A DNA stretch of 64,000 nucleotides from Candidatus Omnitrophota bacterium. GTDB taxonomy: Bacteria > Omnitrophota > Gorgyraeia > JABMRN01 > RBG-13-46-9. Location of the stretch: assembly GCA_013203315.1 (NCBI GenBank), contig JABMQJ010000020.1, forward strand, positions 1 to 64,000, read 5' to 3'. Position numbers and translations under genes: made by a program. Below are positions 1 through 64,000 of the stretch, one piece after another; the first letter of the stretch is position 1, and each line of letters starts with the position of its first letter. The notes under the pieces were generated by a model. That model was not told where the DNA came from, did not search any database, and worked only from the letters and a program-made list of their open reading frames with translations.

Positions 1-796
1 CATACTTCTCGGTTATCATGTTGTTCGGGTCGAGTTTTTCACCATGCGTTATTTCTTCTAATATTGTTCCGTAGTCGTCAATCACAGTCGCTGTTCTCGT
101 GTAGCGTTCTTTCACATAGTGATAACCGGCTGCCACACCAAGCTTCTCACCTGTGGTTACCTGAGATACAAGGATACCGTATGCGTTGTAATCCAGTCTG
201 ACAATATATTTTTCACTGGCATTGAGGTACTTAATTTCTCGAATTGCTATCTTATTATTTATGATTTGGACTGTGTAATAGCCTTCTGCGAATAAAGGAT
301 GCTGCAGATGATACGGGTCTGCCGAAGCATCGAACGCTAAGTCTACATAATAGATACCACGTACTTTTTTAAACCGATTAACCGAAATGCGGGGGTCGTC
401 ACTTCTAACGCCTACTCTTCCGGCAAAGTCTTTAATTGTAGTCTCTTTAATTTTAATAAGCTCAGGTTTTGTCTTAGGGGCTTTTTTTATGGGCTGAGAT
501 TTTGTTGATACGGGTATTTTTAAAGAAGGCCCTTTTAGAAAATTCTTTTTTCCAATATCTACGAAGCTACCTATTTTTCTTATTTCGTGCCCATGCCGGT
601 TACCTTTAAGAAACATATTTGCGGCATCTTCGTCTTCTTCTATAATAGCTATTTCTTGGGTTTTCAAACTTAGCCTATCCAACGTCAGTATTTTAGTAGG
701 TGTCTCTACTATAGGTTTTTCGGGTTGTGGGTATGCGGACCCAATGGCCAAATTGGTTATTATTATAGCTGTTAACAAAATTTTAAAATATTTCAT
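1..796 (-). CDS. Large secreted protein, 5' part only (runs off the window), with YD/RHS-like repeats
   Basis: Hand-translated open frame from ATG at 796 with GGAGG RBS. Starts MKYFKILLTAIIITNLAIGSAYP (signal peptide); later LDYNAYGILVSQVTTG and IDDYGTILEEITHG repeats. No stop before the window edge, and absent from the supplied ORF track. Confidence 0.8.
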   Translation of the reverse strand, partial: MKYFKILLTAIIITNLAIGSAYPQPEKPIVETPTKILTLDRLSLKTQEIAIIEEDEDAANMFLKGNRHGHEIRKIGSFVDIGKKNFLKGPSLKIPVSTKSQPIKKAPKTKPELIKIKETTIKDFAGRVGVRSDDPRISVNRFKKVRGIYYVDLAFDASADPYHLQHPLFAEGYYTVQIINNKIAIREIKYLNASEKYIVRLDYNAYGILVSQVTTGEKLGVAAGYHYVKERYTRTATVIDDYGTILEEITHGEKLDPNNMITEKY

Positions 797-844
797 TTCA
801 TTTGCCTCCGTTTTATTCTTTTTAAAATCGTTTAGTTTGCAGAC

Positions 845-889
845 AAAAAAAATTCCCGAACTTCTTTAATATCTAAAATAAGTTGGGAA
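845..889 (-). terminator. Intrinsic terminator-like hairpin in the leader of the 796 gene
   Basis: Minus strand: TTCCCAACTT...AAGTTCGGGAA stem followed by a T8 tract. Confidence 0.55.
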
Positions 890-907
890 AATAAAAGCTG
901 CTTGCAT
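866..907 (-). CDS. Putative 13-aa leader peptide MQAAFIFPTYFRY
   Basis: GAGGAG RBS just upstream of ATG at 907; TAA at 868-866; the ORF covers the 5' arm of the terminator hairpin. Confidence 0.4.
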   Translation of the reverse strand: MQAAFIFPTYFRY

Positions 908-958
908 AATCTCCTCTTTATTAATATAATCCCGTTAAAAGAAAAAAAATTCAAAAAT

Positions 959-976
959 TGTTACACTTTTGTTACA
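959..976. promoter_or_regulatory. TGTTACA-N4-TGTTACA direct repeat (11-bp period)
   Basis: TGTTACA at 959-965 and 970-976; same motif family as at 24417, 26778, 43817 and 52808. Confidence 0.55.
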
Positions 977-1115
977 TTGCTATCTAAGTCCACCATATCC
1001 TAATAACGATTTTAATAGTAGGCTATTTTACTTTTCATGACTAACATTGTTCTATGATTACCCATATCTTTACGCTAGTCGTCCGAAGGACACCTATGTA
1101 AAAGGGATAAGATTA

Positions 1116-1150
1116 CAAAAGAGAAGGGAAAACATTTCCCTTCTCTTTTG
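1116..1150. repeat. Perfect 16-bp inverted repeat (bidirectional terminator-like)
   Basis: caaaagagaagggaaa-aca-tttcccttctcttttg. Confidence 0.7.
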
Positions 1151-1160
1151 ATATAGAAAA

Positions 1161-1234
1161 TTCCTATTAGGAGGGGGTGACAGGCCGCCGAAGGCGGCCG
1201 CCAAGAGGGGGAACCATAGGTTCCCCCTATGGAA
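1161..1234. repeat. Small GC-rich palindromic element (REP/MITE-like)
   Basis: ggccgcc-gaa-ggcggcc (1183-1199) and agggggaacc-ata-ggttccccct (1206-1228) in an AT-rich background. Confidence 0.4.
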
Positions 1235-1269
1235 ATTAAAAACCCCTCGTTAAGAGGGGTTTTTAATTT
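1233..1269 (-). terminator. Intrinsic terminator after tmRNA
   Basis: aaattaaaaacccctc-gttaa-gaggggtttttaattt immediately 3' of the ssrA CCA end. Confidence 0.75.
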
Positions 1270-1652
1270 GGTGGAGGTGGAGGGATTCGAACCCTCGTCC
1301 CCGAACTCTACCCAAGAAGTGTCTACATGTTTAGTCTGACTTTTGTCTTTTTCTTTCTGACTCCGTAAAACTGGATTCAGAAAGAAGCAGCTTCTGTCAA
1401 TTTAGCTCAAAAGTCCGAAGCCGACCCTTAAGCTTGCCTTTATTATGAACTCCTATTTAGCTTATAAGGCTAAAGCTAATGGAGCTGTTCCTGCAAATTG
1501 AGGAACATGTAACGCATCCGAGGCTATGATTGCCTCGGCCTCAGCTACTGCTTCGTTTGCGTTTATTTATCGCCAGGTGTTTAAAGAGGCCTCCCAGCAA
1601 CCTCTACATGCTGCTTCTCGACCAAAAATCCGGGTCGATACCTTTCACCCCC
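1269..1652 (-). ncRNA. ssrA: tmRNA (one-piece, 384 nt)
   Basis: 5' GGGGGTGAAAGGTATCGAC; 3' GGGTTCGAATCCCTCCACCTCCACCA with G3:U70 Ala identity pair; adjacent to smpB; tag frame from GCA at 1560 to TAA at 1464-1462. Confidence 0.95.
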
Positions 1653-1685
1653 AAATTGTCAAAGAAAATTTGATCCTGAAGGATC

Positions 1686-2147
1686 TTAACGCTTCCTCTT
1701 ACCGCTTAATGCCCGATCTATGTCCCGTTTCGCTTCCTTGCGCTTCACCGCTTCTCTTTTGTCATAGAACTTTTTTCCCTTGGCCAGGGCAATTTGCACT
1801 TTAGCAAAACTTCTTTTCAGGTATATCTTAAGAGGAATTACAGTCAAGCCCTTTTCCGACATCTTCGCAAAAAGGTATTTGATCTGGCTTTTTTTAAGAA
1901 GAAGTTTTCTTGGTCTTTTAGGGTCTATTTCATCGCGACGTGCGAATTCGTACGGGTTTATATGGAGATTATACAGGAAAAATTCGCCTTTTTCAACCTT
2001 TGCGAAGCCGTCTTTAATATTGGCCCGCCTGTTGCGTATGGACTTGATTTCACTGCCTTTAAGCGCAATACCGGCTTCAAAGGTTTCTAAGATAAAGTAG
2101 TCGCGATACGCTTGCCTATTAGTAACGATAGCGTTATTGTCGGGCAT
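1686..2147 (-). CDS. smpB: SsrA-binding protein
   Basis: NRQAYRDY, EAGIALKGSEIKSIR, RKLLL and GKKFYDKRE motifs; next to tmRNA. Confidence 0.97.
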   Translation of the reverse strand: MPDNNAIVTNRQAYRDYFILETFEAGIALKGSEIKSIRNRRANIKDGFAKVEKGEFFLYNLHINPYEFARRDEIDPKRPRKLLLKKSQIKYLFAKMSEKGLTVIPLKIYLKRSFAKVQIALAKGKKFYDKREAVKRKEAKRDIDRALSGKRKR

Positions 2148-2156
2148 AATCTCATA

Positions 2157-2516
2157 CTACTTAACTTCTTCGGTAGATTTCTTTACCCCTTCTCCAAAAT
2201 GCTCTATGCCTGCAGCGACACCCTTCATCGGCTCTTCAATAATGCCTTTTAGGCCTTCGCCTGCTTCGTCAACGGCAACCTTACCTGACCGGGAAGCTGC
2301 GTCGCCTTTGCCCTGCAGAGCCTCTCCTGATGCTTTTAGGCCTCCGCTTACAAAACCCGCTGTTCCTTTGCCGAGTTCTACGGTTCCCTTTACTGCGCCT
2401 GTAGCTACGTCTGTTAAGCCTTCTCCTGTTCCCTTTACTGCTTCATGAGGGGCAGCGCAGGAAACGATTAAAGGAATAATTGCGAGGGTAGCCAAAACTA
2501 TCAATACCTTATTCAT
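2157..2516 (-). CDS. Small Gly/Ala/Lys-rich lipoprotein of unknown function
   Basis: AGGAGGTG RBS before MNKVLIV (2516); IVSC lipobox; repeated AVKGT-type amphipathic segments. Confidence 0.7.
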   Translation of the reverse strand: MNKVLIVLATLAIIPLIVSCAAPHEAVKGTGEGLTDVATGAVKGTVELGKGTAGFVSGGLKASGEALQGKGDAASRSGKVAVDEAGEGLKGIIEEPMKGVAAGIEHFGEGVKKSTEEVK

Positions 2517-2600
2517 CGTACACCTCCTTTTATTTATTCTTTCTTTCGTCAAAATCACTTAACTTCCACTTTTTTTGAAAAAACCAAATCAGTACAAGAG

Positions 2601-2684
2601 TGCGGAAGGGGGGAGTTGAACCCCCATGAGATTGCTCCCACATGGCCCTGAACCATGCGCGTCTGCCAATTCCGCCACTTCCGC
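2601..2684 (-). tRNA. tRNA-Leu (anticodon CAG), CCA not encoded
   Basis: GCGGAAGTGGCGGAATTGGCAGACGCGCATGGTTCAGGGCCATG...GGTTCAACTCCCCCCTTCCGCA; long variable arm. Confidence 0.95.
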
Positions 2685-2688
2685 TTAT

Positions 2689-3528
2689 CTAATACGAGAC
2701 AAGTTCAACTGAGTGATTCTTTATTTCGTCGACAAATCCTTTGTCGCAAAGGGCCTTCAGTTCCTCTTCGCAATTCCTGTAATAAGGATGTTTTATTTTT
2801 ACATCCTCGGTAAAATATCCCGGATGGCAGCCTAGCTCTGTTAAGCCGTCTTTAAGGCGTGAAAGCGCGAACATCAAATTTTCCCTGCTTATTTCATGGG
2901 CCCGCGAATGCCCGATAAAATGGTCGTTATGCTTTACCCCGGAAGATTTTAACAATTTTTTTGATAAACCGCACATAGCCGATAGCGAAAGGTTGCGAAT
3001 CAGGATGTGGGGATCGGTAAGTTTCGTAATTATGCCTATTTTCTCCGCAGGAAATCTTACGTAATTTATATTTTCCTCTTTCATTAACCTTATCACGATT
3101 TCCAGTATGGCCGGAACCGTATGCACATGCTGGTGGCCGTCTATATGGGTTATTTTAAAATTCTCTTTTTTTATTTTAGAAATTTGGTTTTTGAATTCCG
3201 TGTAAATTTCATTTTTGCTTACGCGCCCTGTAAAAAATTTCGCGAGGAACTCCATATAGCTTTTTGGAAACCGTTTATTTTTATCAAGGAGCGAAGGAAT
3301 TTTCTCCGTCGGGCTAACGGGCCCGAAAGGACCTGTCAGGGCAAGGTGTACGCCTATTTTGTTTATGTTATTCTTCTTGGCAAGTTCCGCGGCGTGCCGG
3401 AAAGATTCCCCTACAGCAAGCATGCTCATGTCGGTAACCGCCCCACGGGTATAGCACTCTATAATACCCCTATTTACGTCACGAGCCAATCCGTAATCGT
3501 CCGCGTTTATTATTAGGCGTTTTGTCAT
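2689..3528 (-). CDS. YdjC/ChbG/HpnK-family carbohydrate deacetylase (NaxD-like)
   Basis: LIINADDYG, GVHLAL, THIDGHQHVH and ELGCHPG motifs. Confidence 0.9.
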   Translation of the reverse strand: MTKRLIINADDYGLARDVNRGIIECYTRGAVTDMSMLAVGESFRHAAELAKKNNINKIGVHLALTGPFGPVSPTEKIPSLLDKNKRFPKSYMEFLAKFFTGRVSKNEIYTEFKNQISKIKKENFKITHIDGHQHVHTVPAILEIVIRLMKEENINYVRFPAEKIGIITKLTDPHILIRNLSLSAMCGLSKKLLKSSGVKHNDHFIGHSRAHEISRENLMFALSRLKDGLTELGCHPGYFTEDVKIKHPYYRNCEEELKALCDKGFVDEIKNHSVELVSY

Positions 3529-3536
3529 TTTTTTTA

Positions 3537-4235
3537 TTAGCTGCCTCTCGTAAGTTTAAACCTTAGCATATCGAGTGCGGTTTGCACAATAACTGCCGGC
3601 CGTGAAATATAAGATTCACCCGCCTCTCTATGCTTAAAGATAACAGGGTATTGTTTTATTTTAAAATTTTTGTTTTTGGCATTCACGAATATCTCTACAT
3701 CGATAAACGGGCTTTTTGAAATAAGCTTCATCTCCTTAAAAACTTTTCTTTTATATATTTTAAAACCTGAATTTATATCCTTTATGTTTGTCGCAAACAA
3801 AAATTGCACGAGAAAGTTATATACCTTCGACATGATTACCCGGCGCACGGTTTCGCCTTTTTTAATCTTACTGTAAGCGGTTACGATATCGGACTGATCG
3901 AGGAGTTTAAGCGCATTCTTAATGTCGTTTGTCTCTATAGGGAGATCCGAATCCGTATAAATAATCACTTCTTTTTCGGCGCGTTCTATCCCTGCCTTAA
4001 GTGCCCCGCCGAATTTCGTATTGCGCTCAAGATGCACGACTTTTATATGCGAATCCTCTCGCGCCATTTCGTCCGCAACCAATCCGCTCCCGTCGGTGGA
4101 AGCATCATCGGATATAATAATCTCGTAATCTCCCGTGAGTTCTTCGGCAATCGCGGCAAGTTTTCTTGCGGTTTCGCGGATACCGTTTTTCTCGTTATAC
4201 ATGGGCAGGACAAAGGAAATGCTAGTAGGGGTCAT
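3537..4235 (-). CDS. GT2 polyprenol-phosphate glycosyltransferase (DPM1/ArnC-like)
   Basis: SFVLPMYNE, DDASTDGS, YTDSDL and DINSGFK motifs. Confidence 0.9.
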   Translation of the reverse strand: MTPTSISFVLPMYNEKNGIRETARKLAAIAEELTGDYEIIISDDASTDGSGLVADEMAREDSHIKVVHLERNTKFGGALKAGIERAEKEVIIYTDSDLPIETNDIKNALKLLDQSDIVTAYSKIKKGETVRRVIMSKVYNFLVQFLFATNIKDINSGFKIYKRKVFKEMKLISKSPFIDVEIFVNAKNKNFKIKQYPVIFKHREAGESYISRPAVIVQTALDMLRFKLTRGS

Positions 4236-5886
4236 TCTTGGTCCTTACTTTTAAAACTTTTACTCCCGGCGGTACTTTATTTGTGAGAAGCACCTTTTTC
4301 CCGTATTGATACACCACGTAAGTGGGCCTGTCGTAGGGTGTTTTTTCGTCGGTATAAAGCTGAATGTGATTTTTCTCCTTGATGATGCACCAGACGCGTT
4401 CATTTCTTTTTAAAAGCTTTGTGATAACGTCGTGCGAGTGAACATCCGGGGTGTCTTCCCTGTTAGTGTAAAACGCAACGCCCCTCCTGTAACGCGTCTC
4501 AGCGCCAAGTACTTCTCCCGGCTTTATAAGCGTAAGCGCTTTCTCGGATATCTCCTTAGCGGCTACGTATTTTCCTATTTCGGGCAAAACATAGTATGAC
4601 AATGGAAACGCAATGATCAAAAAAGACAGCATAAAAATAATAAGCCCGGTTTTGTATCTTTTTTTTAGCATCACTACCAAAAAAATAGTCATGAGCAGGA
4701 TAAATATCACCCCGGTTATAAGCGTAGGATTCGCAGCAGCCGGATACCTCATTTTTGTAGCGATATAAAGCCCGATTATCCCGCCAACCGGTATTATGGC
4801 AAACGCAAATAAGGAGATACGCATTACCGCATTTTGCTTTTTGCTAAAATTTTTCTTTAGAAAAACGTCCCACGTCCGGCCCAATAGCAAGGCAAGTGCC
4901 GGATAGAGAGGAAATATGTACGTCGGAAGTTTTGTCCGTGAAATCGAGAAAAATATGAGTATGACGCTAAACCAGACGGCTAAAAAAAGGTTCGCGCTTC
5001 TAATTCTTTTTTCTTTTTCTCTTACGGCCTGCCATATGCCAAGCGGCAAAAATGCTGTCCACGGGAAAAATCCGACTGCTATGACAGGAACATAATAATA
5101 AAAGTAGTCGCCCCACTTGTGTTCCGGGTGTAAAAAACGGGTTATATTGTGAAATCCGAAAAATACGTCTATAAATTCCTTTCCGTGCACCCTGTGCATA
5201 AGAATATACCACGGTACGGCTACGACCAAAAATAATAGTGTTCCGCGTATAAACGGTATTTCCTTCAGCCTCTTGAAATTAAGTTCTTTTGCCAGAACAA
5301 AATAAATGCCGATTATAACGAACGGTAAAAATACGCCGACAGGGCCCTTTGTAAGAACAGATAGCCCGAGAAAACAGGCTGACAAAAGATACCACTTTGT
5401 TTTCCCGGATTTTGCAAAGTATCCGTAAAAAAAGAATAAAAAAGATGCCAGCGTCAGGACGCCTAGTGCTATGTCCGTAACGCAGGCCCTTGATAAAACC
5501 AGGTATTTTACGCATGTAGCCAGAACTAGCCCTGCGAAGAATCCGGTCCTTTTATTCACAAATAGCTTCCCGAGTAAATAGACGCAAATTACACCCAGAA
5601 TGCCTATTACGCAGGACGGAAATCTTGCCGAGAACTCATTTACGCCGAAAGCCCTGAAGCTTAATACGACGAGCCAATAATAAAGTGGTGGTTTCTCAAA
5701 TTGCGGCTTGCCGAATATGTAGGGCGTAAGAAACTCATCGCGGCTTAGCATCTCCCTGGCGGTTTCAGCGTAAAACACTTCATCCGGATCCGTAAGAGGC
5801 ATGGCGCCCAGCCCTATCAGGAAAAGAGAAGCGCTAAAAAGGACAAGGATGAGGAGTAAGCTAATTTCTTTTTCGAATAACTTCAC
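4222..5886 (-). CDS. ArnT-like (GT83/GT39) integral membrane glycosyltransferase
   Basis: DPDEVFYAETAREM, FEKPPLYYW, LTKGPVG and KLPTYIFP motifs; many transmembrane helices. Confidence 0.9.
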   Translation of the reverse strand: MKLFEKEISLLLILVLFSASLFLIGLGAMPLTDPDEVFYAETAREMLSRDEFLTPYIFGKPQFEKPPLYYWLVVLSFRAFGVNEFSARFPSCVIGILGVICVYLLGKLFVNKRTGFFAGLVLATCVKYLVLSRACVTDIALGVLTLASFLFFFYGYFAKSGKTKWYLLSACFLGLSVLTKGPVGVFLPFVIIGIYFVLAKELNFKRLKEIPFIRGTLLFLVVAVPWYILMHRVHGKEFIDVFFGFHNITRFLHPEHKWGDYFYYYVPVIAVGFFPWTAFLPLGIWQAVREKEKRIRSANLFLAVWFSVILIFFSISRTKLPTYIFPLYPALALLLGRTWDVFLKKNFSKKQNAVMRISLFAFAIIPVGGIIGLYIATKMRYPAAANPTLITGVIFILLMTIFLVVMLKKRYKTGLIIFMLSFLIIAFPLSYYVLPEIGKYVAAKEISEKALTLIKPGEVLGAETRYRRGVAFYTNREDTPDVHSHDVITKLLKRNERVWCIIKEKNHIQLYTDEKTPYDRPTYVVYQYGKKVLLTNKVPPGVKVLKVRTKNDPY

Positions 5887-5910
5887 TTCTTTTGTTTACT
5901 CACTATTTTA

Positions 5911-6492
5911 TTAAGAAAAAATCTTTCTTGATTTTATTTTTGAATAGATCCACGCTGCCGTAATAAGCTTAGCGGCTGTTCCGGGAATAAAAGGGATAAA
6001 TCCCATGGACACTGCTTTCGTGAAACCGGCCCTGTAGCCGACAGCAAGCCATGTAATTCCGCATGCAAAAATAACCAAAATCCCCATAGACATCGCGAAC
6101 AGGATGTAGGAAAGGTTAGCTGAATCACGTTTTCTGTCAACGATCGCGCCCACAACAAAAGATGCCGCGATAAACCCTACAAGATATCCGCCTGTCGGCC
6201 CTGCCAGATGCAGGAAACCTGCCCCGTACCCTTGAAATATCGGCATGCCCAGAACGCCAAGCCCCACGTAAGAGGCCTGAGCAAGAGATCCCAGTTTTCT
6301 ACCAAGCATGGCGCCGCATAAAATGACAAAGAAAGTCTGAAGCGTTATGGGCACAGGGCTAAACGGAATAGGAATCCGTACATACGCACCGAGCGCCGTC
6401 ATTATTATGAAACTTCCTACAAGAATTGCCTTTGTAAGGCTTTTGTTCAAAGTAATGTCTTTAGCATTTAATATTAAGCTTATAGTACCCAT
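5911..6492 (-). CDS. bioY: Biotin transporter (ECF S-component)
   Basis: PVPITLQT, GPTGGYLVGF and FIPFIP motifs. Confidence 0.92.
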   Translation of the reverse strand: MGTISLILNAKDITLNKSLTKAILVGSFIIMTALGAYVRIPIPFSPVPITLQTFFVILCGAMLGRKLGSLAQASYVGLGVLGMPIFQGYGAGFLHLAGPTGGYLVGFIAASFVVGAIVDRKRDSANLSYILFAMSMGILVIFACGITWLAVGYRAGFTKAVSMGFIPFIPGTAAKLITAAWIYSKIKSRKIFS

Positions 6493-6515
6493 TGCATACC
6501 TCCTACTTTTAGTAA

Positions 6516-6544
6516 AGATTACTATAAAAACACGTTTTTGTCAA
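6516..6544 (-). promoter_or_regulatory. Sigma70-type promoter of the bioY-arnT operon
   Basis: TTGACA-N17-TAATCT. Confidence 0.5.
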
Positions 6545-6569
6545 TTGTGGGTTTTTGAATGGGGGTTTT

Positions 6570-8477
6570 TCAAAATTCGACGCTCGCGCCGCAGTAAGCA
6601 GCAAAACCGGGCATTTTTATATCGCCCTGTTCTGTGTATTCCGTGTTGAAAATATTGCTAAAATTGATAAAAAAACTGGCCTTACCCGTTTCGAACTTCA
6701 CGTCTTTATTGATAGTTGAGTCCAGCAAAAAGTATTTTTCGCTTCCGATTCTTTTTCTGAAGCTAAAGCTGAATTCCTGCGTAAGGCCGAACGGCAGTTC
6801 GTATTCAAGATTAAGGCCGAGGTTGTGTTTTAGGTATTCCAAGACATACTTTGAGGTAATCCCTTTTTTGTCTAACCCTTCCAGATAAGCGTATCGCAGC
6901 GCTATTTTTTTAAGAGGGGTTTTTAAAAGTTTTTGGAAATCAAACGCGAGCGATCCCTCTAAACCCCATATGTCAAATTCGCCTATGTTTTCCGACTGCC
7001 ATACGCTTGATGACGGACTTTCTTTTGTCCAGTCTATGATGTTTTCTGTGTTGCGCAAGAAAGCTGTGCCTTTTACGTTTATGCCATAAGTGGCATAATC
7101 CAAGCCGGCTTCGTAGCTCCAGGCTGTCTCTGGTTTTAGTTCGGAATTGCCTCTATTCGCCGGACTGGAGTAATAAAGTTCCGTAAATGTAGGGGCCCTG
7201 AAAGACCTGGCAATGCCGGCTCTTACTGAAAGCTCGTGGTTTCCGTAATCCTCTCCAAGGAAAGCCGGAAAAACTTCGTATGCGATATTCGCGGACGGAG
7301 AATAATAAGATCCGAATGTAGAGTAACAATCTGTCCGGAAGGACCCGTTTAAAATTAAATTCAAAATTCTACCTTCATACTCCAGAAACGCGCTATTCTT
7401 TAGACGGGAATGCCCGCCCAGGCTTGTGCTGGAAACTTCTTCTTTGCCGAGAAGCCCACCGAGAACTAAATTTCCAAAACTCGTCCTGATTTCTGAATTA
7501 ACTTCGCCGCCGTATAAATACGTGGTATGGTCGCTTCTTGAAAAACTCGGCCTGTTCCGGTCGAGTATGAATTTATCCTGCAGCCTTTTAAAGTAAAAAC
7601 TCGGCGCAACGGATATATTGCCTTTCTCCATTCTGCCCTTGGCGATAAAGAGCCCTGTGTTTATGCTTTCTTCCTCATCCGGGTATCTGCTTGAATAAAA
7701 ACTACCGGCGCCGAATTTCTTTGTGAGATATCCCATGAAAACATCAAGCTCCGCGTCGTCGGCCTCCACCCTGCTGAATGAAGAGGCTGTTAGGGTGTCA
7801 AATTCGGTTTCCGGGGCAAACCCCGTGCTTCTTTTCCATTCTACGGAAGCCCTGCTTTTTAACGGCCCGAGCGGAACGTTTAAAGATGCGAGTCCCGAAT
7901 AAAAATCCCACCATCCCGTGCTTGATGAGGCAAAAAAACCTATTTTATCCCCTGGTTTTCTGGGAACGAAGTTAATGGCACCTCCCAATGCGCCGGAGCC
8001 ATAGGCGCTTGAGGCCGGGCCATGGGTTATATCTATTCGCTTTACGTCATATAACGTAAAAGGTAGGTCCATGTTATGGTGGCCGCTTTTTGGGTCATTT
8101 AAACTAATCCCTTCAAACAAAACAAGGTTTTCCTCAAAAGGCGCGCCCCTTAAGCTTATATCGGCTTGCACGCCGTAAGGCCCCCTCGTCCTGACGTCCG
8201 TTAAGCTGAATTCCTTCAAGATTGACGGAATGGAAAAATGTGATACCGTTTCATCCTTTTCGAGAACAATGGTATCCTGGCTTCGTATGGGCAGCCTCTG
8301 ATCCCCTGAATGGATTCTACTTGAGGTAACTATGACAGGTTCGAGTTTAACGCTTGACCCTTGCGCGCTTTCTTCACCGGAAGCAGACGAAGATGGTACA
8401 ATAAATAGAACTAATAGAATGTAAACCAAAATTTTTCTTTGGGTTAACAAATAGAATAAAAAAAATTTATCTTTCAC
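6570..8477 (-). CDS. TonB-dependent outer membrane receptor (BtuB-like)
   Basis: Signal peptide, TonB-box-like PVIVTSSR, plug motif GPASSAYGSGALGGAINF, SFRAPTFTELY, LKPETAWSYEAG, C-terminal Phe. Confidence 0.9.
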   Translation of the reverse strand: MKDKFFLFYLLTQRKILVYILLVLFIVPSSSASGEESAQGSSVKLEPVIVTSSRIHSGDQRLPIRSQDTIVLEKDETVSHFSIPSILKEFSLTDVRTRGPYGVQADISLRGAPFEENLVLFEGISLNDPKSGHHNMDLPFTLYDVKRIDITHGPASSAYGSGALGGAINFVPRKPGDKIGFFASSSTGWWDFYSGLASLNVPLGPLKSRASVEWKRSTGFAPETEFDTLTASSFSRVEADDAELDVFMGYLTKKFGAGSFYSSRYPDEEESINTGLFIAKGRMEKGNISVAPSFYFKRLQDKFILDRNRPSFSRSDHTTYLYGGEVNSEIRTSFGNLVLGGLLGKEEVSSTSLGGHSRLKNSAFLEYEGRILNLILNGSFRTDCYSTFGSYYSPSANIAYEVFPAFLGEDYGNHELSVRAGIARSFRAPTFTELYYSSPANRGNSELKPETAWSYEAGLDYATYGINVKGTAFLRNTENIIDWTKESPSSSVWQSENIGEFDIWGLEGSLAFDFQKLLKTPLKKIALRYAYLEGLDKKGITSKYVLEYLKHNLGLNLEYELPFGLTQEFSFSFRKRIGSEKYFLLDSTINKDVKFETGKASFFINFSNIFNTEYTEQGDIKMPGFAAYCGASVEF

Positions 8478-9330
8478 TTTTTAAAAGCTCCTTTAGTTTT
8501 TTCGTAATAGGCCCAGGCTTTCCGTTTCCTATCGTCCGTCCATTAATTTCTACCACCGGCATTATCCCTACGGTTGAGTTAGTAAGAAATACTTCGTCGG
8601 CTTTAAGTAATGCCTGTTTTTTAACGAAAATTTCCTTAACTTTCTTTTTTAAAAATCTTTTCGAGAGGCGTATAACTTCGGCCCTGATTATACCAGGAAG
8701 GCATCCCGATTTCAAGCAGGGTGTAATTATTCTTTTTTCTTTTATTAAAAAAATATTTGAGCTTGACGCTTCACTCACAAAGCCGTTTATGTTTAGAAGT
8801 ATCACTTCATCAAGATTTTTTCTTTTTGCATCATAGCGATGCATTATATATTGCAGATAATTCAGCGTTTTGTGCCCGCTCGTCGGGGATTTTTCGTTGT
8901 AGACGCTCTTTGAGACGCCTAGCCTCATTCCCTTTTCATAAACACTTCGCGGGATTTGTTTTTGCGGTAAGGCGTAAATCGCAATCGTGGCCCGGACGCT
9001 ACCGGAAGGCATTAAAAGCCCGCGCGAGGTTCCTCTTGTTACTATTATTTTTATATACGCGTCTTTTTCGTGAGTTACAGACAGCTTATTTTTATTCAGT
9101 AGTTCATATACTATTTTTTTTATTTTTGGGGGCGTGACTTTTAAATTGATGCGAAAGGTTTTCAGTGACTTAAAGAGTCTCGCTACATGTTTTTCCAAGC
9201 CGAATACGACTCCGTTATGAGCGCGCATTGTTTCAAAAACACCGTCTCCGTAAAGAAAGCCTCTGTCTAAGACTGAAACCTTCGCCTTATCAAGCGGAAC
9301 AAATTTACCGTTAATGTACGCTATCAGCAT
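8467..9330 (-). CDS. Aminotransferase class IV (PabC/IlvE-like; likely aminodeoxychorismate lyase)
   Basis: DRGFLYGDGVFET, HKTLNY, EASSSNIF, CLPGIIR and ADEVFLTNS motifs; overlaps pabB. Confidence 0.85.
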   Translation of the reverse strand: MLIAYINGKFVPLDKAKVSVLDRGFLYGDGVFETMRAHNGVVFGLEKHVARLFKSLKTFRINLKVTPPKIKKIVYELLNKNKLSVTHEKDAYIKIIVTRGTSRGLLMPSGSVRATIAIYALPQKQIPRSVYEKGMRLGVSKSVYNEKSPTSGHKTLNYLQYIMHRYDAKRKNLDEVILLNINGFVSEASSSNIFLIKEKRIITPCLKSGCLPGIIRAEVIRLSKRFLKKKVKEIFVKKQALLKADEVFLTNSTVGIMPVVEINGRTIGNGKPGPITKKLKELLKSER

Positions 9331-10777
9331 AAACTAAACTCCGTCTGGCACCGAGTTTTACCGCGTCAATTAAAGCCTTTGCCTTATCAAGCGTTTCCTG
9401 GTATTCTTTTTCCGGTAGAGAATCGTAAACTATGCCTCCGCCTACCTGGAAGAAAGCTTTTTTTCCTTTTATTACAAAGGTTCGTATCGCGATGGAGGTA
9501 TCCATATTACCGTCAAACCCTATGTAGCCTATTGAGCCGGTGTAAATTGCCCGCTTGACAGGCTCAAGCTCCTCGATAATCTCCATCGACCTTATCTTGG
9601 GCGCGCCGGTAATAGAGCCTCCGGGGAAACAGTTAATAATACAATCTATAGCGTCAACCTTGTCCCGAAGCACGCCTTCGACAGTCGAGACAAGATGGAA
9701 AACCGTTGAATACTTTTCACAGGCCATAAATTCTGTTACACGCACGGAACCGTATTCGCAAATGCGGCCAAGGTCGTTGCGCTCAAGGTCTATAATCATA
9801 AGGTTCTCAGCCCTGTCTTTTGCGCTTGCGGTGAGTTCTTTTTTTAATATTGCATCAAGCGCGGGCGTTTTTCCGCGGGGCCTGGTCCCTTTTATGGGCC
9901 GGGTCTGAATATGGCGGCCTTTTTTTCTTAAGAATCTCTCGGGTGAAGCACTCACTATTTTTACATCACCAAAATTAAGAAATGAAGAAAAGGGGGCCGG
10001 GTTAATTGTCCTTAAAATCTTGTAAAGATCGAATGGGTCAATATTTAAATCCACGGTGAACCGTTGCGATAGGTTGACCTGGTAGATATCGCCTGCTTTT
10101 ATATACTCCCTTGCTTTTTCAACGGCTTTTTTATATGCGCTTTTTGTAAAATTCGATTGCGGCTCATTGTCGGAAGCAGCGTTTCTTGTATTATGAAAGA
10201 AAGAATTTTCGCGTTTATTTTTTGCATCATAAATTTTTCTTTTTACATCTTCCAGGCGCGCAATTTTTCTGGCGTTTCTTTTTTTAAGGGATTTTTCGGG
10301 GTGGCCGGAAGATATTATAAAGGCTTCTCGTTTCAGGTGATCGAAAGCAAAAATTGCGTCGTAAAAGCATACGATGGAATCGGGTATATCAATATCGTCT
10401 CTGGCGCGGTCCGGAAGGCGTTCTGTAAAATCTTTTAAATCGTAGGAAAAATATCCCACTCCCCCTCCGATAAAAGGAACCGGAAAATCTTTCGGTGTAT
10501 CTACTTTAAATTGCTTGAATAACTTTTTTAACACGAAAAAGGGATTCGCTTTAAACGCTTCCTTTTTCCCTGCCTGGTTTAAGGTGATATGATTTTTTTT
10601 TGACGTAAAAATAAGAAACGGTTCTACGCCAAGAAAGGAAAACCGGCCCAATTTCCCCGACGGCAGGGAGCTATCAAGAAAAAAACTATTCGGCATATTT
10701 TTGAGGTGGCCATAGATAGCTTCGCAGGATAGGTTATCCAGTTTTATTTTCTCGACTATCGGTAGGTCGGAATGCAT
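9311..10777 (-). CDS. pabB: Aminodeoxychorismate synthase component I
   Basis: GDIYQVNLSQ, SPERFL, TRPIKGTRPR, KDRAENLMIIDLERNDLGR and FPGGSITGAPKIR motifs. Confidence 0.88.
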   Translation of the reverse strand: MHSDLPIVEKIKLDNLSCEAIYGHLKNMPNSFFLDSSLPSGKLGRFSFLGVEPFLIFTSKKNHITLNQAGKKEAFKANPFFVLKKLFKQFKVDTPKDFPVPFIGGGVGYFSYDLKDFTERLPDRARDDIDIPDSIVCFYDAIFAFDHLKREAFIISSGHPEKSLKKRNARKIARLEDVKRKIYDAKNKRENSFFHNTRNAASDNEPQSNFTKSAYKKAVEKAREYIKAGDIYQVNLSQRFTVDLNIDPFDLYKILRTINPAPFSSFLNFGDVKIVSASPERFLRKKGRHIQTRPIKGTRPRGKTPALDAILKKELTASAKDRAENLMIIDLERNDLGRICEYGSVRVTEFMACEKYSTVFHLVSTVEGVLRDKVDAIDCIINCFPGGSITGAPKIRSMEIIEELEPVKRAIYTGSIGYIGFDGNMDTSIAIRTFVIKGKKAFFQVGGGIVYDSLPEKEYQETLDKAKALIDAVKLGARRSLVYADSVH

Positions 10778-10786
10778 ACGCGTGTT

Positions 10787-11194
10787 TTAGAATTTTACTT
10801 TCATGGCGCGCGGCGGACATCCCGGAACGCATAACTCACAGGCATTACATTTTTCCGCATCAAAGATTACCAGCATGGTTTGTTTCTCCATGTAAAGCGC
10901 GCCTGTAGGGCATATAGTGATGCATGCGCCGCAGTGGGTGCAGCGCTCTTCGTCCCTCATTATATCCTGGCTCAATAGTTGTATTGTTATGCCAAGGTCC
11001 TTTAAATATTTCATTGCTCCGGCGTAATTATCTTCTTCGCCTTTTAATTCGATTACAAGTTCGCCTTCTTCTTTTGGTGTTACCCTTGCTCGTAAAATGT
11101 TAAAAACGAGATCGAATTCTTTAACTAGTTTATAAATAATGGGTTGATCCACTAATTTTGTGGGGAATTTTATTACAATTCTTTTTGAAATCAT
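10787..11194 (-). CDS. NIL domain plus 2x[4Fe-4S] ferredoxin (MA1822-like)
   Basis: QPIIYKLVKEFDLVFNILRA NIL domain; two CxxCxxCxxxCP motifs. Confidence 0.88.
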   Translation of the reverse strand: MISKRIVIKFPTKLVDQPIIYKLVKEFDLVFNILRARVTPKEEGELVIELKGEEDNYAGAMKYLKDLGITIQLLSQDIMRDEERCTHCGACITICPTGALYMEKQTMLVIFDAEKCNACELCVPGCPPRAMKVKF

Positions 11195-11917
11195 TTAAGC
11201 ACCTCGCATAAGTTCAATATTGCCGATAGAGCCTACTTTGTCTTTATATATTACCATAGCTCCTATAATGCCTTCAACACTTTTTGCAAAATCTAAGGCT
11301 TCCTCTATTTCGCGCTCGGTTTTGACCTTATTGCAGCAAGCCGTGGCGCATGCATCCGCAAGGCTTGCCTCTTTCGCCATAACACATACGGCATCCGCGT
11401 TTCCGAAACTTAGTGAATGCCCGACCGTGCCGCTTGAAGTACAAATTCCTACGGGTGTCACCTCGGGGTTCACCTTAATGGCTATCCTACCACTTAGAGG
11501 GGAATTACCTGCGTATATACCGATTTTCCTTTCTGTGTTAGTTTTTATAAATATGTCGCCCCCATTTTCAAGAATGACCTGGCCTGTAAATTGGAGAAGC
11601 CCCTTTCCAACAAACTCAGCTATAGCGCCCGCAACTGCTGCCATGGGACCTACGCCCGCAAGGGTTGAGGCCTTTAACATGGCCCTTATTATGTCAGGGG
11701 CTTTATCATCGGCAGGCAGGGGAGTTAGGCTTTTCTCGAATTCAGGCTTTGTCTTTATATAGCTTATAATATCATTCCTATACCGGCGGACAAGCTCCCG
11801 GGATTCGTTTTTAAGATCTTTTTCGGCGGATACAAAAATATCTGTTTGGCAGTCTCTTGTGGTAAAACCAACTAGGTCGGATTTTACCCATTCTCTATAA
11901 AATCGGGGCTGTTTCAT
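11195..11917 (-). CDS. UPF0280 / ApbE-like protein (MA1715-like)
   Basis: GVGPMAAVAGAIA, ENGGDI and GICTSSGTVGHSLSFGNADAV motifs. Confidence 0.9.
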   Translation of the reverse strand: MKQPRFYREWVKSDLVGFTTRDCQTDIFVSAEKDLKNESRELVRRYRNDIISYIKTKPEFEKSLTPLPADDKAPDIIRAMLKASTLAGVGPMAAVAGAIAEFVGKGLLQFTGQVILENGGDIFIKTNTERKIGIYAGNSPLSGRIAIKVNPEVTPVGICTSSGTVGHSLSFGNADAVCVMAKEASLADACATACCNKVKTEREIEEALDFAKSVEGIIGAMVIYKDKVGSIGNIELMRGA

Positions 11918-11940
11918 GTTGTGATAGGGGGATTATTTTG

Positions 11941-12510
11941 TTAAAATATAAAAGCCGCTACAGCCAGAACAGTAGTATAGTCTCCGCCGGAACCGACAAC
12001 CGCGGATTGGGTGATATTGGTGGTGCGGACTATCTTGTCGCTTATTTTGAATTCCTCTTTTTTTTCGGACCACGGTTTGTCTTCGCCAAAGTCCATGCCC
12101 AGAGTCGAGGCAAGCATTGAAACGGCAAGTTCTTCCGCAAAATCGCCGGCTACTTTTTCCGTTTCACCGAAAGCGTGGTGTTCGCTAAGATATCCGTAGG
12201 CATTTGGATCGGCCGGTTTAGCGCATCCGATAGAGGATGCTATCAAGCGGTGCGGTTCGTTGCTCGAAGAACGCGCCATCACGACAAACGTGAGCATGCC
12301 CGCTACAAGTTCTTTTATGCCTTCGTTTTTTGATACTATTTTGCATTCGGGCGGTAAAATACTTGATACCGAAACAAGGTTACACTTCTCTATACCGGCG
12401 TCTCGGAGGGACAGCTCAAAACTTCTAAGTTCCGTACTGTGCGTGCCAACGCCCTTGGTAAGAAACATTTTTTTAGGTACTAAAAGTCTTTTCCTCGAAG
12501 CCAGTATCAT
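11941..12510 (-). CDS. pdaD: Pyruvoyl-dependent arginine decarboxylase
   Basis: SFELSLRDAGIEKCNLVSVSSILP (Ser-Ser self-cleavage site) and GYLSEHH motifs. Confidence 0.9.
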   Translation of the reverse strand: MILASRKRLLVPKKMFLTKGVGTHSTELRSFELSLRDAGIEKCNLVSVSSILPPECKIVSKNEGIKELVAGMLTFVVMARSSSNEPHRLIASSIGCAKPADPNAYGYLSEHHAFGETEKVAGDFAEELAVSMLASTLGMDFGEDKPWSEKKEEFKISDKIVRTTNITQSAVVGSGGDYTTVLAVAAFIF

Positions 12511-12527
12511 TCGTCACATCCTTTTTA

Positions 12528-13415
12528 TTATTTCTTACTGTTAAATATATACCCCAAAAGCCTGTAGATAATTTTCGCGGCCAAAAAGTCAGGCGCGATA
12601 AACCCTTCTTTAGGAGATAATTCAACTACGTCAAATCCTATTATTTTTTTGTCCTTTGTAACTATTTTCAAGAAATCCATGAATTCATACCAGCCAAATC
12701 CGCCCGGTTCGGGTGTGCCTACAGAGGGCATGATAGCCGGATCAAGAACGTCAAGGTCAATCGTTATATATACGTTGTCTTTTAAGGCGCCGGAGGCTTC
12801 CTTTTTCCAGTCGGGGCTGTCCAGGATATCGTAAACGCTTATAACCTTTACATCGGAAGGTGACGTATCCAGGAAATCCTTTTCTTCCTTGCTTAAGTTT
12901 CGTACGCCTACCTCAACTATAGGGCATATCTTCACGAGCCTTCTTGCAACGCAGGCATGGTTATATTTAGAACCGTTGTATTCGTCTCTTAAGTCATAAT
13001 GCGCGTCCAGATGCAGTACTGAAATTTCGTTAAACGCTTCTTTTGCGGCTTTAACAGCTCCTACCGTTATGGAATGTTCGCCGCCCAAAAGCACCGGAAA
13101 TTTACCCGCATCAAAAACCTCTTTGACAGCATCCTTTACGTTGGCTATAGCTTTTTCCGGTGTCGTCGGAGCATTGAATTCCAAGGGTGGGGCTGTATAA
13201 ATTCCTATTTTATAGGTTTCGGCTTGGAGTTCATCGTCAAAAAGCTCCATGTTGGTGGACGCCTCTATAATCGCTTCGGGCCCCTTTCGGGCACCTTTGA
13301 TATACGTAAGCGTCTCGTCATATGGGGCTTGGATAATGCACACCTTTGATTTTTTCAGGCCCGCACACTCTTCGCTTATGTCCCCGAATCTTTTCTGTAA
13401 AATTATTTCTTCCAT
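12528..13415 (-). CDS. speB: Agmatinase
   Basis: GGEHSIT, DAHYD and DLDVLDP...GTPEPGG motifs; next to arginine decarboxylase. Confidence 0.92.
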   Translation of the reverse strand: MEEIILQKRFGDISEECAGLKKSKVCIIQAPYDETLTYIKGARKGPEAIIEASTNMELFDDELQAETYKIGIYTAPPLEFNAPTTPEKAIANVKDAVKEVFDAGKFPVLLGGEHSITVGAVKAAKEAFNEISVLHLDAHYDLRDEYNGSKYNHACVARRLVKICPIVEVGVRNLSKEEKDFLDTSPSDVKVISVYDILDSPDWKKEASGALKDNVYITIDLDVLDPAIMPSVGTPEPGGFGWYEFMDFLKIVTKDKKIIGFDVVELSPKEGFIAPDFLAAKIIYRLLGYIFNSKK

Positions 13416-13423
13416 TTTTTAAA

Positions 13424-14269
13424 TTAAACCTTCATCTCGCTTAATCTGCGAACACGTTCTGCTATCGGCGGATGCGTAGAGAAAAGATTTGTAATAAAAC
13501 TGCTGCGAAAAGGATTTACTATGAAAAGATGCGCCGTCTCGGGCGAAGCCTCTTTCATAGGGCGGATCCTTGCAGCTTCCTTAAGCCTTTTTAAGGCACT
13601 AGCAAGCCCGCGCGGATCCTTCGCGAAATAAGCGCCCTGCCTGTCCGCTGCGTATTCACGCGAACGTGAAATCGCAAGCTGAACAATAATAGCTGCCAGC
13701 GGCGCAATTATTGAGACAGCTAAAAGTGCTACAATGTTCCCGGAGCCTCTTTTCTGTCTTGAATAACCGCCAAGTATGGCGGCCCATCTTGCCATATATG
13801 CAAGCATCATGATAGCGCCTGCCATTGAGGCTGTAACTGTCATGATAAGCGTATCTCTGTTTTTAACGTGGGCTAATTCGTGAGCCAAAACGCCTCTTAA
13901 TTCGTTCTCGTCCAATAGCTCAAGTAGCCCCTTTGTCACGCAAACAACTGCCTTTTCGGGATTTCTTCCCGTTGCGAAAGCATTCGGAGATTTGTTCTCA
14001 ACCATGTATATCTTTGGCATGGGAAGGCGAGCTGAATGCGTAAGCTCTTTTACCAAGTTATAAAGGTGATAAAACTGCCTTTCCGGCACCTCTTTTGCCT
14101 TATATATAGCAAGGACGATCTTATCGCTATACCAGTAGCTAACGCCGTTAAGTATCAGGGCAAAGACTAACGCGATCATAGCCCCGCGTGGGCCGCCAAA
14201 AAAAGACCCAAACCAGACCAGAATCAAGGTCAATGCAAGTAATAAAAGCCCTGTTTTTACGTAATTCAT
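13424..14269 (-). CDS. htpX: Zinc metalloprotease HtpX (M48)
   Basis: PNAFATGRNP, HELAH, ISRSREYAAD and FSTHPP motifs. Confidence 0.95.
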   Translation of the reverse strand: MNYVKTGLLLLALTLILVWFGSFFGGPRGAMIALVFALILNGVSYWYSDKIVLAIYKAKEVPERQFYHLYNLVKELTHSARLPMPKIYMVENKSPNAFATGRNPEKAVVCVTKGLLELLDENELRGVLAHELAHVKNRDTLIMTVTASMAGAIMMLAYMARWAAILGGYSRQKRGSGNIVALLAVSIIAPLAAIIVQLAISRSREYAADRQGAYFAKDPRGLASALKRLKEAARIRPMKEASPETAHLFIVNPFRSSFITNLFSTHPPIAERVRRLSEMKV

Positions 14270-14317
14270 GTTCTTAATACCTTATATTTTCCGGGCTTGG
14301 GAGGGCCCGGAAAAACT

Positions 14318-14345
14318 ATAATACCACAAAAATCGTCCAAGTCAA
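14318..14345 (-). promoter_or_regulatory. Sigma70-type promoter of htpX
   Basis: TTGACT-N16-TATTAT with TG extension. Confidence 0.5.
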
Positions 14346-14430
14346 CAGTAAAGAGCGTTATGCCACTTACCGTCAAGACAGGGAGTGGCAGTATTCGGCG
14401 AAACGCAATCATGTTAATTTTTTGCTATGC

Positions 14431-14459
14431 TTGACCTCTGCAGTATATATATGTATAAT
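14431..14459 (+). promoter_or_regulatory. Sigma70-type promoter of the 14535 gene
   Basis: TTGACC-N17-TATAAT. Confidence 0.6.
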
Positions 14460-14534
14460 AATATCCATTAAAAATGGTTACTTTTTGGCCATACATAGTT
14501 GTTTTTTTAACTCTATATAAAGGTATTTAACCCA

Positions 14535-15428
14535 ATGAAAAAAACTCTTTTAATTTTCCTATTTCTTGCTATTGCTTTATACTCTTTTCCACAAAACGCA
14601 TTCGGAGGAGCGTGGACCCTTCCTCAATACAAAGTCTGGGGCGAATATTCCTTTAAGTGGCAATGGGCAAAAGAAGATTTTGGTGACGACTACAAAAAAA
14701 AGAAAAAAGGTCAAGACGCCCGTTCCTGGGATTTCATAATGGAGCCCAAGGTTGAAATAGGCATAACGGACTCATTCAATCTTTTGTGTTCAATGGAATA
14801 TAAAGAAAGTAAATATAAAGAGTATGGCCGTCCGGATGACTGGGGGCCGTATAGAAGAAAAAATAACGGCGTAAGTTACGTAAAGGTCGGGGGCAAATTA
14901 CGGTTCATTGAAGAGCCATGCGTAATAAGCGGTCAAATAAAAGGCTATTTTTATACCGGTTACGGCAACGATCACGGTGATGATCCTGCATATAAAAACC
15001 AGCCTGCCATAGGAGACGGCGATGACGCGCTGGAATTACGTGGCTTGATCGGAAAGAGATTTAAGCTTAATACGCCCCTTGAAGACTGGACATTGCCATG
15101 CTATGCCGGTCTGGAGGCAGGATACAGGTGGCGAAATGCAGCCGTAGCTAATGATATACCTATATTCGTTGAAACCGGCTTTTGGCCGTTTAAATGGCTT
15201 CTTATAAAAACAGAGCTTGATACAATCATAGCCCACCGTGACACGGGTAGCATAGATAAAGACTATGCAGTATGGCGCATAGGCCCCGTATTCCAGATTG
15301 CCGGGGATAGCGCCTTAAGAGAGGGTAAGCGAATACTGAATATCGAGCTTCAATACGGCCTAACCGTATGGGGAAGAGAGACTTCCGCCTATCAGGAACT
15401 TACCCTAAAAATACAGGGTGCGTTTTAG
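14535..15428 (+). CDS. Hypothetical outer-membrane beta-barrel protein
   Basis: Signal peptide, alternating aromatic beta-strands, C-terminal ...LTLKIQGAF. Confidence 0.65.
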   Translation: MKKTLLIFLFLAIALYSFPQNAFGGAWTLPQYKVWGEYSFKWQWAKEDFGDDYKKKKKGQDARSWDFIMEPKVEIGITDSFNLLCSMEYKESKYKEYGRPDDWGPYRRKNNGVSYVKVGGKLRFIEEPCVISGQIKGYFYTGYGNDHGDDPAYKNQPAIGDGDDALELRGLIGKRFKLNTPLEDWTLPCYAGLEAGYRWRNAAVANDIPIFVETGFWPFKWLLIKTELDTIIAHRDTGSIDKDYAVWRIGPVFQIAGDSALREGKRILNIELQYGLTVWGRETSAYQELTLKIQGAF

Positions 15429-15465
15429 ATAATTAGTTAGAAATGAAAAAGTGGGTTCCTATCTA

Positions 15466-15494
15466 TTGACTTAACGCCGTAAATGTTCTATACT
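15466..15494 (+). promoter_or_regulatory. Sigma70 promoter of the riboswitch operon
   Basis: TTGACT-N17-TATACT. Confidence 0.65.
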
Positions 15495-15539
15495 AGATAA
15501 TGGAAAAAGGGTAAATTGAGTACTTTGACAATTTGGTAG

Positions 15540-15648
15540 TTTTTCCGACAAAGGCAAACCATTCCCGAAAGGGTGGGACGCAAAGTCACGGGTCTTCACA
15601 GACCACGTTAAAAGCGTGGCGCTGAAAGGCAGCCGGACCGCCGAAGAA
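15540..15648 (+). promoter_or_regulatory. c-di-GMP-I (GEMM-I) riboswitch 1
   Basis: GGCAAACCATTCCC-GAAA-GGGTGGGACGCAAAG-TCACGGGTCT...GGCAGCCGGACCGCCGAA; G at the Vc2 G20-equivalent position. Confidence 0.9.
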
Positions 15649-15658
15649 ATAAGCGTAT

Positions 15659-15720
15659 TAGCCAGGGTTGCCTGGCTATTTTTATTTCTACCCCGCTCTC
15701 TCGAGAGCGGGGTTTTTGTT
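15659..15720 (+). terminator. Two tandem terminator-like hairpins (expression platform of riboswitch 1)
   Basis: tagccagg-gttg-cctggcta followed by T5, and accccgctctc-tc-gagagcggggt followed by ttttgtt. Confidence 0.7.
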
Positions 15721-15725
15721 AGGCG

Positions 15726-15986
15726 GTGATTAAAATGAAGATAAGTGACAAAAAATTTCACAGGGTAATCGCGGTAATGGATAGAGAGGATATAGATTAC
15801 CTGGATAAGATTGGCAAGGATTCGCTCTTTACTACAGGCGTTAAGCTTTCCAGGATCAAGATTCTTCGCGCCATGGTTGAAGCCATGAAGGAACTTGGCG
15901 TAAACGGAAAGTACGTTAAAACCGAAGAAAAGCTAAAAGACGAGATCCTGAAAAAGCGTGCTCATTATAAAGAAGGTACGATATAG
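15726..15986 (+). CDS. Small ribbon-helix-helix-like DNA-binding protein
   Basis: Beta-strand HRVIAVM, helix DREDIDYLDKIG, turn, helix SRIKILRAMVEAM. The start may be 15735. Confidence 0.6.
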   Translation: MIKMKISDKKFHRVIAVMDREDIDYLDKIGKDSLFTTGVKLSRIKILRAMVEAMKELGVNGKYVKTEEKLKDEILKKRAHYKEGTI

Positions 15987-15995
15987 GGGTATTTT

Positions 15996-16088
15996 GTCCC
16001 GTGAAAAAGGCAAGTCCGCCGAAAGGCGGATACGCAAAGCTACAGGCCTAAGTCAGTAATGCTGATACGGCGGCTGAGTTACCGGAAA
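15996..16088 (+). promoter_or_regulatory. c-di-GMP-I (GEMM-I) riboswitch 2
   Basis: GGCAAGTCCGCC-GAAA-GGCGGATACGCAAAG-CTACAGGCCTAA...GGCGGCTGAGTTACCG, directly followed by the AGGAGG RBS. Confidence 0.85.
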
Positions 16089-16101
16089 GGAGGCAAATAA
16101 A

Positions 16102-16383
16102 ATGAGAAGTGGCAAAAGGATTCTATTAGCGCTCGTTGTCCTTTGGGCCGCGGTTTTCCTGGTTCAAGATGTGGCGTTTTGCCGTTCAACCAGTCTTACA
16201 ACAACGCTCTATATAACGGTGAAGGCGCCTCCAAAAGGTAATATAGCGCCCAGCGATAAGAATCTTGAGGCGGTGGAGAAAATAGCGAAAGATCAGGCAA
16301 TGACAGCGCCTAACATAAAAGATGTTGCGCCTGAAATTAAGTTTTCTGGAGGTAAGATATACACCATAACAGACACGCTTTAA
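16102..16383 (+). CDS. Small secreted protein with pilin-like terminal strands
   Basis: AGGAGG RBS; signal peptide; mature N-terminus STSLTTTLYITV and C-terminus KIYTITDTL. Confidence 0.7.
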   Translation: MRSGKRILLALVVLWAAVFLVQDVAFCRSTSLTTTLYITVKAPPKGNIAPSDKNLEAVEKIAKDQAMTAPNIKDVAPEIKFSGGKIYTITDTL

Positions 16384-19300
16384 TTAGAAGTACTTGATCT
16401 TTATGGTTTTTTTCTCGAGGATAAAGTCTTCGTCTTCCAGCTTATCTTTAGGCTCTACCGTTATGGGCCTACTGGCGCTGGGAGAGGCTAATCGATACTG
16501 CTTAGGCAGGCGTTTGGTATCTATGTTAAGCTCGTATTCGCCGGGGTATACGTATTCAAAAATAAAACTTCCGTCAGAAAAAGAATACGTGTCCCTGTAT
16601 TCCGGGGTAAGGAATATCCGCGCATTCGGAACCGGAATATCAAGGTCTTCCTCAAAAATACCGTTATCGTTAACGTCGACGTATATCTTGCCTTCTATTG
16701 TTCCCGCCGCAACAACGATAAAAGTTGTTTCCGAAGTTTTAAGCTGTTCCACCAAGACATCCTTTGTCGCATCGCCTCTTATCATCATGTCAACAGGAAG
16801 GCCCCTCATGTCTAACCTTACTTTTCTCGAGCCGGGTACTACTTTTTTGATAAATGCCTTACCACCGGCGTTTGTCTGGGCGCTTCTTCCTTCAACAACG
16901 TAAGCAAGGACATCTTTCATGCCTTTGTCGTCCTTATCCATTTTTTTGTTTCCGTTTGCGTCCTCAAAAACATATACCTTTATCCTGCCCCATTTCTCAG
17001 GGGTTGTAATATCAAAAACATGCCTGACAAGAAATAGAACGGACCAATCCTGTGTCGACCTGTAGGTATCGTATAAGTCCATGTTATCGGCTTCGTAGGT
17101 TAGGCTAAGGGTCGTGACCGGCGAAGGGTTATAATCAATGCCCGTGGAAAACGAGAATATAGAGCTGTTAGCTACGGTATCCTGGAAGGCGGTCCGCAAC
17201 CTGCAGTCTCCGGAGAAGCTAAGATAGGGCAGCAAATAATACCTGCCTGAGAGGGTCGTGTTCCATACCGATGAGGTCGGCAGGCCGTTCATTGAGAGTT
17301 GTTTTGTTTTTGTCAAATCCTGATAAAGCCTTATATAAGAACCGTTTAATTCCGGGAAATATTTATACAGGGTAGCGGATGCCATGTGATAAAAATTACT
17401 GCCGGTACTTCCGCCGAGCGGGTCGGCTCTGTAATATTGATATCCCAACTGCAAGGAGGCTGTTCCCATGGTTTTGTAATAATCGAAGGAGTAGGTTTTG
17501 TAATAGCTTCCGGAAGCGTCCTCGTTGCCTCCGTCCGTAAGGTTGCGACCGTAGTTCCAACCGAAAGAAATATTCTGATCATAGGGGAGCCTGTAGTTGA
17601 ACCCCGTGTACGCGCTCCTTGTATACGAGGTAGTCTCGTCTTTGTTGAAAGCGACGTTATCCCTGCTTACGGTTCCCGACATATTGAGGCTAAAGTCTTT
17701 ACTTATTTTAAAGCTTGAACCTATGTCCCAGCCCATGTAGTCCTGATATGTCGTGGGAATACCGATAGACGCGTATTTATCCCCGATAAACTCGAAAGAA
17801 GTGTTCATGTTAAAACGATCGTGCTTGTATTTTATTCCTGTTTTATAATCGAGATCGCTTACAAGTTTATCGCGCTCGTTATCGGGAAAATAGTTTGATT
17901 GGGCATAAGTGTTGTAGAAATTAAAATTCGGAAATACCTGCCAGTCGCTATCCAGTAAATAAACAAAATTCTTTCTCGGATGAGCGGTGGCGCCTGAGTC
18001 CTCTGAAAATTCGGCTTTGTTATATACATACAGTTCCGTCGCGGAAAATTTGAACGTGTCTGTGTCGACCCAATCCTGTTTGGAAGCGTAGAGTTCCCCG
18101 AAATACTTCACGGTACCGCTACCTTCAGACCTGGGGATAGATATAGCGTCCATCTCACCTGCCCAGAAAGTGGCCTTTACGGGGGCGTCCTTCTCGGCGT
18201 AGTCCATTTCAACGCCCCAATACGGCTGCGACTGCGCTCTTACACTGGGAAGTCTCATGTAATTATCAAGTAGCTTCAGCGTGTTGTTGTTCTTGGAAAA
18301 GGATAAGTGCTGGGCATCTTCTTTCCATGTGTGCTTATCCGATGTATCATAGTCCCTCATGCTCAAATGGCCAAAAACATCCAAATCGTGTATCCTGCCA
18401 TTCAGGTAATATTCGTTATACCTCGTGCGCTTTTCTTCAAACATGTCCTCAAAATACCTGAAACTTGCGTCTAGCTTTAAGTCTATGTCGGGTTGATATT
18501 CTGCCGGCAAAAGTTCTTCTCTCACTTCGCGGGGTAATTTGGGGACATCTATTTCTGCTGCCTCTTTCTTCTCTATTTCCTCAAGCGACATCGGGGGCTT
18601 TTCAATCGTGAACATGGTGAGCTCCGGCTTTTCGCCTCTTGTAAATTTCACAAGATTTTCTTCGGGGAAATACTTGTATGAAATGCCGGTTGCATCCTTA
18701 ACTGAGCCCAGGCTTAACAAAAAATTGTCATTATAAATAGCTAAAGGCTTGCGCATGGTAAGAAACGGCTGCTTGCTTACAAGGCCTTCGGTTTTGCCTA
18801 CATTCATTTCGAGGGGGATACCGTCATATCTTATGATAATAACAGTCAGGGCTGCGGGCTTCATAAATGTGAGCCCTATCTGATCGGTAAGCTCTTTAAG
18901 AGGGGTCCAAATCTCGTTTCCCTTGCGCAGGCATGGGCTTTCAAACTCAAATTTTTTACCCGCGAATTCAAAGGCTATATTTCGGTCTATTTCGTAACCG
19001 GAGAAATCATATCCGGTCGGCCTCATCCTTCTTGCCTCCACCCATTCGCCTTCCGGGATTCTTTCCACTTCCTCAACCGTGACTTCAGGGGTTTCCAGGA
19101 AAGCGGGTTCCTCTTCGGTAATAAGCGTTCCTCCAGGAATTTCTTCTTCACGCAAGAGAGCAAGTGGTTCTGTTTCTTCCGGGGTAACCTCCTCGACGGT
19201 AACTTCCGCTATAACTTCCTCTATGGTAAGTCCCTTGACGGCATCTTCTTCGACGGCAACTTCCCTTACGGGCTCTGAGACACGCTCCCTGCGAGTTTTC

Positions 19301-20877
19301 TTCCCGGCAAACTTTTTTCTTAAAGCGTTTATAAAATTTTTGAAACCGTTCAGCATACCGGCGCGCCTTCCGGAGCCGACAAGGGAGGCTTCTGTGGCTG
19401 CCTGCTTTCCGGCTTCCCTGGATAACGCAACGAAATTACCCACCGTTTCAGTATTTTGTTTAAGCCCATCGCCTACTTGTTTGGCGTATTCATTTATGCG
19501 CTGGCTTGGGGATGCTGCCGGTGCAATTTCAGCTTCCTCGGTAACGCTTACAATTTCCTTGGGGGCATCGCCTGTTATGCTTTCTCTTTCGGCGGTTACA
19601 AGGGGTGTAGTACTTGCATAATTTCTTAAACGCGTTGCTGTGCTGTCTAGATTTGCCTTCAAGTCGGTGCGCCTTTCAGAATTAATGAAATATACCTCTT
19701 CGGTTACTTTCCTTCCGACCCCCCTTGATGTCGTAATGAATCTTCCGATATTAATGATTCCGTTTTTTATATATTTTCCGAAATTCGGTAGCTCTCTTTG
19801 GGGCAGGATTCTTTCTCTTTGAGGAGCCATCTCTTGGGGGGCTATTCTTCTTTCCTGGGTTAATCTTTCAGGAACCCTAAGCGGCTTAGAGATTTTCTCT
19901 AATATTGCGGGTTTTTTTACTTCTGCGGCTCGCTTCGGCATGATACTCGCTACCAGTGATGTTGTCGCAGCAGGTTTTCTTTTTGCGGGTTTTGCAATAA
20001 CCGGTTTTTCGACAATCGGCGTTTCCCGGGTAACTTCTTCGATTTCAGGTTCTCTCGTAACTGTGATTTCAGCTGCTTCTTCAAGTTCTTTTATTTTCTC
20101 TTTGCAGCTCCTGACAGCTATTTGTGTCATGTTTTTTGTAATCGATATACGCCTCTTTTTTTCCGGGAAATCTTCCTCGAGGTTATTTAGTATTTTTAAA
20201 ACGGTTTTATAATTTTTAAGCGCTACCAGGAATCTCTGGTTCTCTGCGTCAACGGAGGCTTTTTCTAAAAGACGGGTTATTTTCTCTATTTCCCTGGAAA
20301 ACGTTCTGTCTTCCGCCGCCTTGCCGCTAAGGGCGTCTATTTCGTCTCTTAAAACACTTTCCTTGCTTTCTATGAGGCGTAGGAGAAGTTTGGCCTCTCT
20401 ATTGTCGGAAGCGCCTTTTAAAACGAATTCTATCTCGGTTCTGGCGTGGCTATACTTCTTAAGCGCGACGTAATAACGGCCTTCGTTTTTCTGGTCTTCC
20501 GCGGTGTCGATTAGATTATATGCGTTTTCCAGTTTTTCTTTATATGTATATTTGCTGTTAATATCTTGTTCAATATGGCGTATCTGGGTCTTACATTCTT
20601 CGATTTTATTTTCCGTGAGATCTTTTAAAAGTGATATACGCTTATTTTGCGGTTCGCTATCCAGGATGTTTCGGGCAATTGCCAGCGCTTCTTCGTACTT
20701 TTGCAGGGCAAACATGAATCTCTGGTCTTCATAAAAACAAGCGCCTTCTTCGACAAGGCTTAAAACGTCGTTTTCGTTTCCGCTGATTTTGGCATAGGAG
20801 TACCCCCAGGAGCCAAAAGTTATAAAAAGGCTCATGATCAAAGTCAACGAAATTAACGAAATCTGCCTTTTTCTCAT
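16384..20877 (-). CDS. Usher-like outer membrane protein (1497 aa)
   Basis: Signal peptide, three helical repeats, acidic linker, copper-amine-oxidase-N-like domain, long beta-barrel region, two C-terminal SdrD-B-like domains (VFEDANGNKKMD; IYVDVNDNGIFE), ends IKYF; follows the chaperone and pilin genes. Confidence 0.7.
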   Translation of the reverse strand: MRKRQISLISLTLIMSLFITFGSWGYSYAKISGNENDVLSLVEEGACFYEDQRFMFALQKYEEALAIARNILDSEPQNKRISLLKDLTENKIEECKTQIRHIEQDINSKYTYKEKLENAYNLIDTAEDQKNEGRYYVALKKYSHARTEIEFVLKGASDNREAKLLLRLIESKESVLRDEIDALSGKAAEDRTFSREIEKITRLLEKASVDAENQRFLVALKNYKTVLKILNNLEEDFPEKKRRISITKNMTQIAVRSCKEKIKELEEAAEITVTREPEIEEVTRETPIVEKPVIAKPAKRKPAATTSLVASIMPKRAAEVKKPAILEKISKPLRVPERLTQERRIAPQEMAPQRERILPQRELPNFGKYIKNGIINIGRFITTSRGVGRKVTEEVYFINSERRTDLKANLDSTATRLRNYASTTPLVTAERESITGDAPKEIVSVTEEAEIAPAASPSQRINEYAKQVGDGLKQNTETVGNFVALSREAGKQAATEASLVGSGRRAGMLNGFKNFINALRKKFAGKKTRRERVSEPVREVAVEEDAVKGLTIEEVIAEVTVEEVTPEETEPLALLREEEIPGGTLITEEEPAFLETPEVTVEEVERIPEGEWVEARRMRPTGYDFSGYEIDRNIAFEFAGKKFEFESPCLRKGNEIWTPLKELTDQIGLTFMKPAALTVIIIRYDGIPLEMNVGKTEGLVSKQPFLTMRKPLAIYNDNFLLSLGSVKDATGISYKYFPEENLVKFTRGEKPELTMFTIEKPPMSLEEIEKKEAAEIDVPKLPREVREELLPAEYQPDIDLKLDASFRYFEDMFEEKRTRYNEYYLNGRIHDLDVFGHLSMRDYDTSDKHTWKEDAQHLSFSKNNNTLKLLDNYMRLPSVRAQSQPYWGVEMDYAEKDAPVKATFWAGEMDAISIPRSEGSGTVKYFGELYASKQDWVDTDTFKFSATELYVYNKAEFSEDSGATAHPRKNFVYLLDSDWQVFPNFNFYNTYAQSNYFPDNERDKLVSDLDYKTGIKYKHDRFNMNTSFEFIGDKYASIGIPTTYQDYMGWDIGSSFKISKDFSLNMSGTVSRDNVAFNKDETTSYTRSAYTGFNYRLPYDQNISFGWNYGRNLTDGGNEDASGSYYKTYSFDYYKTMGTASLQLGYQYYRADPLGGSTGSNFYHMASATLYKYFPELNGSYIRLYQDLTKTKQLSMNGLPTSSVWNTTLSGRYYLLPYLSFSGDCRLRTAFQDTVANSSIFSFSTGIDYNPSPVTTLSLTYEADNMDLYDTYRSTQDWSVLFLVRHVFDITTPEKWGRIKVYVFEDANGNKKMDKDDKGMKDVLAYVVEGRSAQTNAGGKAFIKKVVPGSRKVRLDMRGLPVDMMIRGDATKDVLVEQLKTSETTFIVVAAGTIEGKIYVDVNDNGIFEEDLDIPVPNARIFLTPEYRDTYSFSDGSFIFEYVYPGEYELNIDTKRLPKQYRLASPSASRPITVEPKDKLEDEDFILEKKTIKIKYF

Positions 20878-20967
20878 CTTAATTTTTTTCCGATATTAAA
20901 AGGAGATCTTCTTGCCACCAAGCGTCTCCTTCCTTGCTGCCCTCACGCAGGCTTTGCTGTGGTTTCC

Positions 20968-21792
20968 TTACTTTACGTTAAAACTTATTTGCCCCCCTAG
21001 GTAATCTTCTCCTCCGTAATCGAGAACTGCCTGAACAAAATACTCTCCCGGCGCAAGCTTCTTTTTGTCATACCTAACTGTAAACTCCCTATTCGTCCGG
21101 GGGAATATGCCGCCGTCCTGCGAATTAAGTAGGAGTTCGGCTACTTCGGTTTTCGAAGAATCTATTATTTTAACCGGGCCGCTTGGTCTTACAAGAATAT
21201 TGCTGTTATTTCTTACCGTGCAGCTTATGTCAAAAGCGCCGTCTTCATCGGGTTTGCTCACCTTTAAACCCTGGAGCTCTACATCATAGCTTTCAGCGCC
21301 TTTAACCGTTACCAAAAAGATTGATCCGAGCCTTATATTTATTGATGCCCCGGTCGTGGCGCTTAACTCATCTGCAGGCGGTGATATTTCAAAAAACACA
21401 ACGCCGTATCTGCCGCCCTTGGCATCTTCCGGAACTTCTACGACATAGCGCACCTTCATCTGGTCCGAAGGTCCCAGATCAAATTCTGTGGGGCCTATTT
21501 TAAGCCAGTCAGCGGCGGTCCAGGGCGTAGTTCCTTCCGGCAGAAAATCATTGCTTCCATCCGGCGCGTAAACAAGGTCGTTTACATAGACCTTTACATG
21601 TATCGTCTCGTTCTGATCGTAGTTGAGAACGGTTACATACCCGCTCTCAGTACCGCCGGGACTAATGGATAGCTTTACCCTCGGCGGATCTATGTTCATT
21701 TTTATCGCATAAGCGGAAAAATTCATTAAAAATAGAAAAATAACTATAGTGCATGCAAATATCGGTTTTTTTATAAACTTAGCAAAACTCAT
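20968..21792 (-). CDS. Periplasmic pilus chaperone (PapD-N/DUF916-like, two Ig domains)
   Basis: Signal peptide; IDPPRV, VTVLN, DWLKIGPTEFDLGP, VRYVV; second domain VRNNSNILVRP...PGEYFVQAVLDYG. Confidence 0.75.
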   Translation of the reverse strand: MSFAKFIKKPIFACTIVIFLFLMNFSAYAIKMNIDPPRVKLSISPGGTESGYVTVLNYDQNETIHVKVYVNDLVYAPDGSNDFLPEGTTPWTAADWLKIGPTEFDLGPSDQMKVRYVVEVPEDAKGGRYGVVFFEISPPADELSATTGASINIRLGSIFLVTVKGAESYDVELQGLKVSKPDEDGAFDISCTVRNNSNILVRPSGPVKIIDSSKTEVAELLLNSQDGGIFPRTNREFTVRYDKKKLAPGEYFVQAVLDYGGEDYLGGQISFNVK

Positions 21793-22292
21793 AATACCTC
21801 CACCATAATGAACCTGATATGTGACGTATAAGAACCTGCTGCTTGGTATTTTGGAATTTGTAAGTTATATTTGAGTTTTATCTGAACCGTTGTGCCCGTA
21901 TTATCACTGCCTGAGCTTGTATATATCAATACCGGTCTCGTCGCGAAATCGCCGGGACTGCCAACGCTGTTTGAAACAAGTCCTCCGCCGTTTACCACCT
22001 GCTCTACTATCCACTGCATGTTCTCCGCCGGTATGGAATGCTGAGCGCTTGTAAACGGGCGCATCATCTGTACCTTAAAATACCACGTTCTTTCGTTATC
22101 GGAGGTAAAATCGAACCTGTGTTCGTAATTACCTTTTCTTGTAATCGATTTTTTTTCGTTCATTTGCATGGTTCCGAAATCAATCGTTTGAAAGCCTTCA
22201 CCTAACGACATTTCAAAGGTCGCAAAAGATCTTGCCTCCATTAGGACTAGAAGCATAAAAACTAAAATAATGAAAATCGGCTTTTTAATCAT
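21789..22292 (-). CDS. Minor pilin-like subunit (class B)
   Basis: Signal peptide; IDFG, TWYFKV; C-terminal AGSYTSHIRFIM. Confidence 0.7.
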   Translation of the reverse strand: MIKKPIFIILVFMLLVLMEARSFATFEMSLGEGFQTIDFGTMQMNEKKSITRKGNYEHRFDFTSDNERTWYFKVQMMRPFTSAQHSIPAENMQWIVEQVVNGGGLVSNSVGSPGDFATRPVLIYTSSGSDNTGTTVQIKLKYNLQIPKYQAAGSYTSHIRFIMVEVL

Positions 22293-22296
22293 CGCT

Positions 22297-22848
22297 TTAC
22301 TCTGTCTCCGTAATAAGATATGCTACTTTCAGGCCGTAATGGCCTCCCATCGCCGAACCCGGCAAATCAAGCTTGTATTGGAATCGCAATATGAGCTCTT
22401 TCCCTATCTCATCTTCTGTGTCGCTTGTATATACAACCTGCGGTTCATCTGAAAATTCCTGCCAACCGGGCGCTGCTATCCCGCGGCCATCTGTATGGTA
22501 TATGCGCCATTTAAAGCTTTCTGGCGGTATCTGATTCCCTTTTGGGCCTATAACTTCATTAAGAATATGTATTTTTACGTAATATTTTCTTCCCTTGTTG
22601 GCAGCACACTTTATTGTATTGTAATATGTGCCTTCTTTTAATGTTACACTATCTCCGGGGTTAACAACGCCAAAATTAATATAATTATTATCAATATTTA
22701 TATCGAAAACGGGAAGGACTACAACTGAGGCAAATATATCTTCTATGTCCTCATCTGCATTGCAAATACAAGGCACCAGGACAGCAAAAACCACCACCAA
22801 TGATGCAAAAACCCCTATTATATTACACTTAGCTCTATATATAGTCAT
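22297..22848 (-). CDS. Minor pilin-like subunit (class B)
   Basis: Signal peptide; INFG, KYYVKI; C-terminal GGHYGLKVAYLITE; paralog of the 21789 gene. Confidence 0.7.
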   Translation of the reverse strand: MTIYRAKCNIIGVFASLVVVFAVLVPCICNADEDIEDIFASVVVLPVFDINIDNNYINFGVVNPGDSVTLKEGTYYNTIKCAANKGRKYYVKIHILNEVIGPKGNQIPPESFKWRIYHTDGRGIAAPGWQEFSDEPQVVYTSDTEDEIGKELILRFQYKLDLPGSAMGGHYGLKVAYLITETE

Positions 22849-22860
22849 TTTAGTAGTATA

Positions 22861-22889
22861 AGTATACCATAAATATGTTTAAAAAGCAA
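22861..22889 (-). promoter_or_regulatory. Internal promoter for the class B pilins, chaperone and usher
   Basis: TTGCTT-N17-TATACT with TG extension. Confidence 0.5.
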
Positions 22890-22957
22890 ATGTCCTTAGT
22901 GTTTTGGCTAAGGCCAAACTAAAGATGCGTAACTTCAAAGTTTTCAATGAGTTACGC

Positions 22958-23551
22958 TTAAGGTGCCGTTGTCATCGTATATGTTACCGACACCGTATAT
23001 GTCCGTTCGGCACTAAGCCCTCTTGGGTCAACGCCAAAGCTAAAAGTTGAGAGCGTTCCGAATGGCGTATTGACCGTATCCAGAGACCCGGAGGTATAGA
23101 TATTTGACGATTCCGTAGGTATCGGCGTCCATTCTACGCTGCCGGCTAGGGTTCCGTCTGTTTGCTGGTTTGCGTTCCTATCCCACGGTTGTGTATAATA
23201 GTACTTTGCGTTACCGGCAAACAAGCCTTCTGAATATACCCCCTGCATTTTTAAATACCATGGCACGCCCATATTACTGATACACACTACCCCTGTATCG
23301 CTCTTTCCGTCATCCTCTTTTCTTCCGTTAGGATATACCAAAGATTTTGTGGGGTCAACATTGCTGAACGGCACGGCTGTAGAGTATATCACGCTCGCGT
23401 CAGTATAAAATTCCATTGAAAATATACTTGTCGCGGTAACGGTGACGTTTGTCGTAAGAGAGCTGTCTAGAGCTATTGCGTTGCTCTGCGCTATCAGAAA
23501 AACGGCCACCAGGGCTAAGATCTTTATATCTATCATTTTATACAAAGACAC
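22958..23551 (-). CDS. Pilin-like subunit (class A)
   Basis: Signal peptide; SIFSMEFYTD, DDGKSD, PWYLKM; C-terminal YTVSVTYTMT. Confidence 0.75.
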   Translation of the reverse strand: MSLYKMIDIKILALVAVFLIAQSNAIALDSSLTTNVTVTATSIFSMEFYTDASVIYSTAVPFSNVDPTKSLVYPNGRKEDDGKSDTGVVCISNMGVPWYLKMQGVYSEGLFAGNAKYYYTQPWDRNANQQTDGTLAGSVEWTPIPTESSNIYTSGSLDTVNTPFGTLSTFSFGVDPRGLSAERTYTVSVTYTMTTAP

Positions 23552-23623
23552 TTTTTTGCCTCCGTTATTAACTTCCTAAAAAAAATTACTTCTTCGACGG
23601 GTTTTAAGTCCTCGCAGTTTAAG

Positions 23624-23697
23624 TAATGACCGATGCATCTCCAGACCACCCAAAGGTCTGCGCGATCGGTGTGTCTTTTAAGACACACCGATCATTA
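23624..23697 (-). ncRNA. Intercistronic RNA structure with two mutually exclusive pairings
   Basis: Arm 23697-23681 pairs either with 23676-23664 (13 bp, perfect) or with 23640-23624 (17 bp, 4 G:U). Confidence 0.55.
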
Positions 23698-23730
23698 TCT
23701 TATCTGCATTACGTTTTCCGAGAAGCAATA

Positions 23731-24309
23731 TTATGCTGTTTCGGTTAACGTATAGGTAATCGTACCAGTATAGGGACCGGGTGCCAATCCTGAGCCATCA
23801 ACCTTGAAGCTCAAAGTTGCCAGTGTTCCCTCCGGTGTATTGGTTTCGTCTGCGGTTCCAGCTGTGTATAAAGTTACAGCAGCGCCCGTGAGATCGAACC
23901 AGGTTAGATCACCATATGTTCGGCCACCATCTGCAGGTGTACCCCAGTTTCGGTTCGTAGGTTGGCCCATGTTACCGGCCAATTTTGTAAGAAGCGGTGA
24001 TGCAGCGTTCATTGCGATTTTCAAATACCAAGGATTTCCCTGGTTTGATTTTATCGTAAGACCTACATCTGATTTACCGTCATCTTGTGCTCTTCCGTCT
24101 GCATAGTTGTATGCACTTGACGGGTCTACAGTGGAAAACGGAATGGCTGTCGAATACAGTACATTCGCGTCCGTGTAAAACGCCATCGAGAATATGCTAC
24201 CAACTGATGCAGTAACGTTTGAATTGAGTGTCTGGTCAGCTGCATAAGAAGCACCTGCTATCGCGATTGCGAATAGCATTACCATAGATGTAATCACTAG
24301 TTTTTTCAT
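23731..24309 (-). CDS. Probable major pilin subunit (class A)
   Basis: GGAGGTG RBS before MKKLVITS (24309); signal peptide; SIFSMAFYTD, DDGKSD, PWYLKI; C-terminal GPYTGTITYTLTETA; own promoter and downstream stem-loop. Confidence 0.78.
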   Translation of the reverse strand: MKKLVITSMVMLFAIAIAGASYAADQTLNSNVTASVGSIFSMAFYTDANVLYSTAIPFSTVDPSSAYNYADGRAQDDGKSDVGLTIKSNQGNPWYLKIAMNAASPLLTKLAGNMGQPTNRNWGTPADGGRTYGDLTWFDLTGAAVTLYTAGTADETNTPEGTLATLSFKVDGSGLAPGPYTGTITYTLTETA

Positions 24310-24390
24310 TTTGTTCACCTCCTTTGTTTTGTTTTTAAATTGTTTTAGTAACCCTTTATTTAGCATTTCTGTTTTTCCCATCATGTCTTT

Positions 24391-24456
24391 AGTATATCAT
24401 ATTTAGTTTTTCCTGTGGTCACGGCTGAGTAACATCAATGTAACATCAATGTAATA
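24391..24456 (-). promoter_or_regulatory. Major pilin promoter: extended -10 plus four 11-bp-period boxes
   Basis: TGaTATACT (-10 at 24396-24391); plus-strand GGTCACG 24417, AGTAACA 24428, TGTAACA 24439, TGTAATA 24450. Confidence 0.65.
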
Positions 24457-24581
24457 AGGCCAGTGAGTCTGAAGCAGGGCTCCATTATATATAATGCGAT
24501 AATTGTGCTAAAATTTCATTAAATACTATAATATAGCAAAAAGCGAGAAAGAGCGGAAAATCTAACTTTTTATACCTAACA

Positions 24582-25184
24582 TCACGCTGAAAGCGTCATC
24601 GTAAACTGAATTTGACACGCATAATTATTGTTAGCGTCTAGCTGGCTTGGGTTAATCGCAAAACTGAAACCGCAGAGGGTGCCCTGCTGCCATGTTTCAG
24701 CGCCCATATTATTTAAATCGTTGGCTCCTGCTGTAAAAATTCTCGCAGGTGATGTGGGAAGGGGCTGCCATCCTTCTATCAGTGCTCCGTTTGAAGACTG
24801 GCCATACCTCATGTTCCATGGTCGCCAAAAACCGTACTTTACCTGCTCTAGGAAAAAACCGCCCGGGCTTCCCTGAATCTTTAAATACCAGGTTTCACCA
24901 AGGTTGCTTTTGCATAATAGGCCTATGTCGTTGTTCCCGTCACCCTGAGAACGATTATCAGCCTGGACCCATGTTTTTGTAGGATCCATATTTGTAAAGG
25001 AAACCTGCGTGGTATATAGATATTTACTAGGTTCGCCCGTATAGAACTCCATCATAAAAATATTGCTAACATCAAAGCTACCTGCAGCTATTACGGTTCT
25101 TGTTTCAGCAAAAGAAGATTGGCCTACAAAGCTTGCGGCCGTTACAGTCAGTAAAAGAGTGGTTATTAAAAATATTTTTTTCAT
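24582..25184 (-). CDS. Pilin-like subunit (class A; possible tip or minor subunit)
   Basis: G-rich RBS before MKKIFLIT (25184); NIFMMEFYT, DGNND, TWYLKI; C-terminal YACQIQFTMT. Confidence 0.72.
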   Translation of the reverse strand: MKKIFLITTLLLTVTAASFVGQSSFAETRTVIAAGSFDVSNIFMMEFYTGEPSKYLYTTQVSFTNMDPTKTWVQADNRSQGDGNNDIGLLCKSNLGETWYLKIQGSPGGFFLEQVKYGFWRPWNMRYGQSSNGALIEGWQPLPTSPARIFTAGANDLNNMGAETWQQGTLCGFSFAINPSQLDANNNYACQIQFTMTLSA

Positions 25185-25298
25185 ATTAGCCCCCCTTAGT
25201 ATCGTTTTATATTCTAACAAAAAAAATGTGCAAAGTAAACAAAAAAAGCTGACTTTTTCATATCTAACTTATTTTTAATAACCCTTAGCCCTTTATCA

Positions 25299-26693
25299 TC
25301 ACATCGCGCCTGAACCCGAAAACACAACGGGGATTGTTTTTAATAAAAGTTTAAGGTCCATCCATAAGGACCAGTTATCAATATATTCCAAATCTAATTC
25401 CATCCATTTATCAAAATCAAGCATGCTTCTGCCACTTACCTGCCAGATACATGTTATGCCGGGCTTCATGCTGAGCCTTCTACGCTGCCAGTCTTCGTAT
25501 TTTTCGACTTCCTCCTGAATAGGGGGTCGCGGACCTACAACCGACATATCGCCTTTTAATACATTGATAAACTGGGGCAATTCATCTATGCTTGTCCTTC
25601 TCAAAAAACGGCCTATGGGGGTAAAGCGCGGGTCTTTTTTAATCTTAAAAATGGGTCCCCTCATTTCGTTTAAGGCCTCTAACCTATCTTTTATCTCCTC
25701 GGCTCCCACCACCATGCTTCTGAACTTTAACATAATAAATTTTCTTCCATTCAGCCCCGTTCTTTCCTGTTTAAAAAGAACGGGGCCCGGGGAAGTCCGT
25801 TTTATGACTACTGCCACCAATAAAAACAAGGGGCTTGACATAACCAATACGAGAAGAGAAAAGATTATATCAAATAACCTTTTCAGGAAAAGCTCTTCCT
25901 GCCGAATAAATATTGTATTGAAACTTACAAGCGGAAAACCGCCTAGGCTTGCAAAGGTCCCTTTGGCAATTTTTAAATCATAAAGATCCATCGCAATGTG
26001 GGTTCTTATTCCTTCCAGTTCGCATTGAATAATACTTTTTTCTATTTTGCTCAGCCACGACCTCGGAACAATATATACAACCTCATCAATAACCTCTGCA
26101 TGTAGAATTTCGGTCATATCTTTCAAAAGACCCGTAACCTTTATCCCGCATACCTCCATATTAAGCCGGGCCGGATCGTTATCTATTATTTTCATCACCC
26201 TGAGCCCCCATTGCGGATGCTTGTTAATCAGATTGATAAATCTCTCTGCCCTTAGGCCGGTGCCTACTATCAAGATGCGCCTGTAATTATAGCCCTTTCG
26301 CCTTATATATCGGCTAACACCTATTATGGTTAACTTTTCAAATAATAATAAACAGATTGCGAGCGCCAAGAACGCAATTAAAAACTCCCTTGTAAGATAC
26401 GGAATTCTAAGAATATAAGCCGCGGAAATGAAGAATAGACTCGCCAAGAGGCTCCCTTTGACGACCAACCCCATAGCGTCTATGATTCCTCTTATTCTGA
26501 AAGATTTATATAATCCTAAATAAATAAATATATTTATCCATACGGGAACGATAATAAAAAGTGGCCATAGATATTGCTCTACTGCATAAGGCAGGGATTC
26601 TACATAACAGGCTACTATATAAGCGCCTGCTATAAATATACTGTCTGCCAGCATTATTATTTTTCTTAAAAAATTTTCTCTTTCCTTTATCAT
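25299..26693 (-). CDS. Undecaprenyl-phosphate priming sugar transferase (WcaJ/CpsE-like)
   Basis: KRLFDI, KFRSM, DPRFTPIGRFLRRTSIDELPQ, GDMSVVGPRP and KPGITCIWQV motifs. Confidence 0.93.
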   Translation of the reverse strand: MIKERENFLRKIIMLADSIFIAGAYIVACYVESLPYAVEQYLWPLFIIVPVWINIFIYLGLYKSFRIRGIIDAMGLVVKGSLLASLFFISAAYILRIPYLTREFLIAFLALAICLLLFEKLTIIGVSRYIRRKGYNYRRILIVGTGLRAERFINLINKHPQWGLRVMKIIDNDPARLNMEVCGIKVTGLLKDMTEILHAEVIDEVVYIVPRSWLSKIEKSIIQCELEGIRTHIAMDLYDLKIAKGTFASLGGFPLVSFNTIFIRQEELFLKRLFDIIFSLLVLVMSSPLFLLVAVVIKRTSPGPVLFKQERTGLNGRKFIMLKFRSMVVGAEEIKDRLEALNEMRGPIFKIKKDPRFTPIGRFLRRTSIDELPQFINVLKGDMSVVGPRPPIQEEVEKYEDWQRRRLSMKPGITCIWQVSGRSMLDFDKWMELDLEYIDNWSLWMDLKLLLKTIPVVFSGSGAM

Positions 26694-26751
26694 AACCGGC
26701 CCTTTTGTAATAGAACCCGCTCAATTACGCAGATTGTTCTCACATAATCAT

Positions 26752-26827
26752 ATAATAGCATAATCTCTATCATAAATGGTAACGTAACCTTAATAATACG
26801 ATGAAAGTTATGTAACAAAATGTAGCA
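26752..26827 (-). promoter_or_regulatory. Priming-transferase promoter: extended -10 plus in-phase boxes
   Basis: TGcTATTAT (-10 at 26757-26752); GGTAACG at 26778, TGTAACA at 26811 (33 nt later), TGTAGCA at 26821 (10 nt later). Confidence 0.5.
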
Positions 26828-26850
26828 GATGAGAGGACATTTTTCACTGT

Positions 26851-29130
26851 TTACTGAACCCCGCTGATTCTAAGGGCTACATCTTTCTCAAACGACGGAA
26901 CCTTTATTGCCATTCCCTTGCCTGATGAAACAGCTTTTTCTCGATACAAGGGCCTCGCCTTCCATGTATCCCACCATTCTATGCTATATTCCCCATTGGG
27001 TAAATCAAGAACTTCTAATGTTGCCCCTTTTACCTCTTGTGGTTTAATTCCTTTATAACTATTGTACCAATTACTCTCTTTATTTTGTATCCAGAATATT
27101 GCCTCTTTCCCGCACTGCAATCCCAACACGCGGATATCCATGGATGAGCCTTTTTTATAATTTGTGAGCACAACCTTTTTAATAGAAAGCCAATCTTTTC
27201 CGACATTCTCCAAGCGTATGATATGCTCACCTTGAGGAATGTTAATTTTACAGTCCTCCATGTAGTCATACTGATATATCCCCCACTCATCCCGGTATCT
27301 CCTTCGCTTCCAATTCCCCTTACCCTCGGGAGTCTCCCCGGGGAATTCTCTGCTAAACATTTTTTGGCCATCCACATATACGTTGAGCACTGCACGCACA
27401 GAAACTTGATCTACTGTGATAATAAATTCTCCTTTGCGGGGGTAATTAACTCTGAAAACAGGACATACGCGTATATCCTGTTTATCCATACCATGAAGAT
27501 ACATATTTAATTTACCGCCTTTTAAGGTTCCGTTGTTTAATGCTTCGATTTCTCTATCATCTTCATTACCCCAATCGTCCGCTACAGGTATAGATACATC
27601 GCGATTACCTATTGCTCCTTGGTGTACATTGTCTTCGGGGTATACGTGAAATTTGGCTCTACCCCAACCATTTCTGGGTAAATTTAAATTCTTAACAAAT
27701 AAAGAAAATGTCTTGTAGTGCTCGTATAAATTTTTTTGATTAATATAATCATCCCACCACCAATTCATCGCACCGCCAAGGGCTTGAGAAAAAAGACCCG
27801 CCCATAGGCAGTTATGAATATGAATTCCGTTTCCTACGGTATCGTAGAATTTATCGCTTTTCGTACTATCTATGCCGTATTCGCCTATCAAAGATGGTTT
27901 ACGATACTTCGTTACATACTGCATTGTTTTATAATTGATAGTATCAACCAGATCACAAAAGGCCCCTCTGCGTCCATAAATGTGGACCTGCGAGAAATCT
28001 ATAGAGGGTAATTTCCAGATTTCATCTTCGTTAAAACCATTGAACTCGAGCATCCCTATGCTTGTTGTCACAAGATGGCCATGAGGATCGATATCCTTTA
28101 TATACTCTGACATTTCTTTAACCCAAAACACGGGGGCATTTGTTTCATTCCATAATTCAAAAGCGAGTAAGTTTTTATAGGCTCCCCACCGGGCGACAAT
28201 ATAACGTAATCGTTTTTTATAATACTCTTGCGCGTTTTCATTTGTCCAAAATTCTGCGGGGCTTACACAGGGTCCGCCATTAGACGCATTATATGGATTG
28301 CGACCCCATTCCGGGACGCCCCAAAATATTTTATGTGCGGCTAACTCTTTGTAATTTCCCAGAACCAGGATAACATATAACCCCTTTTTGTCTGCCTCCT
28401 TCAAAATATGATCGAGGCGCCATGCGTTCCGGAGATTATAGCGCCCCAATCCGGAGAAACCCTCCTTTGAAACATTATTTTTAGCCCATTCCAGAGCCAA
28501 ATTCCAGGAAACCATCCAAATGCGAACAATATTACACCCATTATCAGATAATTTTTCAAAATAAGAATCGTATGCGTATGTCTGCTTACGATCTGTCCAG
28601 CCTACATTCTCTCCTATGCCAAAGTAGATTTCACCGGAATCAAAAAACAAATAAGGTGTAGAGCTAGCTCGCAGAAATCCTGGCTTAATAGATTTCGTAA
28701 CATTAAAAGTTTCTTCTTTGGTTCTCAATTTTCTCTTTCCGAATTGTGCTGTTAGAAAAACACGATAAATTCCTATCTCTCTTGGCGTAAAGCGTACCTT
28801 CCACTGAGGAGAACCTACTGCTTCCAATATCTCACGGCCTTCTGATAAATCTCTTGAAAACCCCTGGTAATAGAATGCAGGTATAATTAATTCATTCTGG
28901 TTCGGTGAGATAAAATGGGCTTTTATATCGACCTGGTTAGGATCAAAGGGGTTATCAAAAACACCTTTCGTATCTATATCAAGCTCCAAGATATCAAATT
29001 GCTTAACCGGATGTTCTATTTTAACAAATGAAATATGAGGACCATCTTTCGCAATGACTGCACAGGACGCGAAAATAATCAATAAAATAAGAATCGGTTT
29101 TACTAGCATTTTTAGCTGTCCATATTTCAT
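26851..29130 (-). CDS. Secreted glycoside hydrolase (DUF5060 plus clan GH-A/GH5-like TIM barrel)
   Basis: Signal peptide; NPFDP...WKVRFTP; RYIVARWG; FELWNE (acid/base); LIGEYG (nucleophile). Confidence 0.75.
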   Translation of the reverse strand: MKYGQLKMLVKPILILLIIFASCAVIAKDGPHISFVKIEHPVKQFDILELDIDTKGVFDNPFDPNQVDIKAHFISPNQNELIIPAFYYQGFSRDLSEGREILEAVGSPQWKVRFTPREIGIYRVFLTAQFGKRKLRTKEETFNVTKSIKPGFLRASSTPYLFFDSGEIYFGIGENVGWTDRKQTYAYDSYFEKLSDNGCNIVRIWMVSWNLALEWAKNNVSKEGFSGLGRYNLRNAWRLDHILKEADKKGLYVILVLGNYKELAAHKIFWGVPEWGRNPYNASNGGPCVSPAEFWTNENAQEYYKKRLRYIVARWGAYKNLLAFELWNETNAPVFWVKEMSEYIKDIDPHGHLVTTSIGMLEFNGFNEDEIWKLPSIDFSQVHIYGRRGAFCDLVDTINYKTMQYVTKYRKPSLIGEYGIDSTKSDKFYDTVGNGIHIHNCLWAGLFSQALGGAMNWWWDDYINQKNLYEHYKTFSLFVKNLNLPRNGWGRAKFHVYPEDNVHQGAIGNRDVSIPVADDWGNEDDREIEALNNGTLKGGKLNMYLHGMDKQDIRVCPVFRVNYPRKGEFIITVDQVSVRAVLNVYVDGQKMFSREFPGETPEGKGNWKRRRYRDEWGIYQYDYMEDCKINIPQGEHIIRLENVGKDWLSIKKVVLTNYKKGSSMDIRVLGLQCGKEAIFWIQNKESNWYNSYKGIKPQEVKGATLEVLDLPNGEYSIEWWDTWKARPLYREKAVSSGKGMAIKVPSFEKDVALRISGVQ

Positions 29131-29915
29131 TGCTTTCTCCCCTTATTGTCTTTTTTTAGTTTTTCTAATAGAAGGTAATAAAAAAATATAATTGCGTCTT
29201 TTAAGTATCTTTTCCAAAGCCTATACGGTTCCATCATCACCCGCCAGAACCATTCCAAACCTATTTTCTGCATCCACTCTGGCGCTCTCTTTATATTACC
29301 TGAAAGAAAGTCAAAGGATGCCCCAACCGCCATTAATACAGAAACGCCGAGTTCATCTTTATGCTTCCAGATCCATTTCTCCTGTTTGGGTGCTCCTAAG
29401 CCTACAAATAAAAATTCCGGTTTTTTCTCCTTTATCACTTTTACTATCTTTTGGTTTTCCCTCTCATCCTTCTCAAACCCGAAAGGAGGTGAGTGTGTTC
29501 CAACAATTTCTAATTCGGGATACTTCATTTTTAAAATATTACCCGCTTTCTCGGCCACCCCCGGTTTAGCCCCTAAGAAAAATATTTTATACTTATTCAG
29601 AGCAGCGGTCCTGCATAAAGCAGGGAATAAATCTGAGCCCGAGATTTTTGATTTCAGAGGTTTCCCCAGAAATTTCGCGGCCCATAGTATCGGCACTCCA
29701 TCGGGTAGAAGAAAAGAGGCCCTATCTAGAATCGAAAAGAATTCAGTATCCCTTTTTGCCCTTACTAAGACATTAACAGGCACGGGGAATATGGTAATAT
29801 TCCTGCTTGTCCGAACTGAATCTGTGATTACATCCACAAATCTGCCGAAATTGACAGAGACAAATTTCAGGTTAAAAATCTTCTCGAAATTTATAATGTT
29901 AATATCTTTTTGCAT
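29127..29915 (-). CDS. WecB/TagA/CpsF glycosyltransferase (GT26)
   Basis: PDGVP, GSDL, FVGLGAPKQEKW, VGASFDF and RAPEWMQKIGLEWFWR motifs. Confidence 0.93.
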   Translation of the reverse strand: MQKDINIINFEKIFNLKFVSVNFGRFVDVITDSVRTSRNITIFPVPVNVLVRAKRDTEFFSILDRASFLLPDGVPILWAAKFLGKPLKSKISGSDLFPALCRTAALNKYKIFFLGAKPGVAEKAGNILKMKYPELEIVGTHSPPFGFEKDERENQKIVKVIKEKKPEFLFVGLGAPKQEKWIWKHKDELGVSVLMAVGASFDFLSGNIKRAPEWMQKIGLEWFWRVMMEPYRLWKRYLKDAIIFFYYLLLEKLKKDNKGRKQ

Positions 29916-30973
29916 TTTCCTAATACCTTGTCAACATTTATCAATTCCATACATTTTTTTCCTTTAAATCTCAAATTACAGCTTGACTTATAACAAGCCA
30001 AGCAAGGTACGGATGGCTCTATTATTTTACCTAAACCATATAATTCGAATTCATTCCTGTTAAATGCGTTATTAAAAAGCAAGACCTTTTTCTTCAAAGC
30101 AATGGCAATATGCAATGTCATAGTAACACAGGTAATAACTAAATCTGTTTGATTTACGAGGTCTGTAAATTGTTCTAAAGGAAAATATCCTATATATCGC
30201 CCCCCACTTTTTCGAGCTATTTCTTTATTTTTTTTGTGTTCTTTTCGGCCGCCTAAAATTAGAACACCATATCCGGCTTTCCTTAACTTTCTTACCAATT
30301 CCACCCATCTTGCTTTCGGATATTCTCTGACTTTCCACTGTTCTCCATATCCGGTATTTAAGCCGATTAACGGATGAATAAATACCGGCCACTTAGTATG
30401 TTTTTCTATTTCTAAAATATATTTTTCTCCGCTAAAATCAAAACCGCAGAGCTCAAAAATCTCTTGAGGGTAACTTTTTTTGTTCTTTTTATTTATATCG
30501 TCCCAGATTCCTGTCTTCCATTTGCTAAAAGCATTCTTGTCTATAGGGGCGCATTTACCATCTTTGAGTTCAAATCCCTTTTTTACTTTGGCCTTTATTA
30601 ATTCCGCGAGAGAACAGGCCTCTTTATCTTTATCTAGATTAAATAGAAAATCGAACTTTTGGGCGAAAAGCCACAAAATATTCTGTAGATTAAAATCCAA
30701 AATGTTATCGACCAGAGAAGGGACAAGTTTCGGAAAACATGTAAGCCAGGATATCTCAGAATGAGGAAATTTTTCCTTAATCTTCCTTAAGATGGGGGTC
30801 GTTCTTATTATGTCTCCTGCTGCCTTTAATTTAATTATCAAAATTCTTTCTGCTACTTTATCGTAATATTTGCAATCCTCGCATTTAACTCCAAATTTCT
30901 TGTGGTACAAGCATGGAATGCCTCCCCTAAAAAACCTGCAGTCTGTTTTCACGGTCTTTGTTATATTAGCCAT
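29891..30973 (-). CDS. GT9 (heptosyltransferase-like) glycosyltransferase with Cys-rich ends
   Basis: ILIIKLKAAGDIIRTTP and LHIAIAL; N-terminal DCRFFRGGIPC...CEDC. Confidence 0.8.
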   Translation of the reverse strand: MANITKTVKTDCRFFRGGIPCLYHKKFGVKCEDCKYYDKVAERILIIKLKAAGDIIRTTPILRKIKEKFPHSEISWLTCFPKLVPSLVDNILDFNLQNILWLFAQKFDFLFNLDKDKEACSLAELIKAKVKKGFELKDGKCAPIDKNAFSKWKTGIWDDINKKNKKSYPQEIFELCGFDFSGEKYILEIEKHTKWPVFIHPLIGLNTGYGEQWKVREYPKARWVELVRKLRKAGYGVLILGGRKEHKKNKEIARKSGGRYIGYFPLEQFTDLVNQTDLVITCVTMTLHIAIALKKKVLLFNNAFNRNEFELYGLGKIIEPSVPCLACYKSSCNLRFKGKKCMELINVDKVLGKCKKILTL

Positions 30974-30977
30974 AGAT

Positions 30978-31958
30978 CTATACTCCTTCTAGCATTTGTA
31001 GTAATATGGAAAATTTTTGACGCCAATTGTCTCTGGCCTCTTTTTGCAGCATAGCCATCTCCTCTTCTAAACGAGAAGTATTATTCTTGAGACGCATTAT
31101 GCCTTTAATTATATCTTCTGACGTATTGCGCACATGGACGGTGCCTTTATTAAAAAAGCGGCGTATCACACCCCAATCAGAAGCGATAAGAGGCTTACCT
31201 ACCGAAACAGCTTCATACATGCCCGCACACAGCGTATTATCGACGGTACATAAAACCATTATTGCATCGGCGGCTCGCAATAAAGAAAAGTATGGCCGGG
31301 GTTCGTCCATGTAACCGGTAAATGTTACGTTAGGAGGGGGGTTCTTTAAAATATCTTTTTTTGCATATATCGTATTTCCGGTAATATAAAAATTGACGTT
31401 CTGTAAACGCTGAGCCGCTAAAAGGATTTCCTCTATCGGTTCGTCGAAAGAGAAGGTATTTATTACAGTGACGCTAAATCCGTCTTTCAATTTTATAGAT
31501 TGCGTAGGAGGAAAATCCGGTATACAATCTTCTAATACAAAGCTCCGAGCGCCCCACCTTTTCAACATGTTACATAACTCATCATTTGTGGCTATATTAA
31601 GAAATGCTTTTCTTGCTAAAAACTTAAATAGAAAATTAAACCACTTCCACTTTGGATCTAAAAAAGCGCCGGTTGCAGAATCGATTATAAAATGCGTTCC
31701 TGATATTCTGGTATATACAAAGGCGATTAAAGGCAGGAAAACCGGCGGATTTTCAACGATGACGAAATCCGGACGTTCACGTTGTAAGACCCAGAAAGTT
31801 TTTAGTGCTTGAAAAATATATTTTATGGGGGCAATAAGTGGAAATTTAAATTTAAAAAAATGAATTAGATAAAGAGGGGCCTGAATCTGGCAGGCGAAAG
31901 TCTGGCTTCGTCTGCTTAAAGGTTGCCATCCTATAATAATAATTTTTTTAGGTTTCAT
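30978..31958 (-). CDS. GT-B glycosyltransferase (GT4-like)
   Basis: ENPP, FSFDEP, NVTFTGY and YEAVSVGKPLIASD motifs. Confidence 0.8.
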   Translation of the reverse strand: MKPKKIIIIGWQPLSRRSQTFACQIQAPLYLIHFFKFKFPLIAPIKYIFQALKTFWVLQRERPDFVIVENPPVFLPLIAFVYTRISGTHFIIDSATGAFLDPKWKWFNFLFKFLARKAFLNIATNDELCNMLKRWGARSFVLEDCIPDFPPTQSIKLKDGFSVTVINTFSFDEPIEEILLAAQRLQNVNFYITGNTIYAKKDILKNPPPNVTFTGYMDEPRPYFSLLRAADAIMVLCTVDNTLCAGMYEAVSVGKPLIASDWGVIRRFFNKGTVHVRNTSEDIIKGIMRLKNNTSRLEEEMAMLQKEARDNWRQKFSILLQMLEGV

Positions 31959-31963
31959 AAAAA

Positions 31964-32983
31964 TTACACGGGTATTTTATAACAACCTAAGCATTTACAC
32001 CCTTCCAGGGATTCTTCGATATTTTTGTCCCTCTTAATAGATAACTGCCTTAGGTTTTTCATCGTTTTGTTATTCCATTCACTTAGAATTGAATTTTCAA
32101 TAATATTGCCAAAAGAAAACGGACTTACCAATCCGCTCGTGCAACACGCTTTCAATTCACCTGTCCATGCCACATTTAAAACATACCAGAGCCAATAACA
32201 TGGTTTCCCTTTTGGCAATTTATCCCTCAACATTGTTCTCATGCTTTGCAAATTATCTTCTCGCGATTCTTTAACTAATAGCCGGTCAACGCCTAATTTT
32301 TCAGAAAGTTTTTTGATTTGTTCCAGCTCGTGAATACTTTCTTCAAAAATGATAAACTGGCTTTCTATGAAAGGTGTCTTACTTTTAAGTGATTTCTTAA
32401 GCTTTACTATTTCCTTGATGCTAGAGAGTACCGTTTCAAATCGAGCTCCTACCCTTACCTTTTCATAGGTCTCTTTGGTGGCCCCGTCAAGAGAAATGAT
32501 CAAATAATCTAAGCCTGCGTCAATAACCTTTTTAAAATCGTCCGGTTTAAAGGTTGTGAAATTTGTACTTATCGCACTAATGATATTATTTTTGGTCGCG
32601 TATTCTATCATGGAAAAGATATCGGAGTTAAGGAAGGATTCGCCTAAACCGTCGAGCCGAACTAAAATAAGGTAGTCTTTCAATTGATCTATTACCTTTT
32701 TGTAATTAGCAAATGAAAGGTACCCTTTAGGTATAGGGTTTTTACCGGAACCTGTATAGCAAATCGGACATCTTAAATTACAGAGGTTGGTCGGTTCGAA
32801 GTGTAGGACAAAAGGCGTCGATTTTAACGTAACTTTTTTTATGCGTCGTTCTAATTCCGCGTGTAACGTATTAAAAACCTTTTTTAATCCAATCCTTTTC
32901 GGAGAATTTACGATAGGAGCTAGATAACGCGTGAATGTTTGGCCGAGTGCGAAAGCAGTATTGGTTAATGATAAATATTGCAT
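31964..32983 (-). CDS. Radical SAM protein with SPASM/twitch domain
   Basis: CNLRCPIC; ISLDGATKETYEKVR; C-terminal CYWLW...CC...GN...CKCLGC. Confidence 0.85.
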   Translation of the reverse strand: MQYLSLTNTAFALGQTFTRYLAPIVNSPKRIGLKKVFNTLHAELERRIKKVTLKSTPFVLHFEPTNLCNLRCPICYTGSGKNPIPKGYLSFANYKKVIDQLKDYLILVRLDGLGESFLNSDIFSMIEYATKNNIISAISTNFTTFKPDDFKKVIDAGLDYLIISLDGATKETYEKVRVGARFETVLSSIKEIVKLKKSLKSKTPFIESQFIIFEESIHELEQIKKLSEKLGVDRLLVKESREDNLQSMRTMLRDKLPKGKPCYWLWYVLNVAWTGELKACCTSGLVSPFSFGNIIENSILSEWNNKTMKNLRQLSIKRDKNIEESLEGCKCLGCYKIPV

Positions 32984-33005
32984 CTTTTTCCTTTTTAATT
33001 TTCGT

Positions 33006-34421
33006 TTAGTCCAATGGTATATTTCGCCACAAATCGCATTTTTCTAATATCAATTCACGAATATTCTTATTTTTGAGTCGGCACGTTAATCTTATAGAAT
33101 AATATTTCAGCCTTTCAATTATAATACGCAGTAAAGAACGTCTGAATATATTCGATCTCACTGTACTCCAAAATGCTGCTTTGCGAAATAACCTGTAGGC
33201 TTCAATTCGCTCTTTTTTCGAGAACTCCTTCGTTTCAAAAGCGGGTTCGATCTTGTCTTCCTGTAAGGTGGGGGGAAAATACATCGCGTCTTTATTAAGG
33301 TTGATTCCCTGTTCTTCCGCCCATTTCCATAGTTCTGTTTTTGGATAAGGCACTACTGAATTCACATAAATAGCGTTCAATTTCAATGATTTCATGAACT
33401 CTATGCTTCTTTTTACCGAATCTGTCGTGTCATTAATATTCCCTACCATAAAGCAACCTGTAACATAAAAGCCTTTCTTTTTCGCCAGCCTTGCTGCATA
33501 AGCAATCTTTTCAAGCGACTCGCCCTTTTGCATGCTCCTCAGCACTTTTTCGTCCCCGCTTTCAATGCCAAAACCTATAGCCCTACAACCAGCGGATAGC
33601 ATCGCAGAAAGTATTTCGTCCGTTACTAAATCGGCTCTCACCCCCTGGGTGGCCGTCCATTTAATCTGAAGGTTCCTTTTTCGAATCTCGTCGCATAGTT
33701 TTAGTATTCTGTTCCTATCAACTAAAAGATTGTCTCCATCGATATAAAATTTTTTAAACCCGAATTTCTTCATATCCCATTGTATCTCAGCGATTATGCT
33801 TTCCCAGGATCTTGGCCGCCAAAGACGACCCTGGATATCTTTAACGCAGCAAAAATTGCACCGATAGGGACATCCCCTTGAATCAGCGATTGGTAAAAAA
33901 TTGTATTTTTTAACCTCCAATAAATCCCACGCCGGAAACGGCAATTCATCTAAATTATGGTTAAATTCTCTAGGTTGATTTTTCCTTACTTCACCGCCTT
34001 CCCGATAGATGAGGCCTTTTACGGACTCTAAACCTGTTTTTCTTTTGAGGGCGTTGCAAAGTTCCTGGACGGTTTTTTCGCCTTCCCCGAAAATTTCAAA
34101 ATCTATCTCGCGATAGATTTTTAAAACCTCTTCTTGCATAATGCAGGCGTGCGGTCCTCCGATCAGTATTTTCGCCGGTGTTATCCTCTTTATTTTTCTA
34201 ATAAAATCTATAACCATAGGCTCTGAAAAGGACATCATCGGCAGCCCTACTATATCAGGATTAAACTGTTTTATTTTATCAATACACGCATGGTCGATAT
34301 TAGTATCCACAATGGATACGCACTCCCCGGCTGACCGAAGGCTTGAAGCCAAATATGTCAGATTTATCGGCGGATAGCGAATAGGATCAAAATATATCGG
34401 ATTCAATAATAAAATATTCAT
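33006..34421 (-). CDS. B12-binding radical SAM protein (class B methyltransferase-like)
   Basis: GGPHA, GEGE, SRGCPYRCNFC and GIESGD motifs. Confidence 0.9.
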   Translation of the reverse strand: MNILLLNPIYFDPIRYPPINLTYLASSLRSAGECVSIVDTNIDHACIDKIKQFNPDIVGLPMMSFSEPMVIDFIRKIKRITPAKILIGGPHACIMQEEVLKIYREIDFEIFGEGEKTVQELCNALKRKTGLESVKGLIYREGGEVRKNQPREFNHNLDELPFPAWDLLEVKKYNFLPIADSRGCPYRCNFCCVKDIQGRLWRPRSWESIIAEIQWDMKKFGFKKFYIDGDNLLVDRNRILKLCDEIRKRNLQIKWTATQGVRADLVTDEILSAMLSAGCRAIGFGIESGDEKVLRSMQKGESLEKIAYAARLAKKKGFYVTGCFMVGNINDTTDSVKRSIEFMKSLKLNAIYVNSVVPYPKTELWKWAEEQGINLNKDAMYFPPTLQEDKIEPAFETKEFSKKERIEAYRLFRKAAFWSTVRSNIFRRSLLRIIIERLKYYSIRLTCRLKNKNIRELILEKCDLWRNIPLD

Positions 34422-34439
34422 TGTAGGGAAACGGTTGTG

Positions 34440-35552
34440 TTATGCATTATATTGGTACAGATTGCAGCATCGCGAACAAACCGGTAATAAGTTTACTTCT
34501 TTAATTTTTTTTCTGAATTCCCTTGCTTTTTTGCCATTCCAAATTGCAAGAAATGAATCCTTCTTTACATTGCCTAGCACATAATCCGGGAAATCGCCAC
34601 AAAAGACTATATCTCCATTATATCGGATATCTGCCCTGGCCCATAAAGAAAAACATTTTTTCTGAGACATCTTTGATGTATTGTTATAAAAATTTGCGAT
34701 TTCTGCCGGCGAAAGTTCAGGAAGAAAGGTAATATGCAATCCTTCGTTTCTTTTGGTTTGTATATTTTTAATAATGCCTGAAAGCCTTTTAAGATTCATG
34801 TTAATTTCTTCTTTCCTGAAACCCCTCCAGGAGGCCGCCTCTATACCAAAAAGCTTACTGCAAACTTCTTCATATCGCCTGCCCATGTGAAGAGGTATAT
34901 TCCACCCATATATAAAATGGATGCCATCAATTCTAAGTGTTTTTGATAGCTCGACCATCTTCTCAAGTGTGTTATAAGAATCCTCTGTTATAACCGTATT
35001 TATTATTATTTTAGGATAGCGAGTTTTCTTTTGATCCCGCGCTTTCACAAGAGCCCTGATGCTTTCAATTGTTTTATCATAAGCGCCTGCATTCCTTATT
35101 TTATCATTTACCTCCCTTGGTCCATCTAAAGAAATTTCTATTTCATCGAGCCTTGTTCTAACAACTTCGCATGCATAAGGTGATAGGAGGGTCCCATTTG
35201 TAATTACGAGGCAACGTAAATCCTTGGATTTAATGTAGGAAATGAGTTGCATGATTTTTGGATACAAAAATGGTTCTCCTCCCCAGATAATAATCCTTTT
35301 CGGGCATGTTTCGTCTATAATCTTTTTCCATTGTTCGAAGCGTAGTTCTTCCGATTTCAGACCGGATACCGCTTCGGTTTTGAAATGGCCTTGCTCTCCC
35401 CACTGGGCGCACATCTTACATCTCAGGTTACACCGCATTGTTGGTAAAAGCGCTAATTGGGTTGGCGGAAAAGAATAACCATCCTTCAAAAAATAATACC
35501 CTAAAAACATCTTACGGAAATAAAGCAGTTTTCGAAGTCTCTTATACATCAT
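34440..35552 (-). CDS. Radical SAM/SPASM protein
   Basis: CNLRCKMC, WGGEPF, ISLDG; C-terminal C...C...CSRCC. Confidence 0.87.
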   Translation of the reverse strand: MMYKRLRKLLYFRKMFLGYYFLKDGYSFPPTQLALLPTMRCNLRCKMCAQWGEQGHFKTEAVSGLKSEELRFEQWKKIIDETCPKRIIIWGGEPFLYPKIMQLISYIKSKDLRCLVITNGTLLSPYACEVVRTRLDEIEISLDGPREVNDKIRNAGAYDKTIESIRALVKARDQKKTRYPKIIINTVITEDSYNTLEKMVELSKTLRIDGIHFIYGWNIPLHMGRRYEEVCSKLFGIEAASWRGFRKEEINMNLKRLSGIIKNIQTKRNEGLHITFLPELSPAEIANFYNNTSKMSQKKCFSLWARADIRYNGDIVFCGDFPDYVLGNVKKDSFLAIWNGKKAREFRKKIKEVNLLPVCSRCCNLYQYNA

Positions 35553-37005
35553 CCACCACTCTCAAGTTTAAATTTGAAAGTTTAGAAAAAATAATTTTTT
35601 TCAGTATAGAAAAATCTTCTTTGGATATTAACGAAAATAAAAAAGATAACGCAATGAATGGAATTACAAAAATAAGTTTGGCCCATACCTGCTGTGGTTT
35701 AAAGATAAGAAATAAACCAAACGAGATAATAAATGGAAATAATGGTTTTATAAGAATTGTTTTTTTAATACCTATTTTATATTTCTCTAATAATCCAGCC
35801 GCCATAATCAGGTGTAAGGCATGTAAAACGAGAAGTGCATATACAGCCCCGATAAGTCCCATGCGGGGAACCAATATAAGGCTTACGCCTATGCCAACTA
35901 TGACTTGTATTATATGCAATAACATGGCCACAAAAGAAAAGCCTCCTCCGAGTAACACAAGCCAGAGACTATAACCCAGCAAATAAAAATATGACACAAT
36001 CATTAGGTAGAAAAATATTTGTGAAACATGCCCATATTGTGATGAAAAAAGAACGGTTATAATTTCCTTATGAAACATGCCTGCCAAAAAAGCGAAAAAG
36101 GCCACGATTAAACCCAATACCCTTAATGCATGATACACAAGATTCTTGATTTCGACCGATTTACCCTTTGAAAATAACTCGGCGATTTGTGGGAAAAATA
36201 CAGAACGAAACGCTCCGAATACGCGCTGTAAATGCTCGGGAATTCTGCTTGCGACTTCAAAAAGCGCCAAAGAAGCAGGCCCAAGAAAGCCCGCAATTAT
36301 CAGGGCGTATATTCTTCCGCTGAAAAACCCTAAAATACTTTCTATTCCTATAGGCCAACCGAATTTTATTATTTTCTTAAAATGAGAAGTTTTAAGTTGC
36401 CCCCGAGAAATACCGCGAGGGAATAGAAGTATGCAACCAATTAAAAGAGAAAACGCAAAAGCATACAATGCGCCAATGATGTCCATTTTAAAAATTATAA
36501 GGAAGACTATCACCAGTAACATTCTTGATAACGCGATTGAAATATCGGCAAACGCTATTTGTTTATATCGATAAAACCCCTGAAGCACATGATTGAATAG
36601 AAATTCAAAACTTTGAGCTAAGTAACATATTATAATAAATGGAAAAAAACGCAGGAGCAATTCAGATTTAAAAATAGTGTAAATAAGAGGCCTAACCGCA
36701 TATAATATAGGAATCGTTATAACGGTAATGCCTATTTTTATAACTAAGAGTGATTTGGTCCAATTCTTTTTTTCATCGCCTTCTGCTGAAACAATAAATT
36801 TGCTGGCTGAAAAATTAAGTCCGAGATCACTCATGACAACAAAAAATCCGACAATAACCTGTATCAAAAGATAAATCCCAAATCGTTCTATGGGAATATT
36901 GCGCGCGATAATCATAAAGGTCGCTAGTCCCAGGAGCAATCTTATTCCGGTTGAAGTAAGCATTAATGACATATTTCCTAAAAATCTATCCCTTATATTT
37001 TTCAT
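35542..37005 (-). CDS. wzx: Oligosaccharide flippase (Wzx)
   Basis: Polytopic membrane protein, SDLGL motif, located in a polysaccharide cluster. Confidence 0.8.
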   Translation of the reverse strand: MKNIRDRFLGNMSLMLTSTGIRLLLGLATFMIIARNIPIERFGIYLLIQVIVGFFVVMSDLGLNFSASKFIVSAEGDEKKNWTKSLLVIKIGITVITIPILYAVRPLIYTIFKSELLLRFFPFIIICYLAQSFEFLFNHVLQGFYRYKQIAFADISIALSRMLLVIVFLIIFKMDIIGALYAFAFSLLIGCILLFPRGISRGQLKTSHFKKIIKFGWPIGIESILGFFSGRIYALIIAGFLGPASLALFEVASRIPEHLQRVFGAFRSVFFPQIAELFSKGKSVEIKNLVYHALRVLGLIVAFFAFLAGMFHKEIITVLFSSQYGHVSQIFFYLMIVSYFYLLGYSLWLVLLGGGFSFVAMLLHIIQVIVGIGVSLILVPRMGLIGAVYALLVLHALHLIMAAGLLEKYKIGIKKTILIKPLFPFIISFGLFLIFKPQQVWAKLIFVIPFIALSFLFSLISKEDFSILKKIIFSKLSNLNLRVVDDV

Positions 37006-37017
37006 ATTTTCCTAAGA

Positions 37018-37746
37018 TTAAGTTTTTCCAAAAAAACGGTTATAATGAATTTTGTAAATAAACCGGGCTATGGTATCGTCTTTTTCTACTTCTATTCGCT
37101 TAAGTAAAAAGAGATCCGTTGTCTTGTCATTTTTACCCGGCATGCTCGTGCAAGCACATGTATAACCTGCTTCTTTCACCAGGTATTTTAAATGTTCGTT
37201 AAACTTCGAGCATGGATAGCAGAAAAAATGCTCTCTTTGGTTCAGCGCAGATTCCAGTGTCTGCTTGGATCTTTCAAGCTCATCCATTATGTCCGGGTCA
37301 GAAAGAGACGGTAATTCAACATGATTAACGGTGTGAGAATGAAAAGAAAATCCATGCACGGAAAGAAATCGAATTTCATCCCAAGACATAATGTTTATAT
37401 CGTCTTTCGCCCCTTCGTCCCAATCATTAACACTGCCTATTTTGCCTGTAGGTATAAATATCGTGGCCTTAAAACCATAGGACTTTAATATGTCTTTCGC
37501 GGAATTTAAAAAGCTTCTGTAGCCATCATCAAAAGTCAAAATGACGGACTTGCTTGGAATATTTTTTTTCGCTTTTAAAATTTCCGCAAGTTCGCCCAGC
37601 TGGAATACAGAATATTTGTTTTTATACAGATATTCCATTTGCCTCGCGAAATCCTGAGGACTTACATAAAAACGTTTTAGCTTGTTTTTCATGGAAGTCT
37701 TAGCTATATGATGATAGCATAAAATTAGACAACCTCGTCTTAACAC
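37018..37746 (-). CDS. Polysaccharide deacetylase (CE4, IcaB-like)
   Basis: ILCYHHI, LTFDDGY, SHTVNH and FCYP motifs. Confidence 0.9.
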   Translation of the reverse strand: MLRRGCLILCYHHIAKTSMKNKLKRFYVSPQDFARQMEYLYKNKYSVFQLGELAEILKAKKNIPSKSVILTFDDGYRSFLNSAKDILKSYGFKATIFIPTGKIGSVNDWDEGAKDDINIMSWDEIRFLSVHGFSFHSHTVNHVELPSLSDPDIMDELERSKQTLESALNQREHFFCYPCSKFNEHLKYLVKEAGYTCACTSMPGKNDKTTDLFLLKRIEVEKDDTIARFIYKIHYNRFFGKT

Positions 37747-38804
37747 GGATATTCCTTTTGCATGAAAAAATAAGGTTCGGTTATTTTTTCGCCTTTTATG
37801 GGTTTGAATTCATCTCCGCCATACAGAGCGGCATATCTTCGCCACGGGCCGTCGCATATGAAATAGTAGCGGCATTTCTTGCATTCCGGAAACATTGTGC
37901 TGTACCTTCCGCATATCGCTTTAATTTGCATCCTGTGTAAAAATTCAGACACCGGAAATAGCTTCAGACTATGGATAGATACTCGCCGCATTCCTCTCAG
38001 AATGATGAAACCTATCGTGCTAAACAGGCCATTTTGAATAACCGCTCGCTTTAGATAATCCCATTCCTCCGGATCGTACTGAATCTGATGCATATTATGA
38101 ATATATCGCTCGTAACCCTCCATAAGGCAGAAAGGTATATACATCACATTTACCTTGATTCTATCTTTCAAAATATCGACCGCTTCCTTCACGTAGGGAG
38201 CCGCCTTTTTCAGCATGGGCGCAAGGTCTTTATTGTATATTTCGTGACAGACGCAGGGGTTTAAATTAATAAGACTCACTACTTCCGGGCCAATTCCTCT
38301 TATGAGGCGGGCGATATCTGGCAGGCGCTGATAGTTAAATTGCGTAATGACAGAATTTATCCTAATCCTTACTCCCAAAATCCCTGCGTTTTCGATAGCC
38401 TTTAAACATTTTTCAAAACTTCCCTTCGCACCCACGATATAATCGTGAGATTCGGCATTGTCTCCATGAATAGAAAACAGAATATCACTTACACCAGCTT
38501 CTTTTAATGCCTTAAAGAACTTGATATCCGCAAGGAGTATACCGTTTGTAATAAGGCATACTTTTTTAAAACCGAGCGAAAGCGCGTAGGCAACGATTGA
38601 AATGAGATCTTTATTCATTGTAGGTTCACCGCCTGTAAAGTCGATTCCTTCTATCCCGAGTCTTCTGGAAGCGCGCAATTGTTTTTTAATTAAATTTAAA
38701 TTAAAAAAATTCGATTTTAGAAATGGGCGGTAATAGCAAAATTTACACGCTGCGTTACACCTGTAGCCCAAATTAATGTCAACCTTTTTATTCAGTTGCA
38801 TCAT
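37740..38804 (-). CDS. Radical SAM protein (HxsC-like pattern)
   Basis: CNAACKFC, FTGGEPT, YIPFC; C-terminal CKKCRYYFICDG. Confidence 0.8.
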   Translation of the reverse strand: MMQLNKKVDINLGYRCNAACKFCYYRPFLKSNFFNLNLIKKQLRASRRLGIEGIDFTGGEPTMNKDLISIVAYALSLGFKKVCLITNGILLADIKFFKALKEAGVSDILFSIHGDNAESHDYIVGAKGSFEKCLKAIENAGILGVRIRINSVITQFNYQRLPDIARLIRGIGPEVVSLINLNPCVCHEIYNKDLAPMLKKAAPYVKEAVDILKDRIKVNVMYIPFCLMEGYERYIHNMHQIQYDPEEWDYLKRAVIQNGLFSTIGFIILRGMRRVSIHSLKLFPVSEFLHRMQIKAICGRYSTMFPECKKCRYYFICDGPWRRYAALYGGDEFKPIKGEKITEPYFFMQKEYPC

Positions 38805-39688
38805 TTTATAAACCTTTCGTAAATCATTCCGGCATTAACAAATAATTTCATTATGAAGGAAAAGCATATTATAATCAGCGGATTTTCTTTTTTCCTGAAC
38901 CTAAATACATCCCTAACGGGGCCCGCGAACGTAGAAAATATTATGTAAGGGACTGATCGCTGAGCTTTAAATACATAAGCCCTGGGCATGCCGGAAAAAC
39001 GAAGTGTGCCGGCATACATACCCCGTCCGTACTCGAATAACCTCTTCAGTAATCCTAAGGTTGTATTTCTGCCATAATGTTTTACTGAAATCTCGGGATA
39101 ATATATATTCTTGTAACCTGCCATTAATATCTTAAGGCCGATACTTACATCTTCAAATGATCTATAATGTGTATCTTCAAAAAGACCGATATTTTCTAGA
39201 ATTTTTTTGCGATAGCATGCGTTGGTTGTGCGGAAATAATAACAAAAAGGAGAGTTTAATTTATCATAATACTCATCAGCTAAAAACCTGACCCGTTCGA
39301 TATTGCGTATCATTTTGCAGTTACCTACTTCAAAAGTATTACCCCCCACACTGCCTATATTTTCATCCTGGTTAAAGGCTCTAATAAAAACCTCTACCCA
39401 ATGGGTGCACACTTCACAGTCATCATCTGTGAATGCGACGAGATCGTGTGAACTTGCCTTTACTCCGGCATTTCGGTTATCCGCCAGACTCACATTGGCT
39501 GTCTTTACCACCTTGATCACTGATTTCCGCTTAATATACCTTTTTACAAGCGCATCGACATCCTCTTCTCCGCTATTCACAATAATAACCTCATCGGGCA
39601 ATCGGGTCTGATTCAGGAATAATGAATCCAAGCACTTTCTCAAGAGCTTATTCCTGTTATAAGTCAAAATAACAACTGAGATTTTCAT
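38801..39688 (-). CDS. GT2 glycosyltransferase
   Basis: ISVVILTYNR, AFTDDD, ED; ATGA overlap with the upstream gene places the start at 39688. Confidence 0.88.
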   Translation of the reverse strand: MKISVVILTYNRNKLLRKCLDSLFLNQTRLPDEVIIVNSGEEDVDALVKRYIKRKSVIKVVKTANVSLADNRNAGVKASSHDLVAFTDDDCEVCTHWVEVFIRAFNQDENIGSVGGNTFEVGNCKMIRNIERVRFLADEYYDKLNSPFCYYFRTTNACYRKKILENIGLFEDTHYRSFEDVSIGLKILMAGYKNIYYPEISVKHYGRNTTLGLLKRLFEYGRGMYAGTLRFSGMPRAYVFKAQRSVPYIIFSTFAGPVRDVFRFRKKENPLIIICFSFIMKLFVNAGMIYERFIK

Positions 39689-41130
39689 GTGAGCCACCCC
39701 GAAAACCTGCTTGTCCGACCGAGGTTTACGATTAAACCGCAACAGAACCAAAGCATGAGTAGGCGTCCTAAGGAAATGGACTCAACCAAACCATGAACAG
39801 AGAAGGCGAATAGCCCGCTCACAAGCCCCATTGTTACAACGGACGCGATCCCCTCGGATTTCTTTATTAAGGACGACCATCCTTTCTTTAAAACGGAAAA
39901 AATAAATAATAGAAAAGCCCCAAGCGCGAAAATTCCCATTTCAGCGGCGATAAGCAGATAAAGATTGTGCACCTGGTAAAAGAAAAAAGACGTTATTCCA
40001 CTTACCGAAACATCGTACAGATACATAACAAGTATATAATTACCGGCTCCGATACCTAAAAGCGGGTGTGAGAACACGATATTCAAAGCGATTTGCATCA
40101 GAGGCACGCGCATCGCCAGCGAACCGTAATCATAACTCGTAAAACGGGATAAAATCATATCGGCCATGAAAAATAGAGTTATCAAGGAAAGCGTGATTAT
40201 AAAAAATGATCTTATGAGCATTTTCATACTAAACCGCGCCTTTAATAGATTCAGGAAGAGGAGAGCCCCCATTCCCGTAAAGAAACTGATCAATCCTCCT
40301 CTTGAGAATGTGAGATTGCAAACAAAAAAGCAAAAGACAAAAATTGTGAAAATTACGATTTTATATAAAATTTTCATTCGAAAAAGTAAAAGCGCCGCTA
40401 AAAGTGGCAGGACAAAATCCATATACATAAACCATAGCATGTTCGGCGAAGGAAGGGTACCGGTAATTCTAAACACTGATTGGATTCTCAATCTCTGGAC
40501 ATCGATCTTCAGCGGTTCCCCTAACCACTCCAACCCCAAGGGGCTCCCGGTATGCCACTGTATAAAAGCAATAATACTCTGAATTAAGGCCCCTGCTATT
40601 AAAATAAAGAGAATTGTCTTTAAGGTTTGTTTTTTTATCGGATAGTGCGCGATATAAAAAAATATAAGAAATCCTCTAAGAAGAATTAACGATTGGTAAA
40701 TACATTGTTTCTTATCTACGGCGTTAAGGCATGAGACGAAAGAAAGCAATACCAGAAAAAACAGAAAAAGCGACGCGCTTTTGCTAACGGTAACCTTCTC
40801 GGTAACACGCCTTCCAAGTATTTCTGCGACCCATAAAATATATAAACTTAAAATAACAAAATCAATTATACGTATCCCTATCCATAAACTCGGTTCGTCG
40901 GGATAAATATAAAATTTGCCCAGATGAAACGGGATGATGAATACCAATAAATAAAGAAGCCCTTCTCGAATGCCTACTGTAAGGAGCGAGACGAAAATAA
41001 ATATTAATCCTGCGACTAAAATTAACCAGTAAAGCGGCTGTATGGGAAGTAAAAGTATAACGGAAGAAAAGATAACGAGAATAAAGGTAATAATAATGAA
41101 AGGAAAATTTTTGAATTCATGCGTTATCAT
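39685..41130 (-). CDS. Wzy polymerase / O-antigen ligase family protein
   Basis: RITGTLPSPN, TFSRGG, HPLLGIGAGNY and VHNLYLLIAAEMG motifs. Confidence 0.85.
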   Translation of the reverse strand: MITHEFKNFPFIIITFILVIFSSVILLLPIQPLYWLILVAGLIFIFVSLLTVGIREGLLYLLVFIIPFHLGKFYIYPDEPSLWIGIRIIDFVILSLYILWVAEILGRRVTEKVTVSKSASLFLFFLVLLSFVSCLNAVDKKQCIYQSLILLRGFLIFFYIAHYPIKKQTLKTILFILIAGALIQSIIAFIQWHTGSPLGLEWLGEPLKIDVQRLRIQSVFRITGTLPSPNMLWFMYMDFVLPLLAALLLFRMKILYKIVIFTIFVFCFFVCNLTFSRGGLISFFTGMGALLFLNLLKARFSMKMLIRSFFIITLSLITLFFMADMILSRFTSYDYGSLAMRVPLMQIALNIVFSHPLLGIGAGNYILVMYLYDVSVSGITSFFFYQVHNLYLLIAAEMGIFALGAFLLFIFSVLKKGWSSLIKKSEGIASVVTMGLVSGLFAFSVHGLVESISLGRLLMLWFCCGLIVNLGRTSRFSGWLT

Positions 41131-41165
41131 ATATCAGCAAGTAGCATTTTTTAAACGTCTTCATC

Positions 41166-42935
41166 TTATAGCCGTTTATAAAGAAATCCCGGCACTTCGT
41201 ATCTTTGACAGTTGAGCATAATTCCCAAGCTTTTAGGCCCGACCGGAACCAATCTCTCCAATGCCATTTTTGCCACTTCCCTCCTTGTCGAACCAGCTTT
41301 AATTACAAATAGCGCATAATCAAAAGAAGATGAGATGGCCAAGGTAGCGCTATTAAGCCCGCAGCTGGACGAATCGAAAATAATATAATCAAATTTGTTT
41401 TTGAGGTTTATAATAAAATCTTTCAATCGTTCGAAATCCAAAGGTTTATTCAAAGAATTCTCTACGCCGCTGGGAATAAAAAACAAATTATTTAAACGGG
41501 TAGTCAGGATAATATTCCGGACGCTATCTTCTTTATCCGCAAAATTGATAAGTCCGGGTTCATGGCTTGTCTCGAATAATTTATGTAAGCATGGGTGCAC
41601 GGTATCCGCATCCACCAAAAGAATCTTTTTATCCACATTTTTGCTGAGTGTCAAGGCAAGATTCAAGGCAGTTACGGTCTTACCTTCTCCTCTGGAAGAA
41701 CTGGTTACCAGCAGGGCTTTAACCGGAGATGCTGAAAATACTTTAATTGCGTTTAACAATTCCTGATATGATTCAAAAACTACTCCTTCGGGTTTAGTAA
41801 ATAACGTATCAACATTCGGCAAAGACCCGATTGATCCCACAATGCTATAGCCGAGATATTTCTTTATATCTTCACGCGTATACAAACGATGATCCATATA
41901 ATTGGCCCAAAACACCATCCCCATGCCGCCAAAAACTCCTAAGAAAATTGCTGCTAAAATATTTATGCGTTTCTTTGGCCAAACCGGTTTGATTGGTACG
42001 GTAGCCGGCTCGATGATCTCAATATTGCGGACCTGTCCGATTTTGTCTTTTTCCATTGCTACGGCGATCTGCATTTCCTCCCGTTTTTTAAGAAGCATTA
42101 AATAAATTTCTTTTAAATTTTCCGTGGTATATTCCATACGGCGTAATTGCATTTTTTTTTGCGGAAAATCTTTAAGTTTTTCCTTAATATTTTGTATTTC
42201 TGTCCGGGCCGCATTTATATCAGGGTAGCCGGCTTTGTATTCTTCCAATAAGTACACAAGGTGTTTTTCTTCGTCAAATAATTTTTCCAGAGAAATCCTT
42301 GCCTCGTCTCTGAGAGAAACAATATCGTAATTTTCTTCGTAATCTCTTAATGCGGCCTCGGCGTTACCAAGGCTAACATTAACAACGTTTATCTGGGCAT
42401 CTATAAACTCGAGGACACTCGAAGAACGTGTTGCCTTTATTTTAAAATAAAAGTCAACGTAATTTTTGGTAACAGCGTTAACAATCTGGACCCCTAATAA
42501 CCTGTCTTGCAAATCCAGGCGAATACTTATAAAATCCGTATTTCTTACGGGAGCGATTTTAAGTTTTCTTTTGAGAAATAATACTGCTTTTTCAAATTTA
42601 TACTCGCCTTTTATGGGAAGTTTTTCGGCTAACGACAAATCTATTACTGTTTTTTCCAAAACACGGCGGGTTTTAATAAATCTGACCTGCGTGCTCATTA
42701 AAGATAATCTGTCGACAAATTCGGAAATAGGTACTTTAAGGGGGGTCAGTGGTTCTTCTTCGGCTTTTTCAACAAGAATTATTGTTTCTGCACGGTAAAA
42801 TGGCTTTAGGGCAAACGAGAGAACTGTAACAGAAATAATCAGGCCAAAAAAGAAGGTAAGAAAAATGGCTTTTCTTCGAAAAAGTATTATGCAATAATCC
42901 CGAAGCGTAGGTTGTCTACTTATATTATTTGCCAC
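41166..42935 (-). CDS. Polysaccharide co-polymerase / BY-kinase (Wzc-like)
   Basis: Two transmembrane helices, coiled coil, PxxPxxP, Walker A SSRGEGKT, LLVDAD, IIFDS. Confidence 0.88.
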   Translation of the reverse strand: MANNISRQPTLRDYCIILFRRKAIFLTFFFGLIISVTVLSFALKPFYRAETIILVEKAEEEPLTPLKVPISEFVDRLSLMSTQVRFIKTRRVLEKTVIDLSLAEKLPIKGEYKFEKAVLFLKRKLKIAPVRNTDFISIRLDLQDRLLGVQIVNAVTKNYVDFYFKIKATRSSSVLEFIDAQINVVNVSLGNAEAALRDYEENYDIVSLRDEARISLEKLFDEEKHLVYLLEEYKAGYPDINAARTEIQNIKEKLKDFPQKKMQLRRMEYTTENLKEIYLMLLKKREEMQIAVAMEKDKIGQVRNIEIIEPATVPIKPVWPKKRINILAAIFLGVFGGMGMVFWANYMDHRLYTREDIKKYLGYSIVGSIGSLPNVDTLFTKPEGVVFESYQELLNAIKVFSASPVKALLVTSSSRGEGKTVTALNLALTLSKNVDKKILLVDADTVHPCLHKLFETSHEPGLINFADKEDSVRNIILTTRLNNLFFIPSGVENSLNKPLDFERLKDFIINLKNKFDYIIFDSSSCGLNSATLAISSSFDYALFVIKAGSTRREVAKMALERLVPVGPKSLGIMLNCQRYEVPGFLYKRL

Positions 42936-42979
42936 TTTTTCTCCTTCTGGCGGCAGTATCGGATGTCACGGCTATTTTT

Positions 42980-43750
42980 TTAATAACTTTTAGTAAGTTG
43001 CCATTGAATTGACGGATTTATTTTACGCGTGAAAAATTCTAAGAAATCGTCCAATTTTGATATAAAACTTTTTGGAACAAATATAACGTCGTTTGGCTGA
43101 AGTAAAATATTTTCCTCCGTTTTACTCGCTTTAAGTATTTTCTTCATGTTTACGCGCATGGCCTTCGGTGTGCCATCGAGGTCACGGCGTATCAAAATAA
43201 CACTATCTAATACAGCAGAATTCTTCGTATAAGCTGCCATGGCAATGGCTTCAACGATAGTAAGGCGGCCCGTTAGAGGGTACATCCCCGGTTTTCCCAC
43301 TTCGCCGAGGACGCATATTTTTTTACTCGAGAAATTTCTTACAATAACGGTTACCCTAGGATCCTTGATAAGCTCACTTAATCCCTGGGTTACCGATTTA
43401 TCCAGTTCTTTCGGCGTAAGGCCGCTTACTTCTATGTCATCAAGAATTGGAAGAGATATTTTACCGTCCGGCCTTACCGTAACAGTTGCGGAGAGGTCCG
43501 GGTGACGCCATACAAATACTTCCAACACGTCTTCTGGTCCGATAATATAATCAAAATTTTTCATGATGGCCTCTGCGTCTCGCTCGTACGACTTCTCGGC
43601 TTCAATCGCATTTCCTCCGTCAGCAAAAAGCAGACCGGACATACTAACCGTTAAAACGAACAATATTAAAAAGTTTATGATGTTGAAATTTTTCTTCATA
43701 TGTTTATATCGGTAATATCTTGCCATTTTTGCCACCATTGTATATTGCAC
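42980..43750 (-). CDS. wza: Polysaccharide export protein (Wza/OPX)
   Basis: YIIGPEDVL, VRPDGKISLP, VLGEVGKPG, LQPNDVIFVP. The real start may be 43699. Confidence 0.88.
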   Translation of the reverse strand: MQYTMVAKMARYYRYKHMKKNFNIINFLILFVLTVSMSGLLFADGGNAIEAEKSYERDAEAIMKNFDYIIGPEDVLEVFVWRHPDLSATVTVRPDGKISLPILDDIEVSGLTPKELDKSVTQGLSELIKDPRVTVIVRNFSSKKICVLGEVGKPGMYPLTGRLTIVEAIAMAAYTKNSAVLDSVILIRRDLDGTPKAMRVNMKKILKASKTEENILLQPNDVIFVPKSFISKLDDFLEFFTRKINPSIQWQLTKSY

Positions 43751-43790
43751 ATCATATCATAAACAGGTTATAGCCCTTTGCTCTTAATAA

Positions 43791-43856
43791 AGTATACCTG
43801 CTTTTACGCTTAGTATGGTAATATTAGTAAAATAATACAGTAAAAGTAATGCAATG
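43791..43856 (-). promoter_or_regulatory. wza operon promoter: -10 plus degenerate in-phase boxes
   Basis: TATACT at 43796-43791; GGTAATA 43817, AGTAAAA 43839, TGCAATG 43850. Confidence 0.4.
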
Positions 43857-43940
43857 GTAATATTGCAAATTTCATTTATATTTTTATTCGCTGGTAAATA
43901 TGACGTATGTGGCTCTGGTAATTCTACTGGCTTGCCAGAT

Positions 43941-45167
43941 TTAGCGGCCCTTTTTAAGCTCTGCGTTCATTAGGCGCGTGGCTTCTTTGAGTGCCTTTTT
44001 TGTGTCGACTTTTGTAAGAACGACTTTTTGTATGGCCTGGTTCACAAATCTTGTGCTTGTTTCCCAAACTACAATCGGTGGCGGGCCCTTCGTGTCCAAG
44101 GCTTGCGCTTTTAATACTTTTTTAAATTTTTCGTCCATAGGCAAAACGTCCCACGTATTCATGTTGGGAGGGAGATAGGTGTCTTGTGCTTGCCACGCTT
44201 TTTCGTAAAGTGCTATCTGGGTTTTTGGCTCAAACAGGAATTTTATAAATTGCCATGCCTCATTCTTGTTACCGGATTGGGCGAAGATTCCCATTATTCT
44301 TCCGCCTATGAATCCCGTTCCTTTACCTGAGGGCCCTTTTGGCAGAGGTGCAATTGACCATTTATCTTTAATTTCCGGGGCACTTATCATAAGCTCTACT
44401 ATTTTCCAGTTTCCGGATATAGCAAGAGGGAAGTCCCCTGTTCGCATACCTTGTTCGAGCGGAATTTGCGTCTTTGGAACACCTAGTTCGCTGTAAAGTT
44501 TTGCGAAAAACTCCATACCGCGAGCGGCTTCTTCTGTATCAAGGGTGCATACCGAGAAGTCGTCATTGTAGTAATCTCCACCGGCCTGCCACAAATAAGC
44601 GGAATAACCTATCCAATTTAAAGAACCCCACTCAAATATCATGCCCTTTTGCTGCTTTTTCAATTCTTTTAAGGCTTCGGTAAGTGCAAACCATGTCTCC
44701 GGAGGATGAGGTATTATATCGTTTCTGTAATACATGATTTGTTCTGTCATATCGAATGGTATGCCGTACACTCTTCCTCTATAATCTACAGATTCCCATA
44801 TACCGGGAAAAATCTTATCTTTTATGGTGCTTACGTCTTCGGGAAACATCTCACCCAGATCAATCATAGCACCTAAAGTACCGAACTCCGTACCCCAGGT
44901 AAGACCCATTGTTCCTATATCGGGGGTAACGCCTCCAGCGATAGAAATTAGATACTTAGCGTGTGCCTCACCCCATGAAACTGCTTCACATCTTACTTTT
45001 ATTCCTGTTTTGGCCAAAAATTCTTTCGCTACCTCGTTTACACTCATGGCCTGGCTTTCGGAACCTACAAGCCACATTACAAGTTCCTTTTCCTTGATGA
45101 TTTTCGTGCCGCAACCGAAAGTAGACAAAAGCACCGCGATACATAATAGCAAAAGAATCCTTTTCAT
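43941..45167 (-). CDS. Sugar ABC transporter substrate-binding lipoprotein
   Basis: FGC lipobox; PDI, YGIPF, YYRND, WSIAPLPKG and AWQFIKFL motifs. Confidence 0.9.
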   Translation of the reverse strand: MKRILLLLCIAVLLSTFGCGTKIIKEKELVMWLVGSESQAMSVNEVAKEFLAKTGIKVRCEAVSWGEAHAKYLISIAGGVTPDIGTMGLTWGTEFGTLGAMIDLGEMFPEDVSTIKDKIFPGIWESVDYRGRVYGIPFDMTEQIMYYRNDIIPHPPETWFALTEALKELKKQQKGMIFEWGSLNWIGYSAYLWQAGGDYYNDDFSVCTLDTEEAARGMEFFAKLYSELGVPKTQIPLEQGMRTGDFPLAISGNWKIVELMISAPEIKDKWSIAPLPKGPSGKGTGFIGGRIMGIFAQSGNKNEAWQFIKFLFEPKTQIALYEKAWQAQDTYLPPNMNTWDVLPMDEKFKKVLKAQALDTKGPPPIVVWETSTRFVNQAIQKVVLTKVDTKKALKEATRLMNAELKKGR

Positions 45168-45178
45168 TTGATCCTCTT

Positions 45179-46429
45179 TTAACTTATTTTAGCGAAAATT
45201 TTCTGTATAACAAGAGCGCCTGCGCCTACGGCAACAGCATTTTCCCCCAAGCTTGTCGGAATAACTTTAACTACCTTAACCGCTTCTTCATAGCCCCACA
45301 TCTTAACGGTATTTTTCACCGCTTCCATCAGGACCTCGCCGGCCTTTTCAATGCCTCTTCCTATGACAACGGCTTCCGGATTAAAAAGATTTATCAAATA
45401 CGCGATTTTAGTTCCCAGATACGCCCCCGCTTCCTGTAAAAACTCTACGGCAAGCTTATCGTCGTCTTTAGCCGCTTTTGTCACTATGCTAAATGTGATT
45501 TTATCTAAATCTCCTTTTACCATATCCAAAATCTTGGATTTCGCGTCTTTATTTTTTTGGAAATATATCTTGGAATATGTCGGAATACCTAAATCTATGC
45601 CCCTTGAACGAAGACAACAACCATGGCTATAACCCTCCCAGCAACGAAGCGAAGATTCTCCGGGAGGATTGATATTGAGTTCCCCCGCGCTTTTAGTAGC
45701 ACCGTAATAAAGCTCCCCTTTTATAATCATTCCCACGCTTGAGTCGGAACATATAAATAATATATTTTCAACACCTTCCTCGAGGCCTATTCCCGCCCAT
45801 TTTTCACCCAAAGCTGCAGCCATGGAATCGTGTTCTACGACACTATGCATGTTAAACTTGCCTTCTACCGACTTCTGCAAGGCTGCATAGCTAAACGTTT
45901 CTCCTTTTTCGACAGCATAACGGGCCGTGCCCTTGTACCTATCCAGAGGCCCCCATATGCCGAACCCGACTCCCTTTATCTTTTCTTTTTCTATGCCGCT
46001 TTTTTTGACGAGCCTCTCGATAAGATCGTTTACCCTTTCTATGAATTTATCCTGCCCTTCTTCGCACTTTTTTACTACCTCTTTAGCCACAACCTTTGAG
46101 GTCACGTCTAAAAGACAGGCTGTAAGCACGGTATCCTCTACAATGTGCGGCGCTCCTAAATCAACGCCTATGCTGTAACCATATTCCTTGTTAAGCCGTA
46201 GAAGTTCCGGACGTCTTCCTCCCGTGGAAATATCAAGGCCCGTCTCGTAGGCTAGGCCCTTCTTTATATACGTATTAACGTAATTGGAAACCGTAACTAT
46301 GTTAAGGCCGGTTAGTTTTGAAATGTCGGCGCGCGAAACCTCTCTTTTTCGTCTTATAGTATCCAGTATGTCGAGATTTCTTCTTTCTTTTTCAGTCAGG
46401 CGATCTTCTTTTTCAGTAAAGTCTTTCAC
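45179..46429 (-). CDS. ROK-family transcriptional regulator (NagC/XylR-like)
   Basis: N-terminal winged HTH (SRADISKLTGL...TVS), STGGRRP, GVDLG, AALGE, AGELN, NLFNPE. Confidence 0.9.
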   Translation of the reverse strand: MKDFTEKEDRLTEKERRNLDILDTIRRKREVSRADISKLTGLNIVTVSNYVNTYIKKGLAYETGLDISTGGRRPELLRLNKEYGYSIGVDLGAPHIVEDTVLTACLLDVTSKVVAKEVVKKCEEGQDKFIERVNDLIERLVKKSGIEKEKIKGVGFGIWGPLDRYKGTARYAVEKGETFSYAALQKSVEGKFNMHSVVEHDSMAAALGEKWAGIGLEEGVENILFICSDSSVGMIIKGELYYGATKSAGELNINPPGESSLRCWEGYSHGCCLRSRGIDLGIPTYSKIYFQKNKDAKSKILDMVKGDLDKITFSIVTKAAKDDDKLAVEFLQEAGAYLGTKIAYLINLFNPEAVVIGRGIEKAGEVLMEAVKNTVKMWGYEEAVKVVKVIPTSLGENAVAVGAGALVIQKIFAKIS

Positions 46430-46444
46430 ATCACACCTCTTTTT

Positions 46445-48616
46445 TTAAACTAAACTCGAAGCGAGTTTAGGGTCAAGTTTTAGTAAAAATTCTTTTACGT
46501 TTTTATCGTGGCGCGCCATAGCAAAAGGGATACCCCAAAGGCTCATGTTGCGCACATATAGCTCACCATCACCGAGCGCACCGTCTTTGGAAAAAACTAC
46601 GTCCGGCTGGGCCCAAACATTTTTTCTTTTATAAACAAAATTTTCCCAGGTTCTTTTGGCAATATCCAGCGCTTCGTCAACAAAACCTTCATATATCGCC
46701 AGGCAGCAAAGCGCGTATGTTTCGCCCGTCCATACGTTTTCTGCATGATGATTTGAATGATCGATTTTCCCGTTGGGATAAACGGAATTAACGATACCGA
46801 ACTTACTCTTTTTTCCGTTTAGATTCAAAATTGTTTTAACGGCTTTTTTTACATGATCCTCGGGTAGTATATAACCCAGACCCAGAAGATGTGCGTACCA
46901 TTGCCCGTTAAGTTGGCCCGCGGTACAAGCATTATAACTGCTTTTTTTGGTTTTTCCCGCGATGTAATAAGAGCCGTTCCATAGTTCTTTTTCAAACGAA
47001 TGCTTTCCTCTTTTAAAATAATCTTCGCATTGTTTGTAGAAAGCGTTATCGCCCATAATGCGTGCCATTTTCATGGACGCAAGAAGGCTTGCTAAAAATA
47101 TGCCGGAAGAATATGAGCTTGTTCCGTAAAAATCCCAGAGATCGTAAGTCTGGTCTTTGCCTTCGTTGTCGGGAAGGCCGTTTCCGTCCTTATCCTGGGA
47201 GAATTCCCAGAGCATCGCCTTTTTTACGCTTTTATATATTTTTTTCAAAAACTTAATGTCGTCGGTCCAGAGGAAATCCCTGTATGCCATTAAGGCGTAC
47301 TTCGTGGAAAGGTCCTTCCACGGATGTCCGGCTGTCGTGCCATCCGACGGGCAGCCTATTTGCGATTTTCCAAGGTCGTGGGCGATGCGTCCGTCTTTTT
47401 TCTGGTACTTTTTAAAAAGGAGCATTGTGTTTTTTTCAAGCTCCGGGAAAAACATAGCAAGCGCAATTGTCCCGTAGTACCTAACGTCCAACGTACCCAT
47501 GAGAGGCCATTTTACCGGATTCTCATACATGACAAATTGGTTGTCTTTTGTCCACCAGCTTGCCGAGGTTATGGTCGAAAGATAATTTATAAGACCGTCT
47601 TTTAGCCAATTTTTTAAGGGTGCGGTTTTTATGGGATTTTGCCACCTGTCTATTTTCTTTAAAAATTCTTCTTTTCTTTTATGAACATAAACAGCCACAT
47701 CCCAGGAATCGCCGAACCAGTTCTGATACATGTGTCCGAGATAGTGGTTTGGCATAAACCATGTATAGTAAAAAGGAATTTCCTTTTCTTCATTTGGCTT
47801 TAATTTAAATTTAACTGCGAGTGCAGCCATCCATTCGTCACCCTCGCCCTGCGCTACCTTTCCGCCGTTCTCGTTGGGGAGTTCCCCATTTTCGCTGAAA
47901 AATCTCCATATGTCAAAACGCCTGTCTTCTATGTCACCCTTAAAATTATCCCTGACATAGGACCATTCGTTCTGGTAGGTAATATGGCCTACGTGCGGCA
48001 CCGATAGAGATATGTCACCTCGAGCGCCACCGTCCCACGGATGCGCGTTTTTCTTATAAAAACTTACCCCGGTAAGACCGTTTTTCCGTCTTACCTTGTT
48101 ATATCGGCCCACATTCCAGCTGCCGACCGCGTTTATGCCGGAAGCCATAATTGAAACGAGTGCTTTTTTGTTTGTTGTATTTTTTATTTTGAAACTATAT
48201 ATCGCTGAAGGGATGGAAGAATTTTTGTTATCCTCTTTTATGAAGGGTGAAAAAGCAAGAAGCGAAACATCTAGTTTTATATCTTTGTCTTTAAAACGAA
48301 GTTTGCCAACCGGAAAATTTGCTTCGAATTCTATTCTTTCTACGGTTGGGCATTTATTAAGAGGTGTAGTCTGGAGGAATTTACTTATTGATTTTTCGCC
48401 CTGTTTTATGAATATCGCGAAAGGATTCGAGACCCTATAGTCTTCCGCTGTTCCCGGCCTGTACCCATGAAGTTGGCCTAACGGTTTTTCCCAGTTGTTA
48501 AGCCCCGTAAAGGCGCCTCGTGTCCCGTCGGGAAAAAGTTGCAGTATCCCGCAGCCTATTCCACCGATTGGCAGCCCTGAAATAACATTGTCTTTTGATG
48601 TGTATTTTATAGACAC
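46445..48616 (-). CDS. GH116 beta-glycosidase
   Basis: SGLPIGGIG, TLDVRYY, HDLG, WKDL, QTYDLW, QLNGQWY and VWTG motifs; no signal peptide. Confidence 0.88.
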   Translation of the reverse strand: MSIKYTSKDNVISGLPIGGIGCGILQLFPDGTRGAFTGLNNWEKPLGQLHGYRPGTAEDYRVSNPFAIFIKQGEKSISKFLQTTPLNKCPTVERIEFEANFPVGKLRFKDKDIKLDVSLLAFSPFIKEDNKNSSIPSAIYSFKIKNTTNKKALVSIMASGINAVGSWNVGRYNKVRRKNGLTGVSFYKKNAHPWDGGARGDISLSVPHVGHITYQNEWSYVRDNFKGDIEDRRFDIWRFFSENGELPNENGGKVAQGEGDEWMAALAVKFKLKPNEEKEIPFYYTWFMPNHYLGHMYQNWFGDSWDVAVYVHKRKEEFLKKIDRWQNPIKTAPLKNWLKDGLINYLSTITSASWWTKDNQFVMYENPVKWPLMGTLDVRYYGTIALAMFFPELEKNTMLLFKKYQKKDGRIAHDLGKSQIGCPSDGTTAGHPWKDLSTKYALMAYRDFLWTDDIKFLKKIYKSVKKAMLWEFSQDKDGNGLPDNEGKDQTYDLWDFYGTSSYSSGIFLASLLASMKMARIMGDNAFYKQCEDYFKRGKHSFEKELWNGSYYIAGKTKKSSYNACTAGQLNGQWYAHLLGLGYILPEDHVKKAVKTILNLNGKKSKFGIVNSVYPNGKIDHSNHHAENVWTGETYALCCLAIYEGFVDEALDIAKRTWENFVYKRKNVWAQPDVVFSKDGALGDGELYVRNMSLWGIPFAMARHDKNVKEFLLKLDPKLASSLV

Positions 48617-48659
48617 GTTATCTTACTCGCCTAAAACTGCTTTGGTCTTTGGTGGCAGG

Positions 48660-49721
48660 TCACCTATTGACTTTTCTTTTATAAACTTCTTTTATATAAT
48701 CTTCGGCCAGTTTATTTTGAGGGGTAAAATTCCTGTTTGACTTTCCGCCCATTTTAACTGACGTGCCCCAATCCCACCAGTAAATACCATAAAACCATTC
48801 CTTGTCCCAGAATGTATCAATAACGGCTTTGTAGCAGTTTAGCTGTGTTTCCATGTCAGCCTTTGCGTTGGGTGCGCGTTCCCATGGTGAGCGTGCGGCT
48901 TGCGTTGCGCTGCAATATCCTGTTTCCGGAAATACAACCGGTTTATTGATTCTTTTTTGCCAGGCCTCTATTTCTGGAATCCATTTTTGCCACGCTTCCA
49001 TAAGCTCATCATATGTAGGGTTATCCTTATCGGATAACGGAAAATAAGCATCGATTCCCGCGTAGTCAAGGTCATCCCAGAATCTTATCTGGAGATATTC
49101 ATCGCTCCAGTTGGCAGCATACATCAAGGGTCCCTTATATACCTTTCTCACTTCTTTTATTATTTTTCTCCACTCGTCAACGTGATGCGTAGTCGCGCCG
49201 GTAAGTTCGGTTCCTACGCAAAACATCTCGACGCCGGTTTCCTGGGCTATTTTCGCGTAATGTATCATGAATTTTTCATAATTCTCGAACCATTTTTCCC
49301 AATCGGGCTCTGAAACGCAAGCTATGTCCCCTCTCCAGTTACCGAATTCCGTGCTTATAATATCAAGGTGCGGTTTCAGCAGTACCTTCATGCCGAGTGA
49401 ACGTGCCGTTACTATGGCGTGTTTTAAGCTTTCGTCGGTGGGTGTTTTTTCCGTTGAAAATATATCCGTCGCAAAGCAGTGATCCTGGTACCATGTTGTG
49501 AGAATTGTAACCCATTCGACATTCATGTTTTTTAACTTTTCGAGCGATGCATCAGATCTTTTTGAAGCGTAAGCTTTTTTATTCCACGTCGTATAACACA
49601 TGCCTTTCTGGAATACAGGGCCCGCATGCGCTTTTCCTACAAGACCAGCTACGCTTAAGAAACCTGCCAAAACAATGATAGGCGCTATTGCGATTAGAGA
49701 AACTTTAAAAACTTTATTCAT
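48660..49721 (-). CDS. Secreted GH113-like beta-mannanase
   Basis: LKPH, WRGDI, GTEL, YAANW, GIDAYFPL and PETGY motifs. Confidence 0.85.
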   Translation of the reverse strand: MNKVFKVSLIAIAPIIVLAGFLSVAGLVGKAHAGPVFQKGMCYTTWNKKAYASKRSDASLEKLKNMNVEWVTILTTWYQDHCFATDIFSTEKTPTDESLKHAIVTARSLGMKVLLKPHLDIISTEFGNWRGDIACVSEPDWEKWFENYEKFMIHYAKIAQETGVEMFCVGTELTGATTHHVDEWRKIIKEVRKVYKGPLMYAANWSDEYLQIRFWDDLDYAGIDAYFPLSDKDNPTYDELMEAWQKWIPEIEAWQKRINKPVVFPETGYCSATQAARSPWERAPNAKADMETQLNCYKAVIDTFWDKEWFYGIYWWDWGTSVKMGGKSNRNFTPQNKLAEDYIKEVYKRKVNR

Positions 49722-49752
49722 TCCCGATCACCCTCCGTTCGATTTGTTCGGC

Positions 49753-50493
49753 TTATTTGCCAATTCTTAAGTTGTCGATGTACACCGGGCCTTTGTAAAC
49801 CGGCCTCTTATTCGATTCCACTCTTACGACAATCTTTCTTATGTCTTGTCTAAATGTTTCATCGGGAAGTACCCTTTTCCAGTCGTAGCTACCCGGTCCT
49901 ATGTCGCCCCTTATCGTAACCCACTCGCCGGGGATAAGAGGGACTGAGCGGGTCATCTCTGTCCATTTCCAGCTATCCCCCACTGTAAGAATTATCTTTG
50001 CCCTTAACCCAAGTGGCGTGTCTTCTGTGATATACACATCTACCGCGATTTCCCTGTAAGGGCTGAAGTCGAAATACTGTTCGTGCTCTATAATAGCTGC
50101 GCTCCATATTCTTCCCGGGAAGTTAGAGTTTACTTTAAGGCTTGAATTTCCTTCGCTTGCCACATCGCTTGAAATTTCTATGCTTTCGGCAACGTGGTCA
50201 TCTTTATCCAGGGCCCACTCGGGAACCTCCCAGCCATCTTCATCTTTTTCAAAACTGAATAAAACCATTTCTTCGGTTATGGGTTCACGTTCCGCATCCG
50301 CGGCGGTATCCTTTTCTTGAGCGGGTGTTTTTGGGGTAGCTTGTGGTTCGGCCTGCGTCGTAGCAGTTTCTTTTTTAACCGCTATTTTTGCAGAAGGGCC
50401 TTTCCCTTTCGGCTCTTCGGCTTTACCGCAACCCGAGGATATGATAGATAAAGATATAATAAGTGCTAAATAATAAAAGACTTTTTTTCGCAT
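49753..50493 (-). CDS. Lipoprotein with a free-standing CBM27-like domain
   Basis: SSGC lipobox, Pro/Thr/Ala linker, LFSFE...GW, YKGPVYIDN. Confidence 0.7.
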   Translation of the reverse strand: MRKKVFYYLALIISLSIISSGCGKAEEPKGKGPSAKIAVKKETATTQAEPQATPKTPAQEKDTAADAEREPITEEMVLFSFEKDEDGWEVPEWALDKDDHVAESIEISSDVASEGNSSLKVNSNFPGRIWSAAIIEHEQYFDFSPYREIAVDVYITEDTPLGLRAKIILTVGDSWKWTEMTRSVPLIPGEWVTIRGDIGPGSYDWKRVLPDETFRQDIRKIVVRVESNKRPVYKGPVYIDNLRIGK

Positions 50494-50526
50494 GATTCCC
50501 CTCTCAAGATTATTTACAAACTGTGG

Positions 50527-50559
50527 ATAGTAGGGGGAGTTTAAACCTCCCCCTACTAT
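50527..50559. terminator. 13-bp stem-loop after the secreted CBM gene
   Basis: atagtagggggag...ctccccctactat; no U-tract on the coding strand. Confidence 0.5.
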
Positions 50560-50586
50560 TTGTAGCTGTCCGTATATTAACGTATA

Positions 50587-51180
50587 TTATTCGCCCAATA
50601 CGATATTATCTATATAAATCGGGCCGCTATACGCCGGTTTATTTGTTTCGATTCTGATCGCGATTTTTCTTACGTCCGCTCTGAATTCATCTGTTGGCTT
50701 TGTTCGCCTCCAGTTGGTACTGCCTGGTTTTAGATTTGCTGATATGTGTGTCCATTCACCAGGTTTAAGTCTGACTGAGCGGCTCATTTCTGTCCACTTC
50801 CAGTCTTCGCCTACCGTAAGAATCATCTTCGCTCTCAAGCCTACGGGCGCGTCTTCCGGCACGTAGATATCGCATGCGAGCGTGCTGTATGGCGTCCAAT
50901 CGTAATACTCCATGATCTCTGCCACAGCGCCGTTCCATCTGTTGCCCGGGAAATTGACAGTTAGTTTAAGACTGCCTTTTCCGTCATTAGCAACGTCTTT
51001 GCTTACATCAAGCTCCTCGCCCAGGTAATCGTCCTGTTCGTAAGCCCAGTCGGGGATTTCCCAACCTTCTGTATCTTCGCCTTCAAAGGAAAAAAGCACT
51101 TGATCTTCTGCAAAAGTGCTTCCTGATGCGAGGAATACAACTGCTGTAAGCAGTGCCGCTATAAAAAATAGCTTCTTCAT
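50587..51180 (-). CDS. Secreted free-standing CBM27-like protein (paralog of the 49753 gene)
   Basis: Signal peptide, strong RBS; shares ILTVGxxWKWTEMxRSV and GPxYIDN with the 49753 protein. Confidence 0.72.
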   Translation of the reverse strand: MKKLFFIAALLTAVVFLASGSTFAEDQVLFSFEGEDTEGWEIPDWAYEQDDYLGEELDVSKDVANDGKGSLKLTVNFPGNRWNGAVAEIMEYYDWTPYSTLACDIYVPEDAPVGLRAKMILTVGEDWKWTEMSRSVRLKPGEWTHISANLKPGSTNWRRTKPTDEFRADVRKIAIRIETNKPAYSGPIYIDNIVLGE

Positions 51181-51194
51181 ACGTACACCTCCTT

Positions 51195-52769
51195 TTATTC
51201 TATTTCCTTATACCACTTCTCTATCACAACTTCAGCTTCTTTATCCCTTATCGGAAAACCTATCGGGCTCCAGCGCTCCAGCGGGAAATACTGCCATATG
51301 TACATTCCCTTAAACCAGCTTCTTTTGCTTAGAACTTCGAGGGCCGCGTCCAAACAATCGGCCTGTTCTTTCTGGTCCTCCGGATTTGAAAGCGTTGCCC
51401 ACGGCTGTTTATTCGTTCCGTCGGAACTTACGTATCCGAGCTCTGTAAATATGATCGGTTTATTGAGGTCATTATCTTTTAACCATTTTTCTAAAATGTC
51501 AGCGTGTTTTTCCCATGCTGCTACTAATTCTTCTTTTGTGGGATCGTTTTTATTTGTCAGCGGAAAATAAGCGTCTATGCCTATCAAATCTAAGGCGTCC
51601 CAGAAAGGCATGTCAATATATTCTGTCCAGTTGGCTGAATATGTAATATACCCTGTGTATATTGCCCTTACGGAAGCGATAATATCTCGCCACTCTGCGT
51701 CCCATGCGTCGAATGAAGTGTTTTCGAGTTCTGTGCCTACTGAGAATATTTCCACGTTATTGTCCTGGGCAAGTTTTGCGTAGCGGAGAGCTATTTTTTT
51801 ATAATTTGCAAACCACGCCTTGGTACCTATGATGTCGCCTCTGAATGTACCGTCTTTACAATCTACGTGAGGTTTAAGAAGTACTTTTATGCCGAGGGCG
51901 TGGCATGTCTGGATAGCATGAGCGATTGCACGATCGGTGGGGCTATCGCCGCCTTCAAAATCATGTACAACGATTTCTGTTGAATCTACTGCGTCCTGAT
52001 AAGTCGGAGCCATAATTGCTACGTGTTTTACGCCGATTTTTTTCAAATGAACAAGCATAAGATCAGACGGCACAGAACCGAGTTCCCAATCTGTCCATGA
52101 GGTATACACAACGCCTTTGTGAAATTCCTCCAAGGTCATCGGTGTGGGTTCTTCTTTTAACTCCGCTATGGCTGCCGCAAGCTCTTCTTTTTTCTTGGTG
52201 AGATCTACTACGGGGGTTTTTCTTTCGGGCTCATCGGGGTTTAAACTCTTTGGGCCATATATCTCGAATTCCCATATCGAAACTCCCCAGGTGGAGTTAT
52301 TTCGCTTAAGGCCGATCATCTTGACGTAACGGGCTTTGATAGGTGAAAATTCTATTTCATCTATAACGCCGTCCTGTCCTTCCATTAATACGAGTCTCTT
52401 CCAGTTTTTATTGTCAAGCGAAGCCAGAATTTCGTAATCTAGCGCGTAGGCTGTTTCCCATCTTATGATTATTTTACTCAATACCTTTGGTTTGCCTAAA
52501 TCGAAATAAATCCATTCGTTGTCAACTCCAAGCTGCGAAGACCAGCGTGTGAGTATATCCCCGTCAATAGGCGCTTTGGAGTTTGGAGGAGGGGCCCAGT
52601 CAGGTGTGTCGTCAAAACTTGAGGCAACCGCATCTTCAACCGAGAGATATACAAGAGCGTTCTCTTCGGCAACCTCGGTTACTTCTTGTACCTCTTGCGA
52701 TTCCTGGTTTCCGTATGCGTTCAGCGTGCATCCAACAATAAGTAGGAACGTAATGATATACTTCTTCAT
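51195..52769 (-). CDS. Secreted CBM32 (discoidin) plus GH113-like glycoside hydrolase
   Basis: AAGGAG RBS before MKKYIIT (52769); DGDILTRWSS, WIYFDLG, SIWEFEIYG; then LKPH, GTEL, GIDAYFPL, FTELGY. Confidence 0.85.
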   Translation of the reverse strand: MKKYIITFLLIVGCTLNAYGNQESQEVQEVTEVAEENALVYLSVEDAVASSFDDTPDWAPPPNSKAPIDGDILTRWSSQLGVDNEWIYFDLGKPKVLSKIIIRWETAYALDYEILASLDNKNWKRLVLMEGQDGVIDEIEFSPIKARYVKMIGLKRNNSTWGVSIWEFEIYGPKSLNPDEPERKTPVVDLTKKKEELAAAIAELKEEPTPMTLEEFHKGVVYTSWTDWELGSVPSDLMLVHLKKIGVKHVAIMAPTYQDAVDSTEIVVHDFEGGDSPTDRAIAHAIQTCHALGIKVLLKPHVDCKDGTFRGDIIGTKAWFANYKKIALRYAKLAQDNNVEIFSVGTELENTSFDAWDAEWRDIIASVRAIYTGYITYSANWTEYIDMPFWDALDLIGIDAYFPLTNKNDPTKEELVAAWEKHADILEKWLKDNDLNKPIIFTELGYVSSDGTNKQPWATLSNPEDQKEQADCLDAALEVLSKRSWFKGMYIWQYFPLERWSPIGFPIRDKEAEVVIEKWYKEIE

Positions 52770-52781
52770 ATGACTCCTTAT

Positions 52782-52847
52782 ATTATACCTGGATAAGGCC
52801 TTTAAAGTGTAACACGTATGTAACAAAACTGTAAATATTTTGCAACA
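52782..52847 (-). promoter_or_regulatory. GH113 operon promoter: TATAAT plus four 11-bp-period boxes
   Basis: TATAAT at 52787-52782; TGTAACA 52808, TGTAACA 52819, TGTAAAT 52830, TGCAACA 52841. Confidence 0.7.
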
Positions 52848-52859
52848 ACTGAACCGCTT

Positions 52860-53717
52860 CTACGGCGTTCCATATTCCTTAAGCCCCTTCATCGTTATCC
52901 CTTTCATGAAATACTTCTGGAACAACAGAAAGACGATGAGCATCGGCGTCGTCGCCACCACGGCACCCGCCATGATCGTCGCGAATCTCGTGCCGAACTG
53001 ACTGTTAAGCACGGAGAGGGCGAGCGGCAATGTGCGCATCTGGTTGGAATTTATCACTATGAGGGGCCATATGAAGCTGTTCCACTGCTGCAGAAACGTT
53101 AATATCGCCAGCGTAGCGAGAACCGGCTTTATCAGCGGTAGTATGACGAGGCGGTAGATACCGAACTCGCTGCACCCGTCGATCTTCGCCGCATCCACCA
53201 AGTCATTCGGTATTGACATTATGAACTGCCTGCATAGGAAAACGCCGAAGACTCCCGCCATGACCGGAACGATCAATGCGTTATACGAATTAAGCCAGCC
53301 AAGTTTCCTTATCAGGATGAACCCTGAAATGATGTTAACCTGCCACGGTATCATGAGCGAACCTAAGAGTACAAAAAATATCTTATCCCTACCCCAGAAC
53401 TTGTGCTTGGCAAATGCGTAGCCCGCTAGCGAGCAGAAGAATAAGTTGGCGATGGTAACGGCAGCTGAGACGTATATGGAATTCCAAAGGTACCTCAGTA
53501 TCGGCATAAGCCGGAAGAGGTTCTGATAAGGCAAGACTGTCGGATGTTTCACTATGAACGAAGGCGGGTACGACTGTACTTCTTCGACGGGTTTTATGCT
53601 GGTGACGAACATCCAGACATACGGGATCACTATGACGATCGCGCCGAGTGCGAGGAGCGCGTATATCATACTCTTTGTCGCAACATTCTGGAACCGCTTG
53701 CTCTTCAAAATCTCCAT
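52860..53717 (-). CDS. Carbohydrate ABC transporter permease (MalG-like)
   Basis: SLAGYAFAK, EAA-loop variant IPNDLVDAAKIDG, WNSFIWPL. Confidence 0.92.
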   Translation of the reverse strand: MEILKSKRFQNVATKSMIYALLALGAIVIVIPYVWMFVTSIKPVEEVQSYPPSFIVKHPTVLPYQNLFRLMPILRYLWNSIYVSAAVTIANLFFCSLAGYAFAKHKFWGRDKIFFVLLGSLMIPWQVNIISGFILIRKLGWLNSYNALIVPVMAGVFGVFLCRQFIMSIPNDLVDAAKIDGCSEFGIYRLVILPLIKPVLATLAILTFLQQWNSFIWPLIVINSNQMRTLPLALSVLNSQFGTRFATIMAGAVVATTPMLIVFLLFQKYFMKGITMKGLKEYGTP

Positions 53718-53832
53718 ATCGCTCGTTTTCCTCTAAAGATATTATCTACCACCCAAACACCGGTCTATTATATCAAAAACTATGTAAAAAGATATAAAAA
53801 CATTATAATACCAAAAGATCACATAAATAATG

Positions 53833-55482
53833 TCATTTTGTCATAGCATTTGAACTCTCGATCAACCTCGGCATTACCTTCTCAATCCCTATCCGCACCA
53901 TTTCCCTCGCTCTACTTTGTGAATCCGCAATAGCATAAATCCTGAACTCCGGTGCGTTCCCGGATGGCCTGAGATGTGATATCTCACCATTATCAAAAAG
54001 CATTCTTATGCCATCTGTATAATTTACATTTTCAGGCTTCCCAAAACCGTCATGCTTAAGAAATGCTTCTTCTATTCTCTTTTTAATAGATTCTCTTTCT
54101 TCCGGGTCTTCCAAATCTTTAGGGGTTAGAAAACTCATTATAGCTTTGCCCATTTCTATAGGAAATTCTTTTTTTCTATCTGCATGCGTAAACCGCAAAC
54201 GAAGTGTTTTTATTAATTCTGAAACGCCTGATCCGCTTTTTACGACCAGATGTATAACGCTTAAAAGCGGAAGTACTGCGTCTCTGGTAGGTAAGGCTTT
54301 AAGGGTTTTATTTCCGATCGTAAGATCGGTTCCTGTTAAAAAACCACCGTTCGATTCCCATGAAACCACGTTCCATTTACCTGAATGACTTTGAATAGAA
54401 TCATTCATTGCGGCAACAACAAAAGGTGACCCAATCTTGGTTTGGGTAAGTTCTATGCCTTTGTCCTTACAGATCTTTATAATAGAATCATTTGCGCTAA
54501 CAGGTACACACGCGGCATCTATCTTTATATTCAAATCTTGTAAACCCAACATAGCAAGTAATCCTAAAATATCACCGGTTATATATTTTACATTGTCGGT
54601 CGGCCTACCTTCTTCATATTCCCTGTAAACCAGAAGAGGCCTATCTGAATCACCGTCTAGAGTTACGCCGATATCGAGATCATTGCTCGCGAGAACCTTG
54701 TTAAAGATACTTAAAGTCTTATCGGACACACTTTCAGTATCAACCGGAACGAACCTCTCACTTCTTAAAGGTTCGTTGCCTATCTTAATATCTGGAGCAA
54801 AGACTTTTGCACCTAAACTTTGGAAGATCTCTTTTACGATGTCCCTGCCTACGGCAGAATGTTGATATAAAAATATCTTTGTCCCTCGAGGAAAAAATTC
54901 GTTCCCGAACGCACACTTGTACCTATCTATATAAATTTGACCGGACTCGCCTGTATAAGATTCAGCTTTTAATAATTTATTAAACTCAGATTCAAATTTT
55001 GCCTTAAAGGCGCCCTTTTTATCAAATATTGACTTCTTTTCGGAAGCAGAATAAACTTTTGTTCTTTCTTTTCTTACATTTTCCAAAATACCAGGCTCAT
55101 CCGATTTTAATATCTCTCCGGTCTCTCTTGTAAACTTTATACCGTTCCTATCCACCGGTATATGGCTGCCTGTAACCATAATACTGGCCATATTATTCTG
55201 CATTGCATAATTTGCTAATGCAGGGCTGGGAACCTGCCCTTGATCGTCTACTATACCGCACATATCAGCGATAGCAGCCGAAACAGCCCTTTTTATCCTA
55301 TACGTACTGGGCCTTCTATCTCCGGCTAAAGCTACAGTATCACCTTCTTTAAATTCTCCGCATGTCTTAAGATACGCGATAAAACCCCTTGCATTAATGA
55401 AACACTCCATATCGGTCATATTTTCGACCGTATCTCTTAAGCCGCTTGTACCGAATTTTAATTCTTTAAATTTCGCGTTCAT
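53833..55482 (-). CDS. Phosphomannomutase/phosphoglucomutase
   Basis: FGTSGLR, TGSHIP...RNGIKF, DGDSDR and RPSGNAPEFR motifs. Confidence 0.9.
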   Translation of the reverse strand: MNAKFKELKFGTSGLRDTVENMTDMECFINARGFIAYLKTCGEFKEGDTVALAGDRRPSTYRIKRAVSAAIADMCGIVDDQGQVPSPALANYAMQNNMASIMVTGSHIPVDRNGIKFTRETGEILKSDEPGILENVRKERTKVYSASEKKSIFDKKGAFKAKFESEFNKLLKAESYTGESGQIYIDRYKCAFGNEFFPRGTKIFLYQHSAVGRDIVKEIFQSLGAKVFAPDIKIGNEPLRSERFVPVDTESVSDKTLSIFNKVLASNDLDIGVTLDGDSDRPLLVYREYEEGRPTDNVKYITGDILGLLAMLGLQDLNIKIDAACVPVSANDSIIKICKDKGIELTQTKIGSPFVVAAMNDSIQSHSGKWNVVSWESNGGFLTGTDLTIGNKTLKALPTRDAVLPLLSVIHLVVKSGSGVSELIKTLRLRFTHADRKKEFPIEMGKAIMSFLTPKDLEDPEERESIKKRIEEAFLKHDGFGKPENVNYTDGIRMLFDNGEISHLRPSGNAPEFRIYAIADSQSRAREMVRIGIEKVMPRLIESSNAMTK

Positions 55483-55498
55483 TCTTTAACCTATTAAA

Positions 55499-55545
55499 AT
55501 TAGGGACAGGCACCTTTAATTCTATTAAAGATATCTGTCCCTAAT
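55499..55545. repeat. GGGACAG...CTGTCCC palindrome (REP-like)
   Basis: attagggacag-gcac-ctttaat-tct-attaaag-atat-ctgtccctaat. Confidence 0.5.
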
Positions 55546-55563
55546 ATTTACTTGAGAGTTTTT

Positions 55564-57033
55564 TTAAACCTTGCCTCTGCGATCTTCAAGCCTTCTGCGG
55601 TTTTCCTTGACTCTTTCTTTTGTCAGCTGTACGCGTGAAATAAAAATAATAGCAATAATCAAACCCGCGACCGGCAAAGCAGCTAAAGAGAAGCGTAGCC
55701 AGAATATGGTTTGAGGCGCCTGTATCTGAAGTTTCCAAGTAAAACCTGACCATCCTATAATGAAGCCAGAAAATATAACTCCTAATGAATTTCCCAGTTT
55801 AAGCATATAAGAAGCACAGGCGGTAAAAGAACCTTCCCTTCTTTCCTGCGTTTTAAGTTCATCGTGGTCAATAATGTCGGCGCCGATGGAACTATGCAGC
55901 ATCCAGATAGAAGCCGCAGACATTCCCATCAAACCAGACGCGATCGTCTGGAGCCACTGGATTGCCGGCGTATACAGAAACCATGAACCACCGTAACCAC
56001 ATATGCCTACTAGACAGGCTACAATTAAAGCTCTTCGTTTGCCAATCCTATGTGACATAGCTCCATGGATTGGAACTCCTAAAAGGCCTCCCAGCATAAA
56101 AGCCACGCCCATCCATACCTGCCAATTATTTCCGACAATTTCGTTTCCGCCTGCTACATAAAAACGCGTTACATAGTAACCAAGCGAACCCACCATGCTC
56201 GTGCCTAAAGTAAAAGCAATACCCACAACCATCATCTTGCGGAACGGCATGCATCTAAGGGTTTCACCTAAACCAGCCAGAATGGAAATTTTCTCTTTAA
56301 CCTTTACCACCACTTTATCATAGTAACGTTCTTTAACTCTGAAAAAAATGATTATGGCGAAAATAGCCATTACAGCACCCAGTATCATTGTATACACCCG
56401 CATTGCCAGGAGAGTATTCTGTTTTCCTGTTCCCGGGATAAGAAACCAGGCCAGAGTAGTAAACTTAAAAGCAAAGAAATTGCCCAATTCTGAAATCTTT
56501 TGGGCGACGCTCCGATAGGACATGATAGAGGTGCGCTCTTCATAATCAGGCGACATTTCCGCGCCTAAACTGTAGTACGGTATGGTAAAAGCGCTGATTA
56601 TGGGGATATAAATCATGTTGGAAAGTAAAATGTACCAAAACACCACGGATACGCCGAGGAATTTTATCCCCACCCAGGCCGGCGACATCATAAACAAGAT
56701 CGGCAGGCCTAGTCCACTTAAAATACCGGCGATTAAAATAAAAGGGCGCCTGCGGCCCCATTTGGAACGCAAGTTATCGGAGAGCCACCCCACCACAGGA
56801 TCAATAAAGGCATCAAATATTCGGACTAATCCAACACCCAAGCCCACCAGCCATGGGTCAATACCTAAATACAAGTTAAACACCATATAAGCAACCCCCG
56901 CGTACAACCAGAGGCCCCACATATCAACTGCAGTACCGATACTGTAAGCCGCTTTGGTGAGGATAGGAAGCCGATCTCGCGGAGCCCATCTCCTATCATA
57001 TTTTCTTTTATCAGCAGGAATAGGTGTTTCCAT
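55564..57033 (-). CDS. GPH-family (MelB-like) MFS sugar symporter
   Basis: DAFIDPVVGWLSD, SKWGRRRPF, PYYSLGAEMSPDYEERT and RREG motifs. Confidence 0.9.
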   Translation of the reverse strand: METPIPADKRKYDRRWAPRDRLPILTKAAYSIGTAVDMWGLWLYAGVAYMVFNLYLGIDPWLVGLGVGLVRIFDAFIDPVVGWLSDNLRSKWGRRRPFILIAGILSGLGLPILFMMSPAWVGIKFLGVSVVFWYILLSNMIYIPIISAFTIPYYSLGAEMSPDYEERTSIMSYRSVAQKISELGNFFAFKFTTLAWFLIPGTGKQNTLLAMRVYTMILGAVMAIFAIIIFFRVKERYYDKVVVKVKEKISILAGLGETLRCMPFRKMMVVGIAFTLGTSMVGSLGYYVTRFYVAGGNEIVGNNWQVWMGVAFMLGGLLGVPIHGAMSHRIGKRRALIVACLVGICGYGGSWFLYTPAIQWLQTIASGLMGMSAASIWMLHSSIGADIIDHDELKTQERREGSFTACASYMLKLGNSLGVIFSGFIIGWSGFTWKLQIQAPQTIFWLRFSLAALPVAGLIIAIIFISRVQLTKERVKENRRRLEDRRGKV

Positions 57034-57077
57034 TCGTTTTCTCCTTTTTGAAAATTTTGCCTTAAAAAATTCTCATA

Positions 57078-58019
57078 TTAGCGATTATAACATGCATCGA
57101 TAAGACGCTCTACGCTTGTGGTAGCCACGCATTGAACGTTATCGGCGCCGCCGTAATAAAGTTTAACTTCGCCATTATCTTCCACTACAGCGCCAGAGGT
57201 AAACACGACGCTCGGAGTTTGCCCCACAAGTTCATACATCTCCTCGGGAATCAAGATTGCGTCTTTAGCCATGGCCTTAACTTTTGCCGGATTCTCCAGA
57301 TCCAAAAGACAGACACCCAATTGATAAACATAATGCGCTTTACATTGAATACGCACTCCGTGAAAAATATTAAGCCATCCTTCGGGTGTTTTAATAGGAG
57401 TGGCCCCTGGTCCGACCTTTGTCCAGGCCCAGTTAATCCCTTCCCAGTTCCTGAACACGCATTCACTCTTTCCCCAAAAGATCAAATCCGGGGAATAAGA
57501 TACCCAGACATCCCCCGTAGGGTTTCCGGTATTGGGCCGGTCAAGGCGCGCGTAGAGTCCGTTGATTTTCTCAGGGAAAAGCACGCCATTTCGGTTATCT
57601 GGTTCAGAAATAAAGCCCATCCACTCGAATTTCTTAAAGTCATCTGTCTTCACCAGGCTGAGGCGACAGGTATGGCCTGAGTGGCCGGCATGTACTATAT
57701 AATATGTATCCCCGATTTTTGTTATGCGCGGATCATAATACATGCTCGAGGTATACTCCTTAAACATCGGATCATCATGGGGCATAGGCACCGGTTTTGG
57801 CCGCGGTTTAAAATTAAACCCATCCTTGCTTTCGGCAATCCAAAAACGGTCAGACAAAGCGGAATTCTCCACCCGGCAAACCATTGTATAAATACCTTTG
57901 TATTTTATGATGCCGGAATTAAAAACATGCTTAATATCTGCCTCAGGGGGGAAATTCTTGCCTGTCAAGATAGGATTCCCCTCATACCGCTTGCATATAG
58001 GATACTTGCTTGTTTTCAT
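57078..58019 (-). CDS. GH130 beta-mannoside phosphorylase
   Basis: GNPIL, VFNSG, DPRITK, NRNGVLFPEKING, RLDRP, LYYGGAD; likely start MKTSKYP after GAGG. Confidence 0.88.
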   Translation of the reverse strand: MKTSKYPICKRYEGNPILTGKNFPPEADIKHVFNSGIIKYKGIYTMVCRVENSALSDRFWIAESKDGFNFKPRPKPVPMPHDDPMFKEYTSSMYYDPRITKIGDTYYIVHAGHSGHTCRLSLVKTDDFKKFEWMGFISEPDNRNGVLFPEKINGLYARLDRPNTGNPTGDVWVSYSPDLIFWGKSECVFRNWEGINWAWTKVGPGATPIKTPEGWLNIFHGVRIQCKAHYVYQLGVCLLDLENPAKVKAMAKDAILIPEEMYELVGQTPSVVFTSGAVVEDNGEVKLYYGGADNVQCVATTSVERLIDACYNR

Positions 58020-58070
58020 GTCAAATTTCCTCTCTTTTTGTACATTGTTTTCATTGTGCAATAAATTGGA

Positions 58071-58099
58071 AGTATAGCATTTTCAGAACTGCTTGTCAA
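58071..58099 (-). promoter_or_regulatory. Near-consensus sigma70 promoter of the GH130-MFS-PMM cassette
   Basis: TTGACA-N17-TATACT with TG extension. Confidence 0.7.
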
Positions 58100-58115
58100 T
58101 AAAAGGTTTGACTTA

Positions 58116-59021
58116 CTAATACTCAACCTTCGTCTTTACGAACTTTATGTTGATTATCGTTATTATGAATACCACTACGAATACGATATAACCCAATGCG
58201 GAGGCGTACCCCATCTTGAATTTCCTGAATCCCATATCGTAAAGATAGGCCACTACGGTGAGGGCGGAGTCGAGGACCCCACCTATCCCTAATTCCGACT
58301 GAGTCATGATATAGACTCTTTCGAACACCTGAAAGGACGTGATGAACCCTATTATGACCACAAAGACCGTGAACGGCTTTAATAATGGAAGTGTTATGTG
58401 CCAGAACTTGTCGAAAACGTTGGCTCCGTCGATATCCGCGGCTTCGTAAACCGTCTTTGGAATGGTCTGAAGTCCGGCCAGGAAAAGTATCATATTGTAG
58501 CCTAGACTCGCCCATATGGACATTATCATTATTGCGGGAAGCGTCCAGACCGGGCTCATGAGCCAATCTACGGGTTGTAATCCTACCCGTATAAGGATGT
58601 GATTTATGAGGCCGTATTTCTCGCCGGCAAAAAGCCATTTCCATATTACCGATAATGCTATGACCGATGTTACCGATGGTATGAAATATATGGCCCTGAA
58701 GAAATTTTTAAACCGTATCTGTTGATCGACTGCTATGGCCAAGAGAAGCGATAACGCAGTGCCCAGCGGTATGACACCGAGGGTGTAAAGGCAAGTATTG
58801 CGGACGGACTTCCAGAACCTGGGGTCATTGAAGAATATGTTCTTGTAATTAGCGAGCCCCACCCATTTCGGGGCGTGTATAGCATCGTATTCTGTGAATG
58901 ACCAGTAGAAGGAGGCTATGACCGGCCCGACGACAAAGATTAAGAATAGCAGGACTGCCGGCGCGATAAAGATATAGGACCACTTTGCTTCGTTTAATTT
59001 GGTAAAAAAGCCCTTCTTCAT
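58116..59021 (-). CDS. Carbohydrate ABC transporter permease (MalF/UgpA-like)
   Basis: WVGLANY, LAGLQTIP...YEAADIDGA and GYASAL motifs. Confidence 0.92.
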   Translation of the reverse strand: MKKGFFTKLNEAKWSYIFIAPAVLLFLIFVVGPVIASFYWSFTEYDAIHAPKWVGLANYKNIFFNDPRFWKSVRNTCLYTLGVIPLGTALSLLLAIAVDQQIRFKNFFRAIYFIPSVTSVIALSVIWKWLFAGEKYGLINHILIRVGLQPVDWLMSPVWTLPAIMIMSIWASLGYNMILFLAGLQTIPKTVYEAADIDGANVFDKFWHITLPLLKPFTVFVVIIGFITSFQVFERVYIMTQSELGIGGVLDSALTVVAYLYDMGFRKFKMGYASALGYIVFVVVFIITIINIKFVKTKVEY

Positions 59022-59048
59022 TCCCTAAACTGCCTCATCAGTAGGCGG

Positions 59049-59077
59049 AGTTTACCACAATATGCCTCTATCGTCAA
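59049..59077 (-). promoter_or_regulatory. Sigma70 promoter of the permease gene
   Basis: TTGACG-N17-TAAACT with TG extension. Confidence 0.55.
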
Positions 59078-59135
59078 TAATAAAAGGGGTTCCTTATATC
59101 AAGTTTATAAGAAGGAAGGTAGGGGGGGGGGTAGA

Positions 59136-62100
59136 TTACAGCGAGCTCATGGTTTGGGATTCGCATCTGCGGAAGTCGCTCATAGCAGTGTCTGCGTCTT
59201 CGAGTTCGATGTCCGGTAGCACGAGTACGAAGGAGCCATTAAGTAGTTCGCTGAGTTTTTCGATGTCGGCCAGTTGCAATTCGGCTTTTAAGGAGTCGTA
59301 GTTTTTCCTGGTCAGTCGGTTAATGGATTCGATTATCGCGTTTACGGTAGCGCTTATGCTTCCCTCATCTCCGTTTCCTTGTTTTTTGAAGTCTATGAGT
59401 TTCGCCATTAAGAGTCCGATCTGCATCTGTGGCACAGCAGGCACATATTCGCCCTGTAGGGCGGCTATGTGCGCACCAAGTTCGCGTAATGACGCTAATC
59501 TGGCCTGGTATTCACTGGCATCTTTTCGTCTGTCGTCTTTTAATATCCACGTAAATACTGTTTCCTGCGGGTTTGCGGCTTTTATGCCTTCGATATCGGT
59601 TACAACCTTATCCATCCTTGCCATGTTCTCATCCGAAGTTGTCCCGTCGTCAACGTAAACAAGGAACTTTATCGGGCCGGATTCGTTCTCTATGTTCATC
59701 CACTTGGCCATGCGATTTCCGGAAGTCTTGAGTCTATTCGCGAAGCTATTGCACTCGCTTAAAACCGAAAACTTATCCGATTCCGACTTCACAGCCACGA
59801 CTACAGTACATGGCGGTATCATGCCAACTGCCTCTACAGCTTTTTGGCCTTGCTTAATAGTTTCCTCGAGATGCTCACGGTCCATAGGTGGGGTAACCAT
59901 TTTGGGTGCGAAACCATAATCTCCGGTGTCTACGCGAGGCGATTCTTCGACAGGTGCTTGTTTCACCGCGAATTCGGGTGGACCAGGAGTAGTAGCTTTT
60001 TTCCTTTGATATTTATAAAATGTACACGCTTCAATATACTTACTAAGAGTTATTGGGACTGTTTTTGAATCAATTATTTCTAAACCCTGAAGCGGAATTG
60101 CATTATCTGACCCTTGTCTTAAAATAACTAATTTTGCATCCTCTCTAAGCCCACGCTCAGGATGACTCATTATGGCGTTTAGCTGGTCAAGGAATTCCTG
60201 TTTATTTTGGTCTGGCTCCGGATAATATAAATATACGATATCATATTCTGAGAAATCTACGTTAGCATTGAATATATCTTTGTGTTCAAAATGCACTCTA
60301 TTTACGACTTCGGTTAAATTTGAGGCAACTTCCGGATCTAGAGTTCCGTCAAAGTTACGCGCGATCATGTTTAAAAACCACTGCCTAACGCTATTACTTA
60401 CTAAGAACAAAGATTCTTCTACTTCCATGCCATCTACAGAAGCGCCGTACGAGGCCATCTTATACGCTGTTGACCCATCGCCTGAGCCAAATTCAAAGAC
60501 TTTTGTGCCATTTTTGATTTCGGCAAATTCTGCTAATTCATCAAATATCTCATTAAAAGTAATTTGAAATTTTCCATACTTAACATTTGTCAATTCGTCG
60601 ATAGTTACATTATTGGTCCCGGGAATTTCCTGTGCCCATCCTAATTTTAAATATAATTCTATATAAAGGTCATATATGCATCTTTTTACTCTTTTTTGTA
60701 CGGTTTCAGACTGATCAACCATGGGCGTTTTCTGTACATAATCTCCTCGCTTCAATGCTTCGCTGGTTAATGCACCATATCTGTCCTCAAATGCTTGCTT
60801 CAGGTCATCGGAAATAGCGCGATTTGACATTAATAATCTTCCGAATTTTTTCAGCTTGTGCATATCACCCCTAGCTGGCTGGCTCGGATCAGCCATATCC
60901 GTCGGGCTCATCCAGAGGGCATCTACGATTGTTACAATGATGTGAGGGTAAGGATTGCCTATCACATGTTGTACTAAGTTTTCCGCACTTGTAGCCGCAT
61001 CCTGTGCATGTTCGGTAAGATCGCTTCTTCCGCCACCTTGAGGTGGGAGTGTCGGTTCCGCCGATTCCCGAACCGCGGGTTGAGATGGTTCCGGTGCACT
61101 GGCTTCTCTATCAGGAAGCCCTACTTCTCCCTCTTCCTTCTTTTCCCATGTTAAAGTTATCCTGGTACCTTTTTCAACTACAGGATCAGGGGCATCAACG
61201 CGCTCTAATCTCAAAGTCGATTCTATCTCTTCGACTATCTCAAGTGAATATTCACCAAACCTTAAACATTTTCCTCTTTTGACCCATCTTTCGCCTCTTG
61301 TCTCAATGGTGACATTATCAGGGAATATAACAATGATTCGCAACCCATAACCCTCATCAGGCCTTTGAATTGTTCCATCATCCAGCCAGGCGCGATGTGT
61401 CTTATCGGTGTTTATGCTTTCTTGCAATAAGGCATCGGGATTTTCCATGCCGGGCCCTTCATCAATGCCTATAACTTCAAGTTTTTTCGAACCCCCTGCA
61501 TCTTCGGTATAGCGTACTTCGATATTGCCGCCCCCGCCATGCATTATAATATTAAATACCATTTCACCACAGGCATCTGTTATGTCCTTATTGTAAATAC
61601 CGAGATTTATTGTATTTAAAAATTCATCCAATGCGTCTACAAAAGCTGTGCCCTGCAGTATCGCTCTTTCTCTATCCGCTTCCTCGGTAAAGTGCCACGT
61701 AAATGCGGGTCCGCCTGCATCTAGTGGAGTAGGTTCGGGTTTTTTCGCCATCGAAAGTATGCCGGCACTGCGAAGCTGTGTTAGTAATGCCTCTGCTCTT
61801 GCTGTATTAGATTCACCGAGGTGCACGCTAATGGCCTGAATAGCTTCATCTCTTTCAATTCCACCATCTGCCCTATCCAACATCACAGCTGCTACTATAT
61901 TACGCAATACCGGATCCTCCGGATAATTCTGCATGAATGTATCTAAAAGATCTCTTCTATCAGCGGGAAGTTGTGCGTAATAATCTTGTGCCGCCGCCAA
62001 TTCCCGAGGCGCGGCTTCGTCTGGCTTTATTTCGCCCGGGCTATATTCAGTGGTGCCTTCCACTGTAAAGAAACTGTGAAATCCTTCTTTTTCTTCTATC

Positions 62101-64000
62101 GGTTCAATTTTACCCAGTTCATGATCCGGGTGAAACCTTGTAATCGCAAGGATTACCCCGACATAATGCGTGTTATTGATTACAATTTCATAGCGCTCCC
62201 ATTGTTTGTGCTCTCCTCTTTCTGGTTTGAAAAATGTGTCTATAGCCTGCTCTGCTGATGCCTGTTTTGGAATCTTTATTTCGACAAGCCATTCTTCAGT
62301 TTTTCCTGTTTCATTTTCTCTGCTTATGACCATGTCTGCTTTTACGCTTGTCCTACTACTATCTAAGGGTCTTTTTGGATCACCAATGTCGACACGTACA
62401 GTTTTCTCAAATTCTTCTACGCGCGCTCCCGTATTTTCTAAGGCCGATGCAACCTTTAAAATATCCCTTAACTGCCTTCTATTTAATTTGTTGAAGCCTT
62501 TTATGCGCTGGTATCTATCAATAAGCGCTTGCATTTCTGCATCTACCGCCTCCGCCGATTCCCGATCCGCGGGTTGACCTGTCTCGGTATGCACCTCATC
62601 GACCGGCTCTCCTCTAAGCGCTCTCACGAATTGTTTTAAATCAGATTTAGGGTGTTTTTTGGAGAAGGAGAGGGCTAGATTTAATGCATCATCAAGCACT
62701 ACAAGCCCCGTAACTACAATGGCTATTACTTTTGTATATAAAGGTGCCGCGAATAAAGGCATTTCAAAAAATAGGTCATGTGTTAAGAAGAGTGTTAGAA
62801 GCACTTGTATAAGCGTAATCGCATAAGGCGCTATTGCTACTAATGCCGGGTGCTTGAAGCTTTCTCCCTTTGTTGCTTTGTATACACCTTCGTTAAAATC
62901 GATTTCTCCTCTAAATCGATCAACCATTGCGTGCCTTGCTTCATGCCATGTCATTTGAAGCCAGGCAAGGAGTTTTCCTATAACCGGTATCTTCTGCCAG
63001 AAGCCACGGGTTAGGGTGGGTACTTCGCCCTCTGCCTCCGGTGCGGCGGAGTTTTTGAAAATAAAGTATATTCCTTCGGCAAATATAACGCCTGCGTCAT
63101 TCTCAATTTCTTTTGATATTCTTTCTCTTTCAGAATCTTGCCATTCAGTTGGGCCTGCAGAAAATCTAAGCATAATCACGCCATCCGGTAAAACCACTTT
63201 CCTGGCTATGTCCCGTATTCTTTTCATTCTCAGCTCAGTACTATATTCATAGCTGAAAATGCCGGTTGCTCTTAGTAAGCAAATTGAATTTGAAGGAATG
63301 TGCTCGCCAATCTCTTCGGCATCGATGTTGTATACGCTCACACGCTCTCTTAATTCAGGAAACATGTTCCATACATAATTGCCTTCTTCAATGATGGCTT
63401 CTTGAGAATAATTCACAAGGTGGTACCGGGAGGCGTTGGGACATTGTTCTGCTATTTCATAGAACTCTGCTCCTGTGAAACCTAAAATAACTATTTCCCT
63501 GTCTCGCGTAAATTCATCCAGGTTGATGCCTGCGCTATTTAAAATGTTATTCTCTCTTTCTACAAACATGGGGAATGTGATACTTGGATAGAGCGGCTCG
63601 GATCCTCCGCGCAATGGCGTAACGAGAAGTTTTCTCCAGCCATCGTTATCCCACTTGAGACCTTCGGGTGGAAGATATTTTTCTAGCATGTCATCGGTTA
63701 CAATAGCTACTTTTCTACGCAATCTTTCTCTTACTCTTGCCAATTCTTTTTCGTTTTCAGGTGTGGTGGGTTGCGGTTCTCCTGTTCGTGCCTCACCTGT
63801 TCTCATTCTGAAGAACGCGCGGTGGAAGTCGGAGCGGGAATTGAATGGGTTTAGATTTGCGATTTCTAAGATAAGGAAGGGGGACATTATTGCAGTAATG
63901 GTTGTCCATATGATTAGTGGGTCTATACCGAAGGAATGCATTATAAGGCCGGTAATAAGAGACGGGATACCACCTACGCCAAGCACCCCAAGAGGGCCTG
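59136..64000 (-). CDS. Giant mosaic multi-domain protein, 3' part only (at least 1616 aa; frame open to the window edge)
   Basis: TM pair, methyltransferase-like fold, HEARH motif with TM helices, D...EIK nuclease-like motif, GHKL/RsbT-like kinase (EMVFNIIMHG, DEGPG, GYGL), class I SAM methyltransferase (FEFGSGDG), Pro-rich linkers. Confidence 0.8.
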   Translation of the reverse strand, partial: GPLGVLGVGGIPSLITGLIMHSFGIDPLIIWTTITAIMSPFLILEIANLNPFNSRSDFHRAFFRMRTGEARTGEPQPTTPENEKELARVRERLRRKVAIVTDDMLEKYLPPEGLKWDNDGWRKLLVTPLRGGSEPLYPSITFPMFVERENNILNSAGINLDEFTRDREIVILGFTGAEFYEIAEQCPNASRYHLVNYSQEAIIEEGNYVWNMFPELRERVSVYNIDAEEIGEHIPSNSICLLRATGIFSYEYSTELRMKRIRDIARKVVLPDGVIMLRFSAGPTEWQDSERERISKEIENDAGVIFAEGIYFIFKNSAAPEAEGEVPTLTRGFWQKIPVIGKLLAWLQMTWHEARHAMVDRFRGEIDFNEGVYKATKGESFKHPALVAIAPYAITLIQVLLTLFLTHDLFFEMPLFAAPLYTKVIAIVVTGLVVLDDALNLALSFSKKHPKSDLKQFVRALRGEPVDEVHTETGQPADRESAEAVDAEMQALIDRYQRIKGFNKLNRRQLRDILKVASALENTGARVEEFEKTVRVDIGDPKRPLDSSRTSVKADMVISRENETGKTEEWLVEIKIPKQASAEQAIDTFFKPERGEHKQWERYEIVINNTHYVGVILAITRFHPDHELGKIEPIEEKEGFHSFFTVEGTTEYSPGEIKPDEAAPRELAAAQDYYAQLPADRRDLLDTFMQNYPEDPVLRNIVAAVMLDRADGGIERDEAIQAISVHLGESNTARAEALLTQLRSAGILSMAKKPEPTPLDAGGPAFTWHFTEEADRERAILQGTAFVDALDEFLNTINLGIYNKDITDACGEMVFNIIMHGGGGNIEVRYTEDAGGSKKLEVIGIDEGPGMENPDALLQESINTDKTHRAWLDDGTIQRPDEGYGLRIIVIFPDNVTIETRGERWVKRGKCLRFGEYSLEIVEEIESTLRLERVDAPDPVVEKGTRITLTWEKKEEGEVGLPDREASAPEPSQPAVRESAEPTLPPQGGGRSDLTEHAQDAATSAENLVQHVIGNPYPHIIVTIVDALWMSPTDMADPSQPARGDMHKLKKFGRLLMSNRAISDDLKQAFEDRYGALTSEALKRGDYVQKTPMVDQSETVQKRVKRCIYDLYIELYLKLGWAQEIPGTNNVTIDELTNVKYGKFQITFNEIFDELAEFAEIKNGTKVFEFGSGDGSTAYKMASYGASVDGMEVEESLFLVSNSVRQWFLNMIARNFDGTLDPEVASNLTEVVNRVHFEHKDIFNANVDFSEYDIVYLYYPEPDQNKQEFLDQLNAIMSHPERGLREDAKLVILRQGSDNAIPLQGLEIIDSKTVPITLSKYIEACTFYKYQRKKATTPGPPEFAVKQAPVEESPRVDTGDYGFAPKMVTPPMDREHLEETIKQGQKAVEAVGMIPPCTVVVAVKSESDKFSVLSECNSFANRLKTSGNRMAKWMNIENESGPIKFLVYVDDGTTSDENMARMDKVVTDIEGIKAANPQETVFTWILKDDRRKDASEYQARLASLRELGAHIAALQGEYVPAVPQMQIGLLMAKLIDFKKQGNGDEGSISATVNAIIESINRLTRKNYDSLKAELQLADIEKLSELLNGSFVLVLPDIELEDADTAMSDFRRCESQTMSSL

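Follow-up and report, generated by a model that had tools for sequence, protein, structure and literature searches.

We identified a small gene in an Omnitrophota genome (positions 16102-16383, forward strand, of the 64,000-nucleotide stretch analyzed here, which we call the window) whose product may be a mini-subunit of the neighboring fiber system that consists of little besides a donor strand and serves as a cap, either as a terminator or as an anchor. We give this reading even odds. A fuller version, which we put forward more tentatively, is that this orphan donor strand of 66 amino acids (aa) ends or anchors the chains of an undescribed Omnitrophota fiber assembled by donor-strand exchange, and that its dose is set by tandem c-di-GMP riboswitches. 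The argument draws on synteny, on conservation, and on a single co-fold that is strong but purely computational.

The mini-gene is real and under selection. Its dN/dS ratio is 0.30, 0.22 and 0.24 when the genome of the window (G000) is compared with G001, G003 and G016, respectively, the three pairs in which dS could be estimated. These ratios, together with 13 small relatives among 1.84 billion representative sequences, rule out a non-coding or chance open reading frame (ORF). The product is a 93-aa precursor with a signal peptide (residues 1-27; 16102-16182), predicted to be cleaved after Cys27 to leave a mature protein of ~66 residues that starts at R28 (RSTSLTTT...). This agrees with the cleavage region given in the initial annotation and moves the exact start upstream by one residue. 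Cys27 is invariant in the first eight family sequences, and the last signal-peptide position in the wider alignment is Cys in 8 of 22 members and Ala, Gly or Ser in 14 of 22, which indicates a signal-peptidase-I site rather than a lipobox. A lipoprotein was rejected on these grounds, given that no invariant lipobox Cys stands as the first mature residue.

Three parts can be distinguished in the mature protein, all encoded on the forward strand. Residues 28-43 (16183-16230), the predicted donor strand, are the most conserved part of the family in the alignment and form the interface of the co-fold described below. Residues 44-84 (16231-16353) are a variable middle, with one helix (residues 55-64) predicted by the monomer model. 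The C-terminal strand, K-I-Y-T-I-T-D-T-L, occupies 16354-16383 together with the stop codon, which abuts the stop codon of the convergent gene. When folded alone with AlphaFold2, the mini-protein gives a weak model (pLDDT 73) consisting of helix 55-64 and a short hairpin, in which residues 28-45 are unstructured and an Ig fold is absent. The model and the length of ~66 mature residues both bear out the earlier statement that the protein is too short for such a fold.

Relatives of the mini-protein are few. A word-indexed search retrieved eight, of 92-95 aa and with 54-100% identity, and an exhaustive profile search of the 1.84 billion representatives (E <= 1e-3) gave 18 matches, of which 13 are small (74-105 aa) and five are long. 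The five long matches are repeat proteins and were set aside as look-alikes rather than relatives: they align only via a repeated strand ending ...ITVKAPP, a strand of giant repeat proteins that the strand motif of the mini-protein also fits. There is no family for the mini-protein in Pfam or NCBIfam, and ESM Atlas features likewise point to no known family. A sequence profile search of the PDB found no relative (best match E 0.72), and Foldseek with the mini-protein model found no match in the PDB (best E 2.6). The ESM Atlas model of the mini-protein has a pLDDT of 0.47, so its structure matches mean little.

The fiber locus lies next to the mini-gene on the reverse strand. Its last gene (16384-20877) encodes a secreted protein of 1497 aa and is convergent with the mini-gene, whose stop codon (16381-16383) directly abuts that of the large gene (16384-16386), with 0 nt between them. 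The gap between the convergent stop codons is 0-15 nt in most related loci (for example L003 1770/1771, L013 595/606 and L042 5184/5189), and read-through across abutting stops, from either side, would give RNA antisense to the opposite gene. Parts of the 1497-aa protein resemble TPR and Cu_amine_oxidN1, its C-terminal domains resemble CarboxypepD_reg and SdrD_B, and a long stretch of it is rich in beta structure. We found no usher match for this protein in Pfam and no relative in a sequence search of the PDB; its place in the locus makes it a candidate outer-membrane assembly component.

On the same strand, a second gene (20968-21792) encodes a secreted 274-aa protein whose ESM Atlas neighbors point to two Ig-like domains and make it a candidate periplasmic chaperone. 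Among the neighbor clusters shown, one is automatically named PapD chaperone, and further clusters carry WxLIP or fn3_5 on a minority of their members. The protein has no Pfam PapD match at E <= 1 and no relative in a PDB sequence search. Five paralogous fiber subunits of 167-217 aa complete the locus (21789-22292, 22297-22848, 22958-23551, 23731-24384 and 24582-25220, all reverse strand). The subunits match no Pfam or NCBIfam family, and a profile search of the PDB gave no sequence link between them and any solved fiber. The locus had at first been taken for a chaperone-usher system, an identity that we do not retain. Pfam, searched over the whole fiber locus, found no PapD, usher or SCPU domain (the Pfam names for chaperone-usher parts are PapD_N, PapD_C and Usher), so that "chaperone-usher" is an analogy here and not a membership. 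As neither a chaperone family nor an usher family is matched, the order of assembly, and hence the term "terminator", is an analogy as well. The locus is an uncharacterized Omnitrophota type with beta-sandwich subunits, and two homologous subunits that carry Omnitrophota names agree with the placement of the genome in this phylum. Elsewhere in the window are a tmRNA (1269-1652, reverse strand, 173 bits) and a tRNA (2601-2684, reverse strand).

The 197-aa subunit (22958-23551) was modeled as a confident beta-sandwich (pLDDT 89.5) whose first ~13 mature residues are unstructured. The fold matches of this model are TLP-1b (Z 7.4), archaeal cannulae (Z 6.5), TasA (Z 6.1), CfaE/CfaB (Z 6.1), FimA (Z 5.9), PapA (Z 5.7) and Csu (Z 5.4), all of them with Z < 8, a range in which two structures possibly share only a common arrangement. 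The top matches are rich in donor-strand fibers, and Foldseek returned SafA, TLP-1 and CfaB at E 3e-3 to 7e-3.

Strand complementation between the mini-protein and a pilus subunit, an expectation of the initial annotation, is predicted for the one subunit that was tested. We co-folded residues 41-197 of the 197-aa subunit, thus removing its own extension, with residues 28-93 of the mini-protein, and obtained ipSAE values of 0.90, 0.88 and 0.91, against 0.00 for all three controls. The mark used for such co-folds is reached by 116 of 157 solved complexes and by 2 of 215 mismatched pairs, counts that hold only roughly in this case because custom alignments were used, and the score itself is the confidence of the model rather than a measurement. 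At least 63% of the contacts are common to the runs. The pLDDT of the partner is 50-55, which leaves its own fold uncertain, and only residues 28-43 of the mini-protein are placed, residues 44-93 making no confident contact. The placed segment lies antiparallel to the last strand of the subunit, residues 185-193 (pairs 30-193, 32-191, 36-187 and 38-185), and also touch its first strand (residues 44-48) and residues 56-67. The model thus predicts that residues 28-43 are a donor strand lying between the first and the last strand of the subunit, which is the geometry of donor-strand exchange in chaperone-usher pili.

These predictions suggest the following mechanism. After Sec export and cleavage by signal peptidase I, the mini-protein would begin with a strand of ~16 residues that is rich in Thr, hydrophobic at its core and followed by Pro. 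This strand would slot into the cleft that a subunit leaves open between its first and last strands, filling the place of the N-terminal extension of the next subunit. Given that the mini-protein has no cleft of its own, nothing could be added after it, and it would therefore occupy the one fiber end that exposes a cleft. At that end the mini-protein could stop growth, tie the end down, or both, from which we infer its role as terminator or anchor. Two c-di-GMP-I aptamers in series would set the amount of mini-protein, and the second messenger would then tune fiber length or anchoring at the assembly step.

The same predicted insertion would also suit a nucleator or primer resembling TapA, in which case the donated strand would switch a subunit into a fiber-competent fold and start a fiber, and c-di-GMP would control the number of fibers rather than their length. 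Cap, terminator and nucleator look the same from sequence and cannot be told apart by it, since no sequence feature separates nucleation from capping. Two of the fold matches of the subunit, TasA and the cannulae, are chaperone-free fibers, and passages on TapA report that its N-terminus is donated to TasA and that a filament role beyond initiation is unlikely (PMC10151520). However, the presence of a candidate chaperone and a candidate outer-membrane protein points to a guided pathway over self-assembly outside the cell. We regard nucleation as unlikely, while ranking it first among the alternatives to a cap.

Control of the mini-gene by a c-di-GMP riboswitch, also proposed from the outset, is supported by the aptamer found directly before it (15999-16086, forward strand). 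This aptamer matches the c-di-GMP-I model RF01051 over its full length (model positions 1-87 of 87) with 80.6 bits (E 2.8e-14), well past the gathering score of 35, and ends 15 nt upstream of the mini-gene. A Shine-Dalgarno sequence, GGAGG (16089-16093), lies 3 nt past the aptamer and 8 nt before the ATG. We found no terminator-like hairpin between the aptamer and the ATG, and control is therefore probably translational.

A first aptamer of the c-di-GMP-I class is located further upstream (15544-15646, forward strand; RF03167 59.4 bits, with a gathering score of 59, and RF01051 59.1 bits), before a gene that encodes a cytoplasmic protein of 86 aa without a signal peptide (15726-15986, forward strand). 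Two terminator-like hairpins with U-runs lie between this aptamer and the 86-aa gene (15659-15678 and 15690-15713) and likely act as its transcriptional expression platform. The first aptamer, the hairpins, the 86-aa gene, the second aptamer and the mini-gene likely form one unit. Close copies of the 86-aa protein (83-87 aa) are found in the same place in G004, G009 and G306. The protein matches no Pfam or NCBIfam family, and our guess is that it could be a small DNA-binding regulator of the fiber locus. Upstream of both aptamers is a gene for a secreted protein of 297 aa with no family match (14535-15428, forward strand), which is syntenic in G003 and G009.

The direction in which the riboswitch acts is a matter of speculation. 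No clear expression platform emerged when the leader was folded by minimum free energy (z = -1.5). When ten leaders were compared, six had a purine-rich ribosome-binding site 0-2 nt from the 3´ end of the aptamer, and in the remaining four the two elements were separated by a hairpin with a U-run. As judged by eye, the 5´ edge of the aptamer can pair with the ribosome-binding site in G000, G004 and G411, and these would thus be OFF switches. If so, high c-di-GMP might withhold the cap and let the fibers grow.

The 1.5-Mb, 97%-complete genome has five c-di-GMP-I matches, two of them at this site. The other three (C4:3165-3255, C23:37478-37578 and C23:40160-40251) precede, in this order, genes for a 367-aa protein, a 124-aa ORF and a 164-aa protein. 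By eye, the 367-aa and 164-aa proteins have signal-peptide-like N-termini and the 124-aa ORF does not. Beside the fiber locus of G411, a second aptamer (L042 5669-5757) is found before a 352-aa gene (5873-6931), whose product has a signal-peptide-like start and, again by eye, is similar to the 367-aa protein of G000.

The association between the mini-gene and the fiber locus extends well beyond this genome. A mini-like gene is found beside the locus in 14 of the 16 genomes that carry such a locus, and in 12 of these 14 it is convergent with the large gene and 0-90 nt from its end. The leader of the mini-gene contains an aptamer of the c-di-GMP-I class in 12 of the 14, with two aptamers in series in five genomes (G000, G004, G057, G070 and G146). 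The exceptions are G001, where the leader is cut by a contig end, and G336, which has no aptamer before its mini-like ORF. In the diverged locus of G336, an aptamer of this class (L041 4229-4314) precedes the first subunit gene rather than the small convergent ORF. With respect to the two loci outside the 14, that of G066 has no mini-gene on its 7.3-kb contig, and the contig of G062 ends in the first subunit gene and is therefore uninformative about a mini-gene.

These counts combine several searches. A single-sequence search detected the mini-protein in 5 of 61 relatives, and a subunit profile detected the fiber locus in 8 of the 61, including all five mini-protein genomes. In the other three locus genomes, a small, diverged gene that encodes a signal peptide and has an aptamer in its leader adjoins the locus; in G004 and G057 it is convergent with the large gene, and in G041 it lies next to the subunit genes. 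Among 401 genomes of the phylum, a wider mini-protein profile gave 14 matches, eight of them at E <= 1e-4, and the subunit profile gave 12, with both found in seven genomes. No mini-protein match at E <= 1e-4 fell in a genome without a fiber locus. G385 has a mini-protein match and a locus that is too diverged for the subunit profile (HMM E 0.21 and 0.0014) and was recognized by gene order and by eye. G306, G411 and G336 have subunit matches as well as small ORFs with the N-terminal strand at the expected convergent position (HMM E 7.6e-4, 6.2e-4 and 0.087, respectively, in a search of 925 small ORFs). Weak profile matches (E 8e-4 to 5e-3) in G376, G329, G020, G393, G103 and G298 cover the profile partially, within positions 1 to 71, and sit in reading frames of 366-514 aa (four matches), 197 aa and 70 aa; an Rfam scan of three of the six found no aptamer. 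A second match in G003 was dropped because of three internal stops. Co-occurrence of the mini-gene with the fiber locus, which had been suggested as a check on their connection, is thus upheld by the 14 of 16 loci and by the lack of matches at E <= 1e-4 in locus-free genomes.

This pattern speaks against a small secreted member of the c-di-GMP regulon, for example a matrix, signaling or surface peptide, that is unrelated to the fiber locus and only happens to be its neighbor in small, compact genomes. Adjacency persists even where a locus has diverged almost beyond the reach of the subunit profile, and close relatives that lack the fiber locus also lack the mini-gene, as in G012, which belongs to the same genus as G003 and has neither. 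Moreover, a second mini-like gene of G016 (78 aa, L023 4880-5116; HMM E 0.03) is embedded in the subunit operon, where it overlaps the stop and the start of its neighbors; its product begins with the same strand and Pro and has Y-T-V-T at its end. The co-fold, which passed with controls at 0.00, also argues against chance proximity. On the other hand, the remaining three c-di-GMP-I aptamers in the genome lie ahead of other genes, two of them encoding signal-peptide-like stretches, the mini-gene is convergent with the fiber operon rather than part of it, and its product matches no known family or fold. Taking these observations together, we consider an unrelated protein rather improbable, somewhat more so than a nucleator.

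The constant feature of all 14 mini-like genes is a strand directly after the signal peptide. The strand is Thr/Ser-rich, followed by four or five hydrophobic residues and then usually by Pro. The length of the whole protein is 74-105 aa across the family, with a middle part that varies in length. Most members retain a C-terminal Y-T-x-T motif, which is missing from G306 and G411 although both have the N-terminal strand. Conservation of the terminal strands, which the initial annotation made decisive for both ends, therefore applies to the N-terminal strand, the most conserved part of the protein, but not to the C-terminal strand in these two lineages.

We also compared the mini-protein with the subunits themselves, using position-specific scoring matrices from a 36-row subunit alignment to score every ORF of 60 aa or more in the whole genome (4556 in total). 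Against the N-terminal strand of the subunits, the mini-protein ranked 8 of 4556, and the window that scored best fell exactly at the cleavage site. Against the C-terminal 14 residues of the subunits it ranked 12 of 4556, in a list where the five subunit paralogs occupied ranks 1-4 and 8. The element Y-T-hydrophobic-T, at positions -7 to -4 from the C-terminus, is common to the mini-protein and the subunits. Comparison with the subunit profile using hhalign gave a probability of 57% over 36 columns and aligned only the signal peptide and the N-terminal strand; no pilin-length alignment was obtained by profile-profile comparison. The strand of the mini-protein has a consecutive hydrophobic run, in contrast to the strictly alternating pattern of the subunit extensions, and Thr-rich strands are common. 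The likeness of the mini-protein to the subunit termini is thus above chance and in the right register, but short and modest. Of the resemblance first noted at both termini, the N-terminal part persists in this modest form, and the C-terminal part is weaker and lost in two lineages. We found no preference of the mini-protein strand for subunits of its own genome in a crude best-window BLOSUM comparison with subunit N-termini from 13 genomes (mean 18.7, versus 17.4 for other genomes; permutation p = 0.19), a weak test of co-evolution because some of the best windows fell in signal peptides.

A periplasmic decoy or plug, whose C-terminal strand would occupy the 274-aa or the 1497-aa protein and block subunit traffic outside the fiber, would fit the shared distance of Y-T-hydrophobic-T from the C-terminus and the observation that the mini-protein and all four subunits of G041 end in Glu, but is the least probable of the alternatives, given that G306 and G411 lost the C-terminal motif and kept the N-terminal strand and that residues 44-93 made no confident contact in the co-fold with the subunit.

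The capping of a fiber by a single strand, if correct, would have several implications. The accessory proteins that end, anchor or start donor-strand fibers, among them PapH, FimI and TapA, are full domains encoded in an operon with the subunits. Here, the accessory protein would be reduced to little more than a strand and placed under a direct second-messenger RNA switch. It would be the smallest known fiber subunit and the first to be gated by a riboswitch. In this case, c-di-GMP would act on the length or attachment of fibers through their assembly rather than through subunit synthesis, providing a post-translational link, and the system would offer a minimal, testable model of how one strand caps a fiber. 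It would also offer an entry point to a surface structure in a phylum of very small, uncultivated cells about whose lifestyle little is known, and such loci may help explain orphan fibrils like TLP-1 from pond water.

In Clostridioides and Vibrio, c-di-GMP-I (GEMM-I) riboswitches act on the expression of pili, flagella and adhesins. The mini-gene has the same class of aptamer before a gene for an exported protein as is found before genes for exported or surface proteins elsewhere. The difference lies in the controlled product, which elsewhere is a fiber subunit or an adhesin and here would be a 66-aa accessory of a donor-strand fiber. In the full-text literature, a search for c-di-GMP riboswitches together with chaperone-usher systems gave no description of such a combination, the matches being incidental by their titles and the beginnings of their abstracts. 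A search for Omnitrophota together with pili likewise gave no description, by title or beginning of abstract, among the matches listed.

Among its fold matches, the 197-aa subunit comes closest to TLP-1a/b (PDB 9ikj and 9ikk), with a Z of 7.4 and an rmsd of 6.1 Å; for TLP-1b, 144 residues were aligned with 16% identity, and the Foldseek probability was 0.99. The two have no sequence relation in the profile search of the PDB. The passages that describe TLP-1 present it as an orphan fibril from pond water and state that metagenomic sequencing gave no matching sequences (PMC11494351). Its N-terminal strand is reported to be disordered in the predicted monomer and to complete another protomer's Ig-like domain, and these passages speak of a single protein subunit and name no accessory protein or gene context (PMC11494351).

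As an accessory protein whose N-terminus would be the donor strand for a major subunit, which for the mini-protein is a prediction only, the mini-protein resembles TapA of Bacillus subtilis. TapA acts in a Gram-positive, chaperone-free system that, unlike the mini-gene, is not under riboswitch control. Protein database and PDB searches revealed no sequence relation between the mini-protein and TapA, and the mini-protein has no domain after its strand. According to passages on its structure, TapA donates an N-terminal strand to TasA and comprises, in mature residues 44-253, a complete Ig-type domain (PMC10151520).

The mini-protein would also share features with PapH and FimI. Each of these minor components gives its strand to the last subunit and lacks a usable acceptor site, and in this way ends growth and helps to anchor the fiber. 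In chaperone-usher pili, the end with the exposed cleft is the cell-proximal, growing end, and it is there that PapH and FimI act. These are full-size pilin folds delivered by a chaperone, whereas the mini-protein has ~66 aa and no Ig fold, and lacks the complete pilin domain with a non-exchangeable groove that characterizes them. The mini-gene further differs in that it is convergent, outside the operon and behind a riboswitch, beside a locus without a PapD or usher family. Dosage of the accessory protein has a parallel in FimI, which passages of one report describe as a terminator and anchor, with pilus length following the FimI:FimA ratio (PMC10673952). By analogy with these systems, our best reading is that the mini-protein would work like PapH and FimI or like TapA, yet belongs to neither family.
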